Shown one piece after another: positions 1 through 64,000 of a stretch of DNA of 64,000 nt. Position 1 is the first letter of the stretch. The number at the start of each line of letters is the position of its first letter. The notes under the pieces were generated by a model that was not told the origin of the DNA, ran no database searches, and saw nothing but the letters and a program-made list of their open reading frames with translations. This DNA comes from a virus (Duplodnaviria; Caudoviricetes): the IMG/VR virus record IMGVR_UViG_2934470325_000001, positions 1 to 64,000 of that record; one strand, given 5' to 3'. A program made the position numbers and the translations under genes.

Positions 1-276
1 TCATCGGACCTCCGATCGGGTCGTGGTGGGTGCGGCCCCCGCGACCGCACCGAGGACGGCGAGCGAGCGCGGGTACTCCCGCCACCGGTTGGTATACCTG
101 TCCCACTCGCCGCGCACCACATGGTCAGGGCCTTGAACCGTGGCGTAGAGGGCACCGGCAAGACATGCGGTGCGGAGGGCGTACCTGCGGGCCGACTGGA
201 AGTCGGGGTGAAGCGTTCTCACCTCGTCGCCGGGGTGGCGGCCGACTGTCTTCCAGGTGATGTAGACGGCCCACAT
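1..276 (-). CDS. hypothetical phage protein
   Basis: ATG at 276 coupled to TGA of upstream gene; MWAVYITWKT... Confidence 0.55.
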   Translation of the reverse strand: MWAVYITWKTVGRHPGDEVRTLHPDFQSARRYALRTACLAGALYATVQGPDHVVRGEWDRYTNRWREYPRSLAVLGAVAGAAPTTTRSEVR

Positions 277-488
277 CACGGCTGCGGCTCCGGCTGGTTG
301 ATGCGCTTCACCCACCACGGGATCGGCCCGGCGTCGTGGCGTGACTTCTTCGCCTGGGCTTCGGCCTCGCTGGCAGACCATCCCCTGTCGAGGCAGGTGC
401 GGCACGCCCAAAACCAGCCTGCGACGGTTTCCCAGCCGTCAGAGTCGTGTGTCGGTTCGAGTGCGGTCACCGGCGGGGGTGTGGTCAC
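276..488 (-). CDS. small hypothetical protein (CxxC)
   Basis: 70 aa, WACRTC; coupled to neighbours. Confidence 0.55.
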   Translation of the reverse strand: MTTPPPVTALEPTHDSDGWETVAGWFWACRTCLDRGWSASEAEAQAKKSRHDAGPIPWWVKRINQPEPQP

Positions 489-592
489 CTGCGCCGCCTC
501 GGGCGGGTGCCGGCGATGTGGATGAGGGAGAGGGCGGCGAACACGCCGAACACGATCAGCAAGCCGATGGCGGGGTCGGGCAGGTTGGGCAT
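485..592 (-). CDS. small membrane peptide
   Basis: MPNLPDPAIGLLIVFGVFAALSLIHIAGTRPRRRR; GAGGA RBS; GTGA overlap with next gene. Confidence 0.45.
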   Translation of the reverse strand: MPNLPDPAIGLLIVFGVFAALSLIHIAGTRPRRRR

Positions 593-617
593 GGCTGTCT
601 CCTCAGAGCCGGTCTGG

Positions 618-1028
618 TCAGAGTCGGGGCTTCACTTCGCTGCCGTCCGGCCACACGATCCGAGGCGTCACCTTCACCGCCCGACGGTCGTGCACCTCCA
701 ACCGCCACAGATCACCGGCCTCTTCCCCCTCGCAGTCGAGGCGGCCGGTGAACTCGTGGCCGGGGTGGGCGTCCACAACCTGCTGGACGTGCTCGACGAT
801 GTCGTAGCCGCGCATCTCGTCTTCCCAGGTGGGGGCGAGGGCGACGGCGGAGCGTGCGATGAGGGTGCCTTCCAGAGTGTCCCGCTCGGCCTCGGCGATG
901 CGGAACATGACGTCTCGGCCGTCGCGGTTGCGGGCGTTATCGGGCAGGAACGGGCTGTCCTTGATGTCACCCCAATGGATGGGTGGGGTGATTGCGATTT
1001 CGCCTGTGAAGCGGGTGATGTAGCCCAT
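618..1028 (-). CDS. hypothetical phage protein
   Basis: AGGAG RBS, globular composition, MGYITRFTGEIAITPP. Confidence 0.75.
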   Translation of the reverse strand: MGYITRFTGEIAITPPIHWGDIKDSPFLPDNARNRDGRDVMFRIAEAERDTLEGTLIARSAVALAPTWEDEMRGYDIVEHVQQVVDAHPGHEFTGRLDCEGEEAGDLWRLEVHDRRAVKVTPRIVWPDGSEVKPRL

Positions 1029-1106
1029 GGAGGTCTCCTGTCGTCGGGGGTCTGGTCGGCTACCGCTCGCGCTGGGACCACACGGTCCGGCACGGCGGTA
1101 CGCCGG

Positions 1107-1532
1107 TCAGTCCCAGGTGTCGGCGTACTGCTCGGCGGCGGCCTGGTATCCGGCCTTCTCCGCGTCGTCGGCGGTGGGCGCGTCCACCACCTTGGTCCAC
1201 CGGTGGGACAGCGCCGACTCGCGGCGGCCCACCACCTCGTGCTCGCCGACGATGACGGCCATCACCTTGTGGGTGGCGCACACCCCGTTGCTGGCGAGGC
1301 CAACGACCGTCCACCGGTCGGCCAGGTGTGGGGTGGTGTCGTCGGCGGTAACCCGGTCGGGTCCGACGACGTGGAATGCTTCCCGCACCAGCCTGATTGC
1401 CTCATCGGCGGTGCTGGCGGACACGCGGGCGGTGTGCAGGTCGTGGCCGAAGGCGTCGACACGACCGGCGACAGCGGCGATGTAGTCAGGGCCGTACGGG
1501 TCGACGATGGTGAGGACAGTCCAGGTGGCCAT
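1107..1532 (-). CDS. hypothetical protein
   Basis: C-terminal part of 317-aa ORF starting MATWTVLTIV. Confidence 0.65.
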   Translation of the reverse strand: MATWTVLTIVDPYGPDYIAAVAGRVDAFGHDLHTARVSASTADEAIRLVREAFHVVGPDRVTADDTTPHLADRWTVVGLASNGVCATHKVMAVIVGEHEVVGRRESALSHRWTKVVDAPTADDAEKAGYQAAAEQYADTWD

Positions 1533-1549
1533 GGGTGTGATCCGTTCGG

Positions 1550-1867
1550 TCAGTTCGGGGGCCAGTTGGGGCGGGTGCTGCGTTCCCGGAAGCTCTGGGC
1601 TCGGTCGAGGAAGTGCCTGCCGAGTGCTTCCAGGTGGTCGGGGTCTTTCACGTCGACGCCGCCGATGGTGATGACGCCGACGAAGTCGAGGATGGTGAGG
1701 CCGCGCTTGTTGGTGCCGACGAGCAGGGCGTGCCCGTAGCGGCGGCTGATGTAGACGCCAGGGTCGTGGCGGTTTTCCTCGTTGGTGTGGGCAACCACGT
1801 CGATGTCGTCGATGATGTGGTCGGCGAGGGTTCCGTCTTCGGCGATCAGTTCCGGCTGGTGGTCCAC
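1550..1867 (-). CDS. hypothetical protein
   Basis: GTG start after stop of upstream gene. Confidence 0.6.
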   Translation of the reverse strand: MDHQPELIAEDGTLADHIIDDIDVVAHTNEENRHDPGVYISRRYGHALLVGTNKRGLTILDFVGVITIGGVDVKDPDHLEALGRHFLDRAQSFRERSTRPNWPPN

Positions 1868-1869
1868 GG

Positions 1870-2253
1870 TCAGCCCTTCCCGCACTGGCACGGCACGGCC
1901 TCAGGGGCCCGGTGGCCGTTGTTTCGCAGCGCCCGCGCGTACGCCCGGCTGTACAGGTTGTCGCCCCGGCAGTCCTCGCTGTGGCCGGCAGCGACATGCC
2001 GGCGGTTAGCTTCGGTGAAACACACGGTTGCCTTGAAGTGTTCGTGGTCCCAGTTGCCACGGAACCGGCCGACGTTCGCCGAGTCGTAGATGGAGCGGGC
2101 TGCGACGGTCACGAACTCGTCGTCGGGGAGGGCGGGAAGATTCTGCGCCCAGGCGAGCAGGTCCGGCTTGTAGCGGTCTGCGGCGTTGTCGAACTCGCGG
2201 ACGGCGACAGGGCCGACGAGGGTCGCCCAGTTGTCGGGCAGGGTGACGGTCAC
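1870..2253 (-). CDS. hypothetical protein
   Basis: GGAGG RBS + GTG at repeated junction motif. Confidence 0.65.
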   Translation of the reverse strand: MTVTLPDNWATLVGPVAVREFDNAADRYKPDLLAWAQNLPALPDDEFVTVAARSIYDSANVGRFRGNWDHEHFKATVCFTEANRRHVAAGHSEDCRGDNLYSRAYARALRNNGHRAPEAVPCQCGKG

Positions 2254-2255
2254 GG

Positions 2256-2432
2256 TCAGTCCTCCATCGGGTTGATGTGTCGTGCGAGCCACCACGGCGA
2301 CCATCGGCGCAGTCGGCGGCCGAGGATGGTGCCGCCGTACTCGTGTCCGGGGCAGGGGCGCGCACCCCACCGGCCGCAGGCGAAGCAGACCGGGCCTCGG
2401 GCGTACAGGGCTCGATTCAGCAGGCGACGCAC
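2256..2432 (-). CDS. small Cys-rich hypothetical protein
   Basis: CFACGRW...CPGH; flanked by identical 22-bp junction repeats. Confidence 0.5.
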   Translation of the reverse strand: MRRLLNRALYARGPVCFACGRWGARPCPGHEYGGTILGRRLRRWSPWWLARHINPMED

Positions 2433-2434
2433 GG

Positions 2435-2836
2435 TCAGTCCTCCATCGGGTCGCAGATCGGGAAGCCGCACTCCGTTGCCTCGCTGAGCAGGCCGGAGAC
2501 CTCGACGTGCAGGGTTCGGTCGCCTCGGGCGATGGCGGCGGCGATTCGGTGCCAGCCGTCGTTGACGGTGACCCCGTTGAACACCTCCACCTCGATCGGG
2601 TCGGTGCCGTCGTTCGGCCAGTGGCGGGTGAGCCAGGCAACGCGGGCAGTGTGGGTCGCGGCGGATTCGCTGCCGCTGGCCCAGTCGCGGCGGCCCGGGT
2701 TCGGCTGGTCGCAGGCGGTCACGTCGGCGAGGCGGAGCGGGCGGCAGCCCTGCCACGGTGGGTTGAGGTACGGGTCGTACGGGATCAGGCCGAGGAATGC
2801 GTCGAGGCTGATCGGCGTGATGAGGCGGGCTGCCAT
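2435..2836 (-). CDS. ParB/Srx-like N-terminal domain protein
   Basis: PIEV...VNDGWHRIAAAIARG motif. Confidence 0.65.
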   Translation of the reverse strand: MAARLITPISLDAFLGLIPYDPYLNPPWQGCRPLRLADVTACDQPNPGRRDWASGSESAATHTARVAWLTRHWPNDGTDPIEVEVFNGVTVNDGWHRIAAAIARGDRTLHVEVSGLLSEATECGFPICDPMED

Positions 2837-2864
2837 CAGTCCTCCATCGGTTCGCTGGTCCAGA

Positions 2865-2921
2865 AAAGTGGGGTGTCCACATCTAGTTTACCCGGCCCCT
2901 GCCAAAGTGGGTACCCCACAT
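2865..2921. promoter_or_regulatory. operator-like imperfect palindromes between divergent genes
   Basis: AAAGTGGGGTGTCCACAT (2865) and AAAGTGGGTACCCCACAT (2904). Confidence 0.6.
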
Positions 2922-2935
2922 GCGAGACTGATCAG

Positions 2936-3175
2936 GTGCCCGACAGACATCAGCGCGACAAGACGACATTCCGCCCGCCGCCCGAGGTGAAGGCGGAAGC
3001 TCAGAACGTGCTGACCGGGCGTGACGGTTGGACGCTCAACGACTTCCTCGTGGCGTGCATGGTGCTGCTCGCCAAGAACCCTGACGCCATGCTCGACCGG
3101 TTGAAGGAGTTCCGGCCGCCGCCGAAGAAGGGCCGACCACCAAGGAAGCAGGACACCACCAACCCCAACACCTGA
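2936..3175 (+). CDS. ribbon-helix-helix-like DNA-binding protein
   Basis: KTTFRPPPEVKAEAQ...WTLNDFLVACM pattern; GAGACT -10 six nt before GTG. Confidence 0.6.
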   Translation: MPDRHQRDKTTFRPPPEVKAEAQNVLTGRDGWTLNDFLVACMVLLAKNPDAMLDRLKEFRPPPKKGRPPRKQDTTNPNT

Positions 3176-3226
3176 CGCGGTGTGCCTTACAGACCGCCCC
3201 CCGCCCCCGTGGCTACCGTCGAAGAC

Positions 3227-3454
3227 ATGACCGACCTGCACACGCTGTGGAACACCCTGCCCGCCGCCGACCGAACCCTGTTCGTTGAGCACGCCGACAG
3301 CCCCGACCTGCCGGCTCACGTCGCCCAGAGGGCCCAGGCCGCACGGATGCCCATCGTCATCGGCGTGACCCAGGACAAGTCGGGGGCGGCTGTCGCGTGG
3401 CCGGAAGTGGTGCGGGAGTTCCTACAGCGGAAGGCCGCCGAACGGGAAGCCTGA
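3227..3454 (+). CDS. hypothetical protein (probably leaderless)
   Basis: TACCGT 7 nt before ATG. Confidence 0.6.
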   Translation: MTDLHTLWNTLPAADRTLFVEHADSPDLPAHVAQRAQAARMPIVIGVTQDKSGAAVAWPEVVREFLQRKAAEREA

Positions 3455-3458
3455 CCTG

Positions 3459-3510
3459 GACGTGGGGAAGCCCCGGCGCTCAACACGAGCAGCCGGGGCT
3501 TCCTGCGTCA
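3459..3510. terminator. bidirectional hairpin terminator
   Basis: GGAAGCCCCGGC...GCCGGGGCTTCC between convergent genes. Confidence 0.7.
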
Positions 3511-3837
3511 AGGGCGGGCTGTCTCGCCCAGGTCGGCGCGTGAAGGCGGGTCAGGGATCGCCGCTAGGTCGAACGGTTTCACCCAGCCGCCCAACATCTG
3601 ATGCGCCTCCGTTGCCCACGCCTTCCACTGCCGCCGATACTGGCCCTGCAATCCCTCATGCCAGCAGGCCAGCAGCACCTGATGCCGGGTGAGCCCGTAG
3701 TCTTCGCACACCGCAGCCATCGGCTCCCCGGCCATCACCATGCCGGCCACGGCTTCGGTGGAGATGGCTCCCACTGACGGGTGGCCGAAGTTGCGCCTCG
3801 GATCGGCAACCACCACAGGCCACGCATCTCCCGTCAT
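3508..3837 (-). CDS. DUF433-family (antitoxin-like HTH) protein
   Basis: DPRRNFGHPSV...AGEPMAAVCEDYGLTRHQV. Confidence 0.75.
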   Translation of the reverse strand: MTGDAWPVVVADPRRNFGHPSVGAISTEAVAGMVMAGEPMAAVCEDYGLTRHQVLLACWHEGLQGQYRRQWKAWATEAHQMLGGWVKPFDLAAIPDPPSRADLGETARP

Positions 3838-3854
3838 GCGGTCGAGGATACTGG

Positions 3855-4052
3855 TCACCGCTGCACGCGGACGGTCACCACCTGGACGCCGCACTGTACG
3901 CACCGTAGCTCGTATACGTCGGTGGGATCTGTGTGCCCGACCAGGGCTACAGGGTGCCCGTCGTGGCCGTGGCCAGATGCGGCCGTGGTGAGCCGCCGCC
4001 AAAACGCGCGGGTGGCGAAGTCGGCGGCGGCCACCTCCACCTGGGCGACCAT
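3855..4052 (-). CDS. small hypothetical protein (CxxC)
   Basis: coupled to upstream ORF. Confidence 0.45.
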   Translation of the reverse strand: MVAQVEVAAADFATRAFWRRLTTAASGHGHDGHPVALVGHTDPTDVYELRCVQCGVQVVTVRVQR

Positions 4053-4444
4053 CAGCGACCGAGGATCGACCCGTAGAACTGGGAGCCGTCGAGTAGCTCA
4101 ACGCGCACCCCGCCCGGCTTCGTGGAGCCGCCCCACTCGGCGTACGTCTGCACCTGCTTGACGCCGGGATGCTGGCCGGCGCGGATCACATCGGCGACCG
4201 CCTGCGCCCACGACGGCGGGTCGGTGGGTGCGGCAGACACGGCCGGTGCCGGGTCGGGCTGCTCCCACGTCCCGGTCCACACCTGCCCAGACTCGGCCTT
4301 CACAAACTGCATGTTGACCTTGCCGGCGAGGGTGACACCGAACGGTTTGGGGCCGCCGTCCGTCGACCAGCGGACCACCGTGCCGGCCCACGGCTGGACG
4401 GTCAGGGACTCGGCAAGCCATCCCTCGAAGTCACGGACCCTCAA
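4052..4444 (-). CDS. hypothetical protein
   Basis: overlaps antitoxin stop; globular composition. Confidence 0.6.
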   Translation of the reverse strand: MRVRDFEGWLAESLTVQPWAGTVVRWSTDGGPKPFGVTLAGKVNMQFVKAESGQVWTGTWEQPDPAPAVSAAPTDPPSWAQAVADVIRAGQHPGVKQVQTYAEWGGSTKPGGVRVELLDGSQFYGSILGR

Positions 4445-4746
4445 CCCAGCACCAGCTTTTCGTCCCCAAAGTCGGCGACGATCTGAAGCTTCCCACCAAG
4501 CGCGTTGATGTACTTGGCGATCGTGCCGATCTCCGTAGCGGGCAGTTCGCCCTTCTCGATTGCTGACACGCGGGCTTGAGAGACGCCCATGAGGTCGGCT
4601 AGCTGGGTTTGGCTCATGTCGTGGCGCTGCCGCACCTCGGCGAGGCGGGCTGCGCGAATCTCGGCGATCATGTGCTGCTTGTGTGCGGCGATTTTGGTTT
4701 CGTCGAGGTCGGCGCGGGCGCGTACGTCCCGCCAGTTGCTCGCCAT
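4441..4746 (-). CDS. higA: HigA-like XRE-family antitoxin
   Basis: MSQTQLADLMGVSQARVSAIEKG HTH; YINALGGKLQIVADFGD tail; directly after toxin. Confidence 0.85.
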   Translation of the reverse strand: MASNWRDVRARADLDETKIAAHKQHMIAEIRAARLAEVRQRHDMSQTQLADLMGVSQARVSAIEKGELPATEIGTIAKYINALGGKLQIVADFGDEKLVLG

Positions 4747-5117
4747 CAGTGCTGTCCCTTCAGCTCCTGGAGATGGTTGTCGTACAGGTTGTCGGCGGTG
4801 GGGATGCTGGTGCGGTACCAGTCTTTCCACTGCCCGTTTTTGTCTCCGGCGATGAGGAGGATCGCTGCCCGGGTTGGGTCGAAGCAGAACAGGATGCGTA
4901 CTTCGCTGGTTCCGGTGCTGCCGGGGCGGAGTTCTTTCATGTTGCGGTGGCGGGAGGTTTTGATGTGGTCGACGAGGGGTCGGCCGAGGGTAGGGCCTTC
5001 GTGGGCGAGCATGTCGATGGCGGCGGCGATGAGGTTGGCGGATTCGGGGTCTTCCTTGGCGAGGGTCAGGTACCAGTCTTCGACCTGCTCGGTGAGGTTG
5101 ATGTCCCACGAATCCAT
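4746..5117 (-). CDS. higB: HigB/RelE-family toxin
   Basis: EGPTLGRPLVDHIKTSRHRNMKELRPGS...VRILFCFDP...LLIAGDK; TATAGT -10 six nt before ATG. Confidence 0.9.
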   Translation of the reverse strand: MDSWDINLTEQVEDWYLTLAKEDPESANLIAAAIDMLAHEGPTLGRPLVDHIKTSRHRNMKELRPGSTGTSEVRILFCFDPTRAAILLIAGDKNGQWKDWYRTSIPTADNLYDNHLQELKGQH

Positions 5118-5254
5118 GCAGCAACTATAACACTGGCGTTGTGGGACGGGGTAGGGGCCAAGGAATGATCACCACAGGCGGGGGCGGACGTGCGGCGGCC
5201 CCGGCTGATCCCGGACTACCCCCGGGGGCCAGGGCCGCACCCTACGCAGAGCCG

Positions 5255-5422
5255 CGCTCACCATTCAGCGACGCCCGCACGGACCTCGTCGCCTGCCGAC
5301 CGGACACCCCAACCGCACCGAGCTTCGGCCGCTTACCAGTCGGCGTAGACCCGGGAGGGTGTCCCCGGCGGTGCGCCGATCAGAGGCGGAACCACGCCGG
5401 GACCTCTGGGTTGGGAGTCGGC
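5255..5422. ncRNA. candidate highly structured intergenic RNA (strand unknown)
   Basis: Six or more complementary segment pairs in about 170 bp with no credible ORF. Confidence 0.35.
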
Positions 5423-5463
5423 CCCGGTTCGCGTGTGTCGTGCTACCCGATCTGCCGTTGATG

Positions 5464-5946
5464 CTAGCCGGCGGGTGCGACATTCTGCCGCTGCTGTGCG
5501 AGACGCTGCCGCCGCACCCGCGCAGCCTCCCGTTCAGCCTTACGGATCTCAGGCAGGGCGTCGGTGACACCGAACGCGGCACGGGCAGCGACCCGCTCCA
5601 CCACGCCCAGGCTGGACAAGTCTTCGTTGCCTCCCAGGTCGCCGAGGAACGCGCTGATGTGGGCGGCCTGCACGATCGGTGCCCACCGGGCCAGCAGGTC
5701 CATCAGGTCGGGAAAGGTCGCGACCTTGAATAAGGGGGATCCGGCGTCGATGCCCCACACGTCGATGGCGTACTCGGTGCCACCGGCGGGCGTGGCGCGC
5801 CGCCAAGTGGTGATGTAGAGGGGGGCGGGGTCTTCGCCGACGGTGAGGAATCGACCCCAGCCAAGGGATTTCATCGTCGGCTCGTAGTCGCCTTCGGGAT
5901 TCTTGGCTTCAACGAACGGGTCGTAGGGCTCGCAGCGGCTGTCCAT
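5464..5946 (-). CDS. hypothetical protein
   Basis: GAAGGAG RBS + ATG (MDSRCEPY). Confidence 0.7.
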   Translation of the reverse strand: MDSRCEPYDPFVEAKNPEGDYEPTMKSLGWGRFLTVGEDPAPLYITTWRRATPAGGTEYAIDVWGIDAGSPLFKVATFPDLMDLLARWAPIVQAAHISAFLGDLGGNEDLSSLGVVERVAARAAFGVTDALPEIRKAEREAARVRRQRLAQQRQNVAPAG

Positions 5947-6066
5947 GCGGTCTCCTTCGGGGGATGTGTCGGAGTGATGCCGACAGCCTCCATGTGGGCC
6001 AGCAGCCGGCGCGCTGTTCACGCGTGTCGCCTACCCGACAGCCGCCGGTTGGGTGGTGCGAGGCCG

Positions 6067-6642
6067 TCACTTCGCCGCGCGGGACACCTTTCGCAATGCG
6101 GCCGTCAACTCCCGCCGCACCTGCTCGATCAGCCGCAACTGCTCCCGCGCAATGTCCAGGCTCGCCTGCTCATGCCCGGCTGCGAGGGCAGCCAACCGCA
6201 CATCCAACGCCATCACCTGCATCAGAGGTTCGTTGCCGGCCGCATACGGGCCGCCTTCGGTCAGGTCGTCGAGCTGCCCGACCTGCATCTCCGCTTCGAC
6301 CAGTTCGCAGGTGAGGCATGTCTGCCGCAGCACGGCTTCCCGGTGGGCTACGTCGCGGCGCAGAACGGCGAGTTGGTGTTCGGTTTGGGCTGCCCGCCGG
6401 GTCAGCCACTCTGCGGGGGTCGGAGTGTCGCCAACGTCGGGGATGGCGTCGTACAGGTTGTTGATGCGGGTGTTGTCGGCGAGGTTGTCGATGGTGGTGT
6501 CGAGGTCGTTGATCTGCTGGGCGAGGGTGTCCATGTGGGTGAGGAGTTGTTGGCGGCGTCGGCTGGTGTGGCGGTGCCATTCGGGGTGGCGGGGTGCTGT
6601 CTGCCTGAGCACGGTGGATGGCGGGGTGGGGGTGTCGGTCAT
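6067..6642 (-). CDS. coiled-coil hypothetical protein
   Basis: heptad-rich; GGAG RBS. Confidence 0.6.
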   Translation of the reverse strand: MTDTPTPPSTVLRQTAPRHPEWHRHTSRRRQQLLTHMDTLAQQINDLDTTIDNLADNTRINNLYDAIPDVGDTPTPAEWLTRRAAQTEHQLAVLRRDVAHREAVLRQTCLTCELVEAEMQVGQLDDLTEGGPYAAGNEPLMQVMALDVRLAALAAGHEQASLDIAREQLRLIEQVRRELTAALRKVSRAAK

Positions 6643-9430
6643 GGCATGCCGCTCCGATCGGTGGTCGGCTGGTGCAGGTCGGGCCGGTCGCAGCACACCA
6701 CCCACCCCGAATGGCCGGGGCAGCATTCGACGTCCCCCGAGGTGGGGCAGTAGTAGGGGGCGCACTGCTCGCCCTGCGCCTGGGTGACGGCGTCCCACGC
6801 CTCATCGGTGTCGATCTGGCTGGCGCGGTCCACGATCCGCCGCGCCACCTCGTCCGGTGCGCCAGCGGCCAGGGCGCGGGCTTCGGGGGTGCCCAGCGAC
6901 GACGCTTCGATCAGCCGGCGAATCGGCGAGTCACCCACGGCTGACCGGCTCGTGAGGGCGGTCGCCACCACAGGTCCGCCAGCCATGCTGGTCTTCCCAG
7001 CGGCCCCACACATTCTTGCGGAGGGTTCTACCGCATCGGTTGCAACAGGTCATGGTCTGATCCTCGCTTTCGGGGCGGCTCAGTTCGTCTGTCATCTCTC
7101 GGGGTGGGTTGGGGGTGCGGGGCGGCATGTTGTGGGCTGTGCGTCGATCCTGGCGGGCCGGCGGGCAGGTTCTGTCACGCCGCCGGTCCCGGGATTCACT
7201 CCAGCCAGCGGGGTGCGTTGAGGGGCGTGTTGGTCGGCGGGGCCGGATTGGCGATGGGATGCCACGGCACTGCCCCGACGAGTAGCCGGGTCACCGTCCG
7301 CCGAAGCCACAGCACGGAGCCCGCGACGGCGATCACCGCGACAGCAGTCACGGCAAGCAGCAGCAGGGCCTCACCGCCGGTCGTCTCACCGCCGGTGGCA
7401 GCAACCACCGTGGCGGCTGTCGCGGTGGCGACCACACTGGCCGCGCTCACCCCGGCTTGAATGAAGCGGGCGGTGAGGATCATGTCGGCGGCCGCCCTGC
7501 TCATGCCTCGTCTGCCTTCCGCTCGCGGTCGTCGAGGGCTGCCAGCGCGTACGACGACAGGTGGCCGGTGTCGCCGGTGTGTTCGGCGATGCGGATCTCC
7601 GCGTGGTCGGCGGCGTAGTTGAGTCCGTGCGAGGACGGCAGACCCTCAACAAGGCCGGTGGCGGTGTTTCGCAGCTCGAAATGCCACCGTTCGGGGGTGT
7701 CGTTGACGTGGTGGACTTCCCAGTCGGGGAGCCGCCGGTAGCGCAGTGGTGTGCCGTAGCGGTTGATGCTCTCCCAGGGCGGTTCGGTTCGGTCGGTCAC
7801 GGGTTCCTCCGAACTGGGTCGACGTTCATCCCGTGTGCGGCGAACATGCCTTTCACGTCGGCGATGCTGAACGGGTCGGGGACGACGGTCGCCTCCACCG
7901 TCACCCGGCCGCCCTGCCCGCGCAGGTCGTGAATGTCGGAGGCGAGGACACGCCATCCGGCGGGCACAGCGTCAAGCCACATGTGGGCGTCGTTGGGGGT
8001 GTCGAAGTGGGCGGTGAGATGGCGGATCTGCCCGTTGGGGTCGGCGGTCGGGTCGGTCACGGCGTCTCCTGCGGGGTGTGCCGGGCGAGAAACGCGTCCC
8101 GGATGGTCAGGCTGACGCTCCACTCGTCGCCGGGCCCTTCGGTTGTGTGTCTCACGTAGATGTCGCCGCCGATCTCCTTCACCGATCTGACCGTGGAGAT
8201 GCCGCCGTCGGTGTTCCGCCAGAGGCTATCGACGGCCACATCCTGCGGCCCGGTCATCGCCGGCCCTGCGTTCCGTCGGGCCGGACCAGAGACGACGTTT
8301 CCACGCCGTGCTCCACCCGGCCGCCGTCCCAGCGGACGGATGCCCGCCAATACGGGTCGGCGTAATGCCCGTAGCGGTCGCAGCGGACGACGGTGCCGAC
8401 AGTGCGGGGGTCACGCCAGGTGGTGACACGCTCGTCGAGTTCGGGCTCCCACGCTCGCAGCGGGGTCCAGTCCTGCTCGATGGTCATGGGCTGCCCCGCC
8501 ATCACTCGACACCACCGTTCACCCTCTGAAACGACACCAGGGCACCGCCGTACGGTGGCGCGGCATCCGCTGCTTCCGGGCGGGTCGGGCACATCCACGT
8601 GTCCGGGCGGTCCGCGCCGATCCGGCCCTGCGTCGAGCAGCGGCCCACACAGTCCGCGCACGGGCTGGTGCGGTCGAATCGCGGGGAGGCCGTGCCGTCG
8701 CCGTTGGACGCCCACTCGTTGACCCCGACATGCTCGGCGCACGTCCACACCTCGTGCACACAGTTACCGAATCCGGTGGGCATCCGGGCGACGTGGGTAG
8801 CGGGCTGGCCGCAGAGGCAGCCAGCGGCCCGTGCGGCGGCGTTGATGGCGTGCCACCGTTGTTCGGCTTCGCGGTGCTCCCGGTCGCGGGCGGCAGCACG
8901 GCGGTCGGGCTGGCTGCGGATGTCTCCCCACACGGTGGCGAAGTTGTGCGCCCAGATTGCGACAGCAGCGACGGCGAGCAGCGCGGCCAGGACGAGGCCG
9001 CCGTAGATGATCCAGTCGGTCACGGCTGGCCCTCCGTCCACGAGGTTTGAAACTCCCGCAGCGGCTCCATCTGGTAGACGCCGTCGTCGTCCTGCACGGC
9101 CAGCGGGGCAATCTCCTGCACCTGCTCGAACTTGATGACCATCGTGCCGGCGGTGAACCGACCCAGCGGCCACGAGTACAGGTCGAGGCGGAACATGTCG
9201 GCGTTGGCTGCGGTGACGATCCCGACGGGGCATTTGCCGTTGTCGAGGCCGACGGCGAGAACGTCACCGGGGCGCAGCGGCATGAGCTCGTCGTCGGAGT
9301 CGCGGACCACCCCCGCGTCGTCGAGGGCCCGCCAGATGGTGTCGGCGGCGGTGATGGGCTTCTGCACGCCGAGGTCGTGCAGGAGTTCCTGGAGCTGCTC
9401 GCGGATGGGCTTGGCGGTTGGCTCGGTCAT
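6639..9430 (-). other. run of about 10 small coupled hypothetical genes (e.g. 7196-7504 membrane, 7501-7800, 7797-8060, 8254-8502, 8502-9023 TM+Cys, 9020-9430)
   Basis: RTGA overlaps and GGAGG RBSs; no recognisable domains. Confidence 0.55.
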
Positions 9431-9539
9431 GGGTTCCTCCGTGGGTGGTTGGGGTCGGGTCGGGGGTTGTCGGCTAGCGGACAGCGTGTCCATCCGGGTG
9501 GGGGTCGACCTGGCGGCTATCGGATCGGACACTGCCACG

Positions 9540-9941
9540 ATGCGCTTTCCCAAGACTGCTACCGCCGCCGCCCTTCTCGCCGCTGTCGTGCTCGCCGGGT
9601 GCGGCAGCGACCAGCCGGCCACCTACGACAAGCCCGAAGACGTCGTCGCAGCCCTCGACAAGGAGGGGGTCCGCTGCGCCCAGTACACGCCCATCGACAA
9701 CCCGCAAAACGCGGTGGGGCGCGGCTCCTGCAACCTCGACGGGGAGCAGGTGATTGTCAGCGTGTACGCGACGGAGGCGGACGCTGAGGGGGAGCCGGAG
9801 CGGAAGCGGCAACTGCTGGGTGGCATGGATGTGCGGATGGTGGTGGGCGGGAATTGGACAATCACGTGTGTAGACGACGGGCAGTGCGGGCGGGTGGTGG
9901 AGGCGATCGGCGGGAAGACGGTGAACCTGCCGAAGCCGTGA
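9540..9941 (+). CDS. lipoprotein (moron)
   Basis: signal peptide with lipobox LAGC; antisense to surrounding operon. Confidence 0.8.
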   Translation: MRFPKTATAAALLAAVVLAGCGSDQPATYDKPEDVVAALDKEGVRCAQYTPIDNPQNAVGRGSCNLDGEQVIVSVYATEADAEGEPERKRQLLGGMDVRMVVGGNWTITCVDDGQCGRVVEAIGGKTVNLPKP

Positions 9942-9967
9942 GGTGAGGGCGGGGGTGGCGGGCGCGG

Positions 9968-10363
9968 TTACCTCCGGGCCTCCGTCCGAGCGGGCAGGGT
10001 CAGCCGGCGGTCCTTCGAATCACCGTTACCGCGACCGGCCAGAAAGCCGGCCTCCGACAGCATCATGTCGACGTCCATCAGCAGCATCGCCACGAACCGG
10101 TCGTACGGCAGCCGCCACGTCGGCGCGTCGTCTTCGTTGCGCAGAACCTCCGACACGGCACCCTCGTAGAACTCGTTGGGCCGGTAGTCGAGGATGACGC
10201 CGTCGTCGTCGGCGATGTCGGCCATGGCGGTGGTGTAGGCGTCGAGGTGGAGGGATTCGGTGGTCCACTTCTGGGGGAGGCCAGCAAGCCATTCGCGGGG
10301 GCCGACGAAGCGGGCACCGGTGCGGTAGGACCAGCGGTCGGTGTCGGTGGTGTAGTCGAACAT
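9968..10363 (-). CDS. hypothetical protein
   Basis: GAAGGAG RBS. Confidence 0.7.
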   Translation of the reverse strand: MFDYTTDTDRWSYRTGARFVGPREWLAGLPQKWTTESLHLDAYTTAMADIADDDGVILDYRPNEFYEGAVSEVLRNEDDAPTWRLPYDRFVAMLLMDVDMMLSEAGFLAGRGNGDSKDRRLTLPARTEARR

Positions 10364-10420
10364 GGTGGGCTCCTTCGGGTTGGGTTGGGGTAAGCCTCGG
10401 GACGCGGTGGGGCGAGTAGG

Positions 10421-11236
10421 TCAGTCCTCGGTCGTGTCCGACCCGCCGTGGCGGATGCGAATCCGGTTCTCGCTGAACCGCTCCCAGTTGGGGATCAGCC
10501 GGAACCGGGCGTGCTCGGCCACCTTCGCCGGGTCGACGTCGGTCACGTCCTGGCCGGTGCCGCGCACCATGCGGAACTCGCCGTGCTGCAACAACTGCGG
10601 CAGCGTCTCCCGCACCCGCTCGGCCGGCTCACCGGTGATGTCGGCGAGCCGCTGGAGGGACGTCAGGATCTCGTCGGGGTAGTCGAGGTTGTCGCACAGG
10701 TGGCTCAGGATCGCCTGCTCGACGGGCTCGTGGTCGGACTCCCACCGCATCCGGGCGTACCGGGCATTCTCGTCGGCGGGCATCGGCAGCAGCTCGTCGG
10801 GGCCGGGCATCTCCGTGTTGAGCCGCCACCGTTCCACGCCTCCGTCGGTGGTGTGGGTGCACAGGCCGATGGTGGCAAGCAGGTCGAACAGGTCCCGCAG
10901 GGTCGCGGGCATGGGGTGGCCGCCGTCGGTGACGGCCTGCTCGAACATCTGCTTGCTGCGGGCGTCGATCTGCTGCTGCTCGGGCGACGGCTCGTCGTCG
11001 CCGTCGTCTTCCCACGACCAGGCGAGCGGGGCGTCGAGGCCACCGAACATCAGGTTGTTGTCGGAGCCAAGGGTGATGTCGACCAGGTGGTCGAGGCCGC
11101 CGTCGATGTTCTGGGCGGTGGCGGTCGACAGGATGATGTTGATGGCGAGGGCCTGCCGGGGCAGAAACCAGTTCCATCCGTGGTCGGCGAAGTGGTTGTG
11201 GGTGGTGAGGTTCTTGACGGGCCGGGTGTCGGTCAT
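10421..11236 (-). CDS. hypothetical protein, possibly DUF6042-like
   Basis: GGAGG RBS; HGWNWFLP N-terminus; family call from memory. Confidence 0.6.
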   Translation of the reverse strand: MTDTRPVKNLTTHNHFADHGWNWFLPRQALAINIILSTATAQNIDGGLDHLVDITLGSDNNLMFGGLDAPLAWSWEDDGDDEPSPEQQQIDARSKQMFEQAVTDGGHPMPATLRDLFDLLATIGLCTHTTDGGVERWRLNTEMPGPDELLPMPADENARYARMRWESDHEPVEQAILSHLCDNLDYPDEILTSLQRLADITGEPAERVRETLPQLLQHGEFRMVRGTGQDVTDVDPAKVAEHARFRLIPNWERFSENRIRIRHGGSDTTED

Positions 11237-11250
11237 GGGGTTCCTCCGGT

Positions 11251-12627
11251 CTACAGCTTCTCGTCGTAGCGGTCTTGGTTGGCGTGGCTGTTGATCATTC
11301 GGCGTGGGTGTTGTGGGTGCATGATCGGCGCGTCTGTCAGGTCGCCGGTCAGCCACTCCTGCATGTTCTCGGCGCAGGCGTTACCCCGCTTGCTGCTGCG
11401 ACGCTGCTGGTCGCGCTGTTCGATGGGAACGTAGCCGCTCGCCCGTCGGCAGTCTGCGCAGCGCATCCACCCCGTGTATGGCATGGCCAGGTTGCCGCCC
11501 TCAAAGCCGTGGTCGCAGCATGGCTGGCCGGCGAGCTGGGCGACGAAGGCGCTTCGGGTTTCGCTGGTCATGGGGGTGCAGGCGGGGCAGTCGGCGGGGT
11601 AGGGGCGATCCCACTGGTCGTGTGCGGTGGTCTTGCCGGTGCCGCCGCAGTGGCCGCAGCCGCCACGGCTGGTACCGGTGAGCGCGGCACGGGCGGTGGC
11701 GATGATGCCGACGATGTCCCGGTTGCGCTGCACGTGTCGCCAGAAGCCGGGCTTCTGGACGTTGCACTGCTCGACGATGACGGGGATGAGGCGGTGTGCT
11801 TCGTCGGTGTCGACGCCTTCCTCGGCGAGCACCTGGTAGTCGGGGGTGTTGGGTTTCGGGTCTTCTGACGTAGTCGACTCGTCTCTCTCTCGATCGTCGG
11901 CGGGGTCGCGCGGACCCGGAACGGACGTACGAGCAGAGAGAGAAGAGGGTTGGTTTTCTTCTTTACCGGGTTGGTGCTGGGTAGGTATAGCGGAACTGGT
12001 TGCCCCGTGACTCACCCCTCCATTGCCCCGTGACTCCTCAGTCGCGGGAACTGGTTGCCCCGTGTCTCCCGTGGCGTCACCCAGACTCACGGGGGTGTCG
12101 GTGCCCCGTGATTCACGGGGGCGACGTTGCCCCGTGCTCTTGTTGCGGTTCTTCTCCTTGACAGCTTCGATCTCGGCGTCGATTTCTTCCTTGCTGCGAA
12201 CCTTGGCGATCTTGTCGAGATCGTGGGGGACAGTAAGCCGGTACTCGCCACCGTTGCCCTCCCGCTCCGGGGTGGTCACGCCGCCGCCGCGCTGCACGAG
12301 GGTGAGCAGCTTGTAGGCGCACAGGGTGCGAAGGATGCCCTTGGCCGTCTTGTAGTCGACCTCGCAGGACACGGCTATGCGCGCCGGCCCCAGGTAGACC
12401 TGACTGCCGTCAGCGTTGCCCCAGTAGGAGGCGCGGAATGCCACCCCCTTGAGGCTCTTGCCAGCGGGTCGCTTGATCGGCTTGCCAGCCGAGTCGACGA
12501 GTTCGGGGCTCTCGTCGAAGTCGATGCTGGTGACGATGCGCACCCACTCGTAGCTGCCGACTGCACGCCGGTCCGACTCCCTGTTCACGCGCGCCGCCGG
12601 GGGCTGCGTGGGGGAGTCACGGGGCAC
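11251..12627 (-). CDS. replication initiator-like protein (N-terminal wHTH, C-terminal Zn-finger motifs)
   Basis: WGNADGSQVYLGPARIAVSCEVDYKTAKGILRTL...GEYRL; low-complexity linker with DNA repeats; CGHCGGTG..CPAC. Confidence 0.7.
   Translation of the reverse strand: MPRDSPTQPPAARVNRESDRRAVGSYEWVRIVTSIDFDESPELVDSAGKPIKRPAGKSLKGVAFRASYWGNADGSQVYLGPARIAVSCEVDYKTAKGILRTLCAYKLLTLVQRGGGVTTPEREGNGGEYRLTVPHDLDKIAKVRSKEEIDAEIEAVKEKNRNKSTGQRRPRESRGTDTPVSLGDATGDTGQPVPATEESRGNGGVSHGATSSAIPTQHQPGKEENQPSSLSARTSVPGPRDPADDRERDESTTSEDPKPNTPDYQVLAEEGVDTDEAHRLIPVIVEQCNVQKPGFWRHVQRNRDIVGIIATARAALTGTSRGGCGHCGGTGKTTAHDQWDRPYPADCPACTPMTSETRSAFVAQLAGQPCCDHGFEGGNLAMPYTGWMRCADCRRASGYVPIEQRDQQRRSSKRGNACAENMQEWLTGDLTDAPIMHPQHPRRMINSHANQDRYDEKL
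11930..12136. repeat. putative origin: TGCCCCGTG iterons with adjacent A/T-richer tract
   Basis: Copies at 12001, 12024, 12056, 12102, 12128; inverted CACGGGG at 12088, 12114; inverted copy at 12614-12626. Confidence 0.75.
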
Positions 12628-12707
12628 TCAGTACCCTGTGTCATCAGCGGAGGTACCTCTCCGTTAGGGGCTGGGGCCTAGGCGTTGGCGCGCCTCCCGG
12701 CCCCGAC

Positions 12708-12998
12708 CTATTCCTGCGGTTGGCCGGTTGAGAAGCTCTGGCGCTTGCGGCGCTGGCGTTCGGCTGCGGCGCGGCGCATCTCTGCCCGCTGCTCCTCAGT
12801 CATCGCGTCCTGGCGGATCATCTCTCGCGTCCGGTCCAGGGCCTTCGAGATGGCCGTCTGGGTTACGCCGTCGGCGAGGGCGGCCCGGAGGGTTTCGCGG
12901 TAGCGCTCCTCGGCGCGGCTGATCTCCTGGTACGCCTCGATCACGTCTTGCAAGCTGGTCACCTCCATATGGTCTGGGTTGCCCAATGTCATTGGCAA
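12708..12998 (-). CDS. small HTH repressor-like protein
   Basis: ALADGVTQTAISKALDRTREMIR; divergent from strong promoter. Confidence 0.7.
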   Translation of the reverse strand: MPMTLGNPDHMEVTSLQDVIEAYQEISRAEERYRETLRAALADGVTQTAISKALDRTREMIRQDAMTEEQRAEMRRAAAERQRRKRQSFSTGQPQE

Positions 12999-13027
12999 CT
13001 CTGCCGAGAATTCTAGGCCAAGAACTC

Positions 13028-13056
13028 TTGACGATCAACCCGGGGTCGCCTAATGT
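13028..13056 (+). promoter_or_regulatory. sigma70-type promoter
   Basis: TTGACG-17bp-TAATGT; flanked by GCCRAGAAYTCT repeats and GTTGCCCAATG/CATTGGCAAC inverted repeat. Confidence 0.7.
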
Positions 13057-13128
13057 TCTAGTCATCGCCAAGCGGCAACGGAGGCAGCGCCAACTGCCAC
13101 CGGAGCCCCGATCGGGAGGTACCCCGAG

Positions 13129-13797
13129 ATGCCGAACGCTGTCATCAGCGTGCCCGGCCAGCAGGTCGTCACGACCGCCGGCCGGTACACCATCACCGCG
13201 CAGATCACGGTCGACGGCGGCCACAGCATCCACGTGATGCTCGGCCCGAACCCCGTCTCCGAGCTGTGCTTCTCCACCCCGGACCGCGCCACGGCCAGCC
13301 GTGCCTTCCGCACCATCGCGGAGGGCGGCGAGCAGGGTGTTCGCCCGGAGGGCATCCGGCAGGCGCTCACCGACGCCCTCGTCCACGACTTGCACGAGGT
13401 GCAGCGCCGCCGGGACGACGAGTCCACCAGCCGCGTCGAGCACATCAACGCCCTGCTGGACCGGCTGGAGTCGCCGGCCAACACCGCCGCCGTCGCCGAG
13501 CTGGCCGACCACGTGCGCCGGAACCTCGCCGACACCGTGCCCGCCGGCCGCCCCACGCAGGTCGCCTCCCCGTCCCGCACCCGCATCGAGCACAAGCCGC
13601 TCACCAAGCCGCAGCAGCGGATCGTCGCCGGCCACATCAATGGCGTCGTCTACGCCGGCAACGGTGTCGCCTGGACGTCGCTGCTGTCGATCGCCCGGAA
13701 GGGCCACGCCGCCGAGGTGCACTACCAGCCGGGCACGAAGAAGATCGCGTCGATCGTGCTGCGCGGCTACGGTGCCGACGCGAAGGCGGTGGCGTGA
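13129..13797 (+). CDS. hypothetical protein
   Basis: GGAGG RBS; first gene of rightward operon. Confidence 0.7.
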   Translation: MPNAVISVPGQQVVTTAGRYTITAQITVDGGHSIHVMLGPNPVSELCFSTPDRATASRAFRTIAEGGEQGVRPEGIRQALTDALVHDLHEVQRRRDDESTSRVEHINALLDRLESPANTAAVAELADHVRRNLADTVPAGRPTQVASPSRTRIEHKPLTKPQQRIVAGHINGVVYAGNGVAWTSLLSIARKGHAAEVHYQPGTKKIASIVLRGYGADAKAVA

Positions 13798-16186
13798 TGA
13801 TCCGCGTGGTTCGCGCCAACACCATCGCCGACCTTCAGTACGCAGTGTTCGCCCTCCGTAACCTGGCCGCCCACCTCGCCGACGGTCACACCCCGCCGCC
13901 TTGTGCCGGTGACGGCTGCTGCGGGTGCGGCCGGTGGATGGCGGACGTGGTCACCCCCACGGGGGAGGGCTACTGCCGTCGGTGTGTGGCCAGTCTCGGT
14001 GTCGCCGGGTGGAAGCCGTTCACGGCGGACGGGCTGACCGCTGAGGGGGATGGCGTGATGACCACGATCACCGAGATCACCGCCGCCGACCTGCTCACCA
14101 CCGACTCCACCACCGTCGCCATCCACCCGGGCATCCCGTTCGCGTGGGTGGGCTCCAAGTCCGTCGCCGACAACTACGCCAACAGCATCGACTGGTTGAC
14201 CGTCACCAACCCGGAGGACGACGACACGCACGTCATCGTGGAGATTGGCGACGACGAGCGGGTGGCCCTCCCGAAGACGATGACGCTGGTCGTGAAGGCG
14301 GTGGCGCTGTGAAGGACGACATCCGCGTCACCATCCGCGACGCCGACGGCAGGTTCCTCAACGACCTGCACACGAACTCGCCGCAGATTGCCGACGAGCG
14401 CATCGCCCTCTGGACGGCGGCGTACCCGAACGCCCGGGTGGAGCGGACCGAGGGTGAGTGGTGCGACCACTACCCAGGCCGTACCAGTCACCTTCCGAAC
14501 TGCCGCAGCGGAGGTGCCCGGTGACCGCCCCGACGCTCACCCGCACCGCGTTCTTCATGCCCGACGAGCCCGCCTGGTGTGTCGGCTGCCGCAACCCCGA
14601 CCCCGGTGTCATCGACCACTACTCCCGCACCTGGAAGGGCACCGACCTGTGCGAGGGCGCGTCGTGGCGCATCCAGGTCACCCAGCGGGTCCAGCAGGGC
14701 CCGACCGGTGCCGTCATCGAGGGGTTGGCGGTCATCGACGTGACCGGCGCAGAGGGCACCTACGGGTCTACGGTCGAGTTCGCCCGCGCCCTGCTCGCGG
14801 CGGAGGCACTCAAGAACACGATCAACGCCGACCGTAGGCGGGGTGTGTGATGGCGACGGTTCTGCCCAGTGTTGGTGACGTGGTTGCCGTCGAGCGTCAC
14901 AGCCGGCCCTGCGGCGGCACCGTCACCGCCGTCGACACCATCGGCGGTGACACGGTCATCGAGGTGGACGTGGTCGGCGGTGACCGGTATTGCTGCGGCC
15001 CCAACGACGTGACTGTGGTTCCGATCCCGGCCGCCGGCCAGCGGTGGCGGTGCCTGACCGACCCGAACCTTGTGCTGGTGGTCGAGTCGGCTTCCGGTCC
15101 GCTGGCGGACTGCCGCACCTCCGCCGGTCTTCCGGTCGGCAACGTGATCCTGCCCGGCTGGTACGAGCTGCTCGGCGGTGACCTGTGACCGCCCTGGCGC
15201 AGGGGGCCGCCCTGGCTTTGATCGCTGCCGGTGGTGTGGCCGCTGACCAGTTCGAGTCGGTGTTCCTGCCCGCCACGGTGGCCCCGTCTGAGGCGGGGGA
15301 GGTGCGGCTGCTGGTGGTCACCGCCATTGCTCGTAGCCTCGCCTACCGGACGGCACCGGCTCGGGTGCCGGGCGTGTACCCGGTGCAGTTGACCACGCTG
15401 GGGGAGGCCGTGCTTCGGCGCGGCAACCCCGCCGACTACGCCTCGAAGCACGCGTTCGACGTGCTCGACGGCGCGGTGCAGGCGACGGAGGTTCGGTCGT
15501 GAACGGGCCGAGCCGGCGGGCGCGCACGGAGGTCGTGGCGCAGGCCGCCGCACTCCAGCCCGCCGCGCTGGTGCTCGACCGGGCTGCCACGTCGGGGGCC
15601 CCGCGCAACGAGCGGTACACGGCGCAGCGGCCCACGATGAAGGCCGGCACCCGGTGACCGCCGAGGTGCGCAGCATCAACGCGCAGCGGGACCGCAACCA
15701 GCGTGCCGCCGACAACCGGCTGCTGGCCGAGGCGGAGAAGATCCGCGACGGCCTGACCAGCAGCAACGACAAGCGCCGCAACTCCAAGTAGACCTGGTGG
15801 CCCCGTCGAGGGGGCGGGGCCACCACACCCTTCCGCATCCTTTTCATCCCGCTTTAGGAGCATCCCATGACCACGTCCGTGACCATCGGCTACACGTCCC
15901 GCGAGACCCGCACCGTTCGCACCGTCCAGACCGGCGACGGGGAGCAGCGCACCATCCGGGTCCGTCCCGGCCGCTCCAACAGCCGCCGCGACGCCATCCG
16001 CGCTTCCCTCGGGTACGGCCGCTGATGGACGCCGAGCTGCCTGCCGTGTGCGGCCGATGCCACATCATGCCCGCCGCCACCGGCCAGGCGTGGTGCGTCG
16101 ACTGCACCGAGAACGACAACGCCGACGGCTATACGGCCGGTGTGCCCCTGTGGGATGCCGGGCTCGACGCCGACGGGCAGCCGTAG
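13797..16186 (+). other. run of small coupled hypothetical genes (e.g. 14057-14312, 14309-14524, 14521-14850, 14850-15188, 15185-15502 wHTH-like)
   Basis: overlapping start/stop codons, phage-like. Confidence 0.55.
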
Positions 16187-16274
16187 CCGGTCGTTGCGCC
16201 GCCGTGGCCCTCACCCCTGCCCGGGTGAGGGCTGCGGGGACACCGCGACCGCGAGTGCCCAGAAGGGGGAATCC

Positions 16275-16784
16275 ATGACCGTCGACTACGACCTGCCACC
16301 CGACGAGCACACCACCAGCAGGCAGGCCGCCACCTGGGATCTGCGCGACGCTGCTGACCGGGCGGAACAGCACCTCGACCGGGCCGACGCGAAAGCCACC
16401 CACGCGTTTGGCGCGGCAACGTTCGTGGCGGCCGGCGTGTTCACCGTCGCCCACCAGCCGGGCACGCCCTCGTGGGTGTGGGTGGCCCTGTCCGCCGGTG
16501 TCGGAGCGCCTGTTGCCGCCGCGCTGCTGTGCACGGTCGCCGCCTGGCTGCCCCGCTTCGACGGCGGCCACGGCTTCGCCGTCTACGCCGGTGCCACGGC
16601 CGAGGATCTGCCCCGGCTGGTGGCCGCCGACCAGACCAACACCGCTGGTCGGCTCGCGTGGACGGCACGCCGGGTGTACCGCAAGTACCAGCTCATCCGG
16701 GCCGCCGGCCTGCTGACCGGGTTCGCCGTCATCGCCGCCGCTGCGGTCGGCGGTATCGCGCTCGCCGTCCACCTGGCCAGCTAA
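16275..16784 (+). CDS. Pycsar-effector-like (DUF5706) membrane protein
   Basis: DRADAKA before TM1, LPR after TM2, RKYQLIRAA before last TM. Confidence 0.7.
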   Translation: MTVDYDLPPDEHTTSRQAATWDLRDAADRAEQHLDRADAKATHAFGAATFVAAGVFTVAHQPGTPSWVWVALSAGVGAPVAAALLCTVAAWLPRFDGGHGFAVYAGATAEDLPRLVAADQTNTAGRLAWTARRVYRKYQLIRAAGLLTGFAVIAAAAVGGIALAVHLAS

Positions 16785-16810
16785 CCCACACCCAACCGAG
16801 AGGAACCGTC

Positions 16811-18379
16811 ATGGCGAACAAGAACAGCAGCGACAGCAGCAGGGCCGCCCTGGTAGGGCAGACGATCCGGTCGACCGGCGACCTGTCCCCGAGCAAGCGC
16901 ACCGTGGCCCTCGACCAGGCGCTCAACGGCAGCGCCCGCAGCAAGTAGCTGTGCGGTGGGGCGCGGGAGCCCTCTGACAAGCGACCCGCGCCCCACCCGA
17001 CCTCAACCAGAGATCACCCCTGACCGGCCGACACCCAAGACGACCGGCAGGAAGCCAACCCCCCGAAAGGAGCCGACCATGCCGAAGCGTACCTCCCAGG
17101 ACGGCCGCGCCACCGACGCCGACCGGCGTCTCATGGCTGCGGTGGCGAGCGAGTCCCGCCCCTACACGGACCCGCGCGCCGACTACCCCATCGCCCGTAC
17201 CGCCCGGAAGGCCCTCGCCGACGGTGCCGCCCGAAGGGACGCCGCGTGAACACCGGCCAGCCCGCCAGCGGGCACAACGCCGCCGGTCTGCTGCACGCGG
17301 GTTTCGGCCTACTCGCGCGCCTTACCGGCGTGATGGCGGCCGTCGCCGCCGTGGGGCTGCTCGCCGGCCTCACCGTCGCCCCGGACTGGAAGGTCCGGTC
17401 CCTCGCCGGCCTGCTCGTGTTCGGCGGCGCGTCGGTGCTGCTGCACGCGGTCAGCGTCGCCTTCCGTCCGGAGGTGGAGCGGTGACCGGCCAGCACGAGT
17501 GGTTCCGGCAGCAGCGCATCGCCCGCAACCGGGCCGAGCGGCTGGAGATGATGGCGGAGGCGCAGCGGCAGGCCGAGCAGCGCAACGCCCAGCGCGACAC
17601 GCAGGCCGCGCGGTGACCGCAGGACAGCAGATCGCGGGGGTGGCCGTAGGTGGCCACCCCCGCACCACCCGCCGCCGGCCCGTCGAGTACACGCCCCGGC
17701 CCCGCCGCTGCCTGTGCGGCACCGACACCGAGACGAGTCCCTGCCCGGCAAACTGCCCCACGAGGGAGACCCGATGACCCCGCCGCTGCTCAACGCCCAG
17801 CCCGCCCGCATCCACCGCCGGGCTGTCCCGTCGACCGCTGGCAGCGCCCACGCCCGCCAGGCCGAGAAGCACCGGGAGGCGTTGGCCCGCAATGAGCCTG
17901 TCGTCGTCCGTGTGGACGGCTACGGGCGCGGCTGGTATGTGGAGGCCGTCGCCGACGGCATCTACCACCTGTGGCGGGACGGCGCGACGCTGATCGCCGC
18001 CTGGACCGACGTGCCCCTCGGGCAGTAGGAGACTCCCGCCATGCCGTTTGTGCCCGCCCCGCAGCCCTGCTGGCTGATCCTCGCTGAGGACGACTGGCTG
18101 GGCTGCGGGGCGTGCTGGGGTCGGGCTACCGCGTTGGCGGCAGTGGTGTGGGCCGAGGAACTGGCGGCGGGTGCGGTCATGGACGGGCCACCGGTGGTGC
18201 GCCTCTCCGACGGGTACTGCGTGCTGCTGTCCTGCTCGGGTTGTGGCGAGTGGTGGGCTGCCGAGGATGGGATGGCGGTGCACTCCGCTGAGATGGTGGA
18301 GGCGCTGAAAGGCGCGTTCGAAGACGGGTGGGTGGGGGACGTGTGCCCAGCCTGCCAGGCCGCCGAGCTGATGCCCTAG
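16811..18379 (+). other. small hypothetical genes (16811-16948, 17079-17249, 17246-17485 membrane, 17774-18028, 18041-18379 Cys-rich)
   Basis: RBS/start signals, coupling. Confidence 0.5.
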
Positions 18380-18645
18380 GTTTGCTCGCTCTGCCGCCTG
18401 ACCTTTGCCATCCCCCCCATCCGGGCTGGGGGAACGTCGTCGGGGCGCAGGTTGCGCACGTGCGCGGTAGATCTGCCTACGCGCATGGCGATCTCGGTGG
18501 GGCCGACCTTCGCGCGCCATGCCGCCTCGATGGCGGCGCGTTCTCGCTGGTCTAGGAGGTGGATTCGCCGGTCGAGCTTGCGCCGCTCGGTGGCGATGGC
18601 GTCGAGTTCGTCGCGGGCATCCTCACGGGCTTCCTCAGGTGTCAT
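18376..18645 (-). CDS. small HTH repressor-like protein (leaderless)
   Basis: VGPTEIAMRVGRSTAHVRNL; TAACCT -10 six nt before ATG. Confidence 0.7.
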   Translation of the reverse strand: MTPEEAREDARDELDAIATERRKLDRRIHLLDQRERAAIEAAWRAKVGPTEIAMRVGRSTAHVRNLRPDDVPPARMGGMAKVRRQSEQT

Positions 18646-18651
18646 GAGAAC

Positions 18652-18726
18652 AGGTTAGCGCTATGCCGTTGCGCTTCGCTAGTCACTGGGTTACAGTGGA
18701 TAGGTAAGCGCAATAAGAAAGCGCTA
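18652..18726. promoter_or_regulatory. divergent promoters with AGCGC(A/T)A operator repeats
   Basis: TTGCGC-17bp-TACAGT (18669-18697); motif at 18656, 18669, 18707, 18720. Confidence 0.65.
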
Positions 18727-18747
18727 GATGTTAGCGGTGATGGTTGA

Positions 18748-19140
18748 ATGGAGGCCGCCATGCGGGAGATCCGCCACACCAACGGCCAGGTCCGCTACCT
18801 GCTGGGCAACCCCACCGGCGTCATCGAGTTCCGGGCCCTCCCCACCGCGACGACCACCATCGAAACGCTGATCGTCCACACCCCCGCCTGCAACGGCGAC
18901 CAGTGCGCCGCCCACGACTGGGACTGCGACGCCGAAACGCCCGACGACAACATCACCCTCGCCTGGTGGGCCGGCGACGACACGGGCATCTGGGTCGGGC
19001 TCGCCGCCTACGCGATCGCCCAGGACATCAGCAGCATCCCGCAGCCGCCCACCGAGCCGTCACACGAGCAGCGGGCGCTGATCGGCAGGCTCCGCGCCAT
19101 CGCCGACCGCATGACCAACAACCCCGGCTACTTCGGCTGA
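18748..19140 (+). CDS. hypothetical protein
   Basis: first gene after promoter. Confidence 0.65.
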   Translation: MEAAMREIRHTNGQVRYLLGNPTGVIEFRALPTATTTIETLIVHTPACNGDQCAAHDWDCDAETPDDNITLAWWAGDDTGIWVGLAAYAIAQDISSIPQPPTEPSHEQRALIGRLRAIADRMTNNPGYFG

Positions 19141-19153
19141 CAGGAGCCCCGCC

Positions 19154-19444
19154 ATGCCACGCAAGACCGGCACCCTCTGCCCCGGATGCAACGCCGATCT
19201 GAACGCCCGCAGCATCACCCCCAGCACCAAGAGCCCCGGCTGGTGCAGCGACTGCAAGCCAGACAAGACCAACCACCTCATGCTCGCCGGAGACTTCGCC
19301 ACGTTCTGCGGCAAGTTGACGAACGAGACCAGCGCCGACCCGGATGCGACCGTGAACGCATATGAGCCGCTGTTTCCCGGCGGCAGCGACACCAACTGCG
19401 CCGACTGCGCTCGGGTGCTTCGCCGCAAGCAGCGCGGCTACTGA
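19154..19444 (+). CDS. Cys-rich hypothetical protein
   Basis: AGGAG RBS; CPGC, CSDC, CADC. Confidence 0.65.
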   Translation: MPRKTGTLCPGCNADLNARSITPSTKSPGWCSDCKPDKTNHLMLAGDFATFCGKLTNETSADPDATVNAYEPLFPGGSDTNCADCARVLRRKQRGY

Positions 19445-19459
19445 GCCGTCAGCGGCAAA

Positions 19460-19516
19460 CGCCGGTCGGCCGCCGAAGGCCGCAAGCCCGGGAGTCGCAT
19501 CCCGGACCGGCGACCA
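19460..19516 (+). ncRNA. tRNA-like mini-RNA 1 (57 nt)
   Basis: CGCCGGT/ACCGGCG 7-bp acceptor stem, CCGGG/CCCGG T-like stem, 3' A-CCA; intergenic. Confidence 0.6.
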
Positions 19517-19550
19517 CAACCCCGTCCACCCGTCACGGAAGGAAACCCCG

Positions 19551-20405
19551 ATGACCGCCCCCACCACCTGCACCACCGACACCGTCGAGGTCACCACCCC
19601 CGGCGGCACCCACCACTACGACCGGCTCACCCTCGCCCTCGCCTGCCGGCTGTGGCGGTCCGGCCCCTACACGGCCACCTGGGCGGACCGCTCCACCAAC
19701 ACGGCCGCCGCCCTGCACGGCGACCTGCCCCGCCTGACCCGGGTGGAGTGCCTCCGGTACGCCGCCGCCGCCGAACACATCAACCGCAACAACCACTGAC
19801 CGAGAAGCCCGAGACAGGAGAACCACCTTGAACACCACCCACAGCCCCCGAGTCGGCGACACCATCGACGTCAACACCGGCAACGGATGGACCCTCGGCG
19901 TCGTCTCCTGGACCGGGGCCGGCGCACTCAAGGTCGGCCTCGACAACGGCACCACCTGGGAAGGTCACCCCAACCAGACCCGGCCCGCGCCGACGCCCGC
20001 CCACAAGTACGGAGACATCGTCACCGCCGCCGGCCACGACGGGACGTGGCGTGTCGTGCACGTCGGCCCGTCCACCCCGGCGCAGCGGGCGGCGGGGGAG
20101 GGCCCGCACATGTACGCACTCGTCAACACCGTGACCGGTAAGCCCGCCAAGGCCAGCACGGTTCAGGCCGCCTGACCTACCGCTTCCTCAACCAGACAGG
20201 AGCACCCATGACGACCAAGAAGGCCGCCGACCTCCAACGCGGTGACGGCGTCATCATCGCCCCCAACGACAAGAGGGTGGTCGAAGCCGTCAGCTTCACC
20301 GACACGCCGATCGACACCAACGGCACCACGGGTGTCCGCGTCCAGTGGTTCGGGCGGACCATCACCAGCGTGATTGCCGCCGACAAGGACTTGACCACCT
20401 ACTGA
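19551..20405 (+). other. three hypothetical genes (19551-19799, 19828-20175, 20208-20405)
   Basis: each has a purine-rich RBS. Confidence 0.6.
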
Positions 20406-20414
20406 CCTTCGACC

Positions 20415-20464
20415 GCCTCCGCCAAGCCGTGAGGGTGCCGGATCGAATCCGGCCGGAGGCACCA
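20415..20464 (+). ncRNA. tRNA-like mini-RNA 2 (50 nt)
   Basis: GCCTCCG/CGGAGGC acceptor, GCCGG-ATCGAAT-CCGGC T-arm, A-CCA; only 15-nt connector. Confidence 0.75.
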
Positions 20465-20501
20465 CACCAGACCGCCACCTCAACCCGAAGGAGTACCGAC
20501 C

Positions 20502-23152
20502 ATGCCGCAGATGCAGGCCCGGCCTGGGCGGAAGAAGACCCGCCGGCTCGACCAGCCGCGCGTACTCAACCCGCGACGCAAGACCCCCGGCCCGCTCGCC
20601 ACAGCCCTCGCCGACGCACACAACAACGCGGTGAAGGCGTACGGCTCCGACAGCGGCGGCTTCCATGCCTTCCACCCGGCGCGCTGCGAGTCGGCGGGAG
20701 TGTGGGACGGAGGCTTCCCGGCCGACACGGTGGTGACCCGCCTGTCGTGGGGGCTGATCGATCCGGAGTTGGCGCAGCGCATTCTTGAAGGCGACGGGGT
20801 GGAGTGACCATGCATCGGGTAGAGCCCCACCACATTCGCGCCGTCGCGTCCCTTGGCCGCCGAACGGCGCTCATCGCCACCCCGGCAGGCCCCCGTCTGG
20901 TCAGTGCGGCAACCAACGGAACTCTTCTCACGCGAACGCAGCTCGCCGAAGCGGCACGCCAGGAAGGCACGACGCTCGCCCTGTACGTAAACGCGAACGC
21001 GGAGAGAATCGCCGATCGGCTCAACGCCGACCTTGAGGCCAAGGAGCCGTGACCATGCCGAAGCCGCACCCCACCGACCCCCGTGCCATCGCCGAGTACG
21101 CCGCCCTCATCGCCTTCACCTACGACATCCACGCCCCCCAGTACAACCTGACCGATCAGCAGTGGCAGGCCGCCGAACAGTGGCTCAACGACTACAAGGG
21201 CCCCGCCAGCATCGAAGAGAAGGTGACCTTCGACGCGGTCGCCACGATGGTGCACGACCTGCCGGTACTGGGCTGGACGGCCGACGAAGAGGCTGTCGCG
21301 CTGCGGATGATCGCCGCACACGAGCAGGCGTGGGCCGGGGCATCCAACCTCGACGCCGACGGCGCACAGGTGGTGGGGAAGCCGTGACGATGCCCCTGCC
21401 CGACCCGCCCGCCGTCTACCGCGACGGCGCAGTCATCGGCCTGAGAGCATCCGGCGAACGCACCCGCTGGTACAACCGCGACGACCTCGCCACCGCCTAC
21501 CTGCTGTGGCTCGACACCGACCCGAGCACCCCCAAGCCAGACCAGGCGTGGCAGGTCCGAACCGAACTGATGTCCACCGGGGAACTCGACCATCGGGAGG
21601 CGTGGGCGTTGACCATCGCCGCGTCCATGTGCCTCACCCACAACATCGAGCCGTGAAGGAGGCTGACCGTGACTGACCTGACCGATGCCCTCCGGGCACA
21701 GATCCTTACCCAGCTCGCCGACTGGGCCGACAGCGATGACCCTGGCACCGGATACGACGCCATCATCCGCATGCACGATGCCTTGCGCGCTGTCGTATCC
21801 GATCCGACGCTGGGCGACACACACCTTGCGACCATCGCCGTTGAGCTTGGAATCGCCGCGAATGGGGCCAGCCGTGGCTGACCTGTCGAAGATCGACCAT
21901 CCGCTCATCGCCACCCAGCAGCAAACCTGCTGGGTCTGCCCCGACCAGTGGGAAGGCACCCTCACCGACGGCAGCCTCTTCTACTACCGGTACCGCAGCG
22001 GCTGGGCATCCCTCGGCATCGCAGCACCCGGAGGTGAACCGGCTGCCGACCCGGGCGAGGTGGGCGTCGCATGGGGGGATCCGCTGCAAGGCGGCTTCGA
22101 CAGCGACGACGACCGGACCCGCGTGTTCACGCTGCTGCTGCTTCGCCGGCTCGACGCGGAAGTTGTTCCGCCGCCACGGCGTTGACACCCCGCGCCAGCC
22201 AACCCATTCGAGGAGACACCGCCCGTGAAGACGTGGACCATCCAACCCATGCACGGCCGCATCAACCAGTCCATCCGCGACGCCCTCGGCCTCGACGTGT
22301 CCGAGAACTACGGGCAGTGGATCATCACCGCCCCCACCATCACGCTCGCCGTGCACATGCTGCGCGACCGAGGTTTCCCCGGCTGGCCCAGCAGCGGTCC
22401 CGGCCTCATCAAAGCCATAGGGCCGGCTGTTGAGGCTCTGGCCGCTGCCGGCCGGCTCGACCAGCAGGCCGTGATGGTGTGCCCGAGGTGGGCGCGGGAC
22501 GGCGACCCGGTGGCAGTCGTAGACAAGGGCGGCGACGCCCGGCGCATCGGCGTCATCAACGGCGGCCGGTTCACCCCGGACGGCGACCACCTGACCGGCC
22601 CTGAGCGTGCCGCCATGGACGCCTGGACGCGGGGGAGCGCAGACACCACCGGCATGCTGTACGCCGTCCGCGCCGCCCTTGCTGCCGCCGGCCGTGTCGT
22701 GACCCCCGAAGCCCGCGACCGGCTCGCCAAGCACCTGTACCTGCGGTCGGTCAACGCTGACTGGCGCGACCACCACGAACTCCTGTGGGACCGCCGATCC
22801 GAGAACGTCGACTTCGACGCCGTCTACGCGGAAGCCGACGCGCTGCTCGCCGTCATCACCGGGAAGGACACCTGACATGCAACGCACCCGACCCGACATC
22901 ACCGGCATGACCCAACCCGTGCGCTGCCTCCGCTGCCACCGTGGCGTGTACGACCTCGGGAAGGTGGAAGTCACCGCCCGATACACCGACTGCTCCATGT
23001 GGAAAACCCCGTGCTGCGGGTCGGTGGTCGACGACCGGGGCGAGACGGGTTGGACGTCGCGGAAGGGCTACGAGCGCATCGACCCCGACAACCCGTACGG
23101 CTGGCGGGAAGACGTGGACATGTACGGGCGGGCGGTGGTGTGGCGTGGCTGA
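20502..23152 (+). other. run of hypothetical phage genes (20502-20807, 20804-21052, 21049-21387, 21389-21656, 21669-21881, 21874-22185, 22225-22875, 22877-23152)
   Basis: coupled ORFs, RBSs. Confidence 0.6.
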
Positions 23153-23489
23153 CACCGCAATCCGTGCCACCTGCCACGGCAAACTCGTCCGAGACCGCAT
23201 CCCCGACATCATCACCGCTCGCGGCGGACGACCAGCCACCATCACCCTCACCGGCAGCGCCTACCGGGCTGCGCTCATCGCCAAGCTGCACGAGGAAACC
23301 GGCGAACTGGCAGACGCCAGCCCTGCCGAACGGCTCGCCGAGCTGGCCGACATCTACGAGGTGGTTGCCGCGCTCACCGCCGAACTGGGGTACACCGCAG
23401 AGCAGGTGCGTGAGGCTGCCGCTGTCAAGCGGGCTGAGCGGGGCGGCTTCGGCCGGCGGGTGTGGCTGGGGTGGGTCGACCATGACTGA
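23145..23489 (+). CDS. MazG-like nucleoside-triphosphate pyrophosphohydrolase
   Basis: GKLVRDRIPDII...KLHEETGEL...ELADIYEV. Confidence 0.85.
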   Translation: MADTAIRATCHGKLVRDRIPDIITARGGRPATITLTGSAYRAALIAKLHEETGELADASPAERLAELADIYEVVAALTAELGYTAEQVREAAAVKRAERGGFGRRVWLGWVDHD

Positions 23490-23889
23490 CGGCAACACTG
23501 GGCCCGCCGGCCGCGCCGCCGGCCGCGTCGACTTCCGGCTCACCTACGCCCGCACCGGCCACCCCCGCACCGTGCAGCCGGGAGCCCTAGACGGCCCCAC
23601 CATCCCCTGCGCCTACGGCGGGCGCGACGGCCAGGACGGCGGCTGGTATGACGCCCGCGACGACCCACCGCCGGACGCCCGCAGCGAGGCCGACTGGGTT
23701 GACCGGTACGCCGGGTACGCCATCAACGAGGCCGTCCACGAAGCCCTGGAGTGGTTCCGGGTGGACGGCAAGCCGTGGCTGGATCCTCACGGTAGCCCGC
23801 AGCATGAGGATGAGGTGGGGGCGGCGGTGGATGAGCTGGTGGGGAGGCTCGCGGAGATTCGGGCGCGTCGGGTGGCGGGGCGGTCGTGA
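23482..23889 (+). CDS. hypothetical protein
   Basis: AVHEALEWFRVDGKPWLDPH; overlaps upstream stop. Confidence 0.6.
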   Translation: MTDGNTGPAGRAAGRVDFRLTYARTGHPRTVQPGALDGPTIPCAYGGRDGQDGGWYDARDDPPPDARSEADWVDRYAGYAINEAVHEALEWFRVDGKPWLDPHGSPQHEDEVGAAVDELVGRLAEIRARRVAGRS

Positions 23890-23964
23890 TGTGACGGGGT
23901 GTGGTTGTGGTGGGGCCGGTCGCCTGGGGTGGCCGGCTCTGCTGGTTGTGCAGGTCAAACCGTG

Positions 23965-24002
23965 TTGCTATGATCTCCATATCTTGCTATGATATGCATA
24001 TC
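23965..24002 (+). promoter_or_regulatory. promoter built from a 19-bp tandem repeat
   Basis: TTGCTATGATCTCCATATC / TTGCTATGATATGCATATC; TTGCTA-17bp-TATGAT. Confidence 0.75.
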
Positions 24003-24019
24003 AAATAGAGGAGCACGCG

Positions 24020-24328
24020 ATGCCGAACCTGACCCTCACCCCCAACCGCCTCGCGGTCCTCCGCGCCGTCAAGGCCGGTGACGTGAAGCACCACAAGAGC
24101 TGGCAGACCGGGAAGGTCAGCGACCTGTGGAAGGTCGACGAATACACCACGAAGAACGTCACCGGCACCTGCAACTACCTCACCAACACCACCCCCCGCT
24201 TGATCCGCCCCGGCCGCCGCACCGGGTCGTCTGTCCTCTCACCCCAGGTGTGGGAGCTGACCGACGAGGGCGAGAAGGTCCTCAACGACCACGACGCCGC
24301 GCAGCCCACCGCCAGCAAGGAGGCGTGA
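24020..24328 (+). CDS. wHTH-like hypothetical protein
   Basis: LTPNRLAVLRAV...WELTDEGEKVL. Confidence 0.7.
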   Translation: MPNLTLTPNRLAVLRAVKAGDVKHHKSWQTGKVSDLWKVDEYTTKNVTGTCNYLTNTTPRLIRPGRRTGSSVLSPQVWELTDEGEKVLNDHDAAQPTASKEA

Positions 24329-24330
24329 CC

Positions 24331-24924
24331 ATGACCCGGCAGACCACCGCCCCGCTCACCAGCCACAACCTCGCCGCCATGAACCGCGAGGCATACGGCT
24401 ACGTCATCGCCCAACGCGAAGGCGAACTCATCCTCAACCCGCCCTACCAGCGCGGCGCAGTCTGGGACGACAACCAGCGCATCGGACTCGTCCGCTCCTG
24501 GATGACCGGCATCCCCATCCCCGCCGTCATCATCAACGTCCGCCGCTCCGCCTGGTGGACCGACACCACCGCCTTCGACCCCCGCTCCGACGACCCCGCC
24601 AGCGACGCCGTTGTGGACGGGCAGCAGCGGATCCGCACCACCCTCGCCTGGTTCTCCGGCGACTTCGCCGTCCCCGCCACCTGGTTCGAACCGGACATGG
24701 TCGCTGCCACCGAAGACACCGACGACGGCCGGTACGTCCGCTACATCGGCCTCACCCGCATCGGGCAGACCTGGTTCAAGCGGCAGGCGAAACTGCCGTA
24801 CATCGAAGCGAAGGTGGCCACCCTGCGCGAAGAGGCCGAGCTGTACCTACTCGTCAACGGCCAGGGCACTCCGCAGACCGACGCGGACATGGCCAACGCC
24901 GCCCGTGTCGCAGAGGGGAAGTAA
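24331..24924 (+). CDS. DUF262 (ParB-like) domain protein
   Basis: LNPPYQRGAVW, IPIPAVII, VVDGQQR. Confidence 0.85.
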   Translation: MTRQTTAPLTSHNLAAMNREAYGYVIAQREGELILNPPYQRGAVWDDNQRIGLVRSWMTGIPIPAVIINVRRSAWWTDTTAFDPRSDDPASDAVVDGQQRIRTTLAWFSGDFAVPATWFEPDMVAATEDTDDGRYVRYIGLTRIGQTWFKRQAKLPYIEAKVATLREEAELYLLVNGQGTPQTDADMANAARVAEGK

Positions 24925-24926
24925 CC

Positions 24927-25169
24927 ATGGCCATCCTCACCCTGACCGCCACCCGAGCCGACGCCCTCCGCGCCGTCGCCGACCACCAGGTGTACGAGCG
25001 CGGCGGTTTCTACTACCGCTACACGCCTCGCGACTCGGTCGACATCACCACCATCATCTGGATGTTCGAGGGCCTCAGCGAGCCGCTGGTCCGGTGCGGT
25101 GACGACCGGTTCTTTGCCCTCACCGACGCCGGAGAGAAGGCCCTCGCCGAGTATGAGGCGCAGAAGTGA
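24927..25169 (+). CDS. wHTH-like protein, paralogue of 24020-24328
   Basis: LTATRADALRAV...FALTDAGEKAL. Confidence 0.65.
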   Translation: MAILTLTATRADALRAVADHQVYERGGFYYRYTPRDSVDITTIIWMFEGLSEPLVRCGDDRFFALTDAGEKALAEYEAQK

Positions 25170-25879
25170 CCGACAAGGCCGACCTGCTCGACCAGCTCGC
25201 CACCATCCGCCCCCGACGCCAAGCCCTCGACACCGAAGAACTCCAACTCGTCGCCGACCTACGCGCCGCCGGCTGCCCGTGGAGGCTCATCGCCGAAGCC
25301 CTCGCCCGGGAAACCCCCAACGTGATCGCCACGTTCAAGCCGAAGCTCCAGGAAACCCGCACTGTCCGCGTACGACCGAAGGAGAACGCCGAAACCGAGC
25401 CGACCATGACCACCCCCACCACCCCGACAGCCCTGCCCACCTTCACCCCCGGCTGCACCATCCACATCCCCGCCGGCATTCACGGCGCACGCCCTCTCCG
25501 CCTCCAGGTAACCTCCCAACGCAACAACCCCGACGGCAGCATCCACGCCGTCGGCCGGGCCGTCCGCGTCGACGGCACCCTCGGCCGGCAGACCGGCGTC
25601 ACCCTCCACCCCGTCTACGCCCCGCGCCTCACCATCGACAGCCCTCACGACGACATGGCCGCCGGTATCACCGCACAGGGCCGCAGCTACGCCATCGCCC
25701 GCGCTGGCAGCACCGTGTACGTGTGGGGCGACAGCGACACCCCCAAGGAGATTCACTGCGGCAGCGGCATCGAGGCCGCCACCCGGTTTCGGGAGATCAC
25801 CGGCCGGGGCCAGGGCAGCCCGCACCGCACCCCACAACCGGAGGAGAAGCACCGTGGGATACAAGACCGCCAAGCTTGA
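25166..25879 (+). CDS. HTH-containing hypothetical protein
   Basis: LRAAGCPWRLIAEALARE; possible internal start at 25406. Confidence 0.55.
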   Translation: MTDKADLLDQLATIRPRRQALDTEELQLVADLRAAGCPWRLIAEALARETPNVIATFKPKLQETRTVRVRPKENAETEPTMTTPTTPTALPTFTPGCTIHIPAGIHGARPLRLQVTSQRNNPDGSIHAVGRAVRVDGTLGRQTGVTLHPVYAPRLTIDSPHDDMAAGITAQGRSYAIARAGSTVYVWGDSDTPKEIHCGSGIEAATRFREITGRGQGSPHRTPQPEEKHRGIQDRQA

Positions 25880-26030
25880 GGTGTACGGCTACCTGTCCAA
25901 CCACAACAGCGACCAGGACGACGCCGACCAGCAGGCGTGGGAGATGTTCGCTGCCGAGGTGCGCGAGATGGCCGCCCGCCCCGAGTACGCCGACCTCAAC
26001 CTGATGGTCAACGACTGGACCTGACCCCAA

Positions 26031-26081
26031 CCAGCGAGCAGGGCCGCCCTATCACGGTGGGCGGCCCTCACCGTTCGCTGG
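26031..26081. terminator. hairpin terminator between convergent units
   Basis: AGGGCCGCCC/GGGCGGCCCT stem extended by CCAGCGA/TCGCTGG. Confidence 0.65.
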
Positions 26082-26147
26082 CGAGCAACCGAAGCAACTT
26101 GCTTCGCGTTTGCTTCGGTTTTGCTCCACCCCCGATGGCGGGTGCTA

Positions 26148-26969
26148 TCAGGGGGCGGCACCGTCAGGCAGGCTGAACCCCTCACGGAGCATCCAGTTCT
26201 CCAAAGCCGCCCCGTCCTGCTTGTCCATCAGCGACACGACATAGCTACCCGGCTTGGTGATCCGCTTGTCGGGCCGCTGCCTCAACGCGCTGTACACCTC
26301 GTTGACTGGGAAAACGCCGCGCTTCCAACCGTTGACCCCATCGGACACCACCCAGTCGCCGAAGACTTGCCGGAACTTGTCGCGGTCCTCGATCCACCAA
26401 CTGCCGGTGCTTGGTTCGGTGTCGGCTGCTGCGGCGTCACGATCATCGTCGGCTTGGTTTCCAGTCTTGCCCGCCCCGGAGTGAGCGGAGCGAGCGGAGG
26501 GGAGTCGGTTCGGTTCATTTCCCCATGGATCTAGTTCATCTTCATCTAGTTGTGGTTCATCTAGTTCGGGTGCGCGTTCGGATACCACGGGTGGTGTGCT
26601 GTTGATACCTGGGGTGGTATCCGGTTGAGCACTACCCCCTTCGTGCTTCGTCGGCCACGACACCACCGCCAGCGTGTACCGGTTCGACTCGTTGACGGCC
26701 CCGTTGCGCCGGCACTCCTTCTCCACCAGCCCTGCCGCAACCAACTCGTCTAGGTAGCGGTCGACGGCCCGCGAGTTCTTGAACCCCATCCGCTTGGAGA
26801 GGAACCCCCGCGACGGCCACACGTGAGAGTCGCCGCGCCGGTAGTTGAAGTGGGCGAGCATCAGCCCGTACAGCCATCCGGCGCTGATGCTGATCGTCCC
26901 GGCGGCGACGAGGTCTTGGATCTCGACGGGCAGCCGGACGTGTGGCGTTTCCTCGGCCGTGGCGTTCAT
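26148..26969 (-). CDS. second replication initiator-like protein (N-terminal wHTH)
   Basis: LYGLMLAH...VWPSRGFLSKRMGFKNSRAVDRYLDELVAAGLV...SNRYTL; internal DNA repeats. Confidence 0.8.
   Translation of the reverse strand: MNATAEETPHVRLPVEIQDLVAAGTISISAGWLYGLMLAHFNYRRGDSHVWPSRGFLSKRMGFKNSRAVDRYLDELVAAGLVEKECRRNGAVNESNRYTLAVVSWPTKHEGGSAQPDTTPGINSTPPVVSERAPELDEPQLDEDELDPWGNEPNRLPSARSAHSGAGKTGNQADDDRDAAAADTEPSTGSWWIEDRDKFRQVFGDWVVSDGVNGWKRGVFPVNEVYSALRQRPDKRITKPGSYVVSLMDKQDGAALENWMLREGFSLPDGAAP
26529..26618. repeat. putative second origin inside rep gene
   Basis: ATCTAGTT at 26529, 26544, 26559 (15-bp period); GATACCnnGGGTGGT at 26581, 26604. Confidence 0.6.
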
Positions 26970-27186
26970 CGCACACCACCGGCCGGTCGCACAGACGTGC
27001 GGAAAGGGTAGACTCTTACCCTAGTCATGGGTCGCCTCCTACCGGCGATCAAGGGCCCGGCCGGTGTTACCAGCACCGCGATTCCGGGCCCGTCTTCTTT
27101 TGTCCCCCCATCCTACCTGCTGTCCGGATCATGCCGGTCGCCGCCAACGCGCTGTGTGGCCTCGCTGAACGCTGGCACGACCGGCC

Positions 27187-27645
27187 CTACCGCATGTCCT
27201 GGTGCACCGCGTCCCGCAGATCCTCCACCGCCCGGCGCACCGCCACCACCTCCGGCGACCCCGGCGAAAGCGAAGCATCGTCGCCCGTCGGGAAACCATC
27301 CTGATCCATCGCCATTTGCAAGCCAGCCTGTGCGTCCCGCAACACCGCCCACGCGTTCTTCGTGCGCGGCAACCCCAGCAGCTCGATACGCGCCTCCGAC
27401 GGCACCGACGGCTGATACGACTTCCCTAGCTGCTCCACCTCTCGGACCGAGTCGCACAGAGCGGCAAGCCACTCCGTCTGCCGCTGACATTCTGCGATCA
27501 GATCCACGTACAGGGAGATCCGCGCCTCGTGCAGCAGGTTGGCCCGCTGATGGCTGGCCTGCCACCTCGACGCCAGGTAGGAGCCGACGAGAGCGAACAG
27601 GCCACCGGCGACCGCGCCGATAAGGGCAGACAGGAATTCGTTCAC
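27187..27645 (-). CDS. N-terminally membrane-anchored protein (moron)
   Basis: LSALIGAVAGGLFALVGSYLA TM followed by helical domain. Confidence 0.7.
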   Translation of the reverse strand: MNEFLSALIGAVAGGLFALVGSYLASRWQASHQRANLLHEARISLYVDLIAECQRQTEWLAALCDSVREVEQLGKSYQPSVPSEARIELLGLPRTKNAWAVLRDAQAGLQMAMDQDGFPTGDDASLSPGSPEVVAVRRAVEDLRDAVHQDMR

Positions 27646-27776
27646 CCGGCCAGGGTTGCAGCCGCCGACCACCCGGCGCGAGATGCTCCTAACTTCCTGC
27701 CAGTTGCTCCCAAGTTGGCAGCAACGTGCGCGGACGCGAGGAAGCCCCGGCCGGCAGCAGCCGAACCGGGGCCTAA

Positions 27777-27888
27777 TCGTCGTCCCGCCCGACTCGAACG
27801 GGCTGCGCTCCCAGCCGGGCCCACGTGCTCCGCCAAAGCTGCGGCGCGGGAATCCGGGTGTCACGCGTCAACGCGACACTGGGGGACA
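27777..27888 (-). ncRNA. tRNA-like structured RNA candidate (about 110 nt)
   Basis: GCCCG-TTCGAGT-CGGGC T-arm stacked on TGTCCC/GGGACG stem; TAAGAT -10 just upstream; hairpin downstream. Confidence 0.55.
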
Positions 27889-27897
27889 GTTCTCATC

Positions 27898-29298
27898 TTA
27901 CCCCAGCAGCACGTCCCGCCACCGCCACGCGAGTTCGAGGCACCCAGCCCCGGCGGGCGCGACACGGCCGGAGTCGAGCAGCCCTCGCACCCCCTCGGCG
28001 GTGAACGGGAACCGCTCCGACTCAACCCTGCCCTCGTCGTTGCGGTCCACGAAGTCGCGTGCCAACTCGTCGAACACCGGCGCATCCACGACCAGCACCG
28101 TCAGGATCTCCCCGACCAGGGTGAGCGCATCCAACGCCACCCCGAGACAGTGCACCGACAGCCGGCCCTCAGCCCGCGCCGCGTCGAGCACCGCGTACGG
28201 TCCCGCCGCGTAGTCGACAGGGCGACCGTGGCCGTCCGCCTCGGGCAGCCCGAACAACTCCTCACTCAGCTCGCGTTGGATGTTGCGCCAGATCGAGAAG
28301 TCCGCCTCACGCGCGGCAGGCAGCAGCGACGACGGCTGGAACACGCCGCTAGGAATGACCTGCAACATCCCGCCAGCAGCCGCCACGGCGCGAGGATCCC
28401 TCCGGTGTAGCAGGAGCTCACCCCGGTCGCCGTCGCGCCGGATCGTCAGCGTGGAAATGGCCGGCATCACCGGACGCCGGTCGAACGCGAACGGATCACC
28501 GACGAGCCGCCGGTACGGTAAATCCCGCAGCGACGGATCCGACGCCGGGTTGCCGTCAGCGTCCAAGGCGACGTACGCCAGCTCGTGCGCGAGGCTCTCG
28601 AACACGTCGGCCGCGCCAAAGTACGTGGTGTCACCGAACGCCAGCGTCGGCCGCGCCCAGTCCACGCCGAGCAGCCTCCACGCGTGCCGGTCCTCAAACA
28701 GCCTCGGCGGCGCTAGATCCCGCACCGCCCTCGTGTAGCGGGCGTAAGAGCGCATCAGCGACTCGTCGGGCAGTACCCGGGCAGCCTCGCGTTCCGTACC
28801 GTCCAGCATCGGCGGGGTAGCGTCTGGCACCTCGACCAGCGACACATCCGCCAGGTCGACGGGCGCGTCCGGAATCCAGCCAGGGCCGGCGATTAGGCCC
28901 GTTCCCGCCAACGCGTGACCCGGATACAAGCCGGCGGCCGTCTGCGCCAACTCGTGTCGGTGGGCGTTCAACAGCCTGCGGGTCGCAGTCCACCCGTCCT
29001 GCGAAGCCTGCACACGCGGATCCTGCTCAACGTCGCTCATGAAGTCCTCTGCGCTCGACCGGGCACGGGGAACACGTGTCGCCGGCCGGTCCGGGAAACC
29101 CAACGCGGGCACCTCCACCCCGAACAAGCCCGCCAACGCGCGCTGATACCGCAGAGACGGGACCTGCTCGCCCCGCTCCCACCGAGACACCTGATTGGCG
29201 GTCACCGCCACACCAGCCCGAGCAGCAACCTCCTGCTGGGTCAGTGCCGCCCGCGCCCGCAGCTCGGCGAGCCGGTTCGGTGCCTCAACGTCAGCCAT
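27898..29298 (-). CDS. XRE-family HTH fused to NUDIX-like domain
   Basis: LTQQEVAARAG...QVSRWERG; LLHRR...QVIPSGVFQP...IQRELSEELFG. Confidence 0.75.
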   Translation of the reverse strand: MADVEAPNRLAELRARAALTQQEVAARAGVAVTANQVSRWERGEQVPSLRYQRALAGLFGVEVPALGFPDRPATRVPRARSSAEDFMSDVEQDPRVQASQDGWTATRRLLNAHRHELAQTAAGLYPGHALAGTGLIAGPGWIPDAPVDLADVSLVEVPDATPPMLDGTEREAARVLPDESLMRSYARYTRAVRDLAPPRLFEDRHAWRLLGVDWARPTLAFGDTTYFGAADVFESLAHELAYVALDADGNPASDPSLRDLPYRRLVGDPFAFDRRPVMPAISTLTIRRDGDRGELLLHRRDPRAVAAAGGMLQVIPSGVFQPSSLLPAAREADFSIWRNIQRELSEELFGLPEADGHGRPVDYAAGPYAVLDAARAEGRLSVHCLGVALDALTLVGEILTVLVVDAPVFDELARDFVDRNDEGRVESERFPFTAEGVRGLLDSGRVAPAGAGCLELAWRWRDVLLG

Positions 29299-29477
29299 GG
29301 TGTTCACCCCCAGGTGGGCGTTGCGTCGGCGTCCGCACGTCAGCGTATGGGCGGCGTGTAGGCGACGCCCATGAGACGCCCACCAGTCGCCGAGTAGACG
29401 CCGTTCCGGTGCCGTGTCGGCCAGATCACGCTGGCATCACGGACAACGGAACCAGCGGGGGAGGCGGCGTGCGGCAG

Positions 29478-29834
29478 TCAGCTCTGATCCTCAGACTCGC
29501 CCCGGTACGCCTTCTGGCGCTCCTCCAACAGCCTCAATACGTCGACCGGGTTGCATTCCCGCTGAGGCTTCTGCGGGGCCCCGGGGATCTTCCGATGCCC
29601 AATCACGCCGCTGCTGACCAGTGTGTGAACTTTCGTGCGGCCCATGCCGAGCAGGGTCGCCACCGCGCCGGTCTTCAACCACTCGCCGGCCCGGACGCGG
29701 CGCTCAAGGTCGGCGGTGTCGCTCTCTGGGCGCTCGGCGCGCTTCTCGTCCCCCATCACCACTGCTCTCAGCCGCTGGAATTTGCGGTGAGCGTACCCAC
29801 CGTTCTCGGTGTTCGCGATCACCGCCGTGGTCAT
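29478..29834 (-). CDS. excisionase/MerR-like HTH regulator
   Basis: WLKTGAVATLLGMGRTKVHTLVSSG; start uncertain. Confidence 0.7.
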   Translation of the reverse strand: MTTAVIANTENGGYAHRKFQRLRAVVMGDEKRAERPESDTADLERRVRAGEWLKTGAVATLLGMGRTKVHTLVSSGVIGHRKIPGAPQKPQRECNPVDVLRLLEERQKAYRGESEDQS

Positions 29835-29859
29835 AGATGCCCTTCCGTTCGCTCTGTGC

Positions 29860-29886
29860 TACTGTTCGTTCTGTTCGAACTGTTCG
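29860..29886. promoter_or_regulatory. CTGTTCG x3 (9-bp period) operator at transfer-operon promoter
   Basis: copies at 29862, 29871, 29880. Confidence 0.6.
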
Positions 29887-29939
29887 CAAGTCTCGCACAG
29901 TGAAGCACTGAAACGCGAGTCACGAGGAGGTGTCCGCCG

Positions 29940-31586
29940 ATGATCGAGAACGCAGTCGCCCGCATCCCCGAGCCGGAACCGTTCATCGCCCCGACGACGG
30001 CCACCCCGGCAAGCGGGAACGTGCTCGGCCACGCAACCAGTGCAATCACCAACTGGGCCACCAACCCCGACAACACCATGACCGCCGTCGCCATCACCCT
30101 CGGCGTGCTCCTCGCCGTCAAGGTGCTCCGCCGACGCCGCAAGCCCACCACCAGCCAGCCCGCAGACGACCTCACCGCCACCGACCGGGCGATCACCCGC
30201 ATCAGCGCCGGCATCGCCACCATCGTCGTCGCCCTCGGCATGTGGCAGTTCTTCACCGACGTCATCAACGTCCACTGGACGCTGCGACTCGTCCTCTTCG
30301 GGTTCATCGAACTCGGCATCGTCGACGCAGCCCGCCGCGCCACCCGCCACCTGTACCGCCACGGCGACCTCGGCAAAGCACACCGAGCCGTGTTCTTCCT
30401 CGCCGGCACCTCCGCCACCCTGTCAGCCGTCCACGCCGACAGCATCGACCTGCGGCTGTTCCGCGTCGCCGCAGCCGTCGTCGCCTCCTACATGTGGTTC
30501 GAGAGCCTCCGCGAGCAGCGCGACATCCTCCACCACCGCAACCCCGGCAAGTACCCGCCCATCACCAGTCGGGGCATCCCGTGGAAGCGCATCGGCGCGA
30601 CCCTCGGCCTGGTCGAAGCAACCACCCTCGAAGTCACCGAGGTAGCCACCCAACGGCGCATCGACCGCCTGTCCCGGCTCCTCAACCACTTCCACGCCGT
30701 CACCGCCGGCACCGACCCGGGACGCGTCAAGCAGTGGTACATCAGCTGGCTCACCCGCCGGGTGGTGCGGAAGACGCAGGCCGCCTGCAAGTACATCAAC
30801 CTCGCCGAGAACCCCGAGGTGCGGAAGATGCTGCTGCGTCGCCTCAACGTCGTCCGGGGCATCGTCGAAGCGACGAAGCCTGACGCCACCCGCCACGGTG
30901 ACGCGTGGGCCGACGTCACCCAGATCGCCACCGGCGACGCCGACCGTCACCGTCACGTCATCGACGTTGACGTCACCACCGACGCACCGACGCCCACCGT
31001 CACCCGTGCCGCCGACGGTGACGCCCAGACGGTGACGCCCCCGCAGACGCCTACCGTCACCCGTCAGTCTCCGACGCCCGTCACCCCGCACACCGTCACC
31101 ATCGACGGTGACGCCACCCCGGCAACCGTCACCAGTGACGCCACCGCCGACGCGCCAACCATCACCGTCACCGCTGCTGACGCCACGCCCGCCGCCGTCA
31201 CCCGCCGGCCCGTCACCGTCAGGCGCACCAGCACTGACGTCGCCGTCGTCCGCCCCCTCAGCCGCGACCTCCTCGACGAGCGAGTCCGCGACTGGACCGT
31301 TGAGCAGATCCGCGACTACGCCGCCGGCAAGGCACGGCAGATCGTCGCCGGGGGCGGCACCAAGAGGGAAGGCATGAGGGTGTTCCTGCTGCTCTGCATG
31401 GCCCTCGGCGTCGACCCGGCCGGCACGTGGATGGCCGAGGCCGTGGAAGGGGCACAGTCGGCGGCCCGCACCAACAAGCCGGAGTGGCTGGCCGAACTGG
31501 CGGTCGCCGACGCCGAGCAGATCCTGCTCGCCGAGCACCAGCGGATCGTCGCCGAACTCGCCGACGGAGGTGACGTCCGTGCCTGA
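29940..31586 (+). CDS. Spd-like multi-TM membrane protein with Thr/Pro-rich linker
   Basis: about 5 TM helices, repeat-encoded linker, helical C-terminus; first gene of operon ending in FtsK. Confidence 0.7.
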   Translation: MIENAVARIPEPEPFIAPTTATPASGNVLGHATSAITNWATNPDNTMTAVAITLGVLLAVKVLRRRRKPTTSQPADDLTATDRAITRISAGIATIVVALGMWQFFTDVINVHWTLRLVLFGFIELGIVDAARRATRHLYRHGDLGKAHRAVFFLAGTSATLSAVHADSIDLRLFRVAAAVVASYMWFESLREQRDILHHRNPGKYPPITSRGIPWKRIGATLGLVEATTLEVTEVATQRRIDRLSRLLNHFHAVTAGTDPGRVKQWYISWLTRRVVRKTQAACKYINLAENPEVRKMLLRRLNVVRGIVEATKPDATRHGDAWADVTQIATGDADRHRHVIDVDVTTDAPTPTVTRAADGDAQTVTPPQTPTVTRQSPTPVTPHTVTIDGDATPATVTSDATADAPTITVTAADATPAAVTRRPVTVRRTSTDVAVVRPLSRDLLDERVRDWTVEQIRDYAAGKARQIVAGGGTKREGMRVFLLLCMALGVDPAGTWMAEAVEGAQSAARTNKPEWLAELAVADAEQILLAEHQRIVAELADGGDVRA

Positions 31587-31930
31587 CAGCACCGACGCCA
31601 GCGACGTCACCGTCATCCCCGCCCGGTGGGACCGTCACCCCACCGTCACCCACCACGACCTGACCGCAGACGGCGTCACCGCAGACACCGTCATCACCGG
31701 CGGACTGACGCTCCACCGCGCACGCCGTCACATCCGCGCCGCCGTCACCCGTGACGCTGACGCCGCCCTACGCGGCATCCGTCACCTGCTCGCCCGCGAC
31801 CGTCACACCGTCACCGAGGAGGACTGACGCCATGACCACCGACACCCTGCCCGCCGCCGTCACCGACGCCGCCGCGCCCGTCACGCTCGACGGCGCGCGT
31901 GTGCACCGCGACTGGCGTCAGCTCGGCGCG
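30895..31930. repeat. dense array of CGTCAC/GTGACG motifs
   Basis: More than 20 exact or near-exact copies, both orientations, across three ORFs and different frames. Confidence 0.8.
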
Positions 31931-32799
31931 GAAGCCGCTGGCATCACCACCGCCGTCTGCGCCGCCGGAGCCCTCTACACCGCCACCTTCCAGATCGTTC
32001 CCGCCCTCATGTGGGCGCTCGCCGCCGGCTGCGCCGTCTCCGTGATCGCGCTGATCGTGCTGCTCACCCTCACCGCCCGGGAGGGCCGCCGCTGGACCTA
32101 CCCCACCGACCCCGACCAGCCGTGACCAGCGGAAACGCCCCCAACCCTGCGATGCGCGGAGGAAGCGAAGATGCCCAAGAAGACCCGGCACCCGGTCACC
32201 GGCCTCCGCCTCATCCGGCGTATCTGCACCATCGCCGCCGTGGCGTGGCTGGCCGTTTTCGCCCTCGGCTTCTGCGCGGCGGTGACGTCGTGACCGTCAC
32301 TGACAGTCGACGTAAGCCGGCCCCGTACCCGCGCCCCGACACCGCCCCGAATGTCACGGAGCGTGTAGCTGAAACCTGCAATGCAGCACCCATGGTGCCC
32401 CCCGTTGAGCGCGAAACCGCCCCCGGGAAGCCGTCAACCCTGCACTCTGCAATCACCTTCGGTAGCCGCATCGTGGAGGGGGTGCGCCGCTACTGGACGC
32501 TACCGCCGCTGCTCACCGATCAGCCGCCCACCATCGACCAGATGACCGAATACGCCCGCCGCGCCTCCTACACCAGCAAGACCGGTGTGCGCCGCGCCTG
32601 CGGTGTCACCTGGTGCTACCTGGCGGCCATCCCCAACACGGTCGCCGCCCGCGTGTGGTCGGCCCTGTGGGAGCGGCCCGGCCGCATCGCCCTCATCCTC
32701 GCCGTCGTCAAGCTCCTCAGCTTCACCCAGCCGGTCGGCTGGACCGTCGACCACCTGCTCGTCCCGGCCACGCGCGCCGCGCTGTGGCTGTTCCTCTAA
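31579..32799 (+). other. small transfer-operon genes (31579-31827, 31832-32125 TM, 32171-32293 TM, 32290-32799 TM)
   Basis: hydrophobic helices, coupling. Confidence 0.6.
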
Positions 32800-32819
32800 C
32801 CGCCGGAAGGAGAACCACC

Positions 32820-33287
32820 ATGGCGCGAAACATCAAGAGCACCATCCGCCCCAAGGGCGTCAAAGCCCTCGCCTGGACGTCGTTCGGCACCGCCTTCGTC
32901 GGCGGCCCCCTCGTCGCCGGCATGTTCGTCGGTGACGCCATCAACACCGTCCTGGAGGCCATCCCGTGGGGGTGGATCCCCCCGGCGGTGCTGTTCCTCC
33001 TCGCCGTCATCTTCGTTCGGGACCTCGTCGTGGACTGGGAGCCGAACCGGCAGGCCATCTGGAGTCTCCTGCTCGCCCCGTCCGTCGCCCGCGCTGTCCC
33101 CGGCGAGCTGGGCGACCGCATCGACGAGTGGACCAGCGCAGCCCTCAACGTGATCTCCGGGCCGCTGCGGGAGTGGCTGGGCACCGGCTCCCCGATCGCC
33201 CTCGCCGTCGCCGTCGGCGGTGCGGCGATCCTGTTGGCGCAGCGGTCCATCAAGGCCAGCGGCGGCCAGCACGCGATGGGCATGTGA
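32820..33287 (+). CDS. membrane protein (Spd-like)
   Basis: GAAGGAG RBS, 3-4 TM. Confidence 0.7.
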   Translation: MARNIKSTIRPKGVKALAWTSFGTAFVGGPLVAGMFVGDAINTVLEAIPWGWIPPAVLFLLAVIFVRDLVVDWEPNRQAIWSLLLAPSVARAVPGELGDRIDEWTSAALNVISGPLREWLGTGSPIALAVAVGGAAILLAQRSIKASGGQHAMGM

Positions 33288-33288
33288 C

Positions 33289-34677
33289 GTGGAACCGATC
33301 ACCGTCATGATCCTCGCCGCGCTCATCACGAAGGTGGTGACGACGCACCGGGAGGACATGGAGTACGCCCGCCACGGCCAAGAGTCACCCCGCTACAAGA
33401 TGAAGCTGGCGAAGCTCGCAGCCGCCCAGAAGGCAGGCGGGGCCGGCGGTAGGGCACCGGTCAAGCCCGGGGCGTCCGGCTACATGCAGGAGTTGTGGCG
33501 TGACGCGTGGGACGACCTCACCGAGCACCGCCGCCGGCAGAGGGAAACCCGCAACGCCGGCAAAAGGCAGCAGCATGAGGAGTCGCTGCGGGACTGGTCG
33601 AAGCGCAGCCTCAACACCCGCCCCGACGGACGACCGGTCGACGACATGATCGACGTGGCCGGCGTGCGACCCGGCAAGGCCGAGAAGGGCGGGCGGATCC
33701 CGCAGCCCCCTACACCCGAACCGTCGGCGGACGTCGTCCACGACGCCGAATGGCCGCCACCCGCCGACCCCGACGACGCGGGCGGGTTTCGCCGCGACAA
33801 GCGGCTCGTCGCCTGCGGCCACTGCGGCACCTCCGTCTCCGCCGGCTACCGGCGCACCCGCACCGTCAACGGCGACAGGCGGAAGGTGTGCGCCCCCTGC
33901 GCCGAACGCATCGACCACGGCGACCTGACCGTGCCAGCCGGCATCACGCAGCACAGCGACATCGGCTGCTCCGTGTGCGGGCAGCACCGCGACGACCCGT
34001 GGTGCGAGCATCGGAAGGCCGCCTACCAGCGGTTGCAGGAAGCCGTGCAAGGCGCGCTCAACGCCGAGAAGAACCCGCCCGCCGACGACGCCCCCGACAA
34101 GTGCAACCGCTGCCCCTACGGGCGGATCACCGGCACCCGACCGTGGCCCGGATCCGACGGGTCCAGCCCCGACGCCGACCAACTGTGCAACCGCTGCGGG
34201 TGGCTGTCCTCCCACATGTCCGGCAAGACGTGGGACCAGTGGAGCGCCGAACTGAACCAGACCGCCAACCCCTCACCGTGGCCTCCGCCGCAGCCCGACC
34301 CGAAACCCGCCGACCCCATCGACGTCGACCCCACCCCCAACAACGTGATTCCCCTGTTCCCCAACGCGAAGGAGACCGTCATGACCGCCAACGCTGAGGC
34401 CACCGGCCTTCCCACCGCCATCGCCTACGCCGAGGCCGCCGCGCAGGCCCACGACGCGTTCGCCACCGCAGGCAGTGAGGGCTACACCAGTGCCCTCGCC
34501 AGCTTCGAGGTCGGCTCGGAAGGGCTCGACTCCGCCCGCGCGGCGCAGGAGGCGTCCACCAACGCCGCCGCCGCGTGGCGGGTCCACCACGAGACGCTCG
34601 TCAAGCAGATGGCCGGGCGAGAGTTCTACCAGTCCAACCCGGACGCCGGCAACAAGGCGTTCCTGTCCGGCGAGTAA
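33289..34677 (+). CDS. transfer-operon protein with CxxC motifs and helical C-terminal domain
   Basis: CGHC, CAPC, CSVC, CNRC x2; internal RBS+ATG at 34381. Confidence 0.65.
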   Translation: MEPITVMILAALITKVVTTHREDMEYARHGQESPRYKMKLAKLAAAQKAGGAGGRAPVKPGASGYMQELWRDAWDDLTEHRRRQRETRNAGKRQQHEESLRDWSKRSLNTRPDGRPVDDMIDVAGVRPGKAEKGGRIPQPPTPEPSADVVHDAEWPPPADPDDAGGFRRDKRLVACGHCGTSVSAGYRRTRTVNGDRRKVCAPCAERIDHGDLTVPAGITQHSDIGCSVCGQHRDDPWCEHRKAAYQRLQEAVQGALNAEKNPPADDAPDKCNRCPYGRITGTRPWPGSDGSSPDADQLCNRCGWLSSHMSGKTWDQWSAELNQTANPSPWPPPQPDPKPADPIDVDPTPNNVIPLFPNAKETVMTANAEATGLPTAIAYAEAAAQAHDAFATAGSEGYTSALASFEVGSEGLDSARAAQEASTNAAAAWRVHHETLVKQMAGREFYQSNPDAGNKAFLSGE

Positions 34678-34760
34678 CCCCGGCTCCCGCCGTGCAGCGC
34701 AGGCCCTCCCGTGGTCTGCGCCGTGCGGTGGAAGCCGGGACACCCCGAAGGAGAACCAAC

Positions 34761-36773
34761 ATGATCGACGTTGCTGAGGTGTCCGCAGACGGCACCACCA
34801 CCGCCAGTAAGCCGGCCACCCCGCCGCCGGCACGCGACCTCACCCTGAAAGGCATACGCCGGGCCCGCCGCACCCCCCACGTCGCGGTCGGCCTCCTCGT
34901 CGTCTCCGCCGCCGCCACCAGCACCCTCGCCCACTACACCGGCGAGGAAGCGCAGGTAGCCGCCTGGACGGCCGTGGTCGCATTCGTCGCCGCCGTCGTG
35001 GTCGCCACGCAAGCCCGCCGCCGTGTCTTCGACAAGAAGGCCGTCCGCCGCGCCTACGCGTTCTGCGCGGTCGCTGTCGTGTGGTTGACCACCGTCACCG
35101 CGACCAGCCTCACCCTCGGCGCAGTCGGCATCCTCACCGCCGTCGGCTACAGCCTCGCCGTGCACTGGTGGCGCACCAACCCCCTACCCATCACCGGTGC
35201 CAGCACGACGTCCAGCAGCCTGTACGCCGACCTGTGGGCCGAGAACGTCGGATGCTCCGACGGTGCCCTACCCGGCACCACCCTCACCGACCCGCATGGC
35301 ATCAAAGCCGGCGTGCGGTACGCGCTGCGTCTGCGCCCCGGCAAGCAAACCCTCGACATGGTGATGGCGGCAGTCGGGAAGATTCGGGGCGGTCTGTTCC
35401 TGCGCCGCGACCAGGAACTCATCGTGGAACCCCACCCCACCCTCCCCGAACCGCACCTGCTCCTCACCGTCGTCACCCGCTCCCCGATCCGCGAATCCGT
35501 CGTCCACCCCGGCGCGTCCGCGTTCGATCCGGCCACCGGCCGTGTCGCCCTCGGCCCGTTCGCCGACGGTGAAGGCGTCGCCACATGGAAGGCGTACTCC
35601 GACAACCGGCTGTGGGGTGGTTTCATCCAGGGCGGCACCGGGTCCGGCAAGTCCCGCATGGTCGAATCCATCGCCCTCGCCCTCGCGGCGTCCACCACCC
35701 ACCCCACCGTCATCCTGTACGGCGACGGTCAGGGCGGCGCATCGTCGCCGCTGCTCATGAACCACGCCGACGTGAAAGCCCGCACCCACGACCAGATCCT
35801 CGCCGTCCTCGAAGGGCTGCACCTGGTGGTGCTGCTGCGGCAGGACGAAAACGCGGTCAACGGCGCGGAAGGGTTCACGCCCACCGAAGACCGGCCCGGC
35901 CTGCTGTTCGTCCTCGACGAATGCCACAAGCCGCTGTCGAAGCTGGAGAACCCCGCCAACTGGGAACGCATCCAATACCTGATCGCCACGATCGCCCGGG
36001 AAGGCGGCAAGGTCGGTGTGGCGGCGCTGCTGGCCTCCCAGCAGACCACCCTCGACGTGTTCGGCGGGGCGGGCAGCCCCAACGCTGAGGCGATCCGCAC
36101 GAACCTCCTCGCCGGCAACGGCGTCATGCTCCGCTCCAAAGACCCCAACGCCAAGACAATCTTCGGTGTGGAAGTCAACCCGAAGAAGTTCCCGCCGCTC
36201 GCCGGCTACGGCTTCCTCGTCGACTCCGACCCGTCCGCACGGTCCGCACCGTTTCGGGGCTACTACGTGACCGACCGGATCCGCGACGAGTGGCCCGGCC
36301 AGATCGTGTGGCGGTCCCTCGACCCGGGTGCCGCTGCCGCGTGGGGCCGCGACTACGAGCGCCGCGACGAGATCGCCGCCGAAGCGTTGGAGGCTGTCCG
36401 CCGCCGGCTCGCCGCACGCCGCGCAGGCCAGCACGCCACCCCCGCCCCCACCAAGCCGGCCAACGGCGATGTCGGCACCGGCCCCGTCGCCCCCTCGACT
36501 GGCCGGTTTCCATCGTGGAAGACGATGCTGGCCGCCGCCCAGCAGCAGGCCCAGCAAACGCAGAAGGCGAAGCCGCTGCACGACGGGCATCGGCGGGTCC
36601 TCGCCGCCATCCACGACGGGCACACCACCCCGAAAACCATCGTCGCCGCCACCGACTATTCGGAGCGGCAGGTGTACAACCTGCTCAACGACCTTGCCGA
36701 CAACCACGGCCTAATCCGTAAGCAGGGCCACGGACAGTATGTGCTCACCGACGGACGGCAGGTGGCTGCCTGA
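34761..36773 (+). CDS. traB: FtsK/SpoIIIE-family DNA translocase (TraB-like)
   Basis: N-terminal TMs, Walker A GGTGSGKS, Walker B LLFVLDE, LLASQ, C-terminal wHTH. Confidence 0.85.
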   Translation: MIDVAEVSADGTTTASKPATPPPARDLTLKGIRRARRTPHVAVGLLVVSAAATSTLAHYTGEEAQVAAWTAVVAFVAAVVVATQARRRVFDKKAVRRAYAFCAVAVVWLTTVTATSLTLGAVGILTAVGYSLAVHWWRTNPLPITGASTTSSSLYADLWAENVGCSDGALPGTTLTDPHGIKAGVRYALRLRPGKQTLDMVMAAVGKIRGGLFLRRDQELIVEPHPTLPEPHLLLTVVTRSPIRESVVHPGASAFDPATGRVALGPFADGEGVATWKAYSDNRLWGGFIQGGTGSGKSRMVESIALALAASTTHPTVILYGDGQGGASSPLLMNHADVKARTHDQILAVLEGLHLVVLLRQDENAVNGAEGFTPTEDRPGLLFVLDECHKPLSKLENPANWERIQYLIATIAREGGKVGVAALLASQQTTLDVFGGAGSPNAEAIRTNLLAGNGVMLRSKDPNAKTIFGVEVNPKKFPPLAGYGFLVDSDPSARSAPFRGYYVTDRIRDEWPGQIVWRSLDPGAAAAWGRDYERRDEIAAEALEAVRRRLAARRAGQHATPAPTKPANGDVGTGPVAPSTGRFPSWKTMLAAAQQQAQQTQKAKPLHDGHRRVLAAIHDGHTTPKTIVAATDYSERQVYNLLNDLADNHGLIRKQGHGQYVLTDGRQVAA

Positions 36774-37498
36774 TGTCGACCCCGGTCCGCCGGATCCCAG
36801 GCCCGCGCCGCCCTACCAACCTCGCGCGACCAGGCCGCATCTACGTGATCCTCACCCGGCCCGTCGACCAGCAGGGTCAGGTGCTGCCCGGCCCGCCGAA
36901 GGTCGGCTACATCGGGCAGACCCGACAGCAGGTGTGGCAGCGCGCCGACCAGCACCTCGCCGAACAGCCATTCGGGGACCTGATCGTGGACGTGCTGCTA
37001 CTCGACCAAGGCACCTGGACGGACGCCCAGTTGGACGACCGGGAGGGGATGTGGATCCGCGCCGGTGTGTCCGTGGGTGGCAGGCCAGTCCAGCGGCCCC
37101 GCTACAACTATCTGTGCAACCTGGAGAACCCGGATCGGATCGAGATCTTCCGCGCCGTGCAGCACCGGCAGCACCGGGAGCCGGGCTGGCAGCCGCCGCC
37201 GAAGGGCGCGCGGATCCCCACCCAACGCAGGGCCGCGTCCACGGTCCGGCCGCGCCGGGTGTCGCCGCTGTCCCGCTGGTGGGGCCGCCACCGTTGGCAG
37301 GTGGTGTTGTGGGCGTCCGTGTGGGTGCTCCTGTTCGCGGGCGCGTGGTGGGCTGGCGCTGACACATGGTCCGGGTGGGCGGAGACCCGCAACGCTGCCG
37401 TAGCCGCCACCGTGGCCACCGCAGCCATCGGGTGGCGCAGGTGGAAGCTAGCCGGGACGAGACGCCGCCGGTCGAAGCGCCGGGGGCGTCGCCGGTGA
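36773..37498 (+). CDS. GIY-YIG nuclease with C-terminal TM helices
   Basis: GRIYVI...GYIGQT..R..QH...E...PRYN; hydrophobic C-terminus. Confidence 0.75.
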   Translation: MSTPVRRIPGPRRPTNLARPGRIYVILTRPVDQQGQVLPGPPKVGYIGQTRQQVWQRADQHLAEQPFGDLIVDVLLLDQGTWTDAQLDDREGMWIRAGVSVGGRPVQRPRYNYLCNLENPDRIEIFRAVQHRQHREPGWQPPPKGARIPTQRRAASTVRPRRVSPLSRWWGRHRWQVVLWASVWVLLFAGAWWAGADTWSGWAETRNAAVAATVATAAIGWRRWKLAGTRRRRSKRRGRRR

Positions 37499-37737
37499 AA
37501 TGGTGCTGGGAGGCATACGACAGGGCCGGTGTCCGCCGCATCGCCGGCACCCTCACCGACCCGTGGGCCGACACCCCGAGCGGGGCAGCCGAGCTGGGCA
37601 TGGCGCACCTGATGGTGAAGGTCCGGCCGGAGTTTCGGCGGCTGCGCGGGTGGCGTGTGCGCGCGTGGGATGACCTGGTGGGGGAGGCGTGGGTGGACGC
37701 CGATGAATGGTTGCACGCTCACACCGCAGGCAGGTAG
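37495..37737 (+). CDS. hypothetical protein
   Basis: GTGA coupling. Confidence 0.5.
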   Translation: MKWCWEAYDRAGVRRIAGTLTDPWADTPSGAAELGMAHLMVKVRPEFRRLRGWRVRAWDDLVGEAWVDADEWLHAHTAGR

Positions 37738-37795
37738 ACGCGACGAAGCGGCCCCGCCCTCCACGATGGGGGAGCGGGGCCGCTTTGCGTCTACC
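37733..37795. terminator. bidirectional hairpin
   Basis: GGTAGACGC..AAGCGGCCCCGC / GCGGGGCCGCTT..GCGTCTACC. Confidence 0.75.
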
Positions 37796-37797
37796 AG

Positions 37798-38997
37798 TCA
37801 GCCTGCCCGTGCGGCCAACTCCCGCACCATGCCGCGCCCACGCTCCACGACCGGCACCGCATCCACCACCCGCGCTGTCGTGAACCGCACCAGCTCGTTG
37901 TGGTGGGCCGCCGGCAGTGCGTCGAGCACGTCCCCGGCGTACTTGATCCCGCCCGACACATCCCCGCCCCGCACCATCCCGGCAGCCCTGTGCAACTGCA
38001 CCTGCGACCGCAACCGAATCTGCCGCTCCGGATACAACGCCATCGCCCGATCCTGCGCCGCCTCAGCCTCCCGCAGCCGGCCCGCGTGCGTGAACACCCA
38101 CGAGCGGGTGTGCTCCGTCCGCACCTCAGACCACCCCCACAACGATGTGCCGTCCGGGGTGCCCTCCGGCAACCGGTCAGCCATGCCCGTCAGCCGGTTG
38201 ACCGCCCCCACCGCCTCGGCGTGCCGGCCCGCCAGCGACAGCGCTTGTGCCTGCCCGGCCAGCAGTTGACAGCCGGCCACCGACGGGGCACCCACCGGCG
38301 GCAGACCATCCACCGACGCCGGCAAAGCTGCGACGGTCCGCCCGTCATAGCACCCGTTGACGGTGTCCCACGCCCTGACCCACCGCTGCACACCAGCATC
38401 CGCAGACAGGTCAGCCATGTTCCGCGCAGATGCCCACCATCTGCGGGCCGACACCTGCTCACCCGCAGACACCATCTCCAGAGCGACCAGCGTCGACAGC
38501 AGCCCGGCCACACCCAGCAGCCGCTGACGGTGCTGCCCGTCCGTGGCCGCGATCTGATGCCCGAGCACGTCCAGGTCAGCGCGCAGGCTCGCCATCAGCC
38601 TGTCGGCCGGCAGCCGGTAGTAGTCCACGCCGTATCCGGCGACGATGCTCGTCCACTCGTCGATGTCCGCCGCCGCGCCCAGGCCGTGCCGTAGCGCCTC
38701 CCACCCCGTCAGCCGGTCCACTGCCGGGACCGCCGCCAGCGCCCCCATGGCTTGCAAAACTCTGCGTCTGCGCATGTCTGTGTCGCCTGCCCGTCTACTC
38801 GCGTACGCCCCTGTCAGCGCCCCACCCGCCTCAAGCGCATTGTCGTATGCGGCAACGACTTCTGTCGATGCGGGCCGGTTGCCTCGCTCGACCTGACCGA
38901 GGTACCCGAAGTCGTAGCCGATCCGCTCGCCGAACTTCCGCAACGACCAGCCCGCCTGCGTGCGATGCCGCCTCAGTATGTGTCCGAAATCGTCCAT
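37798..38997 (-). CDS. XRE-family regulator with TPR-like C-terminus
   Basis: FGHILRRHRTQAGWSLRKFGERIGYDFGYLGQVERG; MRRRRVL linker; helical repeats. Confidence 0.85.
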   Translation of the reverse strand: MDDFGHILRRHRTQAGWSLRKFGERIGYDFGYLGQVERGNRPASTEVVAAYDNALEAGGALTGAYASRRAGDTDMRRRRVLQAMGALAAVPAVDRLTGWEALRHGLGAAADIDEWTSIVAGYGVDYYRLPADRLMASLRADLDVLGHQIAATDGQHRQRLLGVAGLLSTLVALEMVSAGEQVSARRWWASARNMADLSADAGVQRWVRAWDTVNGCYDGRTVAALPASVDGLPPVGAPSVAGCQLLAGQAQALSLAGRHAEAVGAVNRLTGMADRLPEGTPDGTSLWGWSEVRTEHTRSWVFTHAGRLREAEAAQDRAMALYPERQIRLRSQVQLHRAAGMVRGGDVSGGIKYAGDVLDALPAAHHNELVRFTTARVVDAVPVVERGRGMVRELAARAG

Positions 38998-39387
38998 GCT
39001 GTCCCCCCAGCGTGTGGGCAGTTCCGTGGGCCCACTGCTCACCCCTGCCGCACCCCGATTCTATCGATCAGGCTGGACGTGTCGGGACAAGCCCCCGACG
39101 CGTAGAGGCGCGGTAGACCGCAGGCCAGAGGCCGTTGTCTGCCGCTGCCGACGCATGGTGTGGTGGCCGACCGGGACCCCCAGCCCCCAAGGCCACCACA
39201 CCCCAGAATGTCGGGGGTGACCGGTGGGATACGGACAGTCAGGCAACACGCCCCGCGACCGTTTCGAGGACCCGATGCCCGAGCCAGCCGACCCCGCCGA
39301 GGGCGAGCACCTGGACGACGCCCACCCGTTCGCCGCCGGGGTGTCCGGCCGTAGGCCCCGCAACCGCAGCAACCGGTGGCGGCAGCG

Positions 39388-39600
39388 GTGAGCATCAGCA
39401 AGCCCGACCCAGCAGTCATCGCCGGCTGGTGGGAGAGGTATCACGCCCATGCGCTACGCGATGGGCGCTGCCCCGTCTGCGACGTGCCGCGACGCTGCCG
39501 AGAGTGGGCCAACGCTCGCGGCGACCTGATCGCCCACGGGCTGCTCGCGGCCGACGGCGGACCCGTCGAGACGGGCGATGGGGAAGCGCCCCGCACCTGA
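39388..39600 (+). CDS. small Zn-finger-like protein divergent from XRE
   Basis: H...GRCPVCDVPRRC.EW. Confidence 0.55.
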   Translation: MSISKPDPAVIAGWWERYHAHALRDGRCPVCDVPRRCREWANARGDLIAHGLLAADGGPVETGDGEAPRT

Positions 39601-39678
39601 CCTCGGGCATGCGAAAACGCCCCCGCCGGCCGAAGCCATGGCGGGGGCGTTCCTGTGTGGGGTCAGGAATGCGCGTTC

Positions 39679-39951
39679 CTAGTCGCTCGGTTCCGTCGCC
39701 TTGGTCTTGGTGCCGCCGGTGATCCCTCGGGCGATCTGGGAGGCGCGGGCCGGGTGCAGTTGGAGTAGTTCGCCGACCTGGTCCCAGGTGCGGCCCTCTT
39801 TGAGGGTGGTGACGGCTTCTGCGCGCGCGGCCCGCAGGTCGCTTTGGAGGGTGGGGATCGCGGCGAGGGCTGCGCCGAGGGCGATGGCGCGTTCTGCGGG
39901 GTCGTCGGGGAGGCCGTTGTGGAGGGCGGCGATGGCGGGCGGGAGTTTCAT
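39679..39951 (-). CDS. small HTH repressor-like protein (leaderless)
   Basis: RTWDQVGELLQLHPARASQIARG; TAACCT six nt before ATG. Confidence 0.75.
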   Translation of the reverse strand: MKLPPAIAALHNGLPDDPAERAIALGAALAAIPTLQSDLRAARAEAVTTLKEGRTWDQVGELLQLHPARASQIARGITGGTKTKATEPSD

Positions 39952-39961
39952 GGGCTCAGGT

Positions 39962-40027
39962 TAGTGGGTGCCCCTCGACTTCTCTAGTGGGCACCCCCTT
40001 GCGCCGTTAGTGGGTACCCACTATGCT
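39962..40027. promoter_or_regulatory. three operators at 23-bp spacing over divergent promoters
   Basis: TAGTGGGTGCCCC 39962, TAGTGGGCACCCC 39985, perfect palindrome TAGTGGGTACCCACTA 40008; TTGCGC-17bp-TATGCT. Confidence 0.8.
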
Positions 40028-40062
40028 TTAGGTGTAGGCAGGAACGAGCAGGGGAGACGGAC

Positions 40063-40362
40063 ATGGCGAACACGGTGACCATCGAGCGGCTGACCATCGA
40101 CGACATCACCAGCCGGATCCGCCGCGCCTACGGGGTGCACACCACCCAGACCTACCGGGGTGCGTGGATGAGCCTGAGCAACCTGGCCGAGCGCGTCGAC
40201 CTCACCTTCAACGAGATCAAGGCCGGCGTCCTCCACCTCGCCCAGACCGACCGCCAGTGCGTGATCGCCCCCGAGAGCAACCAGCGCACCCTCACCGGCC
40301 TGGACCGCGAGCTGGCGGTGCGGTACGGCGGCCAGGACAACCACCTCATCTGCTGGAGCTAG
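40063..40362 (+). CDS. wHTH-like hypothetical protein
   Basis: GAWMSLSNLAERV...APESNQRTLT...GGQDNHLI. Confidence 0.7.
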   Translation: MANTVTIERLTIDDITSRIRRAYGVHTTQTYRGAWMSLSNLAERVDLTFNEIKAGVLHLAQTDRQCVIAPESNQRTLTGLDRELAVRYGGQDNHLICWS

Positions 40363-40433
40363 CCGCCCCGGGGTCGGCCACCCGGCCGACCCCCGCCCTA
40401 CCCTCTGACCAGCCCACGACACCGGAGGACACC

Positions 40434-40757
40434 ATGACCAACACTGCCGCGCAGACCGACGCCCTCTACCGCGCCGCCATCGCCACCGACGCCGCCATCG
40501 CCGGCCCGCACTGCACCATCGACGTGTACGAGCTGGAGGTCACCGGCCACAGCGACGACGGCCCGGTCTACGAGCTGAGCGACCGCACCGCCATGGACAC
40601 GGCCGCCACCAGCGTGCGCACCGACGACCCCGACCGGGCCGCCGCCGCCCAGGACGAGGCCGACGAGATCCTGCGGGCCGCAGGCTGGGTCCGGGTGGAG
40701 GACTGGGACGCCGGCGACGGCGGCCTGTACGCCGACGTGGAGCCGGCCAACGGCTGA
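40434..40757 (+). CDS. hypothetical protein
   Basis: GGAGG RBS. Confidence 0.65.
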   Translation: MTNTAAQTDALYRAAIATDAAIAGPHCTIDVYELEVTGHSDDGPVYELSDRTAMDTAATSVRTDDPDRAAAAQDEADEILRAAGWVRVEDWDAGDGGLYADVEPANG

Positions 40758-40831
40758 CGCCGGACGCAGAGCAGCCCCGCTCCCACGAGGGGAGCGGGGC
40801 TGCTTGCTGTGCGGCGATCGTTCACTAAGCC

Positions 40832-40872
40832 GTGTAGACACATCTACACATCACGTGTAGACTCATCTACAT
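40832..40872 (+). promoter_or_regulatory. two palindromic operators over a leaderless promoter
   Basis: GTGTAGACACATCTACAC (40832) and GTGTAGACTCATCTACAT (40855); TAGACT 7 nt before ATG. Confidence 0.8.
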
Positions 40873-41209
40873 GAGCGAGCGGCAGATCACCCGGGACATC
40901 GCCCGATACAGCGACACCGACGAGCCGATGCACCGGTGGGCCCTCACCATCGACGGCGACACCGTCTCCGAGCTGTGGGTGGCTATCGAGACCGGCGAGA
41001 TCATGCAGGTCGAAACCCCCGCCGAGCACCAGGGCAACGGCTACGCCACCGCCCTCTACCGGCAGGCCGCCGCCGAGATCACCATCTACCACGCCCCCGA
41101 AGCCCACCGCACCTACGAGGGTGACCGCTTCGCCCGTTCCGTCGGCGGCGACTCCCTGCCCTGCCAGCACGGCTGCTGCGACAACGACAACGACGACGAG
41201 GAGTTCTGA
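40871..41209 (+). CDS. minimal GNAT acetyltransferase (putative toxin)
   Basis: VETPAEHQGNGYATALY acetyl-CoA motif A. Confidence 0.7.
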   Translation: MSERQITRDIARYSDTDEPMHRWALTIDGDTVSELWVAIETGEIMQVETPAEHQGNGYATALYRQAAAEITIYHAPEAHRTYEGDRFARSVGGDSLPCQHGCCDNDNDDEEF

Positions 41210-41568
41210 TGGCCACCGACGACCTGATGGCCTGGGCCGGCCCCGCCTGGGCCGAACTGACCGACGAGCAGCGCGACCAGCTCGCTGCCGCCGCCGCCGA
41301 CATTACCCAGCGGTACCCCGACCCCGACGACCAGGGCGACCGCGACGCCGCCTTGTCGGCCACCGTGCAGTACCTGCTCGGCGAGACCACCGCCGACGAC
41401 ACTGCCCGCGCCCTGCTCGCCGCCCGGCAGGCCGCCCGCGCCGCCTACGTGGCCGCCGTGCAGCACGCCGTGATGCTCCACCGAGTCGGCGGCAGCCAGA
41501 AGAAGGCCGCCGCCCTCGCCTGCGGCATCGACCGGATGACCCTCCTCAAAGCCCTGGGCGAGCGGTGA
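41209..41568 (+). CDS. C-terminal HTH protein (putative antitoxin/autorepressor)
   Basis: SQKKAAALACGIDRMTLLKALG; coupled to GNAT. Confidence 0.7.
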   Translation: MATDDLMAWAGPAWAELTDEQRDQLAAAAADITQRYPDPDDQGDRDAALSATVQYLLGETTADDTARALLAARQAARAAYVAAVQHAVMLHRVGGSQKKAAALACGIDRMTLLKALGER

Positions 41569-42341
41569 GTCAGGACGAGTGGCTGCGCCGCCTACGCCGC
41601 GCCGGAACGGCAGTCACCGCAGCCAGCGCGGCCAGCGACGAAGCGTTCGCGCACCTCGACGCCACGGTCCGCGCTGCACGCCAGGCAGGGCGTACCGTGG
41701 CGCACCTGGTGACCGTGACGGGCCTGAGCAAAGCTCGAATCGACGAGGCCATCGCGGCCGGCGGCCCCGAGGACGACCTGCCAAGCAGCGACACCGCCCT
41801 GCGGATCGCCGCATACACCGCCGCCGCCGCAGACGCCAACTACCTTGCCTGCCGTGGCCGCCGAGACGCGCTCATGCTCCAAGCTGGCATGGAAGGGCTG
41901 ACGTACTCGGCGATCGCCGCTGCGGCGGGCACCTCCCGCCGGTACGAGTGGCAGCTACGCACCGGCCGCCTCGACATCGACAGGCGGTCGCCACGGCAGT
42001 CCGTGTTCGAAGGGGCCGGCATGGAGGCATATCGGGCCACCGAAAACGCGCGGCTGCGATCCCGCAGGCAAGCGGTAGAAGCCGGGCTGCCGGTGCAGAT
42101 CACGCACGGACTGTACGGCTACCGCCACGGATGCCGGTGCGACGTGTGCGTGGAGGCGCGGCGCGGCGTCCAGGCGGGCGACGTGGCCGTCAGCCACGGG
42201 CTCGACGGCTACCGCCACGGCTGCCGATGTGAGGTGTGCACGGCCAAGAACGCCAGCTACCACCGTGACTGGCGTCGCCGCCGGTCAAGCACAGTGCGCG
42301 TACTCCCGCCGCAGAGAGGGGAACCGCGATGGGAGGGGTAG
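41565..42341 (+). CDS. two-HTH protein with tandem HG..GY.HGCRC..C motifs
   Basis: HGLYGYRHGCRCDVC and HGLDGYRHGCRCEVC. Confidence 0.6.
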   Translation: MSQDEWLRRLRRAGTAVTAASAASDEAFAHLDATVRAARQAGRTVAHLVTVTGLSKARIDEAIAAGGPEDDLPSSDTALRIAAYTAAAADANYLACRGRRDALMLQAGMEGLTYSAIAAAAGTSRRYEWQLRTGRLDIDRRSPRQSVFEGAGMEAYRATENARLRSRRQAVEAGLPVQITHGLYGYRHGCRCDVCVEARRGVQAGDVAVSHGLDGYRHGCRCEVCTAKNASYHRDWRRRRSSTVRVLPPQRGEPRWEG

Positions 42342-42778
42342 CCACCCTAGAGCATGGGCAGCAGGAGTACGCCTGGATGCTCAACGCGATCCGGGCCGAC
42401 GCGTGGCTGGTGGGGCGCATGTGGGTGGACGCCGAATCCACCCCTGACGAGCTGGACCAGCCCGGCACGGTGTGGTCGGTCGTCCTGGTCGACGGTGCCC
42501 CGGCGGCGTGGTGTGCGGCCACCCCCGACGCGGGCGCACTCCGGGCGCACTCCAACTACGAGCACCCCCGGCATCGGGGGCGCGGCCTGTACGCGGCGGC
42601 GTACGCGCAGAGGCACCGCGACGTGATCCGCACGTCAGGGGTGCCAGCGGTGACGTACCTCTTCGCGCAGCCGATCCCGTTGCACGAGGCGGACGGCTGG
42701 CACCGCACCAGTGCCCAGGGGCCGGGTGAGGTGGACGGCCACTGGTGGTGGGAACTGCGCCGCATCCCCACGGATTGA
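42329..42778 (+). CDS. GNAT acetyltransferase
   Basis: YEHPRHRGRGLYAAAY; LHEADGW. Confidence 0.75.
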   Translation: MGGVATLEHGQQEYAWMLNAIRADAWLVGRMWVDAESTPDELDQPGTVWSVVLVDGAPAAWCAATPDAGALRAHSNYEHPRHRGRGLYAAAYAQRHRDVIRTSGVPAVTYLFAQPIPLHEADGWHRTSAQGPGEVDGHWWWELRRIPTD

Positions 42779-42880
42779 CAGCCGGGAACACGCTTTCCCG
42801 TCCGCCTGGTGTTCGGCCCAAGGTGGGCCGCTGTCGCCTCTCGGACAGCCCCACCCCGACCCGGCCGCTACCGTGCCCGG

Positions 42881-43339
42881 ATGATCCGCCGCACCCTCCC
42901 CGCCGCCCTCGCCCTCACCGCCGCCCTCACCGGCTGCGGCAGCAACCCCGAACCAGCCGCCGCACCGCCACCCACAAAAAGCGCAGCACCCCTCCCGCTC
43001 CTCATCCGAGGCACCTTCAGCCTGGAACTCCCCAAGTTCATCTGGTCCGAGGAAACGCACACCTGCGCAGGCATGGGCGGATACGACGACATTGCAGGCG
43101 GAACCCAAGTCCTCGTCACCGACCCGGCAGGAGTGAACCTCGCCGTCGGGGCACTCGACGACGGCCAGCCCGTCATCGACCCCGACGACGACAGCCGCGC
43201 CACCTCCTGCCTCTTCGAATTCGAAGTCCCGAATGTGCCCAGCGGTAAGGGCATCTACGGGATAGAGGTGGGCCGTCGGGGCAAGGTCCAATACAAGGAG
43301 GCCGACCTGGGGGAGAAGCTCAGCCTCAGCCTCGGCTGA
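42881..43339 (+). CDS. lipoprotein
   Basis: lipobox LTGC; TACCGT six nt before ATG. Confidence 0.8.
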   Translation: MIRRTLPAALALTAALTGCGSNPEPAAAPPPTKSAAPLPLLIRGTFSLELPKFIWSEETHTCAGMGGYDDIAGGTQVLVTDPAGVNLAVGALDDGQPVIDPDDDSRATSCLFEFEVPNVPSGKGIYGIEVGRRGKVQYKEADLGEKLSLSLG

Positions 43340-43488
43340 TCCCGTCACGGCAGGCATGCGAAAGGGGGCCGCCCCACCCCCCGCCGGCTGCCCGCGTGGC
43401 GGCGAGGCAGCGACAGACAGGGATGGGGCGGCCCTGGGCAACACCGGCGCTGGGGAGCTAGACCGGGGCCCGTCCGTGATGCTGAGGA

Positions 43489-43989
43489 TCAGGCAGCCGC
43501 GTCGGGGCGCTGGTCTGCCGGCGAGTGGCAAAACGGGAACGGCTCGACCAACGGAACAGTGCGCACGGTCCGCTCCACGCCGTAGAAGCCGCTGCGGGCG
43601 ATGACGGAGTTACCGTCGTCGTCGCACACGACCACCTCGATGGTGAGCTGCCCGTCGTCGATCTCGAAGCCCGCACCGGTGGGAACATCGTGCGGGTCGA
43701 GGCCGTTCGCGCGGACCCACTCGCACAGCATCTCTTGCCCCGGACCGCTGAGGGCCGGAAGACGCCCCGCCGTGACCACGCCCGAGTGATCCATGCGGGC
43801 GATCGAGGATTGCAGGAAGTCGCGCTCCGTCCGGTTACGCACCGCCTCCGCCGCGCCAGTCCACGCCTGCTGGATGGTGTCGCCGAGGTCATCCCACACC
43901 GGCATCGGGTCGCCCCGATAGTTCTTGAACCCGACCGCCTCGCCGTACGCCTGATAGGCGACCTGGGCCAGCTCAACGCTGTCGGTCAC
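43489..43989 (-). CDS. hypothetical phage protein after holin
   Basis: AYQAYGEAVGFKNYRGDPMPVWDDLG. Confidence 0.65.
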   Translation of the reverse strand: MTDSVELAQVAYQAYGEAVGFKNYRGDPMPVWDDLGDTIQQAWTGAAEAVRNRTERDFLQSSIARMDHSGVVTAGRLPALSGPGQEMLCEWVRANGLDPHDVPTGAGFEIDDGQLTIEVVVCDDDGNSVIARSGFYGVERTVRTVPLVEPFPFCHSPADQRPDAAA

Positions 43990-43990
43990 C

Positions 43991-44359
43991 TCAGGCCGTC
44001 CGCTCGGCGGCACCAGCCGGCTTGTCCTTCACGCCGGCTTCCTGCGCCGCATCCGACACGCCCGTCGGCTTGAACAGCCCGAAGTGCACCGCCACGGCGA
44101 TGCCGAAGTTGATGAGGGTGGAGTACACCACCGGGATCCACTCGAACACCGCCGACGTGTTCTCCGCCTGCAACCACGCCGACAGGATCGAGTTGACCGC
44201 CGACAGGGTCAGCAGCAGCACCGCCTTCACGCCAGGACTGGTGGAGCGGCGGGTGACGAGGCCGACGAGGATCGGCAAGAGGATGGTGATGGCCAGGGAC
44301 AGCAGCCCGCCAAGGTTGGGGGCGAAGCCGTACACGGGCAGTGCGGGGATGTCGCTCAT
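43991..44359 (-). CDS. holin
   Basis: 3 TM, LPILVGLVT, HFGLFKPTG; position after lysin. Confidence 0.8.
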   Translation of the reverse strand: MSDIPALPVYGFAPNLGGLLSLAITILLPILVGLVTRRSTSPGVKAVLLLTLSAVNSILSAWLQAENTSAVFEWIPVVYSTLINFGIAVAVHFGLFKPTGVSDAAQEAGVKDKPAGAAERTA

Positions 44360-44436
44360 GTGACCCCTCCAGGGGTGATCTTGAAGGGCCTACCCGACAT
44401 GAGGGCAGGCAGAAGGAAACGCCTACGATCGGCGTT

Positions 44437-44790
44437 GTGGCAGGCCAACCGCAGGTACGCGAGTCAGCGTGGCTGCACGCGCCCGCAAACCCGTACGTGC
44501 CGCTCGCCCACATGCGGCTAGAGGAACGCATGGATGGCACGGGGTGGGACCTGTACGTGTCCGACCCGGCCTCCGCCCCCAGTCAGCACGTGTGCTGGCC
44601 CGACGAGGACGGGGCACGCGGTGAGATGGAGCGGCTCTACACCGCCGGGCGGGCAGACGGCGAATGGCGCATCACACAGACCGGCCGTTCACCGCAGGCG
44701 GCGACGGACGCCCCACCAGCCGACGCAACGCATGAATATCCGGCTCCGGCCGCCACACCTCCGCCTGCACCGACGTCAACGTGTCCGTGA
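44437..44790 (+). CDS. hypothetical protein inserted antisense in lysis module
   Basis: TACGAT 7 nt before GTG; 3' end overlaps convergent gene. Confidence 0.4.
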   Translation: MAGQPQVRESAWLHAPANPYVPLAHMRLEERMDGTGWDLYVSDPASAPSQHVCWPDEDGARGEMERLYTAGRADGEWRITQTGRSPQAATDAPPADATHEYPAPAATPPPAPTSTCP

Positions 44791-45121
44791 ACCGGCCAAC
44801 CTCCCTGGTCATCCGCTTCAAGCGGTCCTCCAGCTCGGTGATCTGCGCCCGCAGCCGGGCCACATCCGCGTCAGCCTCATCGCGGATCCGCTCAGCCCGA
44901 TCCTCCGACTCCCGCGCTTCTTTGCGGGCGGCCTGCTCACTGGCCTGCAACTGGGTCGCCCACTGCAACATCGCGTCCCTACGCGACGCCCTACCGGCAA
45001 CCCGGTTGGTGATGGCGCTGACGACGATCGCCGCAGCAGCCGAGATCAAACCGACGATGACGGTGGTCGCATCCAACCCTGACGAGGCGGCAGCGAACAT
45101 CAGTCCGTAGGTGGGGTCCAT
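44672..45121 (-). CDS. TM + coiled-coil lysis-module protein
   Basis: single TM then heptads. Confidence 0.7.
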   Translation of the reverse strand: MDPTYGLMFAAASSGLDATTVIVGLISAAAAIVVSAITNRVAGRASRRDAMLQWATQLQASEQAARKEARESEDRAERIRDEADADVARLRAQITELEDRLKRMTREVGRFTDTLTSVQAEVWRPEPDIHALRRLVGRPSPPAVNGRSV

Positions 45122-45531
45122 GCTGGTTGTCCTTTGCTGGTGACCGGCTCTGGCCAGCCCGCGATCAACCACACACACATCGCGAACGCACCCCACACCG
45201 CCGCCGACACCCAGCCATCCGGCACGTTGCCGAGGACCCAGCCGGACAGGTACAGGGAGAACCAGAGGACTTTGATTCCGATGGCCGCGCCGAACGCCAA
45301 CCTGTCGCAGTCCCGCACCGACCCCAGGGTGCAGGCGACAGCGATGGCGATCCACAGAGCAGCCCACGGCCACAACGGCATGATGCCGTGCAGCCAGGCG
45401 TAAAACGGCTGGGCGTCGGGCTGGGCGGTGGCGAGACGCAGCCCGTAGGCGACGTCGAGGCCGGCGAACACCAGTAGGGCTATGCCTCGCCGGCCGACCC
45501 GGTGCTGCAACCGTGCGACCGCCCTACCCAT
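45100..45531 (-). CDS. 4-TM lysis-module membrane protein
   Basis: four hydrophobic helices directly after lysin. Confidence 0.75.
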   Translation of the reverse strand: MGRAVARLQHRVGRRGIALLVFAGLDVAYGLRLATAQPDAQPFYAWLHGIMPLWPWAALWIAIAVACTLGSVRDCDRLAFGAAIGIKVLWFSLYLSGWVLGNVPDGWVSAAVWGAFAMCVWLIAGWPEPVTSKGQPAWTPPTD

Positions 45532-46472
45532 CAGGACATGCTGCCGTCGGAGACGCGGCCGGTGAACGTGAACGTCGCCGGCAGTTCCAGACGTCCCGCC
45601 GGCCCCTGCGGACCGGGGTCACCCTTCGGCCCCTGCGGACCCGCCGGACCCTGAGGTCCCTGCGGGCCGGCAGGACCGGGCTGGCCAGCACCGCCGTACC
45701 GCTTCGCCATGCACATCTGGAGTTGCACGTAGCCCCACGCATCGAACTTGTCGCCGGAGGTGGCGGTGCTGCCGACCGACTTGCGCATCCGCAGCACCGC
45801 CGCCGACGTGCCCGACCCGTAGACGCCATCCTCATCGCCGGCCTTGAAACCGAGATAGTTGAGGGCGACCTGGAGGGCCTGCACGTGCATGCCCTTGTCG
45901 CCGACCTGGCAGAACATCAGGAGTCCCCCTGTCGAAGTCGTCAACCCGATGTACGCCAGGTAGCGGCGGAACACCGGGGTCAGATCAGTGCCGGCCTTCG
46001 TGACATCCCGGAACACGCTGGCGTGCGTGTGGGACAGGTGCGAGGTGTCGCCGCTCGACCGACGCTTAAGCCGATCCCAGCGTTTGACCGTCACCCCGTC
46101 GGGCGAGTAGATGACCTCGCGGATCCACAAGGTGTCCGGAGCATTCGCCTCACACTCACCGACCAGCCACACGCTGAACGTGCGCAAGTTGTGCGTCCGC
46201 CCGTTGACGGTGACGCTGAACCAGCCGACGTCCAGGGCCGACGCGTAGTCGCTCAGCCCGGCCTTGTCCCGCGACGACTCGACCACCGAGTAGTCGCTGG
46301 TCACCACCCGGTCCTCGCCGCAGTGGTAGCCGCCCCGGTGGGCGCTGTCGGCGACGATACCGACCTCGTTCGGTTCGAGGTCCGCCGAGCGGGCCACACC
46401 CGGATCCATGTCCAGATGCGTGAGGAGCAGGGAACGGACCTGCATCAGGTTGGATGGTGCGCGGGTCACCAC
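45531..46472 (-). CDS. endolysin (Zn-peptidase-like domain + PG-binding domain + collagen tail)
   Basis: GGYH...SALD...HLSHTH; VQALQVALNYLG...DGVYGSGT; 12 G-X-Y triplets. Confidence 0.8.
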   Translation of the reverse strand: MVTRAPSNLMQVRSLLLTHLDMDPGVARSADLEPNEVGIVADSAHRGGYHCGEDRVVTSDYSVVESSRDKAGLSDYASALDVGWFSVTVNGRTHNLRTFSVWLVGECEANAPDTLWIREVIYSPDGVTVKRWDRLKRRSSGDTSHLSHTHASVFRDVTKAGTDLTPVFRRYLAYIGLTTSTGGLLMFCQVGDKGMHVQALQVALNYLGFKAGDEDGVYGSGTSAAVLRMRKSVGSTATSGDKFDAWGYVQLQMCMAKRYGGAGQPGPAGPQGPQGPAGPQGPKGDPGPQGPAGRLELPATFTFTGRVSDGSMS

Positions 46473-46494
46473 ATCACCTCCGTGGGGTTGCCGG

Positions 46495-47967
46495 TCATGC
46501 GGTCATGTCCCAGGTGATGGAGTCCAGCCACACCGACTGGCCTGTGCTGAGGCTGTTGCCGAGGGTGATCTCACCGTTCGTGGCGATCTGCAACTGGGTG
46601 CCGCCGCCCGTGTACCGGGCGATCGTCGTCACCGCCGCGAGCGGCCTGTGCGCGGTCGTCGGGATGACTGCGACCACCGCCCCGGACGACACCGCCCCGG
46701 TCGCGGTCAGCGTGCCCCGCAGCCGGCCGTTGTCGCCGCCACGGTCCAGCCGCGATGCCGCCGCCTTCGCGCCCAGCGCCATGCCTGTGCCCGCCGTCAG
46801 GGCGACGAACGAGGTGGGAGCGGCAGTGCCACCCGCCGATCCGGTCGTCCACGTGCCCGGGGTCCCGCCAGCCGTGCACAGGTAGACGGCACCGGCAGAG
46901 TCGAGCACCACGTCACCAGTCGTCCACGTGCCCGACGTCGGTGCGCCCGTCGTGGCACGCTGGCCGCGAAAGTTGACGGCGGTCAGGCTGTTGTAGGAGC
47001 CGCCCGCGCGGACACCGAGCAGGCCGGCGAGGACGCGGGTGGCCACAATCCAGCCGGGCTGGGTGGAGTGGGCGGTGCCGTACGCACCCAGCAGCGGCTC
47101 ACGGTTCGCCGCGACGCTGGGGTTGGTGCTGAGTTCGAAGAACCGGCCGGTCGACGGCCCGCCCTGGTTCTCATAGAACTCGAAGAACCGGCCGCCAATC
47201 CGGTTGTTGGTCGACGGGGCCCCGCGTACCTCACCGTTGCCGTTCGCCCAGAACGTCTTGACCGCCTGGCCGCCCGACGTAGTGGAGAACAACTGGATCG
47301 TGTCCGGGTTGTTGTCGCCCGACGAGTACGCCATCTGCATCCGCAGCCAAGGGTTACCGGACTGGCCCTGCGTCGGATCCGGGGCCGTCGCCGTCTGCCC
47401 CACATACGCGCCGCCCACCTTCGGTGGGTTGAGCAGCAGCGCACCAGCCACCTGCGACGGCGACAGCAGCGTGAACTGCCCGCCCGACCAGCCGATCACC
47501 GTGCCATCCACGCGGGCACCCAACGCGCCAGCCGACACATCGGAGAGGTTGGCCAGACCAGTCGAGTGCGGGTTGAGGGACGCCGCATGCGCCGCCAAAG
47601 CAGCAGCGTTGTCGGCCGCCTGCTGGCCGACCTGCTGCAACCGGGGGCCCAACACGCCGACCAGCCGCACCCGAGGGCCACCACCAGCGGACGCCCACAG
47701 GTCCGTCACCTCATCGGGTGCCTGAAACGGCGGGATCTGACCCAGGCCGCGCGTGCCGGTTCCGTCAGCAGACGTGACCGTGGTGACAGGGTTGCCGGCC
47801 TCATCGAGCAGGTCGGTGTACTGGACACCGCCCGTTTCCGCACTCCACCCGGTGACCTGCTGCCCGCCCACCACCACCGACTGCGCGCCGGTGACCGTGC
47901 CGACCGTCACCTCGTCGCCTACGGTGATCGTGTAGTCGGCGGCCCCACCGCCAAACCAGTACCGCAC
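46495..47967 (-). CDS. tail fibre / receptor-binding protein
   Basis: position, Gly/Thr-rich, C-terminal beta domain (IPTTAHRP). Confidence 0.75.
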   Translation of the reverse strand: MRYWFGGGAADYTITVGDEVTVGTVTGAQSVVVGGQQVTGWSAETGGVQYTDLLDEAGNPVTTVTSADGTGTRGLGQIPPFQAPDEVTDLWASAGGGPRVRLVGVLGPRLQQVGQQAADNAAALAAHAASLNPHSTGLANLSDVSAGALGARVDGTVIGWSGGQFTLLSPSQVAGALLLNPPKVGGAYVGQTATAPDPTQGQSGNPWLRMQMAYSSGDNNPDTIQLFSTTSGGQAVKTFWANGNGEVRGAPSTNNRIGGRFFEFYENQGGPSTGRFFELSTNPSVAANREPLLGAYGTAHSTQPGWIVATRVLAGLLGVRAGGSYNSLTAVNFRGQRATTGAPTSGTWTTGDVVLDSAGAVYLCTAGGTPGTWTTGSAGGTAAPTSFVALTAGTGMALGAKAAASRLDRGGDNGRLRGTLTATGAVSSGAVVAVIPTTAHRPLAAVTTIARYTGGGTQLQIATNGEITLGNSLSTGQSVWLDSITWDMTA

Positions 47968-47990
47968 TATGACTCCTCAAGGGGTGGTGG

Positions 47991-48923
47991 CTACAGGGGC
48001 CAGGACTTGCTGCCGCGTGCGATGACGCCGGCAGCCATCGGCTCGTCAGCGCGGAGCTGCATGGTTCCGGAAGGCGCGAAGTGCGCGACGGCCGTTGCGC
48101 CGCCGAGCAGGTCGCACGACTCGCTCATACCGACGGTCGTCCGGTACTCGGCGGGAACTAGGAACGCGGTGGACAGCGCACCGGCGGCGACCGTGCTGCC
48201 GACCCGGTGGGTGTCCCACCGGCACCACACGGTGCCGTTCTTGGCGCGAATCTTGATGCTTGTACTCGCACCCGTCCAACCGGCCTCGGCCGTCAGATCG
48301 AGCCAGCCGGTGTCGGCGAGCAGCAGCACCCATGTGGTGCCGTTCGACTCGTAGGAGCGGCCCGTGTCCAGTTCCCGGATCTTGCGACCCAGTTCATGCG
48401 GGGGCCGGGTGCTGGAGGTGCAGTTGATTTGCCCGTCGGAGCCCACATACCAGGCCAGCGGCACGCACTGGCCGGCGTCGGTCGCCGTGTCGTTGTAGGG
48501 CACGGTGACCTCGGCGAGCGGCAGTTCCCACACGCCCGTCGAGGTGTCCTCGCCGTAGGTGGGGGAGGGGGTGGTGGGGGTGGCGAGCGCCGAACCCTTC
48601 ACGACGGCGAGGCCGATCGTCCACGGGTTGCGGGACAGCCGCAGCACGATCAGGTCTTTGCGGGTGGTGCCCGGTGTCGTGTTGGCGTCCACTGTCAGGC
48701 TGACCTCGGTGTCGCCGGAGTCCCACCGCAGGCCCCGCAACAGCGCCGACCGCGACGCCCGCACCTTCACCCCGAGCAGGGTGCTGTCGGCGTACACCAG
48801 CGGTGTCAAAGCAGGCGATCCGATGAGCCCATCCGGGGCCATCGGGTGCATCAAGTCTTCGTACTCGCGGGGCGTCACAGCACGCGAGTTGTGGGCGGTG
48901 GTGGGGTACGCGTAGCCAGCCAT
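47991..48923 (-). CDS. baseplate / minor tail protein
   Basis: RKDLIVLRL, WELPLAEVTV, DTGWLDL. Confidence 0.75.
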   Translation of the reverse strand: MAGYAYPTTAHNSRAVTPREYEDLMHPMAPDGLIGSPALTPLVYADSTLLGVKVRASRSALLRGLRWDSGDTEVSLTVDANTTPGTTRKDLIVLRLSRNPWTIGLAVVKGSALATPTTPSPTYGEDTSTGVWELPLAEVTVPYNDTATDAGQCVPLAWYVGSDGQINCTSSTRPPHELGRKIRELDTGRSYESNGTTWVLLLADTGWLDLTAEAGWTGASTSIKIRAKNGTVWCRWDTHRVGSTVAAGALSTAFLVPAEYRTTVGMSESCDLLGGATAVAHFAPSGTMQLRADEPMAAGVIARGSKSWPL

Positions 48924-48941
48924 CCGCGCCTCCCCTCAGGG

Positions 48942-50138
48942 CTAGAGCGGAACTTCGACGGTCGCGCCACGACGGGCGAGCTGCCGGAGAATGTCGCGCT
49001 GCACAGCGGCAGCAGGGTTGAGCATCTGCGCGGAGCCGACGCCGATGACCGGCCGGATCGTCTCCCCGTCATCAGGGCTGGCCTCGATCTCGACCGCACT
49101 GATCACGTCGGGCACGTCCGGTAGGCCCGGATACGCCTCCACCGCCACCAGGTCGCCGAGCTGGTAGTTGACGCCGTACCGCTGGCCGTCGATGTCGGCG
49201 GCCACCACGGCGAGGCGTTGCACCTCAGCCGACCCGGCCAGCTCGTCATCGACGGCGGCCTCAAGCTCGGTCAAGTTGTCAGAGCCGGCCGCGTCTACGA
49301 ACGTTTCAAGCCGCCACCAGTCGCCCGGGTCGCCGCGTTCGACGATGATCCGGTTGACTCCGGCGTCTTTGCCGCCGCCGATGCCGACCGTCGCCGACGG
49401 CGCTTCCGGCTCATGTTTGATCGACAGGAGGTTGCCCATGCTGCGGGAGAACCAGATCCCGCCGGTCTTGTCCTCGGGGCCGTACACCTGGAACTCGATG
49501 GTCTGACCGACCTGCTGGGTGCGGAACCCGACCCTGCCACCGGCCAAGTTGACGATGCCACGCAGGTCGTCGGTCACCGGGGCGAACCGCGTCGACCACG
49601 ACACTGCCGCTCCGCCGAGCCCCGCCGGATCACCGAGAACCAGTTGCGGTATCCGCCTCGCAGGCAGCGCACCCGGCCCCGCGTTGAAGTTGACCAGGGC
49701 GCGCATCAGGTTCTCTGCTGTGTCCGTTGCGGTCCACTTGGCGACGTCCTGCGCGGTCGCTGCGAGCGCCGGATTGGGGTAGGACAGCCGTCCGGCGATC
49801 AGCGCCAGGTCGTCGGCGAACCTCACCGTCAGGTCGCCGTAGCCGTCGTCGCCGTGTGTGGCCGCCGACCAGTCCAGCGCCCCCGCGTACTCGATTGGTC
49901 CGGCCAGCAGGATGACCCCGTTGCGTTCGACGACCGCCCGAGCCTTGGGTGTGCGAACCGCCGTAACCACGTCCGGGTACGCGGGCACCGTGAACTCGCC
50001 GGAGCTGACCTCGTTGAACCGGAGCGTGACTGACAGGGACGTCCAGTCGTCTACCTGCTGCGAGATGACGTTGAGGTTGTGGTCGGTGATCCAGATGACG
50101 TACTCAGCAGGGGTAGGTGCGGGGCCGTGAACGCCCAC
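48942..50138 (-). CDS. Tal/hub-type minor tail protein
   Basis: position after Dit; RYGVNYQLGDLV. Confidence 0.8.
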   Translation of the reverse strand: MGVHGPAPTPAEYVIWITDHNLNVISQQVDDWTSLSVTLRFNEVSSGEFTVPAYPDVVTAVRTPKARAVVERNGVILLAGPIEYAGALDWSAATHGDDGYGDLTVRFADDLALIAGRLSYPNPALAATAQDVAKWTATDTAENLMRALVNFNAGPGALPARRIPQLVLGDPAGLGGAAVSWSTRFAPVTDDLRGIVNLAGGRVGFRTQQVGQTIEFQVYGPEDKTGGIWFSRSMGNLLSIKHEPEAPSATVGIGGGKDAGVNRIIVERGDPGDWWRLETFVDAAGSDNLTELEAAVDDELAGSAEVQRLAVVAADIDGQRYGVNYQLGDLVAVEAYPGLPDVPDVISAVEIEASPDDGETIRPVIGVGSAQMLNPAAAVQRDILRQLARRGATVEVPL

Positions 50139-50148
50139 AAGCCACCCC

Positions 50149-51096
50149 CTACGCGGTGTTGTAGTGGGGGTAGAACTCGACGGTGATCGTGGTCCCCGGC
50201 CCCGAGCCGGCCACCGTGAACGTCAAGTCGTTGACGCCCGGCCTCAACCGCCACAACGTCGAACCCGGCCGTTGCAGCGCGCCGCCGAGCATCTCCCCGG
50301 ACGGGCCGAGAACTCGCCCCGGGTCGGTGGTGATGGTGATCGTCTGCCCGGACCCCAGCGCGTAGTTGATGGTGAACTGCTGGCCAAGGGTGTTGTTGGT
50401 TGCCACCAGTTGCGTAGCTGGCCCCGTCAACGTCCAGGTAGGCCACGCGGCAACCTTGCCCGGGTTGGTCATCTCGGTTGCGCCGAGCACGTCGCCGGAG
50501 CTGATGTTGGGGAACGGGTTGAGGTAGTCGACGGTTTCCCCGTAGGCGCGGGACAGGGTGATGGGCTGCGAGTCCCGCCACAACCCATCAGGGCAGAACA
50601 GCGACAGGACCGGGGAGTCCTCCGTCTGCCCCTGCCCGGGTTCGCCTTCCCACCCGGACTGGTAGTAGGCGATCACCTCACGGGCGGTGCCGTCCGGGCG
50701 GACCAGGCGGAACAGTCCCGGCCCGTCCCACATGGTCAGGGCGAACGACTCCGCTAAATCCCGCCACCTCCGTAGGAATTCGAGGTGTGTGCGGCCTCTG
50801 ATTCGCACCGGCCACGTCAGGTTGCGGGCCTGCCGGCGCACCCCCGTCACCTGGACCCCACCACGTGCGGCAGGACGCGACTGGATAGCGATGGGGGTGA
50901 GCCCGTAGCCGGTGACCGCGTTCAACGTGAACAGGTCCCGGCCGGGCGGGTTGAGAGGCCACTCCACCCCTGCCGGGTCGATCCACAACGGCACATACTC
51001 GCCCGGATCAAACCGGGGCAACGGAACCGGTAGCGGCCTCGGCGGGGGCGGCTCAACGGGTGGTGTGGTGGGGGCAGCCCCAATGATCAGCGGCAC
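50149..51096 (-). CDS. distal tail (Dit) protein
   Basis: after TMP; NPGKVAAWPTW, LRPGVNDL. Confidence 0.8.
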   Translation of the reverse strand: MPLIIGAAPTTPPVEPPPPRPLPVPLPRFDPGEYVPLWIDPAGVEWPLNPPGRDLFTLNAVTGYGLTPIAIQSRPAARGGVQVTGVRRQARNLTWPVRIRGRTHLEFLRRWRDLAESFALTMWDGPGLFRLVRPDGTAREVIAYYQSGWEGEPGQGQTEDSPVLSLFCPDGLWRDSQPITLSRAYGETVDYLNPFPNISSGDVLGATEMTNPGKVAAWPTWTLTGPATQLVATNNTLGQQFTINYALGSGQTITITTDPGRVLGPSGEMLGGALQRPGSTLWRLRPGVNDLTFTVAGSGPGTTITVEFYPHYNTA

Positions 51097-51117
51097 CAGC
51101 CACCCCCAACCACCTGA

Positions 51118-54100
51118 TTAGCCCTTGCGTCCGACGCGGGCGCGGGCATCCATCTGCCGCTGGAGTGCCGACATCTCCGACAGAGACGGCGGACCGCCCT
51201 GCGAGTTGACGGTCAGGTTGTTGGTGACCTGCGTCGACACACCCGACCCTTGGCCGCCGCGCACGAACCGGCCGCCGTACCAGCCTGCGCCGATGGACAG
51301 CAGATCCTCACCCCGCCGCCGGCTACCGAGACGTGGCAGGAACAGCTCACCGCCCGTCTCCGGCTCGGCGAACCCGTACAGGGTCTTGGCGCTGTCGAAC
51401 AGGCCGCCCTCCGACAGGCTGAGCAGCCCCGATGGGGAACCCATGTACACGCCGCCGACCGCGTTCGGGGTGAGCACGATCTTCCCGTACTGCTTGAGCA
51501 GCGAATCGATCTGCGACTTCGACATGCCCGACCCCGACAGGATCGTCCGTAGCTGGGCCACGTACGAGTCGTAGACGCCGGTCGCCTTCTTCTTGTCGCC
51601 GGTCTGCTCCAACACGGCCTGCGCCGCATCTTGCGCATCCTTCAAGAAGCGGAACAGGGCGGTCAAGTTCTCCCTGCCTGTTTCGTCCTTCACATCGAAG
51701 ATCGGCTTGTTCAAGCTGAACAGGTCCGTGATCGACGCCAAAGACCCCTCGGCGGAGATCGCCGCCTGCGCGGCAGCGATGTTCTTCTCCGACCCCACCG
51801 GACCCGGCGTGTCATAGGTTGGCCGGGCTGCCAGCTTCTTCATCAGCGAATCGATGGTCGAAGCCGACACCTTCTGCTGCTTGAGCGTCGCCCGCAGCTT
51901 CGCGATGTGGGCGTCGTACTCCTTGTTCGCCGCCTTCACCGACCCGGTCTCGCGGAACTTCGCCTGCGCGGCCTCCTCGGCAGCCTTCACCGACGAGATG
52001 ACGGCGCTGTAGTTCTCCCGGCCCTTCTTCGTCGACAGGGAGAAGCTGCGGCCGTTCTCCTTGAGGCTTTCGTTCAACCTCTGGATGGCGTCCCGGGCCT
52101 GGATGTACGCCTCCACCGACTCCAGCGGGCTACCCCGATCCGTGGACGTGGCAGACGCCGACGCGCCGTAGGCAACCAGCCCCGACGCCGCCGCAACCAT
52201 GCTGCCCCCGGCGATCACACCACCAGCAGCCATCGGCACCACCCGCGCGTTGTTCCACGACGCCGCCTCAGCCAGAATAGACAGGCTCCGGTTCCGGTCC
52301 CCCTTTCGGGGAATGTACGCCTCCCCGCCCGTCTCCGGCTCCGCGAACTTCACCAGCGGCGGGTTCGACGCCGGATAGATGCCGGCCTCCAACGTGCCAC
52401 CGGCAGCCATCGGAATCGGCCGGTCGATGCCACCCCACCGCTTGAGCTGCGTGCCACCCGGCACTTTCAGGTTGCCGCTGCTCGTCCACCGAACCTGCCC
52501 GGTGATCGTGAAATGCCGGTCCCGGAACGAGTTCAGCACAGCTTTCGCGGCACGCATGTCCGCCATCGCCTGCGCCGTTTTCGCCCCGATCAACACGACC
52601 TTGCCGTTCGGCAACTGGCGGATCTGGTAGAGCACCCCGCCGACCTGGCTGGCGGCGTTCGTCGCACCAGGGGCAGTCACCGGCGTGGTGACCGCAGGCG
52701 GCATCATCCCGTACCGTTCGATCAGTGCGTCGATCTGCTCGTCGGTGAGCTTCGCCCCGTGCAGGGTCTTTCGCAGCGCCTCAATGTACTTGTCGTACAC
52801 CCCGGCGGCCTGCTCCACCGACCCCGTTTCCTCGTACTTCTTCTGCGCAGCTTCCGCGCCGGCCTGAATGAGATCGAGGGTGAGTTGCTTGTTTTCCCGG
52901 CCCTTCTCGTTGGCGATGTCGAAGTCGGTGCCCTGCTTGTTGAGGGCCCGCCCGTTCTCCTTCAACGCCTCCGATAGCCGGTCGATGCTCTCCTCAGCTT
53001 TGATCTCCGCCTCAGCGGAGCCAATCGCCGCCCCGTTCAGCTCGTTGAACACGTCGATCAGGTCACGGCCCGATGTGACCGCGCCCTGCAAGCCCTCGCC
53101 GAGGGTCTTCGCCCGAGCCTCCAACGCAGCCAGCGACCCGGCACCGCTGTTCGCGGCCCCGTTCAGCCGCTCCATCTGGCCGACGGTCTGCGGCATGATC
53201 TTCGCAAGCTCACCCGCGTCCAGCCCCGAAGCCGACAAGATCCGATTCCAGGCGGCGTTGACACCCGCCGTGTTGTTGGTTGTCTTCGCATACTGGGCGA
53301 CCGCCGAATCCAGGGCTTGAATGCGCTCCTTACCGCCGGTGAAACTGTCCCCGTAGATCAGCTCATTCAGGGACTTCGCTGGTGGCAACAGCGACTCGAT
53401 CGACCGGCCCAAGTTCGGGAACCACTTGTCACCTGCCGTCTCAGCCGACAGGTTGAGCCCCTCCAGGCTGTCGCCGAACACCCGGGTTAGTTCACCTGTC
53501 GCCCGGCCAGTCTCGGCGAACTCCTGAACCGACTTGGTGAGCCGGTCCACGTCGGCGATCGGGTCTACGAACTGGTCGAGCACCGCACCGGCGAGCTGCA
53601 ACGCGATGAGCGCCGTCACAGCCTTGTTGGCTGCTGACGCGAACCCGGTCATTCCCTTAGCCGCCAACGTTCCGGCGGGACCCATCGCTGCAACCTTCAC
53701 CGCAGCGCCTTGGGCCGCAATACCTAGGGTGGCGACTGCGCCGCTGGTCTTCTTCGCTACCGCACCCAGCGCGAGCGCAGCGATGACGAACGACTGGAAC
53801 TCGTCACCGAGCGCGTTGAACAGGTCGAACACCACGCGCAGCGCGGCGGAGCCAGTGGCGAGGATGTCGAACATGGTGGCGAGGCCCTCGCGGGTGCCCG
53901 GATCCGCGAGCGCGTCGCGGGCGACACCGGCGAGGGGCCCCAGCACTTCCGCCATGCCCTCGTAGGCGGTGGTCAGGGTGTCGACGATGCCGGCGATGTC
54001 CTCCGCGCCCTGCCCTGACGCCATGTAGGCGTCGAGGGCCCGCGCCGTCCCGACGATCGCGCTGTTCTGGTTGTTGACGGCGCTGATGACGTTGCCGATG

Positions 54101-55347
54101 ATCGACGCCAAATCCCCGGTGATCGACAGCAGCGCGCTCGCCGACTCGGCACCCGCCGCGAAGAACTCAGCGAGGTCGCCGGTGGAGCGGGCACGAGCGA
54201 TGCCGGCGGTCATCGAGTCGATGGCACCCGCAAGCCGATCGCCGATGACCCGCACCAGCGGATCGGCGGCGACAGCAACCGACGACAGCGCCCGCGCCAC
54301 CGGCTGGATCCGCACCACCAGTTGGTCGAAGATCCGATCGGCGGTGGCGGTGACCTGCTGGAATCCGCCGAGGATCATCGGGTCGGTGGCGGCGTCGGTG
54401 ATCGCCGTCATCGCGAGCGACCAGTCGTGGGCGAGGATCTGCGCCTGACGGCTCACCGCCGGCAGCGTGTCGGTGGCGAGCCGGTCCAGGTTCCCTGCCG
54501 CCGACGCGTACGCCGCATCCTGGAGTGACTGCTGCAATCCGACCAGTTGCGGCTTGAGCCGGCCAACCTCCTGCACGAGGGCTTTCGCCGACGGGCTGAG
54601 CTGGGTAAACGGGTCGTCGACTTCGAACATGTCGTCGAGGGCGTCACTCAACCCGATGGAGGCCACCTTGACGGTGCCCATTGCGGCAGCGGCCCCACCG
54701 AGGATCCCCGGCAGGGTCCCGGCAGCAGCACCAGCAGCCACGGCAGCCGGGGCAATGTACTGGATTGCGCCACCCGCAGCCGCAGCGGCAGACGTTGTGA
54801 TCGTCAGCACCGTGCCTGCGCGCTTACCCAGCTCACTGAGGGCGTTACCGGCTTTGTCGGCGTCGCGGGCTACCTTCTCGACCCCGCCGCCGAACGACAC
54901 CGTGCCCAGCCGGCCAGCGGCAGCCTCGTGGGTGCGGGCGGCTTTAGCGAACTGCTCCGCCGACGCAACCCACCGGGCGGTGCCGGCCTCGTACCGCTTA
55001 GATGCCCGGTCGTGGCGGCCCGCCGACTGCTGCGCCGTCTTCGACGCAGCAGCCAGCTTGTCGGCTGCCTCGCCGGCCCGGCCCGCGTGCTGTTCCCACA
55101 GCGTCGTCGTCGACGCGAAACGCTGCGACGAACCTTCGTACATGGTTGCTGCGGCGTCGAACTTTTTGGCGGCGGCGGTGACCTTCCGGCCTGCCGCGTC
55201 GAGGTTCTTGCCGACCCCGGCCGCTTCCCGCTCTAGGCGGGCGAGCTGGTCGGCGAGCCGGTTGGTTGCCCTTGCTGCCTGCGCCGCACCTGAGGTGTAG
55301 TCGTGCACCTGCATGCGGAGACGCACCGACACAGTCCGGTCGGCCAT
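51118..55347 (-). CDS. tape measure protein
   Basis: 1409 aa Ala/Gly-rich helical; MADRTVSVRL; FAEPETGGE. Confidence 0.9.
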   Translation of the reverse strand: MADRTVSVRLRMQVHDYTSGAAQAARATNRLADQLARLEREAAGVGKNLDAAGRKVTAAAKKFDAAATMYEGSSQRFASTTTLWEQHAGRAGEAADKLAAASKTAQQSAGRHDRASKRYEAGTARWVASAEQFAKAARTHEAAAGRLGTVSFGGGVEKVARDADKAGNALSELGKRAGTVLTITTSAAAAAGGAIQYIAPAAVAAGAAAGTLPGILGGAAAAMGTVKVASIGLSDALDDMFEVDDPFTQLSPSAKALVQEVGRLKPQLVGLQQSLQDAAYASAAGNLDRLATDTLPAVSRQAQILAHDWSLAMTAITDAATDPMILGGFQQVTATADRIFDQLVVRIQPVARALSSVAVAADPLVRVIGDRLAGAIDSMTAGIARARSTGDLAEFFAAGAESASALLSITGDLASIIGNVISAVNNQNSAIVGTARALDAYMASGQGAEDIAGIVDTLTTAYEGMAEVLGPLAGVARDALADPGTREGLATMFDILATGSAALRVVFDLFNALGDEFQSFVIAALALGAVAKKTSGAVATLGIAAQGAAVKVAAMGPAGTLAAKGMTGFASAANKAVTALIALQLAGAVLDQFVDPIADVDRLTKSVQEFAETGRATGELTRVFGDSLEGLNLSAETAGDKWFPNLGRSIESLLPPAKSLNELIYGDSFTGGKERIQALDSAVAQYAKTTNNTAGVNAAWNRILSASGLDAGELAKIMPQTVGQMERLNGAANSGAGSLAALEARAKTLGEGLQGAVTSGRDLIDVFNELNGAAIGSAEAEIKAEESIDRLSEALKENGRALNKQGTDFDIANEKGRENKQLTLDLIQAGAEAAQKKYEETGSVEQAAGVYDKYIEALRKTLHGAKLTDEQIDALIERYGMMPPAVTTPVTAPGATNAASQVGGVLYQIRQLPNGKVVLIGAKTAQAMADMRAAKAVLNSFRDRHFTITGQVRWTSSGNLKVPGGTQLKRWGGIDRPIPMAAGGTLEAGIYPASNPPLVKFAEPETGGEAYIPRKGDRNRSLSILAEAASWNNARVVPMAAGGVIAGGSMVAAASGLVAYGASASATSTDRGSPLESVEAYIQARDAIQRLNESLKENGRSFSLSTKKGRENYSAVISSVKAAEEAAQAKFRETGSVKAANKEYDAHIAKLRATLKQQKVSASTIDSLMKKLAARPTYDTPGPVGSEKNIAAAQAAISAEGSLASITDLFSLNKPIFDVKDETGRENLTALFRFLKDAQDAAQAVLEQTGDKKKATGVYDSYVAQLRTILSGSGMSKSQIDSLLKQYGKIVLTPNAVGGVYMGSPSGLLSLSEGGLFDSAKTLYGFAEPETGGELFLPRLGSRRRGEDLLSIGAGWYGGRFVRGGQGSGVSTQVTNNLTVNSQGGPPSLSEMSALQRQMDARARVGRKG

Positions 55348-56329
55348 TATCGCCCCTTCCGTCTGCGTCGGGGCGGCTTAGCGACACGCACAACCGTGTG
55401 GATCATGTAGGGGGCCTGGTCAGGGTCGTTCTTCGACCACTTCTCTTCGCTGCGCACCAACGCCTTGCAGCTAAAACACTCGGTGGGGTCCTCGGCCACG
55501 TACTGGCTGGTGGCGTCAGGGTTGTCCGGGTCGTTGTCCGGGTCCGTGCACTCGGCGAGGGGCTGCCCGCACTTGCGACACAACGTGCCCTCGTACAGAT
55601 CGAGGGCGAGCATCCACGCCCGCTCCCGGCTATCCCACTCCACCTCGCGGGACGTCACCCACCGAGAAGGACGGCCCTGCTCATCCCACGCCGTGACCTG
55701 TGTAGCCTCGCGGGGCTCCCACCCGTCCAGCCGTTTCAAGCTGACACCGAGACTCCGGGCGACGCTCAGCTTCCGTCGGAGTTCCGGCGATCCGGCGAGC
55801 TGGTCAGCGAGAAAGGGATGTCATCATCCGCCCGGTTGAGGTTCCAGGCGGCCGTGGCCAGCTTGTCGAACTGGGCGTCGGAGATGCGGTCGTACAGCTT
55901 GGCCCACCGGTTGCCCGACAGTTCCGGCGACACGATCGACGCCCTCACCAGTTCCGGGAAGAACGTCGTCGAGTTGACGCCGAGTCCGTCTCGCGGGTCC
56001 CGCTTCCCGGTCTGACGGTCGGTGCGCGGCGAGTGGTCGGCGAACAGCTTCGTCCACTCCGGTCGGGGCAGCGCCCGCAGCGTGAACTCCACCGTGTGCC
56101 GGCGCATCTCTTCCGCGAGGCGGTCCAGTTCCGGCTGGTCCGGGTCCGGGGTGGGGCCCCGCGATGCGAGCCGGTCATCACCGGGAAGCCCGCCAGCCTC
56201 GGCCTGCGCGGAGCGCTCGTCGATCGCAGTCTTGAGCCGCTCGTACTCGGCGCGCAGCCGTCCGTTGAGGCATAGCGGCACGGTGGTTTCGGCGAGGGTC
56301 GCCTGATCGAGGATGCTGTCGAAATCCAT
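55347..56329 (-). CDS. tail assembly chaperones G (55766-56329) and G-T via -1 frameshift
   Basis: slippery CCCTTTC at 55811-55817 (minus); -1 frame open to 55347. Confidence 0.8.
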
Positions 56330-56422
56330 GGTTGGTCGCTCCCCAGCGAATCAGTCGGGTGTGGGAGCGGGCCGCACCCGACAGTGGGATGCGGCCCGCG
56401 AAGAAGAAGGGGCGAGCAGGGG

Positions 56423-56929
56423 TTACGGGCCGGCGACGACCGCCACGTCACGCTGCACCGAGCCGATGATGAAAGGCTTCTGCGTGATCTTGTGAACCGA
56501 GTTGCGGGCCGGCGTGTTCTTCCGCTGGATGCCCATCTCCACCGGGTACACGTCCACCAGGTCCCCGACGGCGATCGCGTCCTCGAAGTCCACCGCCCAG
56601 CGCAACACGATGTTGCCCTGGGTGCCCGGCGCGAGGGCGATACGCGCCTCGTCGTCGTCCGGGGACGCCGGGTTGAAGACGTAGGTCAACTCCATCGTGT
56701 CGGTGAAGTCGCCGCGCGCCTCGAAGATCTGCTTGCTGCACAGGCGCGGGTCGTCGATCGTGTTCTCCGACGTCTCCGTGGTCAGGCCGTCGCCGGTCAG
56801 GTAGCAGGACAGGTCGAGGACCGTGCCCGCGTTCAACTCCGTGACCTTCGGCGCGGCGGTGTTGGCGATGGCCGGCACCCACAGCGCCGTCATCGTCCCA
56901 TTTGTGTTGACTGCGATGGGCTGACTCAT
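56423..56929 (-). CDS. major tail (tube) protein
   Basis: APKVTELNAGTVLDLSCYL, VDVYPV. Confidence 0.85.
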   Translation of the reverse strand: MSQPIAVNTNGTMTALWVPAIANTAAPKVTELNAGTVLDLSCYLTGDGLTTETSENTIDDPRLCSKQIFEARGDFTDTMELTYVFNPASPDDDEARIALAPGTQGNIVLRWAVDFEDAIAVGDLVDVYPVEMGIQRKNTPARNSVHKITQKPFIIGSVQRDVAVVAGP

Positions 56930-57276
56930 CAGCGCCTACCGCCCTTCGTGCTGGTCGTGGACGTGCTGGGGGCGGTGGTGTCCTCGGTGGCGCTCGCGGT
57001 GTCGGTGCCGGTGGGCGTGTCGCCTCGGCCTTCACCGGCGGTGCCGTCGCCCTTCGGTGCGGCGTCGCTGCCGGCGAGGTCGGTGCGGTACTTCGCCGGT
57101 CGGGCGCGGCGGCCCCAGTTGAGTGGGTAGTCCGGCACGGGGGTCATGCCGTCACGGATCGCGGTCTGCGGCACGTCGTAGCGGTGACCGGTGTCGGCGT
57201 CCTCCACCCAGACGAACGGCACCTTGCCGGTCGTGTCGCGTGGCGTCCGCCGGCCGCCGAGGCGGTCGTCAGCCAT
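56929..57276 (-). CDS. hypothetical virion-module protein
   Basis: position, RBS. Confidence 0.6.
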   Translation of the reverse strand: MADDRLGGRRTPRDTTGKVPFVWVEDADTGHRYDVPQTAIRDGMTPVPDYPLNWGRRARPAKYRTDLAGSDAAPKGDGTAGEGRGDTPTGTDTASATEDTTAPSTSTTSTKGGRR

Positions 57277-57287
57277 TACTGGTCCTC

Positions 57288-57740
57288 TCAGGTCGTGCTT
57301 CGGTTAGGTGAGCTGTGCAGGGTGAAGAAGACCGGCGCGAAGTAGATGCGCCTGCCATCCGGGCTCTTGACGTTCGGATCGACGGAGGGCGGGCCGGGGA
57401 TGCCGGGCTCCTGCTCGATGTCGCCGCAGCGCCGGCCGGGGATAGTGGGCCGTTTGCGGTGCAGCACCCGCCGGGCGCGGTCGGCAGCACCGAGCACGTC
57501 CATGGGGGTCAGGCCGACACAGGTGATTTGGGTGCGGGTCCACACCTCGCCGCCGTCCCCGGCTATCCGCTCCACCACCGGACTGCCCACCGCACCCCAC
57601 ACCACGTAGTGCGGGAAGGTGAGTTCGGCGTCGGGCACGTTGACGTCGCCCTCATGCACCTGAAAGGCGGTACCGGTACGCAGCATCTCCGCGACGGCCT
57701 GGGCGTGATCGACGGACGGCTCAACCGAAGGGGCAGTCAC
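57288..57740 (-). CDS. tail terminator
   Basis: FPHYVVW, TQITCVG; position. Confidence 0.7.
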   Translation of the reverse strand: MTAPSVEPSVDHAQAVAEMLRTGTAFQVHEGDVNVPDAELTFPHYVVWGAVGSPVVERIAGDGGEVWTRTQITCVGLTPMDVLGAADRARRVLHRKRPTIPGRRCGDIEQEPGIPGPPSVDPNVKSPDGRRIYFAPVFFTLHSSPNRSTT

Positions 57741-57756
57741 CGGCGGCCACCCCCGA

Positions 57757-58122
57757 TCAGTCGAACGGGTCGCCGATCGCCTCACATGCAGCGATGAAGC
57801 CCGGGGTGATGGCGTCGAGCGATGGGCCAACGAACGGCTGAGGGGCCATACGGGACGTGCCGCGCTCTACGAAATGGCTGTACGAAGCCTCCGGCCCCCA
57901 CTCGCCTTCCAGGCCGTCACCACTGAACTCGTGACTGACAGACGACCGCATGAACCCGGTGTCCACCGCCGCAAGGCTCTTGGCTATCGCCTCACCGGCG
58001 AGCGTTGACTTGCGCACCACCTGGGCACCCTTCGGCCCGATGTGTTTCTCGGCGGTGCGGAGCTGCACTTCGATGGTGGTCAGCTCTGCCCATCCGTCAA
58101 CGGAGATGGAGGCCACGGTCAC
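57757..58122 (-). CDS. HK97 gp10-like neck protein
   Basis: AVDTGFMRSS, YSHFVERGTSRMAPQPF. Confidence 0.85.
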   Translation of the reverse strand: MTVASISVDGWAELTTIEVQLRTAEKHIGPKGAQVVRKSTLAGEAIAKSLAAVDTGFMRSSVSHEFSGDGLEGEWGPEASYSHFVERGTSRMAPQPFVGPSLDAITPGFIAACEAIGDPFD

Positions 58123-58550
58123 CCCCGCCGGTTGATCGGCTCCTCAACGTCGCAGCCGACATTCCGCTGCCAACTGAGGCCGGAGCGGGGCACATCCACC
58201 ACCCGCAGCCGCACACCGAGCAGAGACGGGTCGCCGTCGCATCCATCGACCACCCACACATCCCGCACATGCGGCACAGGAGTGTCAGCGGGCAGGATCA
58301 GCAGGTAGCCGCCGACCGCCACAATCCGGTCGGCCTGCACGCCCTGCGCCCCGCTGTTCGCGCGTATCCGCGCCCGACCCGAGTAGATGAGCACCGGATT
58401 GGGAAACGTCGTGGTGCCGGTCCCCGGATCGCGGGTACCCGTCTCGGAGGGGCGCAGCAGACGACCGAACACGGTCATCGCCGCCTCAGACACCGGCCGG
58501 TGATGAGACTCGAAGCGTGGATGAATCAGGCGGTGGTTGGGCAGCGGCAT
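58119..58550 (-). CDS. head-tail stopper
   Basis: LIYSGRARI; position. Confidence 0.7.
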   Translation of the reverse strand: MPLPNHRLIHPRFESHHRPVSEAAMTVFGRLLRPSETGTRDPGTGTTTFPNPVLIYSGRARIRANSGAQGVQADRIVAVGGYLLILPADTPVPHVRDVWVVDGCDGDPSLLGVRLRVVDVPRSGLSWQRNVGCDVEEPINRRG

Positions 58551-58561
58551 TCCGGCACCCC

Positions 58562-59218
58562 CTACAGGTACGAGTCGCCCCAGCTGACAGGCTCGGGGAA
58601 CGCGTACAGCGGCAGCAATGCCTGACCGGGCGCGGTGCCGCCGTCCTGTTCCTCGTCGGCCGCCTGCTCCCGCAGCATCTTCGCCAACGCCCTCAGTTCG
58701 GCGGCAACGGCAGCGCCGTTCGTCGTCAAGTCTTGCGTGCTGATGACCTTGGATATCAACACCTCTGACCCGGCGATGATCTCCAACGCGGCGGCTGCAC
58801 CCCGCTTGACGCTGCCGCCCTCTGCCGTGATCAGTGCGGCAAGCTGGGCGTCCTCGAAAAGCGGGGCTGCCTCGTCGAGGTCGGAGATTCGCAGTCGCAC
58901 CATGCCAACAGGGGTGGCCGGGTCAACGGCGATGGGCGGGAGGCCAACCAAGTCGCGGGCGGCCACGAACTTGCCTTGCACCGCATCTTCGGCGGTGCCG
59001 GTCGCGGTGAGGCTGTACGTGTGGGTGCCGGCGGCTGCAACCTGGTAGACGGCCCGGTAGGTGCTGCCGTCAGCGGTGACCGTCATGGCAGCGGTCGTGC
59101 CGTCGGGGCGGGTCACGTCGCCCGCCACGGTCGCGCCCGTCACCGGGTCGCCGTCGACACCGCGCAGTGCCCATTCGGCGACGAACTGCTGCCCCTGCCA
59201 GTAGACGCGTGCGCTCAC
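58562..59218 (-). CDS. head-tail adaptor with extra N-terminal Ig-like domain
   Basis: C-half VGMVRLRISD...FEDAQL adaptor; N-half TRPDGT...GTHTY beta sandwich. Confidence 0.75.
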   Translation of the reverse strand: MSARVYWQGQQFVAEWALRGVDGDPVTGATVAGDVTRPDGTTAAMTVTADGSTYRAVYQVAAAGTHTYSLTATGTAEDAVQGKFVAARDLVGLPPIAVDPATPVGMVRLRISDLDEAAPLFEDAQLAALITAEGGSVKRGAAAALEIIAGSEVLISKVISTQDLTTNGAAVAAELRALAKMLREQAADEEQDGGTAPGQALLPLYAFPEPVSWGDSYL

Positions 59219-60549
59219 AGCAGGGTCACCTCCGACCGTTGAGGCGTGGAGACTGTGCTGCCAGCGGGGATACGAACCTCACCCCGGGCGGGCGGTGGGA
59301 GCGCGACGTCTGCAACCGACCATCCGGTGCTGGTAGCCCCGTCCACCGTGGCTGCTGTTGACCAGACTGCGGTCAGGGATCCGCCTGCGGGTGCGGTGAC
59401 CGACCAGCCGGTGGTGATCACACCCGACGTGAGGGCGGCAACATCCCACACGGTGGCGCTGCTACCAGTGGCCGTTGACCGCACCGACCAGGAGGTGCCC
59501 GCGTTGCCGCTGGCTGTGGCCGAGGTATCCCAGCCGGTGGAGACGCTGCCTGCCGCCGCAGCTAAAGCCGACCACGCGGTGCTGACGCTGCCGCCCGTCG
59601 GACTGGCCGTCGCCCAGCCTGTTGCCGTGCTGCCTGACACCTGCGCGGCCACATCCCACGAGGTGTTGACCGCGCCGCCGGCCGCAGCGTCAACCGCCCA
59701 GTCGGTGGCGACCGCACCCGACGCGGTGGATGCCACAGACCAGCCGGCTGCTGTCGACCCGGACGCCGTTGACGTGACCGACCATGCCGTGGCCGCCGCG
59801 CCGGACAGCGGGGAAGCCACCGACCACGTTGTACTTGCGCCACCCGTGACCGGAGCCGACACCGACCATGCGGTTCCAACCGTCCCCGACACCGGCGTGG
59901 TAGTCGCAGTCGGGGCAACCTCCACCAGCAGACCGATCATGGAGCTGCTGACATCGGAGGTGACAGTCTCCCCGCCGTAACTGCCCGTCGACCCGACCAG
60001 TACGTACCCGGCTGCCGCACGCACGTTCGCGTTCGTCGTCGCCCGAGACGTGCTGTGGTCGACGACCTCCGTGTAGGAGCCGTCGAGGTTGATGTTGGTG
60101 GGGATGGTGCCGGACCCGACGCGGCTGTGCGCGTCCACCAGCAGCGCCGCCCCGGCCGTCACCCCTGTCAAGGTGGGCAGGGTGACCGTCGTGCCGGTCG
60201 CGTTGGCGGCGGCGGCCTGCGCGATGCTGTCCGCCCCGCGCACCACCAGCAGTTCCCAACCGCCCGTCACGCTGCCGGAGTTCGTGATTGTCGGCGCGGT
60301 GTCCCCGGATTGCAGAACCCGATGCCAGGCGTACACCCGGGATGCGGACCCATCCGCGTACGGCCACGTCACCCCGGGCAGCAACGTCCACCCGGCAGGC
60401 GTCGACATGGTGAGGGATCCGCCGGACACGTGCCCGACGAGTAGGCCGATGTCGCCGGCCGCCCATCCGACAGGAAAGGTGGTGACAAAGCTGGTCGCGG
60501 TCGCCGAGCCAGGGTTGCCGGAGGCGACACCCACGTAGGAGACCGCCAC
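59215..60549 (-). CDS. fibre-like structural protein with 14 x 14-aa Trp-periodic repeats
   Basis: W every 14 residues in Ser/Thr/Ala/Gly-rich C-half. Confidence 0.7.
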   Translation of the reverse strand: MAVSYVGVASGNPGSATATSFVTTFPVGWAAGDIGLLVGHVSGGSLTMSTPAGWTLLPGVTWPYADGSASRVYAWHRVLQSGDTAPTITNSGSVTGGWELLVVRGADSIAQAAAANATGTTVTLPTLTGVTAGAALLVDAHSRVGSGTIPTNINLDGSYTEVVDHSTSRATTNANVRAAAGYVLVGSTGSYGGETVTSDVSSSMIGLLVEVAPTATTTPVSGTVGTAWSVSAPVTGGASTTWSVASPLSGAAATAWSVTSTASGSTAAGWSVASTASGAVATDWAVDAAAGGAVNTSWDVAAQVSGSTATGWATASPTGGSVSTAWSALAAAAGSVSTGWDTSATASGNAGTSWSVRSTATGSSATVWDVAALTSGVITTGWSVTAPAGGSLTAVWSTAATVDGATSTGWSVADVALPPPARGEVRIPAGSTVSTPQRSEVTLL

Positions 60550-60565
60550 TGCGACCTCCTGCCCG

Positions 60566-61492
60566 TCAGCGCATCAGGTCGACGAACGCAGCCCGCTCGC
60601 GGTCCCGCACGTACGTCCGCCCGTCGGGGTAGGTCAGGGTCGCGTCGAGGTGGCAGTTGCCCCGGTAAAACCACGCGACGTACGGCACATCACCCTGCGC
60701 CCGCAGGTACGCCATGTTGTCCCGCATCGCCTGCGCGCAGACCGCCCCGTCAGGGTCGTAAGCAGCGCCGGACTTGAGCGCCGGTTTCCGCTGAATACCC
60801 CACTCGGGAACCACTAGCGGCTTGCTGACCTGGCGGGCCACAGACAGGGCGAAGTCGTTCCGCTCGACCGGGCTGCGATACCGCTCGTATCCGGTGTCGT
60901 AGATGTCGAACCCGACGGCGTCCACCCCAGCGAGCGCTGCCACCTGCCCGAAGTCCTGCCACCATGCGTTGTTGCGGCGCGCGGCGTACTCGGTGAACAC
61001 GGGCACCAACCACACCTCACGCCGTCGCGGATGGTCAGCGAGCGCTTCGATCAGCTCCTTCCATCCCTGCCGGTACTCGGCGGGGGTTGGGTCGCCAGAT
61101 TCCTGCTGCTCAGGCTCGTGGTCAAGGGTCAGCAGGTCCACCACGCCGCGTCGTACCACCGGCCGCGTCGACAACCAGTCCCGGATCAGCGCCGGGGAGG
61201 TGGCGCGAGACCAGTCCTTGAACGAGTAGTGCAGCACCGTGTCCGCTGGCACCTGGGCGAGCATCCCCGACGACCACGGCGCGACGCCCTTTCCCGGTGC
61301 ACTGTAGAGCCGCATCAGTCGGGGTTGCGGGTAGCGGGCCGCCATGCGCTGAATGTCTGTCACAGTGCTGTCCGGCGGGCACCAGCCGAGCAGGGTCGGC
61401 CGGTCCTGCACGGTAACCGTCGTCGCCGTGACGGTCGTGTGGCCGGCGGCGTCACGTACCCGCCCGGTCAACACGACCGTGCGGGCAGCCAT
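60566..61492 (-). CDS. clan GH-A (GH26-like) glycoside hydrolase
   Basis: TLDHEPE, VDAVGFDIY, KPLVVPEWG. Confidence 0.75.
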   Translation of the reverse strand: MAARTVVLTGRVRDAAGHTTVTATTVTVQDRPTLLGWCPPDSTVTDIQRMAARYPQPRLMRLYSAPGKGVAPWSSGMLAQVPADTVLHYSFKDWSRATSPALIRDWLSTRPVVRRGVVDLLTLDHEPEQQESGDPTPAEYRQGWKELIEALADHPRRREVWLVPVFTEYAARRNNAWWQDFGQVAALAGVDAVGFDIYDTGYERYRSPVERNDFALSVARQVSKPLVVPEWGIQRKPALKSGAAYDPDGAVCAQAMRDNMAYLRAQGDVPYVAWFYRGNCHLDATLTYPDGRTYVRDRERAAFVDLMR

Positions 61493-61764
61493 CAGGCGAC
61501 CGAGACTGTGAACCGGCCGGGGGCCGACGGGTCCGCGACGATCGTCACGCCCGGGTCGTTTGCGGTCAGCTCGTAGGTGAGCGGATCCCCGACCGTGACC
61601 GTGGTCGTAGCGGATGCGGTGACACCGTTGGCGTCGGTGACACTGCCGGACAGGGTGATGGTGCGGGCGTCCGGGTCGAACGCGTCGATCCACACCTGCA
61701 CGGCCTGTCCGGGCTGCACCGTGTCCAGGGAAGCAGAGATGGAGCGGATGATCGGGGCGGCCAT
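61492..61764 (-). CDS. 90-aa Ig-like beta-sandwich protein
   Basis: APII..ISAS..TVQPG..V....DPD...GDPLTY. Confidence 0.7.
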   Translation of the reverse strand: MAAPIIRSISASLDTVQPGQAVQVWIDAFDPDARTITLSGSVTDANGVTASATTTVTVGDPLTYELTANDPGVTIVADPSAPGRFTVSVA

Positions 61765-61784
61765 GCGGGTTCCTATCTGAATCA

Positions 61785-62321
61785 TCAGAGGGTGTCGCCG
61801 AGCCACGCGAACGTCGCGCCGTCGGCGGCGAGAGCGGCGGTGTTGGCGGCGGTGCGCCGCACCCAGAACGCCTTCACCTGTCCGGGGCCGATGTCGCCGA
61901 GACTGAGCGCGGCCCCGCTCGTGGTCGGGGTGGAGAACGTGACCCCAGCGGGGGCGGTCGTGTCGTTGGCGATCTGCACCGCCTGAGCCGACGACGACCC
62001 GACAGCGGACGCGGCGGTCGGATCCACGCCGATCGCCACCGACGCACCACCCGACACCTCGGCGGAGATGTACACCTTCGCTGACTGGAGCGTCAGGCTG
62101 CCATGAGTGTTGTGCACGAACACGCAGGCGTAGTCGACCTGCGATACAGCGTTCTCCGCACCCGTGATGTTGGGGAACAACCCGTTGGTGCTGCCGTCGG
62201 CGACGACGGTCATCGACACGTACTTACCGAGCGACGCCCCCACAACCCCGGCGGTGGTGTTACCCGCAGAACCCGAGACGACGGACAGTTTGAACACAAT
62301 GTCGGACGCGACGATCGCCAC
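61785..62321 (-). CDS. beta-rich structural protein (head/neck appendage candidate)
   Basis: AGGAGG RBS; SLGKYVS, DYACVFVHN, LGDIGPG..AFWVRR. Confidence 0.7.
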   Translation of the reverse strand: MAIVASDIVFKLSVVSGSAGNTTAGVVGASLGKYVSMTVVADGSTNGLFPNITGAENAVSQVDYACVFVHNTHGSLTLQSAKVYISAEVSGGASVAIGVDPTAASAVGSSSAQAVQIANDTTAPAGVTFSTPTTSGAALSLGDIGPGQVKAFWVRRTAANTAALAADGATFAWLGDTL

Positions 62322-62425
62322 GACACACCTCCTACGGGCGGGTTGCGATCACGAGAACCTGCGCTGCGTGTGACTGCTGGACACCCCGGCCGCCCGGGGA
62401 GATGGGCGGCCGGGGTGAACGGGGG

Positions 62426-62923
62426 CTACTGCTGCCGCTGCTGGGCGAGCTTGACCAGGTCGGCCTTGTCCTGCTTGGCGAGGTCGTCGTAGTTGCCGCC
62501 CTGCGCGACATGCCACTCCACCCACACCGGCTGGCCGGCGTTCGGGTGCGGCGCGGACCCGTCCTTGGGCAGCTTCGCCTGCGCGGCGGCCCTCTTGGTG
62601 TCAGTCGAGTCAGCGCCGGACTGGTCACCGGTGGGCTGCTCACCCGACGAGTAGGTGGAGGTGAGCACGCCGTCGCTGTCGCGGCGCGGCGCGTCGCCGT
62701 CGAGGTCGTCCGCCTCCGTCGCGGTGAGTCCGTCGGCGTTCACCCCGCCCGTCTCGCCCCCGCCCACCTTGACGACGAGGCCGGAGTCGAGCAGGTGCTT
62801 CAGTTCGGGGGCGTTGCCCGGGACGAGCGCGCCCTTGTACATCAGGACGCGGGTGCGGCCGGACGGGGTGTCGGTGGACACGTAGGCGCATTCGCCAACG
62901 ATCTGGTAGGTCGTGTCACTCAT
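62426..62923 (-). CDS. post-capsid hypothetical protein
   Basis: directly after capsid; helical C-terminus. Confidence 0.7.
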   Translation of the reverse strand: MSDTTYQIVGECAYVSTDTPSGRTRVLMYKGALVPGNAPELKHLLDSGLVVKVGGGETGGVNADGLTATEADDLDGDAPRRDSDGVLTSTYSSGEQPTGDQSGADSTDTKRAAAQAKLPKDGSAPHPNAGQPVWVEWHVAQGGNYDDLAKQDKADLVKLAQQRQQ

Positions 62924-62938
62924 CGGTCATCCGTCCTG

Positions 62939-63874
62939 TCAGCCCAGCGCGCCAGTGCCGGTGATCTTGATGGCGGCACCCGGCTCCTGGATGACCGGCA
63001 CCGTGATGCGGCGGGCCCAGATGTCCCAGGCGTCCCGCTCGTCGATCCGCTTCGTCTTGTACTGGAGCCCGTTGTCGAGGGTCGCGTAGCCCGGGTCCAC
63101 GTCGGTCTCGTCGGCCATGCCGCCCAGCTCGTCCCGGTCGAACACCCACACATCGTCCGACGGGAGGTTCGCCACGGCGGTGGCGATGATCTCGTACTTG
63201 CCGAGACGGTCGATCTCGCCGCCGTAGATCGGGTTGTCGGAGGTTTCCCGACGCCGCAGCGCCGCGATCGCCGGATCGGTCACCAGCATCGCGTACTTGG
63301 TGGTGGACATGAGCACCGCGTTCGGGTTGTAGCCCTGGTTCAGGTCGACGATCTTCGCCGCCGCGACCTCCACGTCGCGGAACAGGGCCGGCGACGCGGC
63401 GTTCCACGCGGCAGCCGCCGCCGACGTGTTGGTGACCGCCGACGCCATCGCCGCCGTCGACAGCTTGTCGACCTTCGAGATGACCGTGTTCGCGGTCTTC
63501 CGCAGCGCCCGGTTCACCTCCTGGCCCATGTACACGCTGCGCTTCAGCTTCTCGTCGGTGAGTTGGACCGCCTGACCCCACTTGCTGACGGCAGCCAGCG
63601 CGGCGGTGCCCTCGGCGGGCGTGTCACGCGGGTACTCGGAGCCGGGGGCCACCGACTCGATGGCCCGGCTGTTCATGATCGGCTCGGACATCTCGTAGGC
63701 GACCGCGCCGCCCTGGGTGCGGATGCGGTTGGTGAGGATCCGGTCCGCGACGAACCGCAGTTCGTCGATGGTGCGCAGCCGACGCTGAAGGCGGGTCGGG
63801 TCCTGGAGGAGACGGTGGATGGTGAGCAGGTCGCCGGCCAGCGTGGGGGCGGCCGGAGGGTAAGCGCCCGGCAT
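62939..63874 (-). CDS. major capsid protein
   Basis: VAPGSEYP, KWGQAVQLTDE, VIQEPGAAIKITG; 311 aa. Confidence 0.9.
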   Translation of the reverse strand: MPGAYPPAAPTLAGDLLTIHRLLQDPTRLQRRLRTIDELRFVADRILTNRIRTQGGAVAYEMSEPIMNSRAIESVAPGSEYPRDTPAEGTAALAAVSKWGQAVQLTDEKLKRSVYMGQEVNRALRKTANTVISKVDKLSTAAMASAVTNTSAAAAAWNAASPALFRDVEVAAAKIVDLNQGYNPNAVLMSTTKYAMLVTDPAIAALRRRETSDNPIYGGEIDRLGKYEIIATAVANLPSDDVWVFDRDELGGMADETDVDPGYATLDNGLQYKTKRIDERDAWDIWARRITVPVIQEPGAAIKITGTGALG

Positions 63875-64000
63875 TCGGGGGTTCCTTCCATGGTTGCCCG
63901 GCTGGCGGGCACGACGAAGAGGCCCGGCACGCGGGTGCGCGTGGGGCCGTAGGTGTGTGCGGGTGTTCCGGTGGTGCCCGCCGCCGGTCAGGTCGGCGGG

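Follow-up and report, generated by a model that had tools for sequence, protein, structure and literature searches.

The stretch of DNA studied here, which we call the window, comprises the initial 64 kb of an IMG/VR provirus record of 108.6 kb with a G+C content of ~69%, and it carries two coupled genes whose products, on balance, probably form a tag-and-socket pair. A small Ig-like protein of 90 residues (Ig-90) would be the acceptor, a glycosidase bearing an N-terminal beta-hairpin would be the donor, and the two would make up a heterodimer-like complex. Comparison, not structure, supports the view that the hairpin of the enzyme completes Ig-90 or extends it; the physical binding of the pair and the task of the complex are what we infer. 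The elements of the window to which the text refers are the following.

62939-63874, minus strand: gene of the major capsid protein (phrog_1650)
61785-62923, minus strand: genes of two small proteins (165 aa and 178 aa), flanked by the capsid gene and the pair
61492-61764, minus strand: gene of Ig-90, the putative Ig-like socket protein (90 aa)
61591-61668, minus strand: internal beta-hairpin of Ig-90, residues 33-58, flanked by DPD and GDPLTY
61490-61494, minus strand: TGATG stop/start overlap of the Ig-90 and enzyme genes
60566-61492, minus strand: glycosidase gene (308 aa; PF11790)
61409-61486, minus strand: N-terminal hairpin of the enzyme, the putative tag, residues 3-28, matching Ig-90 in the self-comparison
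60566-61408, minus strand: linker and catalytic domain of the glycosidase (PF11790)
61115-61117, minus strand: invariant Glu126 of the glycosidase
60803-60805, minus strand: invariant Glu230 of the glycosidase
59215-60549, minus strand: gene of a 444-aa repeat protein, downstream of the pair
43994-46472, minus strand: the prophage's own lysis genes (313-aa endolysin-like protein, 166-aa hol-like membrane protein, 122-aa holin)

The annotated late genes lie at ~43-64 kb of the window, with a siphovirus-type late gene block on the minus strand; for positions 1-36000 the analysis took in base composition and a list of ORFs. Of the two small proteins that separate the capsid gene from the pair, the 165-aa protein matches phrog_2322, annotated as head-tail connector (4.5e-11), and the 178-aa protein matches phrog_13135, a family of unknown function (6.8e-27). 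The 444-aa protein is followed by neck proteins, the major tail protein, the tape measure protein, minor tail proteins and the lysis genes, among which the 122-aa holin matches phrog_8269 (4.3e-19). Within the pair, the TGA stop codon of Ig-90 shares one base with the ATG of the enzyme (TGATG), while the start of Ig-90 at 61764 is common to its homologues and has an AGGA ~9 nt upstream. The translation of 61492-61764 is identical to the 90-residue sequence on which the earlier note on this DNA was built. Neither Ig-90 nor the glycosidase carries a signal peptide, and, by reading, there is no slippery heptamer ahead of the Ig-90 stop that would point to a programmed frameshift fusing both genes.

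Searches with the small protein show that it has a genuine family. A word-based search returned ten close homologues of 89-96 aa, and those with source names come from Micromonospora. The Ig-90 profile, searched against 1.84 billion representatives, gave 580 matches at E<=1e-3 (125 of them at E<=1e-10), which split in two: stand-alone proteins of ~90 aa, and giant repeat proteins that are matched piecewise. All 88 stand-alone members that were aligned begin with Met-Ala-x-Pro and stop after the same last strand. In the genome samples it is rare: of 401 genomes of the class 3 have it, and of 301 from the bacterial family 27 do, 18 of these with stand-alone copies and 9 with multi-domain proteins; a scan of the genome collection for small-protein loci yielded at least four. 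In P0048 (358 aa), an unrelated N-terminal domain of ~265 aa precedes a complete small Ig-like protein, whose usual last strand ends the chain. None of 50,697 deposited phage records has the module according to tblastn with P0001, P0061 and P0002, and megablast of positions 57000-64000 of the window against phage records returned nothing. Longer relatives of P0001 were absent at E<=1e-5, which is weak evidence, and ten proteins searched against NCBIfam gave zero matches.

The closest known relatives of Ig-90 are the tandem bacterial Ig-like repeats (Big_9 PF17963, He_PIG PF05345 and cadherin-like), which share with it the A-B-DPD start and the T/V-rich hairpin motif; the small-family profile matches many giant repeat proteins. 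Unlike them, Ig-90 stands alone at 90 aa and is without a terminal G strand. Ig-90 falls under the Pfam gathering cut-off for Big_9 (12.9 bits against 23.6, E 0.21) and He_PIG is not among its Pfam matches; the Atlas clusters nearest to it carry He_PIG and Big_9 with a score of 0.87, which we treat as a lead only.

To place the small protein on these repeats we used a canonical profile of 90 positions, derived from 326 tandem repeat instances of the multi-domain matches. In this profile DPDGD.LTY is contiguous and a T/V-rich hairpin closes the domain, as the earlier note says of such repeats. Residues 3-57 of Ig-90 align to canonical positions 3-57 (6.5e-11) and positions 58-90 are left uncovered; in N-anchored alignments, positions 82-90 are covered in none of 24 split small proteins, which confirms that the C-terminal hairpin is missing. 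In one of them, L021, the best alignment sets residues 23-56 (the B strand and the internal hairpin) on positions 54-88. The internal hairpin had been described as lodged inside the DPD|GD loop, and its residues are indeed flanked by DPD and GDPLTY, but HMMER favours a collinear alignment of 31.8 bits, in which the first strand of the hairpin falls on canonical strand C and the hairpin provides the domain's own C-C' strands, whereas insertion into the DPD|GD motif appears as a second alignment of 10.8 bits only.

The strands that the small protein does not cover are found on its partner. The canonical profile spans positions 2/3 to 88/89 in six of seven natural fusions, with the tag in the place of F-G; the small protein contributes A, B, C and C', then an insertion of 25-30 residues, and its last strand replaces E. 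The seventh fusion, P0038, has no fit to the profile. When the tags were compared separately, in a set of 55 sequences, 18 of 24 matched best at positions 63/67 to 82/89 (i-E<=0.05), and the tag of the window had its best match, a weak one, at positions 65-88, that is, strands F-G (i-E 0.052); the tags of G4, L025 and L048 showed no significant match to canonical F-G. Judged by profile coverage (0/24 among the split proteins, 6/7 fusions completed by the tag), the putative acceptor is an Ig-like fold without its terminal strand or strands. Under the collinear alignment, a single four-stranded sheet would hold the internal hairpin (C', C) next to the tag (F, G).

The genetic linkage between the small gene and a tagged partner is complete in our sample. 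A profile scan of loci gave 36 entries, which represent 28 distinct pairs; as these are related sequences from one bacterial family, they amount to about seven independent lineages. Each full-length small protein in these entries has a partner after it, and all 28 pairs are joined, 24 by a stop/start overlap (with ATG or GTG) and four by in-frame fusion, and additional fusions occur in the protein matches P0049 and P0038 and in L022. Every partner begins with 20-28 residues that read as a hairpin around an Asp/Asn-x-x-Gly turn, and at least four sequence families are represented among these partners. Type T1, to which the enzyme of the window belongs, and type T2 are related (28-31% identity), and T3 (345 aa), T4 (311 aa) and T5 have no significant BLASTP match to T1 or T2 or to one another. 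For T3 and T4 there is no Pfam or NCBIfam match, except for a weak Pfam hint of a beta-helix in L048, and PDB sequence searches with both gave nothing significant; because a Pfam match is missing, T3 and T4 are read as putative enzymes solely from their motifs. As T3, T4 and T5 are without a significant match to the other types, what the pairs share is the combination of small gene and tag rather than the small gene by itself.

A second comparison was made among the glycosidases themselves. The 301 genomes of the family contain 18 homologues of the enzyme, five with the hairpin and 13 without. All five that bear it are fused to the small gene or lie within 1.5 kb of it; none of the 13 others is near the small gene, and in these the homology begins past the hairpin, inside larger ORFs. 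Taken with the 28 of 28 joined pairs and the six of seven completed fusions, this distribution sustains the part of the earlier proposal in which a donated hairpin would complete an Ig fold, with the tag of the enzyme as the donor.

The enzyme passes the Pfam cut-off for PF11790, Glyco_hydro_cc (26.3 bits against 21, E 6.6e-6, residues 126-281). The name GH26 is the NCBI label of one homologue only, P0021. In 23 glycosidase sequences, H125-E126-P127-E128 (HEPE) and E230-G232 (EWG) are invariant, and from the motifs of clan GH-A we take Glu126 and Glu230 to be the putative catalytic pair. The same sequences have a linker of varying length after the tag, and a PDB sequence search with the glycosidase profile found no significant solved relative. 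The window glycosidase thus has its catalytic domain and two invariant Glu in common with clan GH-A (PF11790; GH26-like) and differs from the PF11790 family at large in its N-terminal hairpin, which 13 of the 18 homologues lack; further homologues carry, in place of the hairpin, an unrelated domain of ~250 aa or a signal peptide followed by a Pro/Thr linker. In M. rubida (L018, G004:C12; protein P0021), only positions 1-43 of the small protein precede a T1 glycosidase, to which they are joined by a shortened hairpin, an arrangement that looks like a deletion between both hairpin-coding stretches.

The two hairpins of the window also resemble each other. Residues 33-63 of Ig-90 and the first 31 residues of the enzyme are 55% identical (E 8.1e-4), in agreement with the earlier observation that the enzyme starts with a similar hairpin. 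In five of seven lineages, the local score of the internal hairpin against its own tag exceeds all of 500 shuffles; in the G3 lineage 13 of 500 shuffles attain the score, and in the fused lineage, where the resemblance is gone, 206 of 500 do. The internal hairpins of G4 and G4c match only their own tag (with scores of 44 and 40, where no other tag scores above 32), and in G4 the internal hairpin and the tag have a longer turn in common. Recent gene conversion is an unlikely source of this likeness, given that the hairpin-coding DNAs of the window are identical at 50 of 84 bases and that 10 of 15 same-residue codon pairs differ (codons counted by eye). The joint change of the hairpins would be explained by two neighbours in one sheet and also by two keys for one socket.

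For the small protein alone, AlphaFold2 with an alignment of 88 sequences gave a model with a pLDDT of 93.8, a pTM of 0.68 and six strands (residues 5-11, 21-29, 34-43, 49-58, 73-77 and 84-89), in which the internal hairpin has a pLDDT above 90; it supersedes one built on 11 sequences, which had a pLDDT of 77.8 and matched no fold. Strands were assigned from the sequence alignment and the DSSP string. Foldseek found no match to the model at E<=1e-3 in PDB and BFVD; its alignments have an rmsd of 15-20 Å, and the weak matches include pore-form alpha-hemolysin chains. An exhaustive aligner returned only weak matches to Ig-like structures (FdeC, invasin, intimin and the C-terminal domain of lambda gpV), with a best Z of 5.6 and with 54-66 of the 90 residues in the alignment. 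A confident model that does not superpose on a closed Ig domain is only consistent with an atypical or incomplete sandwich. Mean-field covariation (113 sequences, Neff 99) said nothing on strand pairing, its top pairs being artefacts of gaps and sequence neighbours.

A small protein that AlphaFold2 folds with such confidence by itself (pLDDT 93.8) may need no partner. The two genes could then be operon partners without docking, with Ig-90 as an autonomous, complete Ig-like domain, for example a separate glycan- or wall-binding protein, and the hairpin of the enzyme as a relic of an old gene fission or a piece of the enzyme's own fold. Besides the monomer model, this fits the HMMER-preferred alignment, which is collinear and without insertion, the length of Ig-90, whose 90 aa equal a whole canonical repeat, and the ease with which T/V-rich hairpins come to look alike. 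It is nevertheless rather unlikely in our judgement, as the hairpin is retained on partner families without detectable sequence relation and is missing in 13 of 13 homologues without the small gene, the last canonical strand is never covered by the split proteins, and the linker between the tag and the catalytic domain is variable.

The genomic surroundings of the pair differ from one locus to another. In the window and in L003, L004 and L005, it lies between head and neck genes. In the prophages L070, L006 and L007, it lies between endolysin or membrane-protein genes and the holin gene (phrog_8269, phrog_9752), and in L071 a fused version adjoins HNH and terminase genes. In L067, L068 and L069, the pair (fused in one of them) stands among ordinary chromosomal genes, namely those of a permease, a GNAT acetyltransferase, an ECF sigma factor, thioesterases and MEDS proteins, with no phage genes among the neighbours scanned. 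In the window, the place equivalent to that of the pair in L070 is a gap of ~310 nt without a called gene (44360-44674). Given these differing settings, the common denominator is a two-chain enzyme, not a fixed part of the virion. Placement at a virion tip, as formerly suggested, is accordingly not general: three prophages have the pair in a lysis cassette and three genomes on the plain chromosome.

The 444-aa protein consists of an N-terminal domain of ~210 aa and 14 Trp-centred repeats of 14 aa, and it matches phrog_6079, annotated as tail protein (5.4e-10); Tandem Repeats Finder detected no repeats at the DNA level in its gene. Four loci (those of the window, L003, L004 and L005) have this protein, or a 381-aa repeat protein, after the pair. 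The 444-aa protein is missing from the lysis-cassette and chromosomal versions, and its link to the pair is uncertain. A proposed similarity of its N-terminal domain to that of P0024 and P0029 was rejected, as BLASTP and hhalign found none.

As the two genes of the window are flanked by those of the capsid and the neck, the complex may be carried on the virion in this prophage, and in the related prophages it may act at lysis; in the prophage of the window it may have either a virion-borne or a lysis-time role. The lysis-cassette loci bear on another explanation, to which we give little credence, that Ig-90 is a chaperone, inhibitor or immunity partner which, until release, keeps a potentially self-damaging wall hydrolase folded or without activity. 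A small beta-sandwich gene coupled right upstream of a hydrolase, two proteins without signal peptides and the presence of the pair in the lysis cassette of three prophages would suit such a function. Natural in-frame fusions of both parts speak against it, however, as do the homology of Ig-90 to the ordinary Ig repeats that secreted multi-domain proteins carry as accessory domains and the lack of any sign of an element that blocks the active site.

The settings also weigh on the chain proposed in the earlier note, in which copies of Ig-90 would pass their hairpin onward to a neighbour in a pilus-like polymer and the enzyme, a donor only, would cap it on the virion. The likeness between the internal hairpin and the tag, and their joint change, are what one shared socket would lead us to expect, and fusions, which have a tag in cis, show a drifted internal hairpin; the rmsd of 15-20 Å and the pore-form alpha-hemolysin matches would suit a protruding hairpin, and in the window the genes do sit between capsid and neck genes. 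The collinear alignment, on the other hand, makes the hairpin the C-C' strands of the domain itself, so that a donating subunit would lose half a sheet; in the monomer model this hairpin is predicted in place with a pLDDT above 90; six loci elsewhere are in a lysis cassette (three prophages) or on the plain chromosome (three genomes); and neither gene occurs on any of the isolated phage records searched. The chain is thus left unsupported, though not refuted, by these results, and we regard it as very improbable.

Given the likeness of the internal hairpin of Ig-90 to the tag, subunits might exchange hairpins. If the internal hairpin and the tag were interchangeable keys, the pair could belong to an open-ended, hairpin-swapping scaffold at or near the virion neck which, together with the 444-aa protein, loads tagged enzymes of several folds. 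We assign this speculative reading a low probability; if true, it would be a natural, non-covalent and modular enzyme-loading system.

The explanation that we prefer remains the tag-and-socket pair, and its steps would be as follows. Ig-90 would be an Ig-like domain of the Big_9/He_PIG kind that ends ahead of its last hairpin (strands F-G), and the enzyme would consist of the missing F-G hairpin, then a linker, then a glycosidase domain of clan GH-A type. The tag would settle next to the internal hairpin (strands C-C') and complete a C'-C-F-G sheet, so that the two chains would be held together non-covalently, akin to donor-strand complementation in pili. Ig-90 would serve as an accessory or targeting Ig-like domain for the enzyme, and the complex would most likely cut a glycan of the Micromonospora cell wall or surface.

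Among the titles and abstracts that our literature searches brought up, none describes the module. If the chains join via the hairpin as proposed, the pair would be a natural split beta-sandwich that works as a portable docking device, in which one small socket protein takes the 26-residue tag of enzymes whose sequence families are unrelated. Such a device would account for the way in which actinobacterial prophages exchange glycan-cutting enzymes yet keep one partner, and a principle so far known from pili would gain an example that is cytoplasmic and comes from phages.

That principle is best known from the chaperone-usher pili (Fim, Pap, Caf1), in which an Ig-like fold open at its C-terminal end is completed by the N-terminal extension of the next protein. 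The window pair would resemble them in the C-terminally incomplete Ig-like fold and in the N-terminal donor on the next protein. It differs in that a two-strand hairpin would be donated instead of a single strand and that the donor is an enzyme; there are no signal peptides, no chaperone or usher genes among the annotated neighbours, no indication of a polymer and no sequence relation that we could find, which makes this an analogy, not a membership.

A second point of reference is PlyC, a two-component phage lysin made of a small binding subunit, PlyCB, and the catalytic PlyCA, whose docking does not involve strand complementation. Here the likeness consists of a small non-catalytic and a catalytic subunit encoded by neighbouring phage genes. 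In L070, L006 and L007 the pair lies in the lysis cassette, as would be expected of a PlyC-like lysin; in the window it lies elsewhere.

The last comparison concerns portable tags. In the cohesin-dockerin system the dockerin is a helical calcium-binding module, and in the man-made SpyTag/SpyCatcher the tag makes an isopeptide bond; unlike SpyTag, the system of the window has no conserved lysine in the alignments of the small protein and of the enzyme. What the pair would share with both is a short, portable tag on varied enzymes and a small beta-sandwich partner, and, if the proposed docking is true, it would offer protein engineering a small, non-covalent tag-and-socket pair.
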